NCBI RefSeq assembly: GCF_009914755.1
Contig: NC_060935.1
Origin: the human T2T-CHM13v2.0 reference genome, Homo sapiens
Length of the DNA: 64,000 nt
Strand: one strand, 5' to 3'
How positions within the stretch are numbered: position 1 is the first letter of the stretch; every line of letters starts with the position of its first letter. Below are positions 1-64,000 of this stretch, in pieces. A model generated the notes under the pieces. That model did not search any database. It saw only the letters and a program-made list of their open reading frames with translations, and had not been told where the DNA came from. The position numbers were made by a program, and so were the translations under genes.

Positions 1-565
1 CATATTTTCTAAGAAGGGTAACATGGGATGTTTCATACATTGACTGCCAAAAAGTCATAGAAAATAGAAAATTAATTTATTTGTGCTAATGTGGCAACAT
101 CACTCTGTAAAATCAGTTATTCATTAAGCATCTACTATGTACCCAGGGTCTTTGCTAAGTATTAGGAATAAGAGAGAGACAAGATAGTGCTCTTGTCCTC
201 AGTGACCTAGTAGGGGACACAAATATACACTACTCAAAAAAAGAGTCTATATTTTACAAACTCTATTCAATTATTGAGTTATTAATTTCTTTACATAAGG
301 CTTAACAGCACAAATTTTAGAGTAAGTGAAATAAATCATTTGTTTTTTAACTAGTGCCAAAATTTTTAATTTTTTTCTTTATAATGGAACTAATATAAGT
401 TAATTTAGGAAATATAGAAGATATGTATAATTAAAAGTAAAGGAAAAAAGAAAAAATAAAGTAAAATAAAGTGAATCCTTCATCTGTAGATAACCTTCAT
501 GAAAATTTTGGACGTACTCACCCACACTATCTTCTAAAAATACATAAACACATAGAGAACAATAC

Positions 566-981
566 TGTCTTAGCCTATTTGTGTTGCTATAAAGGAATAC
601 CTGATGCTGAGTAATTTATAAAGAATAAAGGTTTATTTGACTCTTGGTTCTGCAGGCTGTACAAGTAGCATGGCATCAGCATCTGCTTCTGATGAGGGCT
701 TCAGAGAGCTTCTACTCATGGTGGAAGGCCAAGGGGGATGAGGCACTACATACTGAGAGAAGAAAGAGAAGGATGGGAAGGAGGTACTAGGCTCTTTTTA
801 ACACAGAGATCTGGTGGGAACTATAGAGCAAGAACTCACTCATTACCCTAAGGATGGCATCAAACTGGTCATAAGACATCTGCCCCCATGACCCAAACAC
901 CTCCCAACGGACTCCACCTGCAACATTGGGAATCAAATTTTAACATGAGATTTGGAGGGAAAAAATATCCAAACTATATAA
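566..981 (-). mobile_element. MSTB-like MaLR solo LTR
   Basis: Reverse-complemented MST motifs (tgtcttag...gttgctataaaggaatacctga, gtaatttataaag, catgagatttggaggg...aaactatat). 5-bp TSD aatac at 561-565 and 982-986. Confidence 0.85.
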
Positions 982-1074
982 AATACTTGCTGTGACACAA
1001 TTTTTTGAACTTAGTTGTTGTTTTTCTTGTCTTTATTTTCTACAGGAATATTCATGCCCTGATATATTTTAAAA

Positions 1075-1918
1075 TTAAAATTTTTGTTAAGATAATTATA
1101 GACTTACTTGCAATTGTAAATATGTATATATCCATTACTTTTAATAGCAAAAACCGCAATTACTTTTGCACCAACCTATAATATACAGAGATATCTTATA
1201 CACTTTACACAGTTTCACCCAATGGAAATATTTCATAAAACTATAGTACAATATCACAAACAGGATACTGGCATTGGTACCACACAATGATATCACTCAT
1301 ATTTCCCATTTTACTTGTCCTCATTTTTGTGTGTGTATGTACATGTATATCATGTGTATATAGGAGAATTTTGTTCTATACAATTTTATCATGTACGTAG
1401 GTTCCAGTTTCTACTATCGGAGTCAAGATACTGAACAGCTGAATCGCAAGGACACCTCTTGTCCTTTTATAACCCCACCCACCTCATCTCATCCCCACCT
1501 CTATCTCTACCCTCTGATAACCACAAATCTGTCCTCTATTTCTAAAATTTTGTCATTTCAAAATGTTATGTAAATGGAATCAATCATATATTATGTAACC
1601 TTTTTGTTTTGGCTTTTTCTACGCAGCATAATTCCCTGAAGAGTCATCCAACTTATGTATATATTAATAGTTTCTTCCTTTTTGTTGCTGAGTAGTATTC
1701 CATGGTACTAATATACCACAGATTGTTTAACTGTTCACCTACTGAATGAGCTGGTTCCAGATTTTGGCTATTAAAAATAAACTGCTGTGAACATTCACAT
1801 ATAAGATTTTGTGTGACCATATGGTAATTGCATGTTTCGTTTTATAAGAAAGTATTCAACCTTTTCCCACAGCGGCTGTGCTATTTTACTTTCCCACCAG
1901 CAATGAATGAATGACCCA
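1075..1918 (-). mobile_element. Old L1 (L1MC-like) 3' end fragment
   Basis: Typical reverse L1M 3' motifs (ttgctgagtagtattccatgg, ataaactgctgtgaacattc, ttcccaccagcaatg). Interrupted by a half MADE1. Confidence 0.75.
1132..1180. mobile_element. Half MADE1 (Hsmar1-derived MITE)
   Basis: ccattacttttaatagcaaaaaccgcaattacttttgcaccaacct matches the right half of MADE1. Confidence 0.85.
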
Positions 1919-2007
1919 GTCTAGTTGCAAGTTCAGGATCTGCTACATGTTAACCAGGTGAACTTAGGCAAGCTACTTTATTACTTTTAGGCTTCGCTTC
2001 CTCAGCA

Positions 2008-2309
2008 TTTTTTTTTTTTTTTTTTGAGACTGGACAGCCTCGCTCTGTCGCCCAGGCTGCAGTGCAGTGGCTTGATCTCTGCTCACTGCAACCTCCGCCT
2101 TCCAGGTTCACGCCATTCTCCTGACTCAGCCTCCTAAGTAGCTGGGACTACAGGCACCCACCACCACACCCGGCTAATTTTTTGTATTTTTAGTAGAGAC
2201 GGGGTTTCACCATGTTAGCCAGGATGGTCTCAATCTCCTGACCTCATGATGTACCCGCCTCGGCCTCCCAAAGTGCTGGAATTACAGGTGTGAGCCACCG
2301 CGCCCGGCC
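2008..2309 (-). mobile_element. Alu (AluY/Sc-like) inserted in a MIR
   Basis: Poly-T followed by a full reverse Alu, with ttcacgccattc and ttagccaggatggtctc. TSD ttcctcagc. Confidence 0.95.
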
Positions 2310-2609
2310 TGTTTCCTCAGCTTTTAATCCGAGGATCACAATATGTTTTTAGGGCTGTTACTGGGATTAAAAGAGATATATGTGTGAAACAAAAAGTCAA
2401 AAAGTAGTAACAGAGTATAGAGTAATGGCTAAGAAGACACATTGCATATTAAAGAGCCTTATTTTATGAATAAATGTTTGCAGTAAGGAGGAAAATGCCT
2501 GGAGTTAAGCAGGAAGACTGGATATTAGAAAGGAAGAGAATATAAAGTATAGATTAGTGCCATTTTTGCTTAATAAGGTCATAAACGCTAGATAGAGGTA
2601 TTTTATTTT

Positions 2610-3040
2610 AATGTGTAAAAATCCTAGGCTCTGAAATCAGACTGTCTGGATTTGAATTCCACCTCTATCTCTTACTATATGGCTTAGGTAGGTTACTTAT
2701 CTTCTTTGTGCTTTAATACTTTTATCTATAAAATTATAATATGACTAATATTTACTTCATCAATCTGTTGTGAAGATTAAAAGTGTTGATACACATAATG
2801 AAGTTAGACTTATGCCTACAACAAAATAATTATTAACCATTATCATTTTTAAATGTCTGCTTTGTCTCCCTTCTATGTATTCGCTGTATGACCTTGGATA
2901 AATCATGTAACAATTGCTGTGTCTCAGTTTCCTTATCTGTACAAAAGAATAAAATATTATAGAACTATGATAAAGATTAAATGTGATAACATATTTAAGA
3001 TGTTTGGTACATAGCAAACATGATATAAATGTTAGCTCCC
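2610..3040 (+). mobile_element. Two MIR fragments
   Basis: MIR core motifs (ggctctgaaatcagac, tgaccttgg, tctcagtttccttatctgt, gtgaagattaaa). Confidence 0.7.
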
Positions 3041-3869
3041 TTCCCTTCCTAATCATCAATTATGTCACTATATTGTAACCAGACATTTTTCTCATTTCTC
3101 CCAGGAGTAAGGCAGTCACCTGTCACTTTTCCCAAGAGTATGCCTTTGTACAGCTGCTTAACTTGCTGCGTGAAGTTTAGAGTACAGAAGCTTTGCACCA
3201 AAGTATACTTTAATAGTTCACAAGTGTCTTTATGCTCAATTTCTAGTAATAGACTGTTTTTGAAAATTCATTCCTAAAAATGTGTGTCTCTCAACTAGGA
3301 CAAAGTTGCTATAGTGATGATTACTTATTTTTTCCAGAGGGAAATAAATTAGGTAAACACAACCATATTATCATCTTGTCTAACAGTATATTAAAGAAGA
3401 AAGACTAGGCTCTTTATAAGTGGGTATAAAGCACAGCAGGTAGAGTGGAGATTCCTGGCAGAACTTATAGGCTCTGGTGTTATAAATTCCATGAAACATG
3501 GGGCCTAGGCAACCCTATGAAGTAGATAATTTGGGTCTGTAAACTCAAAATTAATAAGATCTCAAATAGACTTCCTCTGAGAAGCATGGTGGTACCTTGT
3601 CACGTCCATTTGACTCAGCTGTTTTGATTCAGGAGCATTTTGATATTTGGGCATTTTGACACCTCCTAAAAGCAAACAATTAAGCTTTCAGCTTTTATGA
3701 TAACTGTGTAACTTGTATTAAAACAGGAACATCATCCCTAAGTCTTAACCCTTTGTGATGGGGTCAAGGATGAGATGGAGGAGAGCTTAAACATCTCACA
3801 AGAGCACCGAAGTATATATTTTATTAAGATTTCTTCTGTATATCCCACAGAAAGCACAGCTCAGGAGTC

Positions 3870-5225
3870 AAATCTAAACTCATCACTTTCTCCCCTGATC
3901 CCACTCTCATTTCTCCCCCTTACCGACCCTACTCTAAATATGGTTTTCCTTATATTTGTAAATGGTACCATCATCCACACTTTCAACCAGAAGTTAACTC
4001 CTCCCTCTTCATAACCAATCCTTTATAATAGGCCTGAGTCTTCTCCAGTATATTTCCTATGTGCTTCTTAAATCTCTCATTTCCTTTTCCTCCCTTCTGC
4101 CAATGATTTTGTTAAGGTCCTGATTATCTTTCAACTGATCACTGTAATACTCTCCAAATTGGTATCTCTGACTCCAGTCTCAATCAATGATCACTTATTC
4201 ATTCAGTCAACAAATATTTATTATTATTATATGTTAAGCTCTGAATATACAACGGTGAGCAAGGTAGCCATGGTTCCCACTCTTGTGGACTTTATAGCTT
4301 TCACAAAAAGAGAATTAAATTATTGATAGCACAAAGTGTGGTAAATGCTATGATTCACTCATCTAAAAACTACTGTTAGGCAGAATCTACTAATGTATAA
4401 AGGCACTGTTCTAGTCCCTGAGGATATAGAAATGAATGACAGACAAGGATCCTGTCCAGGAATAAATACATAATTTTAAAAATATGATAGTTTCAAGTAA
4501 TGGCGAGTGCTATTTAAAACATAATAAATAGTAATATGATAGAGCACAAGTGGAAGATGTAAGGATAGCTAAGTAGTCTTGGTGGTAAAGGAAGGATTTT
4601 CTGACTTAAGCTAAGACCAGAATGATGAGAAGAAAACCAGCCATGAAGAGATCCAGAGGAAAGTATCCCATACAGAAGAAAAAATCAATGTAAAAGCTGT
4701 TAGGGACAAGCTGAGACACAATGAGCAAGGAAATAAGTGGCAGGAGATGAAGTCGGAAAGCTCCATAGAGAATATATTATGTATATCTTTACAGAACATG
4801 TCAAAAGATTTGGATTTTTATCCTAAGTGTAGTAGAATGCCATTTAAAACAGAGAAATGACATGATCAAACTTACATTTTTAAAGAAGACTTCTGACTGC
4901 TGTGGTAAAAATGGATACCAGGAGCAAAAGTAGAATTAGGAAGGCCAGTAAGTCAACTCCTAAAGTACTCTAAGCAAGACATCATGTTGGCTTGGACTAG
5001 AGCAGTAGCAGTGGCATATACAAGAAGTATAAATATGGTCAAGTTATATTTAGAGTTAGAGACAGTGAGACTTGATGATAGATTAGACGCGGGGATGAAA
5101 AGAAAGTGGAATCAAAAATGACTCATCAGAGTTTAGCATGAGAAACCTCGGTATATGGTGGTGCCATTACCAGGGATGAGAAAGTTAGAAATAAAAGGAT
5201 AGCAAAAGAGAAATTAAAAGTTTTC
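3870..5225. mobile_element. L2 fragments (both orientations)
   Basis: aatggtaccatcatccac (+); ttcagtcaacaaatatttatt, gatttggattttatcctaagtg, ttggcttggactagagcagtagcagtgg (-). Confidence 0.7.
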
Positions 5226-5230
5226 TTTTG

Positions 5231-5537
5231 GGTCAGGTACAATGGCTCGTGCCTGTAATCCCAGCACTTTGGAAGGCCAAAGAAGGAGGATGGCTTGAGG
5301 TCAGGAGTTTGATACCAGCCTTGGCAACATAGCAAGACCTGTCTCTACCTAAATAAAAAAAAATAAAAAATAAATTAAAAAAAATAGCCAGACATGGTGG
5401 CATGTACCTGTAGTCCCAGCTATTCAGGAAGCTGAGGCAGGAAGGTTACTTGAGGCCAGCAGTTCAAGGCAGTGAGATTTCATCACGCGACTACACTCCA
5501 ACCTTAGCAAAAGAACAAGAACTTCTCTCAAAAAAAG
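5231..5537 (+). mobile_element. AluJ-like
   Basis: Diverged full Alu dimer whose tail continues into a GAA repeat. Confidence 0.9.
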
Positions 5538-5600
5538 GAAGAAGGAAGAAGAAGAAGGGAAGAAGAAGAAAGAAGAAGAAGGAGGAAGAAGGAGGGAAGA
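5538..5600 (+). repeat. (GAA)n / purine-rich tract from the Alu tail
   Basis: gaagaaggaagaagaagaagggaagaagaagaa... Confidence 0.85.
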
Positions 5601-7112
5601 TAAAAAGGTTTTCTTTTTGAACAAGTTAAGTTGTTAGGCAAAGTACAGTGCTATGACAATATACAACGGGGGGAAATATAACAAACTAATGGTGTCAGGA
5701 AATGATTCCAATAGAAAATAAGATGTGAAAAAAAAGAATTGAAAAAATCCTCCGTAATAGTCAGTGTAATCTTTATAAAATACACATTTGACTAGAACAT
5801 TTTTCTTAAGATCTGTCACTAATTTTTTTATCTACTACAGCACGATTTCTCTGAATACCCTTTAAGATGTCAATCTCCTCCATCAGACTGTGAGTCCCTT
5901 GGGTGAAGAATTCATTGTTGTTCATTCACAATTTATCACAATAACTAGAAAATAGTAATTGTGACTTCAACCTAAAACACAGTACTTGTTACATTGAACA
6001 TAGAACATAGCCCTGTGTTAAGTGGGTAATCTAGCTGTGTAATTGTCAAGTCGCTTAGTCTCTCTGAGGCTTATTTCTTCAATTATGAAAGACAGAACCT
6101 CTTTAAGATCACCTCCAACTTTAATATTCTATGTTTCTCTGTGATATGTGAAAACTTTACGTTTGAAAGTCATTTGCAATCAATTAGAATTCCAATCCAG
6201 ACTTGTGTGACTCTTAAATGTGCTACACAGTTTCTCAACACCTCTGTTTCTTCATGTGTGAAATAAAAAATTAAAATATTGCTCCACTTCATAGAAAATC
6301 TCATTGATGACATAAACCATATTTAAATGTCAAATGATTAAAATAGTAAGCAAAATTCTGCAAATGAAAGAACATTTTTTCTTAAATGATTTGTGATCAG
6401 AAATGAGACTTGTTGCCTGCTAAATTATGCCTTACTACATTTGGAAGGAATATGTTCATAACTAATGATTTCTCTTTGTTTTGTCTTTTATCAAGCTGTT
6501 CTTTGGTGTGTGTGAATCATTACAAGAACAACAAAGTAAGCCCTAATTTTTTCAGGAGTATGTTTGTGAAATACAACACAAATGTACAACCTCTTCCAGC
6601 TCTTTATATTCTTCACCAGCCTTCTCTATTTTGTTTTTACCATTGTATCAAATCTCCAATTTTTAAATATTCACCAATGGCAAAGTATGATTTTATGTAG
6701 AACCAACTTTTCAAGAACATTATATCCTATTATATGATATTCACTCTATGTTCAATAATTTTACTTCATTCACCTACTACCTCAATGTGTTTTACAGTGG
6801 AAAATTTTAACTCCAACTTAAAAAAATGCTACCAAAATCAAAAATCTTTTGGAAACACAACAGAAATGAAACATAATTCAAGAAATCTAAAAATATAAAC
6901 TGGAAAAACGTATACTGAAATGGAATGAACAGGGGTAGGAATGCCAGCACTGGTAGGAGTTATCCTTGACCACGACATTTGCAGCTATAGCTGAGTAAAA
7001 AAAAAAGTTAATCCCAGTGGAATTGCTCTATGGCTAACAGGCAGTATGTAAAGAGTGTTATAATATCAGTTTGTTTTCAGGATAATACACCCTTTTAAAA
7101 GCTAGACACATT

Positions 7113-7370
7113 TTGGTGGAAACTGGCTAACATTCACCAATCCTACTACCTTTGCTTCCTTAGGCACAGTTAGATTCTACTACCAAGATCCTTTGGAGCT
7201 AGGTGCAGCCAGATGTCCAAATTGTGGCCAGTGGAATATGGATAAATCTTCTCCACAAGGCAACATGCATGCCCTCGACAAGAGCTATGCCCATCTCTTC
7301 TGGCTGCCAGGCCAGTAAATAAAAGATCTCTGGTCTATGTTCATGAGACAGCTGGTGGGAAGGAACACAG
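7113..7370. mobile_element. Possible old MLT1-type LTR fragment
   Basis: gctaggtgcagccagatgtccaaattgtggccagtggaatatg resembles an old MLT1 motif. Confidence 0.4.
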
Positions 7371-7438
7371 CAGCTACCTGTTATAGGCTTCTGTCTTTGA
7401 TTTTGCATAACTATGCTTCTAATACATTTACTAGAAAG

Positions 7439-7518
7439 TTAAGTTGGTACAAAAGTAATTGTGGTTCTTGTAGTTACTTTTAATAGCAAAAGCCACAATT
7501 ACTTTTGCACCAACCTAA
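7439..7518. mobile_element. Full-length MADE1 MITE
   Basis: 80-bp palindrome ttaagttggtacaaaagtaattg...caattacttttgcaccaacctaa followed by TA. Confidence 0.92.
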
Positions 7519-8046
7519 TAGTGTATATTGCCTTTCTTAGCAAAAACTGTACTTGCCAGAACCATTGCTGAGAAGATTTATAACTTTGTTTACAAGGTTA
7601 AAAATAAAATATAACCATGAGAATAAAAAGGATTAGGAGGTTGAATTTAAAACATTAAAACCAAAAATAAAATAAGAGAAAGAACAGATAAAACAACATA
7701 AATCTGGGGAATAAAAGTGTACTAAAACAATGATAGACCAACATCTACAAATTCTACCAAAAATGCTGTACCTGGTAGATATTAAATAGCATATGCTGTT
7801 GAGGAATTCAATATCTTGAAATCAGGACAAATACTATCTGCAAAGAGGAGTAGTTAAAAGATTTAATGTAAAGGATTTTGGATGGTGGGGAGAAACAATT
7901 ACAAGGAAACAGGCAGAAATGGACTCCAGACATGTTTTTGAGAGGGTTTAGACTCTCCCATCTCCTGGACAAATCCAGAAGCCATACCTCTGGAGAAGAG
8001 CCACAACAAAGCCCATTGTGATAGGAGTCTCAAAATTGAAAGCACT

Positions 8047-8344
<298 letters not shown>

Positions 8345-9439
8345 GATTGAAAGCACTAATCAGAACAGGCACACCTCATTTAAAAAGAGACACATTCCTA
8401 AAAGTGGTATAGAGTTTTAATTTTTATTTTTTCTTTTAAACACACAATTTCCTTTTTTAGAACCTAACACAGTGGGCACTCTATAAAAATTTTGGGATTG
8501 ATGAAACCATTGATGGAGGAAACCATGGAGGCTTTCCATCCATTACTCACACATTGCTCTATATATTATGTACACTGCCTCTAATCTACAGATGAGAAAT
8601 TTTAGGCACAGAGATATTAAACAACTTGCCCAAAGCCACAAATATGTCTGCTGACTCTAAAACCCATTGTTTACAACTTGTGGCTTTGTTTGTTAAAAGA
8701 TCCCTTCCTCTTTAAGTAAAAGAGCAAATTTTACCTTACAAACCATCAGACCCTAAATTAATCTACCTGAAAAATAAAATGTTGGTATGGTGTTTTGAGT
8801 TGTTTCAAAGTGAGACACATTAAGGACAAAGTATTTGAGAACATTTAAAGGTCTTTTAACTTCATTAGGGATTTTAAGTCTGATAGATTTAACATGCCTC
8901 TACAAAATGTACAATCTAATCATGTTGAAAGATCAAATCTAGAATAAGCCCTATCAATTAGCACAAGAATAACAGTGCCATTTGTTGCCATTGGAGGAAA
9001 TGGTTTTGTTATAGATTTCTAAGAGAAATTAGTTAGATTTTACTTTGAAGGCCATAAAATGTTGTTTATATTCTTTTTCAAATAACAATTCTTGTAATAA
9101 GATAACAAAGACATACTGCTTTGTAATTCTTATGAAAATAAATTTGTTAATAATCACTTAAAATAATAGCTTCCATTTGTTTAGTAAATATCGATCAGGT
9201 AAATGTTCTAGGCACTTTATAAACATCTTATTTAATCCTTGCTACAACTATTTAAGATAAAATACTATTTTTCACATTTTATAGGTTCATTAAGGCTTAA
9301 ATAACTAAAATTATGTAGCGTGAATCATACAACCACAGATGCATCTTATTCTAAAGCCCATGCTATCTCCATTGTGTCCTAACTGGAGCTACCTTAAAAG
9401 AAATATTACTCAGTGACAACTCCAGTTTGAAGGGATATA

Positions 9440-9444
<5 letters not shown>

Positions 9445-9477
<33 letters not shown>
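9445..9477. repeat. (TG)n microsatellite
   Basis: About 16 TG units. Confidence 0.95.
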
Positions 9478-9479
<2 letters not shown>

Positions 9480-9917
9480 ATATATTGATATATAATATTT
9501 TAAAATTTAGAATGTAAATTTGTTTTAAAATGAAAAACTTCTAAGAAAAAGCTTTGTATATCAAAGACAATAAATACATTCTGCCATTTGAATAAAATCT
9601 TTTAGTCTAATGAATCACGGCAATTTTACGTTATTTAAAAAGAGAAAGGCAACACAGTGTGCATTGGTCATAAGTTGAAAATATTCCATTGTAAAGTCAA
9701 AAAATCATAAATAGAACCATTATAAATTAAAGACCAACTGTACAGAAGTTCTAATCTGCCATTTAATTGACTAGTTGTATAACTAATCTTACAATTTTCA
9801 CTTTAAGTCTTCAAACTTCACCCATACTGATAATCTAGCTTTCACTTCTTTATTTAACAAATACTAAATTCTAGAAACATTGACAGACTCCAAGAATACT
9901 ATGATGAAAAACACATT

Positions 9918-10325
9918 TGTTATGGACTGAATTGTGTCTCCCCTGCCCCCTGCCCAAACTAATATGTTGAAATTCTAACTCCCAGTACTTCAGAATGTGA
10001 CTATATTTAGAGATGGGGTCTTTAAAGAGGAAATCAAGTTAAATGAGGTAATTAGGGTGGAACCTAATCCAATATGACTGGTGACTTTATAAGAAAAGGA
10101 GAAGATTAGGACACAGATACAGAAGGAAGACCATATGACAATACAAGGGGAAGATAGCCATCTGCAAGCCAAGGAGAGAGGTCCCAAAGAAACCAACCTT
10201 GCCAACCATTGCCAACCACCTTGATCTTGGAATATTAGCTTCAAGAATTGTGAGAAAATAAATTTTTGCTCTTGAAACAATTGAATTTGTGATATTTATT
10301 ATGGCAGCTCTAGAAAACTAATACA
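9918..10325 (+). mobile_element. MLT1B-like MaLR solo LTR
   Basis: tgttatggactgaattgtgtc...cagaatgtgactatatttagagat...gcagctctagaaaactaataca, with TG...CA ends. Confidence 0.88.
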
Positions 10326-11035
10326 TATTTCATGATTTATTTGTGTTCCCTCAGTCATTACCCTAAACATTAAAGTAAAAATTTGAAGCTTAAAATTTCT
10401 GAAAAAAAAATTATGAAAAGGTCAAATCCCAAGAAAGCAAAGAAACCATAAGTATTTTTATTTTGGAACTTTAACTGAAATTAGACTTGTACATCAATAA
10501 ATTTGAGAGGGATGAGATAGACAGAAAAGGCAATTGTTTCCCAAACTGATCTTAACCAATCTCTTTGAAAATGTTTTCCCAAAAGTCTAATAATTCTAGG
10601 AATTCTCTGAACTTGGAGGCAGCTTAGAGCAATGGACAGATCGTTGACCTTACAGACAGTTAAATCTCAGTAGCTAGCTGACTCTGGGCAAGTTATTTAG
10701 CATTTCTTAGCCTCGATTGCTAATATGAAAATTAAGAAACTCATAGTTTGACTCAAATGAAATAATCCAAATTAAAGCGATTTTTATACTTGAAAGTACC
10801 TTACAATGTTTTCATGAGGAATAATTTTCCTGCTTTAGCAATCTAAAAAGCCCTATCAGAAAAGGATATCAATGAATTTCTAATCTAAACTAGACTATTG
10901 CTAAGAAACAACATTAAGTTTACCATTTCCTGGAAACTATTCATTTTTAAAACACTACATTCAGTATTCTGGAATTGCCTCAATTCTCCTTGAGCATTCA
11001 AATAATGAGCAGAGACCTTGAGATAAGATTTGGGG

Positions 11036-11440
11036 TGAGAAAGTAAAAATAAATTCAGACACCAAAAATCTGCCCTGACATTCATCAGGCTGGAATAATA
11101 GGCCCAGATAAAGCTGGCTGGAAAGTTAAAAGGAAACACTATTTCACCCAAGGATATGCTGCCATTATAAAGTATCATCACAACCCCTTTCTTTGAATGC
11201 CTACTGCTTTCTTACTGAAAAACTTTGTTCTATAAAATCAAAGACAATCAGAGACTTTGCTTCTGAAATTCTCTCAGTAAAAATGAAATATCCCACTCTT
11301 GTCTGGAGATTCTAAGTCACTTTGACACAGAGAAGTAGCCTCTATTTAGGATCCAGGAAATACCTTCAGATAAGGGTTTGGGGACCCAATATTCAACATC
11401 TATCTTATCTTTATTGCTTCCAAGGAAACAAGTCCATTGC
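11036..11440. mobile_element. Possible old ERV1-type LTR fragment
   Basis: tgagaaagtaaaaataaattcag and ctaagtcactttgacacagagaag resemble MER-class LTRs. Family not resolved. Confidence 0.35.
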
Positions 11441-12497
11441 CACATCCACATCTAAAGCATTTACACATAGCCTTGCTCCTTCCTTTCCTTTGAGCCTATC
11501 AAACACTAATATATTTAAAGTAGTTCCCATTCTTCATTTCTGACTGTGCTTATTTATGCTTCTCTCTCCCTCTCCCTCCTCCTCTTCCTTCCACTCTCTT
11601 TTAAGTCAAACATGGCAGAAGTTGTTTACGTTAATCTTATCAAATGAAACTCAGTCATTATTGATCCTCTTTATTCTGTGTTTTGTTTGTTCAATCAGTA
11701 TCTTCTCTATTATTTCCTTTTTTCCATTTTATTGAATTTATTCTGTCCTTTTTCTAACATGTTAAATTGGATACTTGGCTTATTAATTTTTTTCCTTTCC
11801 TTTTTCTATTTATTTTCCTTGGTTAGAATTTTTATGCTTCCTGAAACAGAGAATTATGTCTTCCATCAATTCTGGAAATTTTTCATCCAGGACTTAAAAA
11901 TTGCTTCTGCCACATTAATTCTAGTCTCTTCTGGAACTCCAATGGGTGATATCAGCTCTTGTCATTCTAATGTCCATGTCTTTTAACCACTCTTTTATGT
12001 TTTTCACCTCTTTGTGATAATTTCTTTAACTCTATCCTTTATTTCATTAATTTATAATTTTCTTTTGTATAATCTTCTTTTTAACCATCTACTTTTTAGT
12101 TATTATAATTTTCATTTTTAGGAGGTCTATTTTGTAATTTTTATTTCCTATTCTGCCCCTTCTTTTTAATTATATCTTATTCCTTTCTTATATTAGAGAG
12201 TACATGCTTTATTTAAACATTTTAAACATTATATGAAGTGTTTAGTGATATTTTCTGGTAAGTCTCACTTATAGTGATTTATTTCTCATGTATTTTGTAG
12301 TTTTCATTCTCAATTTATGTTTTATTAAAGCTGTTTTTAGGTAACTCCATGAAGCCTGGGTTGAAGCTACATTCAGTGAAAGATGATATGCATTTGCTTC
12401 TGCCAATCACCTGAGTGCTTTCGAATTGGAACTACCTAAAGTTTTTTTTTTTTTTTTAGCTCTAGACTGCTCAGACTACAAAAATGACGTAAATTTT

Positions 12498-12790
12498 GAC
12501 TAGGCACAGTGGGTCACGCCTGTAATCCCAGCACTTTGCAAGGCCAAGGTGGGTGGATCACCTGAGGTCGGGAGTTCGAGACCAGCCTGACCAACATGGA
12601 GAAATCCTGTCTCTATTAAAAATACAAAATTAGCCGGGCATGATGGTGCATGCCTGTAATCCCAGCTACTTGGGAGGCTGAGAAAGGAGAATCGCTTGAA
12701 CCCAGGAGGCAGAGGTTGCATGGTGAGCCAAGATCGCACCACTGCACTCCAGCCTGGGCAACAAGAGTGAAACTCCGTTTTAAAAAAAAA
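12498..12790 (+). mobile_element. AluSp-like
   Basis: ggtcgggagttcgagaccagcctgaccaacatggagaaa. TSD aaaatgac(g/a)taaatttt. Confidence 0.93.
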
Positions 12791-13299
12791 TGACATAAAT
12801 TTTAACTTGAAAGCGATATCAGGGCAGCCTTTGTGGTTATCAATTTTCAGAGCAGATATTTCTATTGTTTTCTATGAGAGCCCAGGCTAACACATACCTT
12901 CTTGCCAAGTTGTCTTGCTTATCTTCGTTATTTGACAGGGAGACATTTTTTTTCACCTCTACCCTCATATTAATCATAGAGTTAATTTCTGGCTTTATGT
13001 GGGTTCTCAGAGATATCTTCACATCTGTGTATATACTAGGCTTTTTCTCCTCCACTGCCTGGTCATTAAAACAGGATTACCATAATTAGCAAATGCCCTC
13101 TAGATAGCTATGATATCAGCAACCACCTACAATTCTATTTCCAACTCATCTTCTTTTTTGGCCCCCACAGACTTCCTTTACTTATTTGTGAGCTCACTTA
13201 GGAATTTTAAAATATTGTTGCTACTCCATCAAGTAATTGTAAATATCTTATATTAGAGATTTTTTCAGGACATTTTATCTGCAATTTTGCTGGTAATGA

Positions 13300-14080
13300 A
13301 ACTCAGTTCACTCTTCAACCAACCCCAATCTGGGGCTTTTACTCTCATCATTACATTGAAACTATTCGCACAAAGATAAAACTTAGCTATAATTTTCTAT
13401 GAATCTCAATTTATTTGGCCTCTCAGAAGTTTTCGGTGGAATTGAACTATCTTTCCTTCTTCTCTTTTCTCAGCTTCCATAACTCTATATTCTTTTTGTT
13501 TCCTCCTACCCATGTAGCTTTTTTCTGCCTCCTTTGCTTGCTCTTCCTCCATATTTCTAAACATTGAAACCACTCAGAGCTTGTTTCTAATCATCTCCTC
13601 AATCTACATTCTCATCCTAAGAAATCTTGACCACTTCCATGACTTTATATTATTCACATGCCAACAACTCTTAAATGTGTATCACCAACCCAAAATTATC
13701 CTCTAAATTCCAAATCCACATCTCTAACTACCTACATGTCTGCCTGTACATCGCATAGGGATCTCAAACTTCATCTTCTAATCTAACCCATATCTGCAAA
13801 TGATACATCCATCAACCTACTTATTATTGTCAAAAGTCTAATGGCTAGCCTTGATAACTTCTTCAACTTCTCTGCCACTAACTCACAACCAAACCATTAC
13901 CAAATTCCATAAATATTACCTAAAAATACATATCTTAAATCAACCCACTTCTCTCCAACAGCAGACCAAGTCACCAACATTTCTTACCCACAATATTGCA
14001 ACAGATGTAACTGATTTAACTGTTTACTCAGTAACCAGCACCCTCCACCCCCAATACACAATATCTGTAGTGATTTGAAA
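13300..14080 (+). mobile_element. L2 fragment
   Basis: cactcttcaaccaaccccaatctgg, tttggcctctcagaag, ctcaaactt, caaaccattaccaaattccat. Confidence 0.7.
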
Positions 14081-14112
14081 ATATTAAACTGGCTCATGCT
14101 GCTCTCTAAACC

Positions 14113-14200
14113 AAAAAAATTGTGACTTGCTTTATTGTAATATTCACTTTCTTGCAGTGGTCTGGAACTGAAATCACAATACCTCCAAGCTTTGTTTATA
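14113..14200 (+). mobile_element. Tigger1 3' terminal fragment
   Basis: tgtgacttgctttattgtaatattcactttcttgcagtggtctggaactgaa. Confidence 0.7.
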
Positions 14201-14377
14201 TATGTAACTTCTCATAAGCTTCTTAACTCTTCTCAGACTCAAATTTTGACATTTATTAAATAAGGATAGTAAAAATACCTAACTCAGAATTATTGTGACA
14301 ATTAAATTAGATAATTTAGATAATTTGTATATAGTACCTAGCACAGTACCTAGCCCACAGTAAGCCCCCAGTACATT

Positions 14378-14499
14378 CTTTTAATGCAACAGGGTCTCGC
14401 TGTGTTGCCAAGGCTGGTCTTGAACTCTTGGCCCCAAGCAATCCTCTTGCCTCAGCCTCCCAAAGTGCTATGATTACAGGTGAGCCAGCATGCCCTGCC
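14378..14499 (-). mobile_element. FLAM / Alu left monomer
   Basis: agggtctcgctgtgttgccaaggctggtcttgaactc...caaagtgctatgattacagg. Confidence 0.85.
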
Positions 14500-14622
14500 C
14501 AATTTTTAATTTTGTTTATTTTTATATTGCTCTGTCATGGAAATTGAGACTAGCTGGTTTTAATTCCTTTTATATTCTATAAACTCATTCGAGGCTTTTG
14601 CATGTTGAGTAGCTGAAATTTC

Positions 14623-16411
14623 TTTTTTTTATTTCAGTATAATACTGTATTTTCCAATGTATTAAATGAAAGCCAAGAAAATATCAAATTAACTTTAAAA
14701 GCAAATCTTTACTCTTTAAAGAAAAAATACAAACTGTGGTATTTTTATAATAGATTATATTTTACATAATATAAATAAAATCACTAATGCATCTATATGC
14801 TTGGTTTCCTTAAACTACAATGAACCATAGAATGTGTGGAAAATGGGTTTAGTTTTTGGTGAAAAACAAACATCTTGGGAAAAACAGGTAGTTGTTTTTT
14901 TTTTTAACTGTCTATGCACAGGCACTGACATAACCAAGCCTTAATGGCCACCACTTCCTTTTCCTTGTCCAAAGCAGCCATTTCCATAGCTCTCCCTTCC
15001 ATATCCTCACTGGCATCTCCCAGATCCTCTGAAACCTCCACTAGACCTTCTGTAGTCTCCACCAGAGCTACCACTATAGCCACCTCAGTTATGTCCTCTA
15101 TAGTCTCCACCACCATCTCCACCATATCCTTCCTGACAGGGTGGAGTAGTGCCACCATAGCCTCCACTACTATAGCCTCCATCACTGTAGCCACTGCCAT
15201 AGCCTCCAACACCATAACTAGAATGTACCCTCCTATATCTACTTCCATTGTCATATCAGGCCATCTTGGGAGGATGTGGACCATCTCCATACTGTGTATT
15301 GCCAACCACAAGATTGATAACAGGAGCTAAGGGCCTAGAGATTTGGTGGATAATGTTCAGCATATATTAATTAAAAGGGTCCAACTGGCTGAAGATATCA
15401 GGTTGTTTGTTACTTCAACAACCAGAGGTTGTTGAATCTTCAACTCCAAGATTTCCTGGAAAGCAGTAATGCAGGCAGCAGCTTCATGGGATATTTGCAG
15501 TTTAATTCAGTCATCTACAAGAACAATCTGCCTATCACATTATACTTTCTTGAAGGCAAAGAGAAGCAACTTCAGGGAGGTGACTAAGGTCATGCCTTTA
15601 GCAGAGATGGCTCAGATTCAAGTACACCTGATCAAAGACAGTATTTGAACCCGAGCCATCTCTGCTAAAGGCACGGCCTTAGTCACCCCCGGCTTTTCAC
15701 CAAACACAAAGAAAAGAGAGGAGCACTTTTTGTCTTGCTACTAAAAAAACAATTAACAGACAATTTGTGGATAAGTGCATTATGCCCTTCATGGTGAGAA
15801 TATTTCTCTTTTCCTTCTGATAGCATCATTTGGGTACACACCAAAGGCCAAGAGGGAGATAACAGCATCCAAATTATTATCTGGTCCAGTGTTAGTAAAC
15901 ACTTGTGTCAATAATCTTCTGGAAATCCAGAATTAATATGAATCTCTTTGAGCTAAACTTTGGCTTCATAAGTCATTCTTAGTGTAGCCCTATTGAGTCT
16001 TTTGTGCTCACAAAATTGAATCTGAGTTTCTTCTCTACCCGTTCTAGAATCATTCCAGGATTGGAATACTGATAAAAGGGACACATAATCAGAAAATGGG
16101 TTTCCAGCAAAATTTCGGTGGATATATCCCACTTTCCTTCATCAATGAAAACAGGTAGCAGCAGAGATGGTATAGACAGGATCTCTCTCATAGAAAATAC
16201 ACCCCATTATCATCGTTTTGCCAAGATGAGGCTCAATGGAGAGTTTAGTCAGGACCCATCCTAGAGAATTAAACTTATCATTGCCATATAATGCATCAAG
16301 CTCTCCAAGAGTGTGCTCTGCCTAAATCACAGGATCCAAAGGTGGAGGTCCTTGGATTTCCTTGGCCAGAAATTAGCCAATTTCTCCCAGACACAGGAGT
16401 TTCATACTCAA
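14623..16411 (-). pseudogene. DHX9: Old, 5'-truncated processed pseudogene of DHX9 (RNA helicase A): C-terminal HA2/OB/RGG region, 3'UTR and poly-A
   Basis: Minus-strand translation gives LSMKLLCLGEIG*FLAKEIQGPPPLDPVI*AEHTLGELDAL, EGHNALIHKLSVNC, AISAKGMTLVT, SQLDPFN*YMLNIIHQISRP, YGDGPHPPKMA*YDNGS and an RGG tail ending GQGKGSGGH* (stop at 14941-14943). These are colinear with the DHX9 C-terminus, without introns. The 3'UTR matches DHX9 as recalled (gttcattgtagtttaaggaaaccaagcatatagatgcattagtg), with poly-T at 14623-14630. Many stops and frameshifts. Confidence 0.93.
15576..15690. repeat. 50-bp inverted repeat with 15-nt spacer inside the DHX9 pseudogene
   Basis: Arms 15576-15625 and 15641-15690 are 44/50 complementary, all differences are transitions, and the central 21 bp are perfect. 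Confidence 0.93.
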
Positions 16412-16431
16412 CATAATCACCCCTCACTTTT

Positions 16432-19400
16432 GTCTTTTTTTAAATTTTATTTGGGTTTAGGGGTACATGCACAGAATTGTTGTATAGGTAAACTGTGTCA
16501 CAGGGGTTTGGTGTCCAGATTATTTGGTCACCCAAGTAAGCATAGTACCCAATAGGTATTTTTTTATGCTCTCCTTCCTCCCACCCTCCACCCTTAAGCA
16601 GGCCCTGGTGTCTGTTGTTCCCCTTTGTGTCCATGTGTTTTCATTGCTTAGCTCTGACTTGTAAGTAAGAACATGTGGTATTTGGTTTTCTGTTCCCAGG
16701 ATAATGGTCTCTAGCTCCAACCATGTTGCTGCAAAGGGAATGATCTCATTCTTTTTTATGGTTGCATAGTAATCCATGGCATATATGTACCACATTTTCT
16801 TTATCTAGTATACCACGTGTATAAGCATTCCCCTTTCTCCTCAACCTCACCATCATCTGTTACTTTTTGAGTTTTAATAATGGCCAGTCTGACTGGTATG
16901 AGATGGTATCTCATTGTGGTTTTGATTTGCATTTCCCTAAAAATTACTGATGTTGAGCATTTCTTATTCTTGTTGACCACATGTATGTCTTTTGACATGT
17001 ATGTCCTTTGCCCACTTTTTAATAGTATTGTTTGGTTTTTGCTTGTAAATTTGATCATGTTCTGTATCGATTTTGCATATTGCACCTTTGTCAGATACAT
17101 AGTTTGCAAATATTTTCTCCCATTCTTTAGGTTGTATCTTTATTGATATTATAGTTTCTCGTGCTGTGCAAAAGCTGTTTAGTTTAATTAGATCCAATTT
17201 ATCAATTATTATTTTTGTTGCAATTGCTTTTGGCATCATTGTCATGAAATCTTTGCCAGGTCCTATGTCCAGAATGGTATTTCCTAGGTTTTCTTCTAGA
17301 GTTTTTATAGTTTTAGGTTTTACGTTTAAGTCTTTAATCCATCTTCAGTTGATTTTATATACGGTGTAAGAAAGGGGTCCAGTTTCAATCTTCTGAATAT
17401 TGCTAGCCAGTTATCCCACCACTATTTATTGAATAGCAAGTCCTTTCCCCATTGTTTGTTTTTGTTAGTTTTGTGGAAGATCAGATAGTTTTAGGTGTGC
17501 AGTTTTACTTCTGGGCCTCGATTCCGTTTCATTGGTCTATGTGTCTGTTTTCGTATCAGTGTTTTCATTACTACAGCCTTGTAGTATACTTTGAAGTCAG
17601 GTAACATGATACCTCCAGCTTTGTTCTTTTTGCTTATAATTGTTTGGGGTATTTGGATTCTTTTTTGGCTCTACATAAATTTTAGAATAGTTTCTTTCTA
17701 ATTCTGTGAAGAATGTCATTGATAGTTTGATAGGAATAGCATTGAATCTGTAAATTACTTTGGGCAATATGGTCATTTTTATAATATTGATTCTCCCTAT
17801 CCATGAGCATGGAATGTTTTTCCATTTGTGTATGTCATCTCTGATTTCTTGGAGTAGCGTTTTGTAATTGTCCTTGCAGAGATTTTACACCTCCCTAGTT
17901 AGCTACATTCCTAGGTATTTTATTCTTTTTCTGGCAATTGTAAACGGGATTGTGTTCCTGATTTGGCTCTCCACTTAGATGTTGTTTGTATATAGGAATG
18001 CTACAAATTTCTGTACATTGATTTTGTATCCCAAAACTTTGCTGAAGTTGTTTATCAGATCAAGAAGCTTTTAGGCAGAGACTATAGAGTTTGCTAGATA
18101 TTGAATCATGTCATCTGCAAGCAGGGATAGTTTGACTTCCTCTTCTCCTATTTGGATGCCTTTTATTTCTTTCTCTTGCCTGACTCCTTGGGCCAGGACT
18201 ACCAGTACTATGCTGAATAAGAGTGGTGAGAGAGGGTGTACTGGTCTCATTCTGGTTATCAAGGGGACCACTTCCAGCTTTTGCCTATTCAGTATGATGT
18301 AGGCTGTGGGTTTGTCACAGATGGCTCTTATTATTTTGAAGTATGCTCCTTCAGTGCCTAGTTTCTTGAGGGTTTTTACATAAAGGGATGTTAAATTTTA
18401 TTGAAAGCTTTTTTGCATCTATTGAGATAATCATGTGGTTTTTGTTTTTAAGTTCTGTTTATGTGTTGAGTCTTATTGATTTGCATATGTTGAGCCAAGC
18501 TTGCATCCCAGGGATGAAGCCTACTTGGTTATGGTGGATTAGATTTTTGATGTGCTGCTGAGTTCAGTTTGCTACTATTTTGTTGAGGATTTTTGCATCT
18601 ATTTTCATCAAGATGTTCAGCTTTTTATTGTGTCTCTGCCAGGTTTTGGTATCAGGATGATACCTGCTCCTCAACTTTTAGAATTAGTTTCACTAGGAGT
18701 GGTACTAGCTCTTCTTTATACAACTAGTTGAATTCAACTGTGAATCTGTCTGGTCCTGGGCTTTTTTTGGTAGGTAGGCTTTTTATTACTGATTCAATTT
18801 TGGAATTCACTATTAGTCTGTTCAGGGATTCCTGGTTCACTCTTGGGAGGTTGTATGTGTCCAGGAATTTATCCATTTCTTTTAGGTTTTCTGGTTTGTG
18901 TGCATAGAGGTGCTCATAGTAGTTCTGATGGTTATTTGTATTTCTGTGGGGTTGGTGGTAATGTCCCCTTTGTCATTTCTGATTGTGTTTATTTGGATTT
19001 TCTATATTTTCTTCTTTATTAGTCTACATAGCAGTCTATCTATCTTACTTATTCTTTCAAAAAACAAACTCCTGGATTTATTGATCTTTTGTATGGTGTT
19101 TTCACATCTCAAATTCCTTCAGTTCAGCTCTAATTTTGGTTATTTCTTGTCTTCTGCTAGCTTTGAGATTGGTTTGCTCTTGTGTCTCTAGTTTCTCAAG
19201 GTGTGATGTTAGGTTGTTAATTTTAGATCTTTCAAGCCTTTCGACGTGGGCATTTAGTGCTATAAACTTCCCTCTTAACACTGCCTTAGCTGTGTCCCAG
19301 AGATTCTTGTATGTTCTGTCTTTGTTTTCATTTGGTCAAAGAATTTCTTGATTTCTGCCATAGTTTCCCTATTTATCCAAAAATCATTCAAGAGTAGGTT

Positions 19401-22400
19401 GTTTCATTTCCATGTAATTTTACGGTTTTGAGCAATTTTCTTGGTATTGGTTTCTATTTTATTGTACTGTGATCTGAAAGTGTGGTTGGTATGATATCAA
19501 TTGTTTTGAATTTGCCAAGGATTACAACTTTAGAGTTGTGCCATGTGGTGATGAGAAGAATGTTTTTGAACAGAGAGTACTGCAGGGTTTTATTAGGCCC
19601 ATTTGGTTAAGTGTTGAGTTCAGGTCCTGAATATCTGTTAATTGTTTGCCTCAATGATCTGTCTAATACTGTCAGTGGGGTGTTGAAGTCCTGTACTCTA
19701 ATTGTGTGGGAATCTAGGTCTCTGAGAAATTGCTTTATGAATCCAGGCACTCCTGTGTTAGGTGCATATATATTTAGGAAACTTAAGTCTTCCAGTTGAA
19801 TTAAAACTTTTGCATTATGTAATGCCCTTCTTTGTCTTTTTTTTTTTTTTTATCTTTGTTGGGCTTAAAGTCTCTTTTGTCTGAAATTAGGACGTCAACC
19901 CCTGCTTTTCCATTTGCTTGGTAGTTTTCCATTTGCTTGGTAGGTTTTTCTCCATCCCTTTGTTTTGGGCCTATGAATGTTGCTGCATGTGAGATGGGTC
20001 TCCTGAAGACAGCATACCATTAGGTCTTGCTTCTTTATCCAGCTTGCCACTCTGTGCCTTTTAACTGGGGGAATTTAGCCCATTCATATTCAAGGCTAAT
20101 ATTGATATATGCCAATTTGATCCTGTCATCATATCGTTAGCTGGTTATTATGCAGACTTGCTTGTGTTGTTGCTTTCTAGTGTCACTTGTCTATATGCTT
20201 AAGCATGTTTTTGTAGTGGCTGGTAATGGTCTTTCTTTTCCATATTTAGCACTCCTTTCAGGACCTATTGTAAAGCAGCAAGTCTGGTGGTAATGAATTC
20301 CCTCATTTGCTTGTCTGAAAGGGATTTTATTTCTCATTTATGAAGTTTAGTTTGTCTGGATATAAAATTCTGAGTTGAAAATTATTTTCCTTAAGAATGC
20401 TTAATATAGGCCCTTATTCTCCTCTGGCTTGTAGGGTTTCTGCTGAAAGGTCCACTGTTGACCTGATGGGATTTCCTTTCTAGATGAACGTCCCTTCTCT
20501 CTAGCTGCCTTTAACATTTTTTCTTTCATTTCAATGTTGAAGAATCTGATGATTATGTGTCTCGGGGATGGTCCCCTTATTTAGTATCTTGCTGAAGTTC
20601 TCTGCATTTCCTGAATTTGAATGTTGACATCTTTAGTGAGGTTGGGGAAGCTTTCACAGGTGATATTCTAAAATATGTTTTCCAAGTTGCTTGCTTTCTC
20701 TCCATCTCTTTCAGGGACAACAGTGAGTCATAGATTTGGTTTCTTTACATAATCCCATATTTCTTGGAGGTTTTGTTCATTCTTTTATATTCTTTCTTCT
20801 TCATTTTTGTCTGACAATTATTTCAACAAGACAGTCTCTAAGCTTTGACATTTTTTCCTCAGATTGGCCTATTCTCCTGTTAACACTTGTGATTGCATTA
20901 TAAAATTCTTGCAGTATGTTTTTCAGCTCTATCAAATCTGTTTGGTTATTCCTTATAATGGCCATTTTTATCTATCAGCCTCTGTATTTTTTTAATGATC
21001 CTTAGCTTTCTTGCACTGGACTTTGACATTGTTTTCAACCTCAATGATCTTCATTCCTATCCATATTCTGAATTCTATTTCTGTCATTTCAGCCATTTCA
21101 GTCTGGTTAAGAATACCTGCTGGGGAACTAGTGAGGTCATTTGGAGACACTGGCTTTTTGAGTTGCCAGAGTTCTCGCACTGGTTCTTTTTCATCTGTGT
21201 TGGCTTGTGTTCTGATAACTGACGTGTAGTTTCAGTACAGTTAGTACACTTCTTTTCTGGGTGTTTTCAGAGGGCTGAGGCTTTGTGCAAGGTCTTATTT
21301 GTAGTTGAATTCTTTTTCTTGGTTTCAAATATTAGTAAAGTATTTTTGGTATTGAATTTTGGGCTGTGATCCAGTAGGTGGCACTTACACATAGTGGCCT
21401 GTAGGCAGGCACTTAATCAACAGTGTGGCTCCTCTTTATTTCCTCATGATTGCAGCCATGCTTCTTCTCAGTGCTTTGAAAGTATGGGTTCCTCTCCCAC
21501 TTGAGTGCTGACTGCAAATCTTGGCTTGGGACTCTTGGGCAGAAGGGGAAGGGATCTTAGCAGTGGTTATGGCAGAGAGCCTTTCACTTGCCTCTTGGGG
21601 TTCCAACCCAGAGAGATGTGGACCCATTATTAATCAGTGCAATTGGCCCTGGATGGGGCACCTGTGCTTTGGGCTCAAGCTAGGAAGGCCCGCCTGGTGA
21701 TGAGAGGGTGTCAGGGACAGGTAACAGGGAGACAGACTGGCCTCTTCTCCCTAGTGCAAGAGCAGCTTGCTGGAGGTGTGGTTAAAGCACTCAGGGTCTT
21801 CGCTGCTTCTCCAATTCAAGGACAGCAAGGTCACTACCACTGCAGTGGCAGTAGCAGAGGGCCTTTTGGTTGACTTCAGGAGCTCTACCTCAGAAAAATG
21901 TAGAGCCACTGCTACTGGGAAAATTCAGCCAGGAGGTGAGACAGTTGTTCTACTGGCTCTGCTTGTTGAGGAGTGGGGGTTCGAGTGCTCACAGGGATGA
22001 GCGACCAGGCTTCTCTCCATATGGTGACTGTGGTGTATTGGAAGCTCAGGTGAAGCCCTCAGGCTCTTGGTTTCTTCCCCAGACCAAGGGTAGCAGGGGC
22101 AGAACCATTGCTGTGGCAGTGGCAGAGGGTCTGCCAGTTGTCTCAGGGAGCCCCACCCCAGGGAAACTCAGAGACATTCCGTGGGTATGCTTAGCTGTGG
22201 ATGGGTGGCTATTATGTGGTGCAAAGCCGGGGCCCTGCCTGGTAAAGAGTAAGGGGTGGGAGCTCCCAGGGAAGACAGATCACTCCTTTCCATATAGTGG
22301 CTGTAGTGTGCTGGAGATGCCCATGTAGTGACTGGCCCTTTGTTGCTTTCACACCAAGAGTGGTTAGGGTGATACCACTGCAGCTGCAATTCCAGAGGGG

Positions 22401-23322
22401 TTGTGGGCTGTCTCTGGGATTTCCTCCTCAGAGTAATGCTGAACCACCTGCAACTGAAATGTTCAGGTTGAAGCAAGTTAGCTGTGCTGGAATTCCAGGC
22501 TGAGAGGCCCTGCCTAGTAAGAAACAAGTAAGGTCCAGGACTCATGTGTAGAACACTCTGGCCACTTTTCCATGGGATGGCTGTGCTGTACAGGAGATCT
22601 GTACCACTCCCTAAACATTAAGTACTCTGCAGAGCCTGAAGGCTATATTGGCAGGGGCTGACAGACGACAAAGGTAACCAGCCTCTCTTTCTGGGAGCTC
22701 CATCCCAGGGAAGTGCAGAGCTGCTACCAGCCCAAGAGCCCAGACAGGGGGTGGCTGGAGACCCAGACCAGTGGGCCTCATCCTGTGAAATGCAGTGGAG
22801 GTGAAGCCTGGAGTCCACTGCTGCTCAGCCCTCTGGATTCAGCCACTTTCCTGGGGGAATGAAGGGAGCCCGACCTCTCCTACTGCTGGAGCTCCAGTCA
22901 CTAATGCTGGGATACCTAGGAATTCATGGCTCCCAGGATTCCATGTGTGCCTGGGCAGCAGCTCTGCCCAGACTCCACACAGCTCTCATTGTCAGTCTGG
23001 AAGCTCTGGTGGGGTAGGCTTATGCATGGATCACCTGAGCCCAGGGTTGCAAAGGTCCATGGCAGAACTGTGGGTCCCTGGGGACTCTCACTCACTCACA
23101 ATTTCCTGGCAGTGTGGGAGCCTACTCTGGCTCCATGCCACTCCTGGGTGGGCAGTTGTCCTGTCTCACTTTGCTCCATTCTCCATGGGTCAAGTTGTTT
23201 TCTTGATGAACCCTAATGTTTCCATCTAGATGTTCCAGTTGAAGATACAGTAGTTAATCACCACTTTCTTCTCTCTGTGAGAGAGGTGCACACTAGCTAC
23301 TAATAGCCATCTTGGCCTCTCC
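16432..23322 (-). mobile_element. Near full-length old primate L1 (L1PA13-16/L1PREC2-like), ORFs disrupted
   Basis: 3'UTR and poly-T at 16432, ORF2 and ORF1 fragments in the ORF track, 5' end gagaggccaagatggct at 23322. 20-bp TSD cat(a/g)atcacccctcactttt at 16412-16431 and 23323-23342. Confidence 0.93.
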
Positions 23323-23338
23323 CATGATCACCCCTCAC

Positions 23339-24201
23339 TTTTCAATATTTTAATCAATTTGCCTTGTCTTTAGTCCAATTTCTTCACAGTTGTTCTCCAT
23401 TGAAGGATCCTGAAGAGAAGCTCTAGTTTCTTGATCTTTGTAGAGCAAGTTCCTGCTTTGAAAAACTAAGACCAAGGTTAGACATCTTGTAATTTATGTA
23501 TATTTGTGAGGTTTATGTTTGTCGATGATGCTGTTGGTTAGGTTTTATTTGGGATGAGGGTTGAGGTTTTGTATTTTCATTTGTTTTGCCTTTTGGCTTT
23601 TTTGTTGGTTTGATTTGTGGTGGTGCTCATTTATTGGCCTTCATTAGAAAATGAAGAGTAATTTCTCAAAGAACCACTGCAAATATATGTTTTCATTTAA
23701 AAGCTTCTATTCTTAAACTTTACCATTCATACAGAAACAGCAATCATTTTAACTGGACTTGGATTCCTACGGAAGTTATACACACCAGGGAATCCAGCAT
23801 ATCAAGATAAACAGGCTGTAGAGTACATATATATTAACATCATTTCTTCCTACTTATTGTAAAACACTCTTCTCATCACTTTTCCTCTCTTGGTTTCCTT
23901 TTTCAGCCTCAAGTTTATTATATACTCCATTTGAATGTGTCAGGATGCTTGCCAAAGTTAATAGAAGAGAGAAAAGAATACAGTTGAGGGAGAAAATAGA
24001 TATTTCTCTTCTTTCAGGTGTATTGACAATTGTGACAAAACTTATTTTTACAAGGAAAGAGAACACAAGAAAACTGACATTTGGGCAAAAAACAGTTATG
24101 CAGTTTCCTGGCTGATCTCTACCATATTTGAGTCTGACTATGCTGCCATGAGTGGAGTATATACTGTAGCAATACTGAGAGTGAGAGAAGTCCTTGAGTA
24201 C
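23339..24201 (-). other. Cluster of four exon-like segments (possible decayed gene or lncRNA exons)
   Basis: AG/GT-bounded blocks 24201-24123, 23947-23854, 23815-23724 and 23455-23339 in non-repeat DNA, with compatible phases but three in-frame stops and one implausibly short (38-nt) intron. Confidence 0.3.
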
Positions 24202-24403
24202 CTGTGACTGAAGAGGCCAGTGATGGGAAGTACTCATTCATTTTTTTAACAGTTTTAATGTGTTTACTTAGGCATGGGGAATACTCCTTGATCTTTATCT
24301 TTATTATCTCTACTATCTTCACTTCCCCAAGCCACATGCAGCAGCAAAAAAGGAGACGGAAACTGACAAAGGGAGATGTCAATCTAGCATGTAGTGAACT
24401 CCC

Positions 24404-25810
24404 TATTATGGACTGAATAAAGTAATGGCAACAAAAGCCAAATTTGACAAATGGGATCTAATTAAACTAAAGAACTTGTGCACGGCAAAAGAAAATACCA
24501 TCAGAGTGAACAGGCAACCTACAGAATGGGAGAAAAATTTTGCAACCTGCTCATCTGACAAAGGGCTAATATCCAGAATCTACAATGAACTCAAACAAAT
24601 TTACAAGAAAAAAACACAACCCCACCAAAAAGTGGGCAAAGGATATTAACAGATACTTCTCAAAAGAAGACATTTATGCAGTCAAAAGACACATGAAAAC
24701 ATGCTCATCATCACTGGCCATCAGAGAAATGCAAATCAAAACCACAATGAGATATCATCTCACGCCAGTTAGAATGGCAATCATTAAAAAGTCAGGAAAC
24801 AATAGGTGCTGGAGAGGATGTGCAGAAATAGGAACACTTCTACACTGTTGGTGGGACGGTAAACTAGTTCATCCTTTGTGGAAGTCAGTGTGGCGATTCC
24901 TCAGGGATCTAGAACTAGAAATACCATTTGACCCAGCCATCCCATTACTGGGTATATACCCAAAGGATTATAAATCATGCTGCTATGAAGACACATGCAC
25001 ACATATGTTTATTGTGGCACTATTCACAATAGCAAAGACTTGGAACCAACCCATATGTCCGACAATGATAGACTGGATTAAGACAATGTGGCACACATAC
25101 ACCAGGGAATACTATGCAGCCATAAAAAATGATGAGTTCATGTCCTTTCTAGGGACATGGATGGAGCTGGAAACCATCACTCTCAGCAAACTATCACAAG
25201 GACAAAAAACCAAACACCGCATGTTCTCACTCATAGGTGGGAATTGAACAATGAGAACACATGGACACAGGAAGGGGAACATCACACACCGGGGCCTGTT
25301 GTGGGGTGGGGGGAGCGGGGAGGGATAGCATTAGGAGATATACCTAATGTTAAATGACGAGTTGATGGGTGCAGCACACCAACATGCCACATGTATACAT
25401 ATGTAACAAACGTGCACGTTTTGCTCATGTACCCTAAAACTTAAAGTATAATTTAAAAAAAAAAAAGAAAACCTAACTTACACTGTGGCTACATTTGGAG
25501 ATAAAACCTCTAAGGAAGTCATTAAGGTTAAATGAGGTCAGAAAGGTGGGTCATCGATCTGTTAAAATCAATGTCCTTATAAGAAGGTTCACAAGCAAGC
25601 TGTATCTCTCTTCACACATGCATAAAGAAGTCATATGAGTAGACAGCGAGAAGGCAGCCATCTGCCCAAGGGGAGATCCTTCACAAGACACCAACCATAC
25701 CAGAACCTTGATCATGGAATTCCAGTGTCCAGAACTGAGAGAAAATAAACTGTTGTGTAAACTACCCAGTGTATAGTATTTTGTTACGACAGCCCTAACA
25801 GACTAATATA
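24404..25810 (+). mobile_element. MLT1A-like LTR split by an L1
   Basis: Starts tattatggactgaat (24404-24418) and resumes at 25467 (acctaac...tttggagata...cagccctaacagactaatata). TSD ctccc/ttccc. Confidence 0.8.
24419..25466 (+). mobile_element. 5'-truncated L1PA4/5-like 3' end, no TSD
   Basis: ORF2 C-terminal CCHC region (ORF 24585-25247), 3'UTR and poly-A. Confidence 0.93.
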
Positions 25811-26146
25811 TTCCCTAAGATGGGGAATCATTTTATTTTTCATTGTATCCTCAGGAGTATCAAGGTTGGATACATTATCTCTTTTATGGGTCCCATGCTA
25901 AATTAATTACTCAATAATAACTGCAAAGTGGTTAAAAATGAAAGTTCAATCAGAAGAAAACTAGGCAATACTGTATTTTTCTTGAATAATCCTCAGAATT
26001 TTGAAATATCCTTAGCAGAAAATGTCTATGAAAACAGAAAGCATCAAAAGATTCACAATAGGTTAGTACACCACACAAGAAGAAGGAGAGATAAAAGGAA
26101 GATAATAGAAATAAGAAATGTGTAGAATGAATTACCAAAAAAACTT

Positions 26147-26440
<294 letters not shown>

Positions 26441-26634
26441 AAACCTCGTCAGATATTGGTATTGAGTACATGAGAGAGAACTGTGTCAAGGACTGAATGT
26501 GACAAAGGAGAGCATTTAGAATTATATCAATGGCAGACACTACTACCTTTGTAGATAGCTACTACACAGCAAGCACTATACTATGAATTTAATATACTGT
26601 ACTATTTAATATATATTATGCACCATATAGACAT

Positions 26635-26638
26635 ACAT

Positions 26639-26678
<40 letters not shown>

Positions 26679-26711
26679 ACACACACACACACGCCCCCCG
26701 AGAGAGAGAGA
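26635..26711. repeat. (CA)n followed by (GA)n microsatellite
   Basis: acacacac...gccccccgagagagag. Confidence 0.9.
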
Positions 26712-27461
26712 TTGAAAGGGGAGAAGGGTAGGTTGTATCATATACAAGGTGCTATATCATTTGCCAGATATACAGTGATAAAACAATCCCTTTCTATCTG
26801 AAACTTAAGTTTAGTTTCCAACACTACATCATGGTGCAGAATCTTGTACTTATACATGTTCTTCTAAAATATTCTATGCATTTTGTAATCACCAGATGGA
26901 TTCTTCCTGCCTGCTGCACAGACAAAATCAATCCACTGAGACCACAGCATTGCATGAGAGAGAGTTTAACTGCTGTGAGACCAGCCCTCACAGAAGAACT
27001 GGAGTTACCACTCAGATCAGTTTCCCTGAAGGCTTGGAGGTTATGGTTTTTACGGACAACTTGGTGGGCATGGGGCAAGGGAAGGGGTGCTCCTGATTGT
27101 TGGGGATGAAATCATAATGGTATGGAAAATGTTCCCTGTGAGCTTAGTCCACCTCTGGGTGGAGCCACAGGATCAGCTGAGTTACAGGTCACAAGTTCGG
27201 GTGGCATCAGTCTGAAAGATATTTCAAAAAAACAATCTTAGGTACTATAACAGCAAAGTTATCTATAGGAACAATTGGAATAGTCACAAATCTTGTGACC
27301 TCTGGTCACATGACCCCTGGGCAGTAAAGGATTATAGAAACTATTCCCATTTTAGCAGAATTCAGGCCCTTATCATAATCCTAATGTTGTGGCCTTTCAT
27401 TAGATTTTTACAAAGGCAGTTTAGTTTGGGAAGACAGCTTGGGGGTCAGAAGCATGATTGA

Positions 27462-27741
27462 GGCCAGGCGCGGTGGCTCACACCTGTAATTCCAGCACTT
27501 TGGGAGGCCGAGGCAGGTGAATCACAAGGCCAGGAGTTTGAGACCAGCCTGGCCAACATGGTGACACCCCGTCTCTACTAAAAATACAAAAAATTATCTG
27601 GGCATGGTCACAGGAACTTGTAATCCCAGCTACTTGGGAGGCTGAGGCAGGAGAATCACTTGAACCTAGGAGGTGGAGGTTGTAGTGAGCCAAGATTGTG
27701 CCACTGTACTCCAGCACGGGCAACAGTGCAGAACTCTGCCT

Positions 27742-27785
<44 letters not shown>
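27462..27785 (+). mobile_element. AluS with long pure poly-A (about 40 A)
   Basis: Full Alu. TSD agaagca(t/a)gat(t/g)ga. Confidence 0.95.
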
Positions 27786-27787
<2 letters not shown>

Positions 27788-27815
27788 AGCAAGATGGAGT
27801 CAACAATATAAGATA

Positions 27816-31623
<3,808 letters not shown>

Positions 31624-31679
31624 TGTCAGATTTCTGACATAATCTTGCAAAGGTGGTTTCACTCTTTCCTTTATTACTC

Positions 31680-32810
31680 CATTCAATATATGTTTATTGA
31701 GTGCACGTACTCTTTTACCTCAATAAATGGAACCTAGATTCTTCCAATCGGGCAAGTCAAGAACCATGAAAGTATTATCACTGTTCTATTTCTCTCATAT
31801 CCAATCCATCAGCAAGTCCTATCAGCTCCTCATTCTAAATATAGCTCAAATATGACTGCTTCTTACCACCTTTACCACTTTGGTCAAAAGAGCTATCATT
31901 TCTCACTTGAGTGATTTCAAGAGCCACTTTATTGGTCTCCTTGCTCCTACTCATTCCAACTCTGGCTCCTTGTTGTGCAAATAAAATCAATCAGATATCA
32001 GACTTTCTGCTACAGTATTTATTGAGAGAACTGCATAGCAAAACAAATAGTAGCATATGTGTAAGTTCACCTTTGCCCACTGAATTCTGAAATAACAAAA
32101 AAGGATCTAATGGGACTGAACATCAAACTCCAGCCATTGGATTGTAGGGCTTTTAAGCTACCTAATGAGGGAAACACCAAACTACTCTGGTATGATCACA
32201 GAGGCATCCAACTGTAGTAATTATGTCATGGCCAAAATTGATCTTCAGTCCTCTTCCACCACGTTGGCATCCTTCAGTTAAAGGAACAACAGCCTTTCAC
32301 CTGGTGTGGTCAGTGGATTCGCATACAAGGTTTGTAGTTCTTATTTATGATGTGACAGACCAGTGATCTACTTCGCCATTTCAGCATCCTGTCAGAATTG
32401 ATTGCCTTAAGTATTTGGTTTTCCAGGGAGCTCTAAAAGAAGCCAATTTCTAGTCTAGGAGGCCAGTTGAAGGGAATCAGTATTGAATATGATGATCCTA
32501 CCAGCTATCCATCTAAATAACTTAACACAAGCAGTAAATATGACCCACCTAAATCAAAACTCATATAATGCCCTTCCTCTATTCCAAGGCCTCCAGTAGT
32601 TTCCCATTTCACTCAGAGTAAAATCCAAAGCCCTTACTTTAGCCTACAAGGCTCTACAAGATCTGCCTACCTTTCTACTTCCTCTTCATTCTTACTATTA
32701 TCCCCATCACTCACTCCTATCCATCCACACTGTTCCTCTGACAATCTCACCAAGCTTTTGCATTTGCTGTTCCTTCTGCCTAGAATATTTTCTCCCTAGA
32801 TACCAACAAT
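31680..32810 (+). mobile_element. L2 fragment, interrupted
   Basis: ccaatccatcagcaagtcct, ccatttcactcagagtaaaatccaaa, catttgctgttccttctgcctagaat. Confidence 0.75.
31971..32529 (-). mobile_element. Putative old solo LTR inserted in L2
   Basis: About 560-bp block with TG...CA ends (tgttgtgc...taacaca) splitting L2, with a minus-strand AATAAA near its end. Family not recognised. Confidence 0.5.
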
Positions 32811-33084
32811 GTAAAAAAAAAAAAAAGTAACTTTGGTGAAAAATCAGAAAGACATGAAAACCAAATTAATCTACTTGGTTTTTTTTTTTAATAAAAATCC
32901 CCCCAATCATTTAAAATAGAAAAAAAAACAAAAACAAAAAACCCTGGCCCATTGATATCACTAGGACACTCAGAAGAAGCCATAGCAAAATCATTTTGGA
33001 TGACAATTTTTATGAGCTAGGCCACAAAGGATTTGCACAGTTGGGGTAGGGGTGAGAAGGAGAAGAGTTCCACTGAAGATATTA

Positions 33085-33409
<325 letters not shown>

Positions 33410-34651
33410 GAATATTTTCATGTTACTAGATGGTTCTGGCTTTCTGAGCAAATTTTACCAGAAGCTAAATTAGAGGCCAAGACTTGGAAGTTAAATGATG
33501 ACAGAATAGACAGTGAGAGGACTTTTTAGAGATATACCTTCCTGGATGTTTACATTTCAAAGGAGGATAAGACACAGAGACATTCAGGCATTGTAAATCC
33601 AGACGCAACTGTCTTATCTTCTGCCTTGCAACACTTATTTACATTGCAAAGTGTAAGTACCCAGGACTCCTTCTTTTCTCTTCCCTTATTTACATTTGAA
33701 AGACTAGGTTTCTCTCACTCTGAGGTGGGCAGGATGGCAGATGTTTAAACTATCCTATATAAACTGCCCGAATCATAATATCAGAGTTCCTTTTCTGCAG
33801 TATAGTTCCTGGTACATGTAGAATGACTTAGACTCTCACCATATTGTTCCAGAGGATGAAAAAATTGGGCAAGAAGAACGAATGCAGTTATTGATGTAAG
33901 AAATAATACCTTTGATCTCTGCTTCAGAAACTTCATGTTTATATTCAAGTTAAGATATATAAACATAGATTTTTTAGACTTATTTTAAAATCTAAACTCA
34001 CAAAACACACAAGAAAATAATCCCCCATGAAAAATAGCCGACCTATCAAATGGAAGGATGAGCAGCCCAGGAACTTGAAAAAAGGGAACAATCTGAAAAG
34101 GACTATAAAATGATGGTATTTAAATGTTTTTAAAAGATAAAAGGAGGCACAAAACACGTAAGGAACAAGACAGCATGAAGGAAAAATAGACAAATTTAAA
34201 GAGAATCAAACATAAATTCTTGATTTGAAATTAATAGACTCAATGGCTTAAGTTTGAAAGCTGTTAGGAAACACTAAAGAGAAACAACTAGTATAAGATT
34301 CCCATGCAGAATACAATACAAAGAGATAGAGATAAAAAAGCCCAAAGGAAGGTTAAGAGATACAGAAGTGAGAATGATCAAGCACAACATACTTGTAAGA
34401 GCAGTCCCAGAAAGCAAATAGCAACAATATGAGAGAAGCAATAATCAATGAGCTAAAGGAAGAAAATTTTTAATAATTGATAAAAAGACATGATTTTTTT
34501 CATGTTGACTAGCACACCAAATTAAAAATAAATAGACAAATCCTAGACACCAATGACAAAGAATTATATAAGCAATCTTAGATTTAAAAAAAAGACCCAC
34601 AAGGAACCATAATGTGACTTTTAGATAATAACAGAATAATATCTACAAAAT

Positions 34652-35997
<1,346 letters not shown>

Positions 35998-37290
35998 AAA
36001 TGTTGGAAAATAATAATCAGTTCTGGACTTTTGCCCAGTTAAATAATTATTCAAAAGCAGAAGGAAATAAAAACAGCTTCAAACAGTTTTAAACAAGCAA
36101 GAGCAATGTTTATCATTAGCATATATGTTTAAAAGAACTATATTTTTTAAAAAATTTAATGAAGAAAAACATTGAACATGAAGAGACCAGAGTGAAGAAA
36201 TAAATTAGCAAATATGAGTATATCTGAAAAAGTATTGACTATAAATGTAAATTTTTAACATAATGACCACTTTTAAAAGGTTTAAAAATTAAGGTGAAAA
36301 TAAAATATTATACAATGTATCAAAAAATAGAATAAATAAAAAAGAAAAAGTATTCTACAGTTCAGAAACAAGGTATATTCCCTAGAGGTAGACTTGTAGA
36401 AAAAAATACATAAATATTGGTTAAATTTAGAATTTATTGAGTCAAATATGCATGTTAAAAATGAAAAGGTAGCAAAGAACAGAAGTAGAAGTCACAACTT
36501 TCAAACCAGTAAAAGGAAGAAAGAATAAAGAAAATTTGATCAATCTGATACAAAGCAAGAAAGGAAATAAAAGGAAGTATAGGAAAATACATATAGTAAA
36601 TAAAAACCACAAAAGACGATAGAAATAATTCCAAATATATCGGTAGCCTCAATAAATATAAACAGAATAAACAACTACTTAAAATATAGATAGTCATGTT
36701 GAACTACAAAACTCCAACTCTATGTTTCTTACAACAGATGTACCTAAAGTATAACAATGAAGAAATACTGGCAGTAAAAGTGTGAAAATGATGAAATAAA
36801 AAAATTAACCAAAATAGTTAAATTGTTAACAACCAAAATAGACTTTAATGCAAAGATCATTATTGATAAAGAAGCTATTTATGTAATAGTCAGAAGACTA
36901 ATTTACCAAAAAAATAGAACAAGCCTGAAACTGTATTTACTTCACAACATAGCCTCTCAATAGATAAGCAAAAAATTACAGACATGAAAATTTGAATTGA
37001 ATCTGTATATATCTTATCATATAGACTCAAAATCCACAAACAAGAACTTAACAAGATTACAAGAAAAAATTAACAAGTTTCCAACCATGGTGAGCTTTTA
37101 AAATATATTTCCATTAGTAATTAATGGATCAAGCAGAGAAAAAATTGAACTGTGCTGTTCTAAAGGATTAGATTTTAAAATACTAACTATTTGAGAATAA
37201 ATTCTTTTAAAAACCCAGCCTATGAAATATATCAAGAAAAAGACTGTACTCTTTTGAGGTCATTTCTCAATTATAGATATGCTGATCAGG

Positions 37291-37518
37291 AGCAACTGTA
37301 TCCAATAGACCTTTCAGCAATAATAAAATTGTTCTCTATCTATGCAGTCAAATAAGGTAGCCTTTAAAATCAAGTGTGATTAAAACAACTAAGGAATTAA
37401 TTTTAATTTTAGTTTTAATTCATTTAATTTAATTAAAATTTACTTAATGTAATTTATTAATTTATTCTATTTAATTTAAATTTAAATGGCCACATGGTTA
37501 CCATATTGACAGTGAAGT
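37291..37518. mobile_element. MER3-like hAT-Charlie MITE
   Basis: tccaatagacctttc...ttctctatct...tttaatttaaatttaaatggccacat...taccatattgacag. Confidence 0.65.
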
Positions 37519-38648
37519 TTTAGAGTAGTATTAGTAAAAAGTTTATATCTTTCAATGCTTACATTAGAAAAGAAAAATTGTCAAAATGAACAAGCAAAGT
37601 TCCTAATTTAAAAGGCAGAAAAATATAAAATCAAAGAACATAGAAAGGAAAAGGTAACAAAGAGTAGAAAATAATAAAATTTCTAAAAAGTTACAAAAAT
37701 TTTAAAGACTAATAAGATAAGCCTCTGGCAAAAATAATTAAGAAAAATGAAATACATAAATGTAAAATTTTGGGAGTGAAAAATGTACAGCAAACTTTTT
37801 AAACTTAACCAAGTACAATAAATACAATTTTTTTAAGTTTAAAAAGAAACAGAAGAAATAAATAGATTTAAACTTAAAAAGACATCAAAGTAGTAGCAAA
37901 ACTGTACCAAGATAAAACAGAGCAAAACAAAAATCTTCCCAGATAGTTTGACCAATTCTACCAAAACTAAAAAATTAATCTCTACCTTCTATAAACATTC
38001 TAAAAAATAGAAAAAAAATTAAATTCTAACCCATGTATTATCCTAATATAACCTTGAAACCAAAATCAACCAGAGTACAAAAAATAAACATTATATGCCA
38101 ATTTTATTTATGTGTCAAAACTCTATAAAATAATATTTTCTAGCAATGTAATTTTTAATTATACCACATAAAACTATGAAAGCAAGGATGCTTTGCTAAT
38201 ATAAACTCTATTGCTGTAATTTTTCCAATCAACAGAGTAAAGAGAAACTAACAAAATTATCTCAAAAGAGAATACTATTAGATAATAATAAAGACTGCTG
38301 GCTGTGTTCCATAGTTCAAAGTTCTGCATCTATAAATTTATTTATTCTTTACAACAACGTCTGATGTATTTTTATTTTCATTTTATTTTCTTATTAGGCA
38401 TTGTCATTGACTAACAAAATAGGCAATAACAAATAACAAAGCTGTGGCAGAGAGAAGCTCAATGTCATCCAGCTTACTAGTGGCAAGTCCAGGATTTGAA
38501 ATCAGACTGATTTCAACATCCATGCTCTTAACTACAACATATGTTCTTTCTCAAGTCCCAGTTGCTATTTTTAGGGGGAAATCTTAGCAAACTACGAATA
38601 GACGTAATATCCAAAGATCTAAGAAAGTATCTACTAACAAACAATCTA

Positions 38649-39838
38649 TAGTTATGCATTGTTTAATGACAGGGATATGTTCTGAGAAACATATCGTTGG
38701 GCAATTTTGCCATTTTGTTAACACAATAGAGTGTACTTACACAAACCTAGATGGTACACCCTACTACACACTTAGGCTACATGGTATAGCCTATCGCTCC
38801 TAGGCTACAAACCTGTACAGCATGTTGCTGTACTGAATACTGTAAGCAACTGTAACACAATGGTATTTGTGTATCTAAACATAGAAAAGGAAAAGGTACA
38901 GTAAATATATGAAAGATTTTTAAACGATACTTCTGTATAGGCACTTACCATGAATGGGGCTTACAAGTCAAGTCTGGAAGTTGCTCTGGGTGAGTCAGTA
39001 AAGGAGTGGTGAGTAAATGTGAAGGCCCTAAGACATTACTCTACACTACTGTAGACTTTATAAACACTGTACACTTACGCTACATTAAATTTATTTTATT
39101 TTACAATAATAAATTAAACTTAGCTTACTGTAACTTTTCTACTTTACACATCTTTTAATTTTTTTACTTTTTGCCTCTTTTGTTGTTACATTTTAGCTTA
39201 AAACACAAACACACATTATAGAGCAATACAAAAATCTTTTCTTTCTTTATATCCTTATTTTATGAGATTTTTTCTATTTTTAATTTTTTACATTTTAAAC
39301 TTTTTTGTTAAAAACTGAAACACAGGAACACACACTAACATAGGCCTACATGAGGTCAGGAATATCAGTATCATAGTCTGCCACCTGCACATCTTGTCCC
39401 AATTAAAGCTCTAGGGACAATAACATACATGGATCTGTTATCTACTATGATTAACAATGCCTTCTTCTAGAATACCTCCTGAAGGACCTGTCTGAGGCTG
39501 TTGTTCAGTTAACTTTTTTTTTAATAAGTGGAAAGAGTACACTCTAAAATAATAATAAAAAGTATGGTAAATACCTAAACCAGTGACATGTATTATTTAT
39601 CAAGTATTATGTACTGTACATAATTTTATGTGCTATACTTTTAAATGACTGGCAGTGCAATAGGTTGTTTACACCAGCATCAATACAATGACAAGAGTAA
39701 TGCACTGCTCTACAACTTTAGGAAGGCTACAAATGCACTAGTTGATAGGAAGTTTTCAGCTCCATTATAATCATATGGGACCATAATCATACATGTAGTC
39801 GGCTGTTCACCAAAACGTCATTATGGAGCACACAACTG
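38649..39838 (+). mobile_element. Tigger3b-like DNA transposon
   Basis: Termini tagttatgcattgtttaatgacagggatatgttctgagaa and aacgtcattatggagcacacaactg, with TA on both sides. Confidence 0.85.
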
Positions 39839-40197
39839 TACTTCATAATAAAATGTTGAACATCCTATTTAAAGACACAAACAAGAAAAAATGCATGCAT
39901 GTTTCTAGATAGCTGGCTATTTTTATGATAAAATATAAAATCACACCAACACCTCGTATGTATACAAAATTAATTCAATATGAACTTAAGACCTTGGTAT
40001 GAAAAGCAAAACTTACTATAGTAGAACATGTTTGTGACTTGAAGGTAGAGAAGGATTTCTTAAATGAGACACAAAAAACAAAAACCAGAAAAGAAATGGT
40101 CAATGAACTTGACCATAGGTAATAACCATGTATTCTACTACTACGGAAGATTACAGACATTAGAGAATAAATAGTGGTAACAGTTATTCTACATTTA

Positions 40198-40581
40198 CTA
40201 ATCTAATCTTTGCCACCATTTCTTTTTTCTGGCTAGTGTTTCTGAGTTACTTGTGTTAAATTGCTGTATGTTCTTTAGGTAGGGGTATGTATAATCAGGG
40301 CTGATAGCCTCTACCTAAAACATACCATTTTCACAAATAACCTCTATGCTATGAGAAAAGCTCCAAATTATTCTATTTCTGTCATTTAACACTATCAGAG
40401 TGCCAAAAAAGAGTAACATGGAAGATATTTCAAACTATCTCATGAGCCTTGACAGGATTACATCATAAGGACAATAGAAAGTATTTTTGAATCTACCTCT
40501 AGCACTAATTTAATAATGTATTCATAGCGTTTCTTTTGTTCTTTCAAAAATATTTCTTATTCATTTGCTGTCCACAAGGTT
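40198..40581 (-). other. Two exon-like segments (40581-40497, 40314-40198) joined by a 182-nt GT-AG intron
   Basis: Spliced reading TLWTANE*EIFLKEQKKRYEYIIKLVLE|VEAISPDYTYPYLKNIQQFNTSNSETLARKKKWWQRLD*. Non-repeat DNA, one premature stop. Confidence 0.35.
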
Positions 40582-40677
40582 CTTAGCACACATTAAGACA
40601 GGTAGAAATATTTAAACTAACAGTTTCTCTGGCTTGGAGAAGTTGGGTATTGGGAGGGCTGAGTGGAACAATAGCAC

Positions 40678-40987
40678 TTTTTTTTTTTTAAGAGACAGCT
40701 TTCGTTCTGTCACCTAGGCTGGAGTGCAGTGATGGGATCATAGCTCACTGCAGCCTCAAACTCCTGGGCTCAAGCAATCCTAATGCCTCAGCTTCCCAAG
40801 GAACTAAGACTAAAGGCTTTGTCACCATGCCCTACTAACTTATTTTATTTATTTATTTATTTATTTTGTAGAGAGAGGGTCTCACTATGTTGCCCAGGCT
40901 GGTCTTGAATTCCTGGCCTCAAGCTGTCCTCCCACCTCAACCTTTTAAAATGGTGAGATGACAAGCATGAGCCACTGCACCTGGACC
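40678..40987 (-). mobile_element. AluJ-like
   Basis: catagctcactgcagcctcaaactcctgggctcaagc. Confidence 0.9.
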
Positions 40988-41816
40988 CAAATATTTTCAA
41001 TAGAGTGTAATTATTCTAATAGAATTAAGTGGCCTCTTCCCTTTCTCTGCTCCAAGCCCTCAGATGACAATCTTTATAGGACTGTCTTGTGCCAACACAC
41101 AGTATATTTATTCATAAAAAAAATTTCTGAACCTACTATGTTATCATTCTTGATTACTAAATTTCTCAATAATCTTTGCTTTATCTACAATGTGAAATTT
41201 GTCAGAAAGACCAAAGCTCAAATCTCAATTCTACTACTTGCTAATTATGTGACCTTGAACAATTTATTTCACTACTCTGAGGCTGAGTTTGCTTATTTGT
41301 AAAATACAGATAATTAACAACTGCCTCCCATTGTTGTTAGGATTTCATAATAATATGTAAGTAGGGCACAGTCCTGTTATGATGGTGGTTCTACCTCTCT
41401 CTTTTAGGGAAGGAATTATCTCCTGTAGCATTCTATATATTGCTCTGAACACAGTATATGTAACAAATAATTGGTGCTTGGTTGTTTAAGCAATTAAATA
41501 AGTCAACAAAAATTGTGAATCCTTAATGCATAAAAACAAATGCCAAATAGGTTTAAGACCTAAATTTTGAAAGCAAAATTTTAAGATTCTTAGAAGAAAA
41601 CATAAAAATGTTACCCTTATGGTCTTTGAGCAGAAAAACTTTGTAAACAAGATATAGAAAGCATAAACAATGAAGAAAAAGATTTCTTAAGCTGACTACA
41701 TGAGATTTTTAATTTTCTGCATCAAAAACCATCATTTAAAAGAAAACAATCATAAAAGACTGGAATTTATACATTCAACAAAGGAGTCAGCATCAATAAT
41801 ATTTAACTAGTACATT

Positions 41817-42166
41817 TGTCTTAGTCCATTTGGGCTACTATACCAAAATATCAAAGACTCTGACTTATGAACAATAAACATTTACTTCTCACAGTTCTGG
41901 AGACTGAGAAGTCCAATATCATGGCAAAGGCAGATTCACTGTCTCATGAGGGCCAGCTTACTTCTTAGAAGACAGCTGTCTTTTCCCTATGTCCTCAAAT
42001 GGCAAAAAGGGCAATGGAGCTCTCTAGGACCTCTTTCCTAAAGGCACGAATCTCATTCATGAGGGTTCCACCCTATCACCTCCAAAACGCCTCCAAATAC
42101 CGTCATATTGGAGATTAAGTTTCAACATGTGAATTTTGGGAAGACATAAACATTAAGTCTATAACA
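41817..42166 (-). mobile_element. MLT1A0-like LTR
   Basis: tgtcttagtccatttgggctactata...ctcacagttctggagactgagaagtcc...aacattaagtctataaca. Confidence 0.8.
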
Positions 42167-42325
42167 GTATCCATAAAAACATTACTTTAAAATAATATAA
42201 ACACTTATGAATCAGTATAAAAAATAGAAAACGGATTCATTATGAACTTTTGAAATGATGCTCAACCTCTCTACTTATCAGGAAAATGCAAATTAAAACC
42301 AAAATGAGATCGCTTTTCATATTCA

Positions 42326-42739
42326 TTGAATTGGTTTGCGAGAACTACAGTAATTAAGTACCTGGGTAGCTTAAACAACAGTAATGTCTATTCTCACAGT
42401 TCTGGAGCTTAGAAATCTGAGATCAAGGTATCAGTAGTGTTGGTTTCTCCTGAGAGTTGTGAGGAAAGGATCTGTGCCAAGCCTCTCTCCTTGGCTTGTA
42501 GATGGCTGTCTTCTCCCAATGTCTTCACATTGTCTTCTGTTCAAATCTTTGTTCAAATTTCTCCTTCTTATAAGAATACCAATCATACTGGATTGTGGCC
42601 CACCCTAAAGACCTCATTTTAATTTAATTACCTCTTTTAAAGACCCTATCTCCAAAATACCATTACGTTCTGAGGTACTAGGGGTAGGACTTCAACACAT
42701 GAATTTTGTGGGGGAGGGGACACAATACAGCCCATAAGA
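42326..42739 (-). mobile_element. MLT1B/C-like LTR
   Basis: gcttaaacaacag...ctcacagttctggag...gaccctatctccaaa...cacaatacagccc. Confidence 0.78.
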
Positions 42740-43369
42740 CTTAAAAAATTGGCAAATAATTTTTCAGTCTGGTAACACCAAGTATTGGCAAGGAATGGGG
42801 AGAAAAAGAAATCTCATACTTTGCTGATGGAAGTATAAATCGGCACAATCACTTTAGAGAACATGCAGTAAACCTGAAGATAGACATTGTAATCCAGTAA
42901 TTCCACAACTATGTATTTAGTCTAGAGAAACACTGGCAAATGTGACTCAAAAACAGTTACAAAATATTCTAGCTACATTATGATAAACAAAATATGGAAA
43001 TATCCTAATTGTCCATCAACAGGAGAAAACACAAGTACATTCTGGAATGTTTTTATAATGATATACCATGAAGCAAGAAAAAAAAAGTGAACAGGAGCTA
43101 CAAGTATCCATAAGGATGAATCTCATAGATGTGATATTGAACAAAAAAAGGCGAGCTGCAAAAAAATGCAACATCATAACACTTATATGCAACTTAAAAT
43201 ATGCAAAATAAAACATATATTGTTTATGGATATACATGTGTAATGAGAGCATATGCACACTTAACTATTTTTAAACCAATAAATAAATTCCCAAATGTTA
43301 ACTATTTTTCCACCAGAACATTCAATAATATAAATTCTTAATTAGGCTCCAAGAAATAAGTACTCTTAC

Positions 43370-43473
43370 CAAAAGCACACACAAGTCAATTAAAAAACAA
43401 GTGAACTGTAAATTCAGTGACAATTAAATAAAAAGAATCTATTCTGGAGCCTTTAAGGTTCTGTCTTTTTCAG
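43370..43473 (-). other. Exon-like segment with strong splice sites
   Basis: Acceptor ttttttttcctgtgtgcag and donor TG|gtaaga, 104 nt. All three frames contain stops. Confidence 0.35.
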
Positions 43474-43700
43474 CTGCACACAGGAAAAAAAACTAAATGT
43501 CATGTTTCAATAGTGTTTAAACTATCCTGCACACATGCAAAAAAAATACCACATGCACATTTAAGTAAAACTCTTTCAAAATAGGCAAAACAGGATGGTG
43601 TAGCACAAAGAGACTACATTTACTCCAATCTGTAATGAAATCCTGGTTTTGCCTCGCTGGCTGGGTGGGTTTAGCAAGTCACTTATTCAACTTATCTCAG

Positions 43701-43814
43701 CCTCACTTTCTTCATATGTAAAATCATATAAACTTCAGTTTTCTCATTTGTAAATTCCCTCACTTTCTTCATATGTAAAATCATATAAACTTCAGTTTTC
43801 TCATTTGTAAATTC
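43701..43814 (+). repeat. Perfect 57-bp tandem duplication within a MIR
   Basis: 43701-43757 is identical to 43758-43814. Confidence 0.95.
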
Positions 43815-46238
43815 CCCATTCAGTTTCCTTCTGGAAAGGTTTGTGTTTATGTTCGGTATCTACACATAACGTGCTCAAATGGCACCTGTACGGGTAGAAT
43901 GGTATTTGATCAGTACAGTAGAAATTAAGATAAAAGTGTTATTGAGTATCAGCAAGATGGCAGAATAGGGCTCTCTAATGCTTGTCTCTCCCACAGAAAC
44001 ATCAATTTGAACAATTGTCCATGCACAAAAATACTTTCACAATAGGTAAGGAAACCAAGAGATTACAGCACCTGGGTACAGCACCAAAATAAGAAAACAT
44101 GCATGGAAGAGGGTAGAAAGAACAGCTTTACATTACCCATTTCACCCAACTCCAGGCAGCACAGGGAGAGATACCTTCCACTTGAGAGAAGGAGAGGGCA
44201 GTGAGTACAAGACTTTGCCTCAGATTCCAAAGCTAGGCCCACCCCCAATAAAGCCTAGCACCAGGAAGACCCCCAACAGCCCCAAACTCCAGGTCTGTAT
44301 AGCAAATTAAGTATCCAGGCTGCCCCATGACCAGGCTGACCCCAGTGGCCCCAGTCTGTAGACTGCCCCCAGCATCAGGCTAGCCCTCACAGCCACAGGC
44401 TTCAGGCCTGCCCCAGTACCAGGCCAAACCCACATAGTCCTAGTCATTGGGCCAGAACCTATGGACCCAGCCCCCAGGCCAGCCACTGTGGATGGAGACT
44501 CCAGGCTTGTCCAGTGCCAGACCAGCCCCCTGCAGCCCCAGACTCCTGGCTGCTACCCGCAGACTGAGCTTCCAAACCTGCCCCAACACTATATAGGATC
44601 CTGCAGCCCCAGGGTCCAGGTCTACAGAGCAAATTTGAGCTCCAAGCCTGCCACAGCACAAGGCTAAGCCCAGAGGCCCCAAGCTCCAGATCAGACCCAG
44701 CAGAAGACATGACCTGCAGAATCAGGCTCCAGACCAACCCCACGGCTAGGCCAGCCCCTGTGGCCCCAGGCTGCAGACCACCCCTAGCACCAAGCTGGAT
44801 GCCAAAGTCCCAAGCTTCAGGCCCACTTGACCATCAGGCCAACTCCTGCAGCCTTAATGACCAGGCCAGAACCCATGGACCTTGCCTCCAGGAAGACCTC
44901 TGTGAATATAGGATCCAGGCTCCACCCAGTCCAAGCTAGCTCCTATGGCCCCAGGCTTCTATCCCACCCCAATGCCAGCTTGGCTCCCCTGGCCTTAAAC
45001 AGCAGGCAGGCACCAAGACCTAAGCTCCAGGCCTTCCCAGTGCAAGGCCAGTCCCCATGGTCCCATGCTCAAGGCCAGATCCTATGGTCCAATGATGCTA
45101 CAGTAACCCAGAGTCCAGGAGACCCCAGAAGAACCAGTCCCCACGAACCCAGGCTCTAGGACCACCTCTGTGTACCTACTACTCAATCTGGTTCCTTGTC
45201 CCAAGACCCAGGCTAGGCTTTATGGATCCAATCCCTAGGCCAGGTCCTAGACCTGTGCCTCTAAGGCAATACCAGCAGGCACAGGCTCCAGACCCAAAGA
45301 TCCCAGGCTCCAGGCCAGCCTAATGGTCCCAGGTATCAGGCAAGTACTTGTGATCCTAAGCTCCAAACCAGTGCCCACAGACCCAGGCTCCACATGGACC
45401 CCAGCATCAGGCTAACCCCAGGCTCCAGGCTGGTCCCAGTGGCCCAGACTCTAGAAAACCCAGAGTCCAGACCTGTTCCAGCAGACCCAGGGTCCACCCC
45501 CAGTCCCAGTCTAGACCTTACAGACTAAGGCTCCAAGACCACCCCTTCTGACCCAGGTTCCATGATAGCCTTTGTGGACCCAGGAAATATTTGATATATA
45601 TCTGCTGTATAAGATATCTGATATATAGGAAAATATACATATATCTCTCTGATATATAAGATTTCATAAAGGAGAAAAGAAAGAGAAAGACAAAGCGTAG
45701 CAGAAAACTTTTCAAATTTCGAGAAAGATATAAATATCCAAGTAGAGGAACAGATACAGGCCTCCAGTCAGATTCAACCCAAACAAGACTACAAAATGAC
45801 AATATGTCAAAAATCAAGGACAAAGAGAGGATCCTATTAGCAAGAGAAAATTAGCACGAGGATCCTTATTAGTGAGAGAAAATAAGCAAACCATATATGA
45901 ATAAGTTCCAATAAGGCTAGCAACAAATTTCTCAGCAGGGACGTTACAGGCCAAGAGAGAGTGAGATGATGTATTCAAAGTGCTGAAGTGTAAAAAATTT
46001 TTTTTAAAAAATGTGCCAACTAAGAATACTGTATCTAGCAAAGCTGTTTTTCAGAAATGAAAGAGAAATAAAGACTTTCACAGACAAACAAAAGCTAAGG
46101 GAGTTTATCACCAACAGCCCTATCTTACAAGAGATGCTAGAGGGAGTATTCAACCTAAAAGAAAAGGATGCTAATTAATAAGTAACGCAAAAACAACTAA
46201 AAGCATAAAACTCAATGGTAAAAGAAAGCAGACAATCA

Positions 46239-46573
<335 letters not shown>

Positions 46574-46632
46574 GAATAATAATAGCTACAATACTTTATT
46601 AAGGTATATACAATATAAAAAGATGCAAATTG

Positions 46633-48048
<1,416 letters not shown>

Positions 48049-50537
48049 AAAGATGCAAATTGTGACATCAAAAATTTAAAATGTGGAAGGATGGGTCAGG
48101 ATCACTCATTAGAAGCAGCTAGTACACACCTCCTCCATGAAAAGGAACCAGAATAGTAAATAAACACTTTGAATAGATCATCTAAGAGAGACTTAGATTC
48201 AACAAAGAAGTGATGAGAAGTACTGAATGTGAGTAAGGAGAGGGAAGGGGGCAGCTCTCTTGGCTGGGGATCAGCTGGGAGCCAGAAAAAGCTCCTGGAT
48301 GCAGGGAAAGGGTAAAAGAGAAACCCCCAGGGTTCTACACTCTCACCGCAGGCTTTTGCATTCTTGGCTATGAGAGAACCTCTTGGCCCACAGACCTTTG
48401 GCCTGACATGAGGAACAGACTAGAGACTGTACCAAGATGTCGCTCCAGACGGGGAACCCACATGGAGTCCCACAGGTATCTGAGCCCTGAGCAGCTGCTT
48501 CTTGGTGCCATCCTGAGAACTTTGCTGCTTAGAATCTGCATCCTGTCCTGAGGCAGGACTGACACAGCCAGTGCAGCTGCCACCACTAGGCTGGGACGGG
48601 AAAGGGGAGACTGGGCACTCCCACAGACAACTAGGATAGTCCACATCATCATGCTAGAGGCTACTGTGAAACCAAAGAATGAGTAGACTTCACTCCTCAT
48701 GTCTACTTGCCCACAGTGCGCCATCTGAGAGGGGCCCAGCCTTCCCTGGTGGTAGGCCCACAGCTGACATTTTGACAGTTTAGTCACTGGAGGTCTGCAC
48801 CCTACCCTTGAGCTGGGCTAGGGTTGTTGCTGCTGCAGCAGCTGCCAGTCCAAAAAGGGAAAGAGGAGACCAGGCACTCCCATGACCCCTAGAAAAGTTC
48901 CCACTGCCCTGTGTGGGCTGCTGTGAGACCAGAGCAAGAGCAGTATGCATTCCCCAAAGCTTCTTGCCCACAATGCTCTAACTGAGAGGGGCCTCATCCT
49001 TCCTGGTGGTAGGCCCACAGCACAGCCACCAAAGCCCACAGGGAACATTCCACCAGTACACTGGAAATCACCCTGCCTCTGCCTATTTCAGCCAGTGCCT
49101 AAACACACTACCAGGGAGCCTGTGAACAAGTCTACTTGCCTAATCCTATCCCCCAAGTACTTGAGCATGCCATCCAGAAGCCTGGAAATTTTTTAGCCCA
49201 GTCTACCACCATTGGCACCTGATTAGTCCTGCCAAGATTTGAGGTCAGGCTGACCCAACCTACTGATACCACCACAGCTGACACCCACACACACATGGTA
49301 CCAGCAGGCCAGGGGACTGGAATGCCCACCCATAGCAGTCACCACCAACACCAGTATGGATCACTTGGATTCCAGTAGGTTGCTTTACCACTGCTACTGC
49401 CATCACCCTTATCACACCTGCTGCCCAGGGCCTGAGTGCCTGCCCACAAGCCTGGCCCCCCCTGCTACTACCAGCATCCAAGCAAGCCACCTGGGGATCC
49501 AAGAATTGGCGCTCCAGGACCACTAACAGGTGCGAGAGTAATCTGCTCTGGGGCCTTAAAAGAGACACCACCACTGCCACCACCAAGACCTAAACAATGG
49601 TCCAACTAGTGTCCTAGTCCCATGCATAACTTCACCAACATCTCCACTAATAATCATACCCTAAACCACCGAGAAGTTCAAGATACCACTGACCCTGTGT
49701 GCTGATTAAAAAAAAAAAAACAGAGATCACACTACTTGCTGCAGGCCCCAAAATCAAAGCCAAAAACTTCCTATTCAGCCAACAATGTATATACAAGATA
49801 TATATATATCTTGTATGTCTTCAGGAAAAATCCTCCCCCATGAAAGCAACTTCAGAAAAATTGGAAGAAGTGACTATTACACCAGATATGTAGACATGAA
49901 TGTAAGAGCACAGAAAACAGCAAAAAGCAAGGAAATATGATACCATCAAAGGAACACAACAATTCCCTGAAATAAATCACAATCAAAAATAAATTCACAA
50001 AATCCCAGATCAAGAATTCAAAATACTGATTTTAAAGATGCTCAGTGAGATACAAGAAAACTCTACAAAATAATACCAAAAAATTAAAAAAAAAAAAAAA
50101 CCTCAGGATATGATGAAAATTTTACCAAAAAGATAGGTATTTCTAAAAAGAACCAAATAGAACTTATGGAACTGAAAAATTAATTGGAGAAAATACAAAA
50201 TAAACTCAAAAGTTTTAAAAATAGACTAGAGCAAGCAGAAGAAACAATTTCATAACTTGAAGACAGGTATTTTGAAATAATCCAGTCAGACAAAAATTTT
50301 TAAAAAAATAAGAAAGAAAAAAGCCTTTAAGATGTTTGGCAGTACATAAAATGACAAAATTTACAAATTATTGGTAGTTCCAAGGGTGAAGAGAGATCAA
50401 AAGACTTAGAAAAAATAATAGATGAAAATTTCCCAAGTCTAGCAAGACATTTAGACATACAGATACAGGAGGCTCAGTGATCCCCAGGAAAACAATGCAA
50501 AGAAGATTTTGCCATGGCACATTATAATCAGACTGTC

Positions 50538-51227
<690 letters not shown>

Positions 51228-52588
51228 CTGTCTAAATTCAAACTGAGAGACTGAATTCTAAAATCAGCAAGAGAAAGGTATCAAGTTACCTATAAAGGAA
51301 ACCCCTTTAAATAAACAAGAGTATTCCCAGCAAAGCCTTATGGGCCAGAAGAGAATGGAATGACATATTCAAAGTGCTGAAAGAAAACAACTGGAAGCCC
51401 ATAATTCTATATCTAGCAAGATTAATGTTCATAAATGAAGGAGAAATAAAGTCTTTCCCAGACAAGGAAATGATGACAGAATTCATCACCACTATACAAA
51501 CCCTAAAAGAAATGTTCAATGAAGTCCCAAACTTGGAAGTGATGGAACAACATTCACCATCAAGAAAACACAAAGTATAAAACTCATTGGTAAATTAAAC
51601 ACACCAAAGAGGAAGAAAAAAGAATCAGATGATACCACTATAGAATTCTACCAAACCACAATGACAGGGAAAAAGAAATAAATAATTTAGAAAACAACCA
51701 GAAAAAATTAACAACATGACAAAGAAAAGCTCATATATCAGTATTAACCTTGAACATATACAATTACAGGCTCCACTTAAGAGATACAGATTGGAAAAAT
51801 GCATGAAAAAAATCATCCAACTATATACTGCTTATAATAACCCAATCTTACCTAGAAAGAAACACATAGACTAAAAGTAAAGAGGTAGAAAAGAATATTC
51901 CACACAAACAAAAACCAAAAACAAGCAAGAATAGCTACACTTACATCAGATAAAATGGTCATGGACAGTGAAAAAACATTATGTCACTATATAATAATAA
52001 AGGTATCAACTCAGCAAGAGGATATAATCATTCTAAATATATATGCACCCAACACTGCAGCACGCAGATTCAGAAAACAAATATTATTAGACCTACAGAG
52101 AGAGGGACAGTAAAACAATAATAGTGGGGACTTCAACACCCCCACTGATAACACTAGACAAATCATCGAGACCGAAAATCAACAAAAAAACATGAAACCG
52201 AAATTGGACTTTACACAAAAGGGACCAAACCAGAACATTTTACTCAACAACTTCAGAATACACATTCTTTACATCAGCACATGGAAGGTTCTCTAAGATG
52301 AACCATATGTTAGGCCACAAACTAAGTCTCAACAAATGTTTAAAAATCATATTTTTGAAAATCAAAATCATATCAAGTATCTTCTCAGATCATAGTGGAA
52401 TAAAACTAGAAATCAACACCAAGAGAAACTTCAGAAGCTATACGAACACATGGAAATTAAACAACATGCTCCTAAATTATCACTGTGTCAACAAATAAAT
52501 TATGAAGGAATTTTTTTAATGTTTTCAACTTTTCTTTGAAAGGACATGCAAAAAAATGAGTAAATAAAAATAAAAATATTTTTTTCTT

Positions 52589-52872
52589 GGCCAGGTGTGG
52601 TGCAGCACTTTGGGAGACCAAGCTATAAGGATTTTTTGAAGTCAGGAGTTCAAGACTACCTTGGACAACAAAGCAAGATCCTTGTCTCTACAAAAACTTA
52701 AAAATTAGCCAGGTGCAGTGGTATGTACCTGTAGTCCTAGCTACTCTGGAGGCTGAGGTGAGAGGATCAATTAAGCCCAAGAATGTGAGACTGCAGTAAG
52801 CTATAATCATGCCACTGCACTCCAGCCTGGGTGACAGAATAAAATCCTCTCTCTAAAGAAAAACAAAAAATA
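52589..52872 (+). mobile_element. AluJ-like
   Basis: Diverged Alu inside L1 ORF2. Confidence 0.88.
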
Positions 52873-54892
52873 AATATATTTGAAACAAATGAAAATGAAA
52901 ACACAAACATACCAAACCCTGTGGAACACAGCAAAAATAATGCTAACAGGGAAGTTAGCACTATTTTTGTAGAAAATAGTGAAAAAATAGTAGAAAGTAG
53001 AAAAATTACAACTTAACAATCTAACAACTAGTTAGATTGAACAACTAGTTCAAGGAACTAGAAAAGCAAGAACAAACCAAACCCAAAGCTAGAAGAAGAA
53101 ATGAAATAACAAACATCAGAGCAGAACTAAATGACAAAAAAATCTTAATAATATAATCAATGAAATGAAAAATTTGTTCTTTCAAAAGAAAAACAAACTT
53201 GAAAAACCATGAGCTAGAATAACCAACAAAAAAAGAAAGAAAACTCAAATAAACAAAATCAGAAATGAAAAAGGAGACATTACCAGTCATACCACAGAAA
53301 TACAAAAGATCATCAGAGATGATTATGAAGCACTATATGCTCACAAACTATATGCTCAAAACTTAGAGGAAATGGATAAATTTCTAAAATCATACAACCT
53401 CCCCAGATTCAACCAGGAAAAAATAGAAAACCTGAACAAACCAGTAACAAGTAGCAAGACTGAATCACTAATTTAAAAAACTTCCAACAAAGATGAATTG
53501 TACCAAAAGTACAAAGAAAAACTAATACCAATCCTCCTGAAACTTTTCAAAAATTCAAAAAGGGAAGAATTATCCCGAATTCAATCTATGAGGCCGGTAC
53601 CATCCTGATACCAAAACCAGACAAGGATACAACAAAAAAGAAAACTATAGACCAATATCCCTGATGAATATATACATAAAAACTCTCAACAAAATACTAG
53701 CAAACTGAATCCAACAACACAATAAGAAGATAATACATTATGATCAAATGGGTTTTATAACAGAAATGCAAATGAATTTTATACTAGAGATGCAACAAAC
53801 GTGATACCTTATATAAACAGAATAAAGGACAAAAGCCATATGTTCATTTCAATAGATATAGAAAAGGCATTTGATAAAATTCAGCATCCTTTCATGATAA
53901 AAACTCTCGAATTAGGCATAGAAGAAGCATACTTCAAAATAGCAAAGGCCATGTGTGACAAACCTACAGTTAACATTATACTGAATAGGAAAAAGATGAA
54001 AGCATTTCCTCTAAGAACTGGAACAAGACAAGGATGACCACTTTCACTCCTGTTCTTCAACATAGTACTGGAAGTTCTAGCCAGAGCAATCAAGCAAGAG
54101 AAAGAAATAGTCACCCAAATTGTAAAGAAAAAAGTTAAATTGTCCCTGTTGGCAGATTTTCATGATCTTACAAATAAAAACACTAACCACATCAAAAAAA
54201 ACTATTCTAATTAAATAAAGTTGCAGGATACAAAATCAACACAGGAAAATCAGTACTGTTTCTACATGCTAACAAGAAACTATCCAAAAAAGAAATTTAT
54301 TTAAAACCTACTTACAATAGCTACAAAAAATAAAATACTTAGAAATAAATTTAACCAAGGAGGTGAAAGACCTGTATACTGAAAACTAAAACACTGGTTA
54401 AAGAAATAATGGAAGTCACAAATAAATAGAGAGATATCCTATGTTCATGAATTGGAAGTATTAGTATTATTAAAATATCCATACAACACAAAGCTATCTA
54501 TAGAGACAATGCAATCACTGTCAAAATTTTAATGACATTTTCACAGAAATAAAAAAATCGTAAAATTCGTGTGAAACTACAAAAGGCCCTGAATAGCCAA
54601 ACCAATATTAAGCAAGATGATCAAAGCTAGAGGCATCACACAACCTGACTTTGAAATATACTACAAAGCTAGAATATCAAAACAGCAAGATACTCTCATA
54701 AAGCCAGACACATAAATCAATGGTAAGAATAGTTAACAATGTAATATATTCTTGAAAATTGTTTAGAGCAAATTTTCAGTGTAGTCACTACAAAAAAAGA
54801 TAACTATATGAAGTAATATACATGTTAATTCGCTCAATTTAGCCATGCTACATATGCATATTTCAAAACAATATGTACACAATAAATGTGTA

Positions 54893-54968
54893 TTCGGTTG
54901 GTGCAAAAGTAATTGCAGCAAAATTTGCCATTAATGGCAAAAACCGCAATTACTTCTGCACCAAGCTA
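54893..54968. mobile_element. MADE1 MITE
   Basis: ttcggttggtgcaaaagtaattgc...gcaattacttctgcaccaagcta, flanked by TA. Confidence 0.9.
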
Positions 54969-55564
54969 TAAAATTTGCATTTCTCAATCAAAAAATTGTA
55001 ATTGCTATTAATTACAATGAAGCCATTTATCTGCATTTTATATATAACTACAAAAAACAAACCACTAATATAGAGGAAGCTGTCTAGATATACCATGGTT
55101 TTCTAAAAAAAACTGCAGTGTAAACTTTCACATTCAAATCAGATAGTCATGACTAAGGTAACCCCACTCATCTGTATTTCTGTTTTCTTTTAACATTAAT
55201 ATTCCATTTATATTTAACATTTTTGTTTTGCTTTTTATCATCTCAAATTCTTTTTGGAGAAGTACAGAAAATAGATTTATACAAATAAAATTAAGTGTCT
55301 GCTTCCCTTTATTATGTCAAATGAATGCAACCGGATATATTAGCATCAAATTGGGAGGGTATATTTGGGATGGTCTGACTTAAAATATAGGTTACATGGC
55401 ACACTAAAATTCATGGAGTGTCCCTAGGGAGGTACCTTAAAAGGATAAACAATGAACTTCTTCTAGCAGCTGAACCTGAGGTATAATGAGTAGCTCAAAT
55501 GACGGTTGATAGGGAGAAACATCATATTGTTAAGGTATAAAAAGAAAAAATAAGTTGCCTTTAC

Positions 55565-55668
55565 ATGCCCTAAATTAAAAGTCACAACATCAGACATTTC
55601 AAGCTGAAGATGCTGATTTTTGTTGGAGTGACTTTTGAAGGAGTTAGCGCTAAGTATCATACTCCAAG
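55565..55668 (-). other. Exon-like segment
   Basis: Acceptor ctctttttttttttatag, open frame WSMILSANSFKSHSNKNQHLQLEMSDVVTFNLGH, donor gtaaag (or a GC donor 6 nt further). Confidence 0.35.
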
Positions 55669-56116
55669 CTATAAAAAAAAAAGAGCTTTATTTTAAAAAC
55701 CATGGTTAATAATTTTCCTGAGTCATATTGGCAGGCTAACTATAAGTAAAAATATGTTGAAATAACCAGAAACAACTAGTAATCAGGAGGTTTATGAACT
55801 GAGTACTGATGAGTTGATTAAAGTACCCAGGAAGGTTTATATGGTAGTAGTACATGAGGTGCAATGTATTAGATTAAAACAAGCAGATTTTAAATGCTTT
55901 TGAAAGCATTTTCAAATAAGTAGAAGCTGAATAAACTTACAACTACACTATACTCCAACCACACTATCTTGCTCATTTCCATCTTATGGCCTTTGCAATT
56001 GCTGCTCTCTCTGCTTTTCTCCAAGATCTTTTCAAGCCTTACTCCTCATTTCACTAAGTCTCTGCTTAAATGTCACCTTCTAAAGAGGACTTATTTGACC
56101 TCATCCAAAATAACGC

Positions 56117-56885
56117 TGCCTTAGTATGCTTGTTTGCTAGAACAAAGTACCATGAACTGCGTAATTTATAAACAATAGAAATTTAGCTGGGTTCACTGGC
56201 ATGTGTCTGTAATAACAACTACTTGGGAGTTGTTATTTTGGCAGGAGAATTGCTTAAGCCCAGGAGTTCGAGGTGCAGCGAGCTATGATTGTGCCCCTGC
56301 ACTGCAGCCTGGGCAACAGAGCAAGATCCCATCTCAGAGAGGAGAGAAGGGGAGGGGAGGAGAGGGGAGAGAAAAGGAGGGGAGGGTAGGAGAGAAGAGG
56401 GGAGGGGGAGAGAAAGAGAGACAGAGAAAGAGAGAGGGAGGGAGGGAAGGAGGGAGGAAGGAAAGGAGGGAAGGAGGGAGGAAGGAAGGGAGGGAAGAGA
56501 GGGAGAGAAAAGAAAAGAAGAAAGGAAAGAAAGAAAAAGAAAAAGAAATTTATTTCTCATAGTTCTGGAGGCTGGGAATTCCAAGATGAAGGCACCAGTA
56601 GGATTGGCATTCAGTGAGGGCTGCTCTATATTTCCAAGATAGTCCCTTGTTGCTGCATCCTCTGGAGGAAAGAAAAATCATGTCTTCATATGACAGGAGA
56701 GAAAGAAGGGTAACAGAGTGCTTCCTTCAATCTTGACCCCTTATATAAGGATACTAATCCCACTTGTGAGGGCAGAGCCTTCATGACTTAATTACCTCCC
56801 AAAGATTACATCTTTAATACTGTTGCATTGGGGATTAAGTTTCAACATGACTGTTGGAGGGAACACCATCACTTGAACCACAGCA
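56117..56885 (-). mobile_element. MSTC-like MaLR LTR split by an Alu monomer
   Basis: gtaatttataaacaatagaaattta|...|tttctcatagttctggaggctggg...gttgctgcatcctc...gttgcattggggattaagtttcaacatga. Confidence 0.82.
56186..56546 (+). mobile_element. FRAM / Alu right monomer with a ~210-bp almost pure purine tail
   Basis: Alu right-arm sequence then GGA/GA/GAAA tracts. TSD agaaattta. Confidence 0.85.
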
Positions 56886-58001
56886 AACCTTACTGTCTTT
56901 TATTTTACTCTGCTTTAATTTCCTTTATAACATGTATTGATTTTTGGTAAATTACCCATGCTCCAAACAAGGTAGAAAATAATTAAAGCCTTAGAAAAGA
57001 AAAGGAATTGTTCTTAAAAAAATTACTGAACAAAATAGCTCAGTCTGTCTAGTTATATATTTACAGCCCAAAATCTTGGTTGATGTGGTAACTGGGAAAA
57101 ACAAAACCACTATCTTTATTTCATCAATTGCTTCAGATAAAAAAGCATACACAAACAAGATTAAAAAAAAGGAAAGTAAGCAATGTTAAAATTTGGAGTG
57201 GCTTTTTTTTAATCTTAAAAGTAAGACAGTCTCCTGGATTATGCTGCTGACATACATTTTATATATTACATAAGCTTATAAAATACTCTTGGAAAATGCC
57301 TTCCCTGTGTTTTATCTTTAAAGAGTCCAAAGATTAATGAATCTCATAAAAATGATAAATTAGTATTTCAAAAGCACATTTGCAAAAGAAACCAATAAAG
57401 AGTTTTGGCTTTAAAAGAAAGTTAAGACCAAATATGAAAGAAGAAATTATGAAGCTCTTCAAAGAAACATAGAAGATATAATTAAATAACATTAGATTGT
57501 AGAATATTTTTTTAAAAGAAAACACAAAAAGCAACAATCATGAAGTAAAAGTGATACCATAAAAAAAAACAGTGAAAAACATGCTACTAAATGAGACATT
57601 TATCCCATTAAACAAACAACAAAGGCCTCATTCATGGATTTTATAACAAAGTCCCACACATCAATAAGGAAAAGACAACCTGTTACAATAGTGGTCAAGA
57701 GACTTAAACAGATATTTTACAAAAATAATATACAAATGGCCAATGAACATATAAAGAGATTATTAACCTCACTAATAATTAAAATAATAGAAATTAAAAC
57801 AGAAATAAGCAAATACTCATCCACTACATTGGCAAAAGTACTGACAATAAACGTTTTGGCAAAAATGTAGAACAATATAAAATCACTGCTCTTGAATGTT
57901 TAAGTTGGTATACCTACTTTGAAAGCTGGCAATACCTACTTAAATAGAAGAATCACATGCTCTAAAATCTAGCAATTTATCTCTTAGAAATATACTCTAG
58001 A

Positions 58002-58590
58002 AGTGAACAGGCAACCTACAGAATGGGAGAAAATTTCTGAAATCTATCCATCTGATGAAGGTCTAATACCTAGACTCTACAAGGAACTTAAACAAATTTA
58101 AAAGAAAAAACAAACAACCCCATCAAAAAGTAGGCAAAAGATATGAATAGACACTTCTCAAAGGAAGAGATTTATGCAGCCAACAAACATGAAAAAAAGC
58201 TCATCATCACTAGTCATTAGAAAAATGCAAATCAAAACCACAATGAGATACCATCTCATGCCAGTTAGAATGGTGATCATTAAAAAGTCAGGAAACAACA
58301 GATGCTGGTGAGGATGTGAAGAAATAGGAATGCTTTTACACTGTTGGTGGGAGTATCAATTAGTTTAACCATTGTGGAAGACAATGTGGCAATTCCTCAA
58401 GGATCTAGAACCAGAAATACCATTTGACCCAGCAATTCCATTACTGGGTATATACCCAAAGTATTATAAATCATTCTATTATAAAGACATGCACACTTAT
58501 GTTTATTGTGGCACTATTTACAACAGCAAAGATTTGGAACGAACCCAAATGCCCATCAGTGATAGGCTGCATAAAGAAAATGTGGCACAT
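58002..58590 (+). mobile_element. 5'-truncated L1PA7/8-like ORF2 3' fragment, interrupted
   Basis: agtgaacaggcaacctacagaatggg...aagaaaatgtggcacat, then an abrupt start of a new L1 5' end. Confidence 0.88.

Positions 58591-64000
<5,410 letters not shown>

What the first reader, a model, noticed from the sequence alone, without database searches (positions are those of the whole stretch)
15576..15690. Pre-miRNA/endo-siRNA-like hairpin built by inverted duplication inside the DHX9 pseudogene
Seen: a ~70-nt insertion between the codons for ...FGEK and the following ...RAISAKGMTLVT segment contains an inverted copy of the next ~50 nt, giving a 50-bp stem and a 15-nt loop. All 6 arm differences are transitions. 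On the minus-strand RNA four are G-U wobbles (48/50 paired), and 21 central bp (gagccatctctgctaaaggca) are perfect. This core still encodes AISAKG although the rest of the pseudogene is heavily decayed. Established: inverted-repeat pseudogenes yield endo-siRNAs against parent genes in oocytes, and DHX9 resolves dsRNA from inverted repeats. Inference: whichever strand is transcribed, one arm is antisense to DHX9 mRNA, so this could be a dsRNA-dependent feedback regulator of DHX9.
Basis: partly seen in the sequence, partly recalled or inferred. Interest (0 to 1): 0.75.

Follow-up and report, generated by a model that had tools for sequence, protein, structure and literature searches.

The report
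Fold-back hairpin scar in DHX9 retrocopy
An old, broken copy of the DHX9 gene inside a DLG2 intron carries a real 50-base-pair hairpin, likely made by a polymerase folding back on its own strand, but its two arms have decayed as fast as the rest of the copy, so it is likely a harmless copying scar rather than a regulator of DHX9.

Summary
The hairpin is real: arms 15576-15625 and 15641-15690, 44 of 50 complementary, folding z about -13 to -14. It is a 69-nt insertion exactly at an exon-exon junction of a processed DHX9 pseudogene (about 14631-16408): an inverted copy of the next exon's first 48 nt plus a 19-nt spacer. The arms differ from modern DHX9 at 7 of 48 and 5 of 48 sites, the flanks at 229 of 1626 (Fisher p 0.84 and 0.67). 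Longer perfect runs lie elsewhere in the copy, and the 21-bp core, all-transition pattern and G-U bias are chance-level. The structure fits the known class of template-switch hairpins, of which 57 of 6,054 are miRBase loci. Two more small fold-back copies of the same polarity lie in this retrocopy, so an origin during L1 reverse transcription remains possible (about 35%). Against it: the stem is over-long for Drosha, and oocyte endo-siRNAs are reported mouse-specific. Verdict: a neutral scar, at most a proto-miRNA.

The parts
14631..16408 (-). Processed DHX9 pseudogene, 5'-truncated: last eight exons joined (7 junctions), through the 3' UTR
   Evidence: Exon-by-exon matches to the parent on contig 1; 229 of 1626 aligned flank sites differ; non-CpG divergence at 0-, 2- and 4-fold sites 13.1, 13.3, 11.6%
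14623..14630 (-). Poly(A)-tail remnant (8 A on the minus strand)
   Evidence: Homology to the parent 3' UTR ends here, just after the decayed polyadenylation signal
15576..15623 (-). Original arm: first 48 nt of the exon that begins with codons IRTRAISAKG (sense to DHX9 on the minus strand)
   Evidence: 7 of 48 sites differ from the parent; exon start from the parent's AG acceptor
15624..15642 (.). 19-nt inserted spacer (15-nt loop plus 2 closing pairs), source unresolved; possibly a degraded copy of the upstream exon's 3' end
   Evidence: 12 of 15 match to the upstream exon's end, reached by 1.4-2.4% of control windows before correction for 8 tests; no match to the intron's 3' end; snRNA match at chance level
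15643..15690 (+). Inverted copy of the exon's first 48 nt; antisense to DHX9 mRNA in a minus-strand transcript
   Evidence: Inverted match to the parent exon start (L016); 5 of 48 sites differ; 22 nt perfect complement at 15652-15673
15691..15692 (.). Two unexplained bases joining the inverted copy to the intact end of the upstream exon (last exon base at 15693)
   Evidence: read side by side
15414..15443 (.). Second, smaller fold-back: perfect 10-bp inverted repeat with 3-nt loop (15414-15436), made by a 15-nt insertion (15429-15443); not at a junction
   Evidence: Insertion absent from the parent and from the contig-13 copy; longest perfect short-loop inverted repeat in the retrocopy apart from the main hairpin
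16400..16414 (.). Possible third fold-back: the retrocopy's 5' junction resembles an inverted copy of target-site DNA at 14602-14618
   Evidence: 15 of 17 columns; score reached by 0.05% of window scans in both orientations; noticed after the fact, and 5 of the 15 bases also align to the parent

Best explanation
The hairpin is a 69-nt insertion in an old processed DHX9 pseudogene, likely made in one step when a nascent DNA strand folded back, copied 48 nt of itself and returned to its template, and it likely has no selected function because its arms have since decayed at the same rate as the flanks. Shown: the geometry, the position at the exon junction, and the equal decay. Inferred: synthesis ran along the plus strand, passed the exon's first base, snapped back on a few complementary bases, extended on its own strand and resumed at the end of the upstream exon. 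The parent has a 5-bp inverted repeat straddling this junction (positions -20..-16 with -4..+1) that would leave exactly 19 nt between the two exon copies, the spacing observed. Timing is open: about 65% a replication or repair template switch after the retrocopy inserted, about 35% during L1 reverse transcription. When a long DLG2 isoform is transcribed, the hairpin would form briefly in intron RNA and most likely be degraded with it.
For: Arms versus modern DHX9: 7 of 48 and 5 of 48; flanks 229 of 1626; Fisher p 0.84, 0.67, both arms together 0.76. Perfect runs of 51, 46 and 31 nt elsewhere exceed the 25-nt core. P(run of 21 or more given 6 differences in 50) = 0.21; P(6 of 6 transitions) = 0.07 at the flank's rate of 146 of 229; P(4 or more of 6 G-U on a given strand) = 0.34. 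Neutral decay of the whole copy: equal divergence at 0-, 2- and 4-fold sites. Parent and both contig-13 copies lack the insertion. A second small fold-back lies 130 nt away at no junction. Base rate: 57 of 6,054 primate template-switch hairpins of miRNA size in gene regions are miRBase loci. Stem of 50 bp lies outside the 33-39 optimum. No Rfam family reaches its gathering score (best 39.7 bits against 64). Arms are somewhat closer to each other than a duplication at insertion predicts: best estimate 0.34-0.49 of the copy's age had passed, p 0.013-0.139 over 6 settings.
Against: Power is low: 48 sites per arm cannot exclude modest constraint, or constraint on one 22-mer. The inverted arm is nominally less diverged (10% against 14%). 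No other primate genome and no small-RNA data were available. An insertion point exactly on one of 7 junctions has a chance of 0.4% (2% within 2 nt), and the snap-back model explains the fold-back register better than the exact return point. The spacer matches the upstream exon's end only in a register shifted by 5 nt. The interval for timing includes zero in 4 of 6 settings. Annotated template-switch miRNAs with inverted segments of 47-61 nt exist in sense introns, so length does not rule out processing.
Confidence: 0.8

Rival explanations
1. Rival on origin: L1 ORF2p made the hairpin during target-primed reverse transcription. The first-strand cDNA stalled at the splice junction, snapped back, was extended on itself and jumped back to the mRNA. 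The product would still be neutral.
For: Insertion exactly at a junction (0.4% by chance). Three fold-back copies in 1.8 kb, each with its source upstream on the plus strand, which is the first-strand cDNA direction (1 in 8 by chance), one of them at the 5' junction and copied from target DNA. ORF2p extends hairpins, primes from 5-6 nt, copies DNA templates, adds non-templated bases and jumps templates in vitro (passages). Inverted duplications of target DNA are seen at L1 insertion sites (passages).
Against: Arm-specific non-CpG changes number 5 where about 10 are expected for a duplication as old as the copy, and 3 changes are shared by both arms; two of these are at four-fold sites and may be the parent's older state. 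The second fold-back is still perfect over 10 bp. The passages read describe inverted duplication of flanking DNA, not inside the cDNA. A hairpin can itself provoke later switches nearby.
Confidence: 0.3
2. One reading: the hairpin is processed to a small RNA that silences DHX9 mRNA and is kept by selection.
For: Same strand as the host DLG2 intron (annotation in the finding). Listed as transcribed in sense at 1.05 FPKM in brain, 1.19 in heart, 0.75 in colon, correlation with the parent -0.25 (meaning of the strand column checked). A 22-mer starting at 15673 begins with U and is fully complementary to DHX9 coding sequence. A human precedent is claimed for the PPM1K pseudogene (passages).
Against: No excess conservation. 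A cut placed 11 or 13 nt from the stem base puts a mismatch and G-U pairs in the seed; a cut 22 nt from the loop keeps the seed but has a G-U at 12 and a mismatch at 17; the perfect 22-mer needs a cut that fits neither rule (the two cut rules are recalled). Not among 17 miRBase retro-miRs, whose parents do not include DHX9 in the text read. Absent from both small-RNA sheets of the published table, though those cell lines show 0 FPKM for it. Ovary and testis FPKM 0. Endo-siRNAs undetected in oocytes of 10 non-mouse mammals.
Confidence: 0.04
3. Proto-miRNA without selected function: Microprocessor or ADAR acts on the intronic hairpin at a low rate in DLG2-expressing cells, giving traces of small RNA or edited intron RNA with no effect on fitness. 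Compatible with either origin.
For: 81 of 99 intragenic template-switch miRNA loci lie in sense introns, several with inverted segments of 47-61 nt. Loop of 15 nt is within the enriched 8-16 range. A CNNC starts 10 nt after the 3' arm.
Against: Only 57 of 6,054 such hairpins are annotated. No MIR gene in the window's annotation. No basal UG next to the 5' arm. Stem too long.
Confidence: 0.12
4. Fossil of a splicing intermediate: reverse transcriptase copied the downstream exon into the lariat intron up to the branch point, folded back and jumped to the free upstream exon; or it jumped to an snRNA.
For: Junction position; a 19-nt spacer is about a branch-point distance (recalled).
Against: Spacer against the intron's 3' end scores 10, reached by 57% of gene windows and below the 5th percentile (12) simulated for true descent; it does not end in AG; best ungapped match in 53.5 kb of the parent gene has 5 mismatches. 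Best snRNA match (U2, 13 of 17) is reached by 18-21% of controls (U1, U2, U5, U6 tested, U4 not).
Confidence: 0.03

Closest known systems
Template-switch-mutation (TSM) hairpins and TSM-born miRNAs (Monttinen, Frilander, Loytynoja 2023, PMC10710096)
   Same: One-step inverted copy of adjacent sequence giving a near-perfect stem; primate-age; in the sense strand of a large intron; inverted segment length within their range.
   Different: Lies in a retrocopy, so one arm is complementary to a coding mRNA; the 19-nt spacer is not explained by a simple two-jump switch; no read evidence; not found in the Dataset S1 searches.
Retro-miRs, novel and exon-junction classes (Mercuri et al. 2023, PMC10486083)
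   Same: A hairpin in a primate retrocopy that the parent lacks, touching an exon-exon junction.
   Different: Their 17 are miRBase entries with expression data; their hairpins come from joined exons or point mutations (the word 'inverted' does not occur in the main text). This one comes from an inserted inverted duplication and is unannotated.
Pseudogene inverted-repeat endo-siRNA loci (mouse oocyte loci, recalled; human PPM1K pseudogene, PMC3616710)
   Same: Inverted repeat in a pseudogene with one arm antisense to the parent mRNA.
   Different: Stem holds about two Dicer lengths; hosted in an intron rather than a stable transcript; no reads shown; oocyte endo-siRNAs reported mouse-specific.
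Inverted duplications at L1 ORF2p insertion sites (bioRxiv 10.1101/2024.12.14.628481)
   Same: Self-annealed 3' end primes synthesis on a few bases of homology; the retrocopy's 5' junction may be such a case.
   Different: Described for flanking genomic DNA; the main hairpin is internal to the cDNA and at a splice junction.

Membership tests
TSM-generated hairpin | Inverted fragment of 15 nt or more copied from adjacent sequence and absent from the ancestral state | tested here: met
   48 nt; absent from the parent and both contig-13 copies
TSM-generated hairpin | Whole change explained by two reciprocal jumps (under 10 nt unexplained) | tested here: not met
   19-nt spacer plus 2 nt not cleanly templated; fits the paper's 'partially explained' class
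TSM-generated hairpin | Arose during DNA replication, placed on a branch of the primate tree | not testable with these tools
   No primate relatives held; internal dating inconclusive
Canonical pri-miRNA / retro-miR | Stem of 33-39 nt with at least 82% pairing | tested here: not met
   50 bp, 96% paired against the optimum in PMC5340965
Canonical pri-miRNA / retro-miR | Apical loop of 8-16 nt and flanking motifs (basal UG, CNNC) | tested here: inconclusive
   15-nt loop; CNNC at +10; no basal UG
Canonical pri-miRNA / retro-miR | Transcribed | tested here: inconclusive
   Inside a DLG2 intron on the same strand; about 1 FPKM in brain and heart in a published table; no reads seen by me
Canonical pri-miRNA / retro-miR | Precise 5' ends, both arms seen, Drosha/Dicer dependence, AGO loading | not testable with these tools
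   No small-RNA data; miRBase and MirGeneDB not on hand; no Rfam gathering hit
Canonical pri-miRNA / retro-miR | Mature and seed region conserved above the flanks | tested here: not met
   Against the parent only: arms equal the flanks; cross-species test not possible
Pseudogene hairpin endo-siRNA locus | Arm complementary to the parent mRNA | tested here: met
   46 of 48 pairs, 22 nt perfect
Pseudogene hairpin endo-siRNA locus | Phased 21-23-nt reads with 2-nt overhangs; parent rises on Dicer or AGO2 loss | not testable with these tools
   No read data; not in the small-RNA sheets of PMC3974860, from cell lines where it is not expressed
L1-made processed pseudogene | Introns absent, 5' truncation, poly(A) remnant | tested here: met
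L1-made processed pseudogene | Direct target-site duplication | tested here: not met
   No direct repeat at the 5' end; an inverted 15-of-17 match instead

The most novel reading that the evidence does not exclude
L1 reverse transcriptase snapped back at a splice junction while copying DHX9 mRNA and so built, in one event, a ready-made short-hairpin gene against its own parent; hosted in the DLG2 intron, it is cut in neurons to a 22-nt RNA fully complementary to DHX9 coding sequence. This would be a retrotransposition route to parent-targeting small RNAs. The origin half alone (fold-back by ORF2p at insertion) has about 0.3; both halves together are the probability given.
Probability: 0.03. 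Interest if true: 0.75.

Novelty: new member of a known kind. Interest (0 to 1): 0.22.

Why it matters
As it stands, it is one of thousands of template-switch hairpins and matters little. Two points keep it worth a line. First, in a retrocopy such a hairpin is automatically complementary to a coding mRNA, so this class is a cheap place to look for newborn small RNAs with a built-in target; this one has arm-specific bases that make reads easy to assign. Second, three same-polarity fold-backs in one 1.8-kb retrocopy, one exactly at a splice junction, pose a question that can be answered from existing genomes: does L1 reverse transcriptase leave internal snap-back duplications at exon junctions?

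Tried and rejected
Selection on the core: rejected. All-transition and G-U bias as signs of structure conservation: chance-level. Known RNA family: 7 Rfam matches at E up to 5, none near its gathering score; the two miRNA matches reflect a generic hairpin. Source of the spacer: only itself in the window at up to 3 mismatches; 2 other genome hits at 1 mismatch against 2 for the control; none better than 5 mismatches in the parent gene; intron 3' end and 5' end not supported; U1, U2, U5, U6 at chance. An older DHX9 retrocopy to fix the ancestral state: none beyond contigs 1, 11 and 13 (the tool gives lower bounds). Direct target-site duplication: none at the 5' end; the best direct match, 16 of 18 at about 34496-34513, lies 18 kb away and was taken as chance. 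Literature on this locus: searches gave no paper on it by title or abstract start (59, 6 and 0 papers; others listed; none opened); three of the four terms were guessed names, and the DLG2 gene id used was recalled.

Full report
Observation. The six differences are all transitions; four give G-U on the minus-strand RNA and two give A-C; 15593-15613 is perfect. Both strands fold far below shuffles (z -14.5 and -13.1). No other long short-loop inverted repeat is in the window. Rfam gave 7 matches at E up to 5 over 14400-17000, none near a gathering score.

Context. A search of the window's own genome found the parent gene on contig 1 exon by exon, a younger retrocopy and a short second copy on contig 13, and this copy. 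The copy is processed: eight exons, seven junctions, 3' UTR and an 8-nt poly(A) remnant at 14623-14630; it spans about 14631-16408, and the annotated 15693-16408 stops at the insertion. Non-CpG divergence from the parent is 111 of 846, 32 of 241 and 26 of 225 at 0-, 2- and 4-fold sites, so decay is neutral; the contig-13 copy is about a third as diverged. At a recalled primate rate of about 2 per 1,000 sites per million years this is some 50-65 million years (inference).

Anatomy. Read on the minus strand: intact end of the upstream exon (last base 15693); two bases; the reverse complement of the next exon's first 48 nt (15690-15643); 19 nt of other sequence (15642-15624); then the next exon from its first base (15623). 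The insertion is therefore 69 nt and falls exactly on the splice junction. The parent and both contig-13 copies have the plain junction.

Test of selection. The original arm differs from modern DHX9 at 7 of 48 sites and the inverted arm at 5 of 48; the flanks at 229 of 1626 (Fisher p 0.84 and 0.67; both arms 0.76). The exon just upstream is the least diverged (20 of 223). Perfect runs of 51, 46 and 31 nt elsewhere exceed the 25-nt core. A run of 21 or more arises in 21% of random placements of 6 differences in 50; six of six transitions has probability 0.07; four or more G-U on a chosen strand 0.34. So the intact AISAKG is unremarkable. The test has little power for a single 22-mer, and no second species was available.

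Origin. The layout is that of a fold-back template switch. Read directly, the parent has a 5-bp inverted repeat across the junction (-20..-16 with -4..+1). A plus-strand nascent chain that snapped back on it would leave 19 nt between the two exon copies, as observed. The spacer does resemble the upstream exon's end (12 of 15; 1.4% of mRNA windows and 2.4% of gene windows score as high, before correction for 8 tests), but in a register shifted by 5 nt, so further changes are needed. It does not resemble the intron's 3' end, and its best snRNA match is chance-level, so a fossil splicing intermediate is unsupported. Two further fold-back copies share the polarity: a 15-nt insertion that makes a perfect 10-bp hairpin at 15414-15436, at no junction, and a 15-of-17 inverted match between the 5' junction (16400-16414) and target DNA beside the poly(A) (14602-14618), where a direct target-site duplication was expected and not found (noticed after the fact).

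Timing. Three changes are shared by both arms (exon positions 4, 9, 36), four are private to the original arm and two to the copy. A simple likelihood puts the duplication after 0.34-0.49 of the copy's age, p 0.013-0.139 against 'at insertion', with the interval including zero in 4 of 6 settings. The shared changes are at one CpG and two four-fold sites, so they may be parallel or ancestral. For an origin at insertion: the exact junction (0.4% by chance, 2% within 2 nt), the clustering, the first-strand polarity (1 in 8), and ORF2p's hairpin priming and template jumping in vitro (PMC10830420, passages); inverted duplications of flanking DNA occur at L1 sites (10.1101/2024.12.14.628481, passages). 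I put it at about 65 to 35 for a later DNA-level switch.

Could it act on DHX9? By the annotation given, a long DLG2 isoform reads through on the minus strand. Table S1 of PMC3974860 lists a chr11 minus-strand processed DHX9 pseudogene at 1.05 FPKM in brain, 1.19 in heart, 0.75 in colon and 0 in the other 13 tissues and both cell lines, sense-transcribed, correlation -0.25 with the parent (row; column meaning checked against Table 1). That this row is our locus is inferred from chromosome, strand, parent and length. It occurs once in that file, so not in the two small-RNA sheets; six image-only supplements could not be read. The 5' arm pairs with modern DHX9 mRNA at 46 of 48 positions with 22 perfect. 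But cuts 11 or 13 nt from the base put a mismatch and G-U pairs in the seed, a cut 22 nt from the loop leaves a G-U at 12 and a mismatch at 17, and the perfect 22-mer fits neither recalled rule. The 50-bp stem is outside the 33-39 optimum (PMC5340965, passages). In oocytes of 11 mammals endo-siRNAs were found in mouse only (PMC10964541, passages). That DHX9 resolves inverted-repeat dsRNA, and the mouse oocyte pseudogene loci, are recalled, not checked.

Comparison with the known. PMC10710096 (parts 1-3 of 6 read; Dataset S1 part 1 of 3 read and searched; Dataset S2 too large to open) reports 53,666 template switches in human-lineage gene regions, 6,054 of miRNA size, 57 in miRBase; several annotated ones have 47-61-nt inverted segments in sense introns, which keeps low-level processing possible. 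PMC10486083 (parts 1-2 of 6 and passages; supplements not opened) lists 17 retro-miRs, none made by inverted duplication in the text read. PMC3616710 (passages; supplement unreadable, so its 448 candidate pseudogenes could not be checked for this locus) claims a hairpin-derived small RNA from a human pseudogene that lowers its parent. PMC5398296 (part 1 of 6) reports 7.8% of intergenic human inverted duplicates as expressed. Searches showed no paper on this hairpin in their listings; miRBase and MirGeneDB were not on hand.

Verdict. A real, new member of a known kind: a template-switch hairpin in a retrocopy, most likely neutral (0.8). Functional feedback on DHX9 0.04; trace processing without function 0.12; origin during L1 reverse transcription about 0.3. 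Interest 0.22.

Noticed in passing
window 14631-15692: The DHX9 pseudogene continues about 1,060 nt beyond its annotated end (15693), through the last exons and 3' UTR to a poly(A) remnant; the annotation stops at the hairpin insertion.
   Followed up: yes
window 15414-15465: A nest of small inverted repeats around the 15-nt insertion: besides the 10-bp hairpin, nearby substitutions relative to the parent make a 5-bp and a 6-bp inverted repeat, as iterative template switching would (read; not tested statistically).
   Followed up: partly
window 16400-16414 and 14602-14618: The retrocopy's 5' junction matches target-site DNA in inverted orientation (15 of 17) where a direct target-site duplication is expected.
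   Followed up: partly
window about 16433 onward, minus strand: What looks like the 3' end of an old L1 element abuts the pseudogene's 5' end (recognised from recall; no repeat library on hand).
   Followed up: no
L006:1427-1688 (G000:C13:76213969-76214230): A second, 262-nt piece of the contig-13 DHX9 retrocopy, 98% identical to it, lies about 2.4 kb downstream and is flanked by short inverted-looking sequence; it covers the same exon junction without the insertion.
   Followed up: no
window 37795-37880: Two overlapping 14-bp perfect inverted repeats with 23-24-nt loops in A+T-rich sequence.
   Followed up: no
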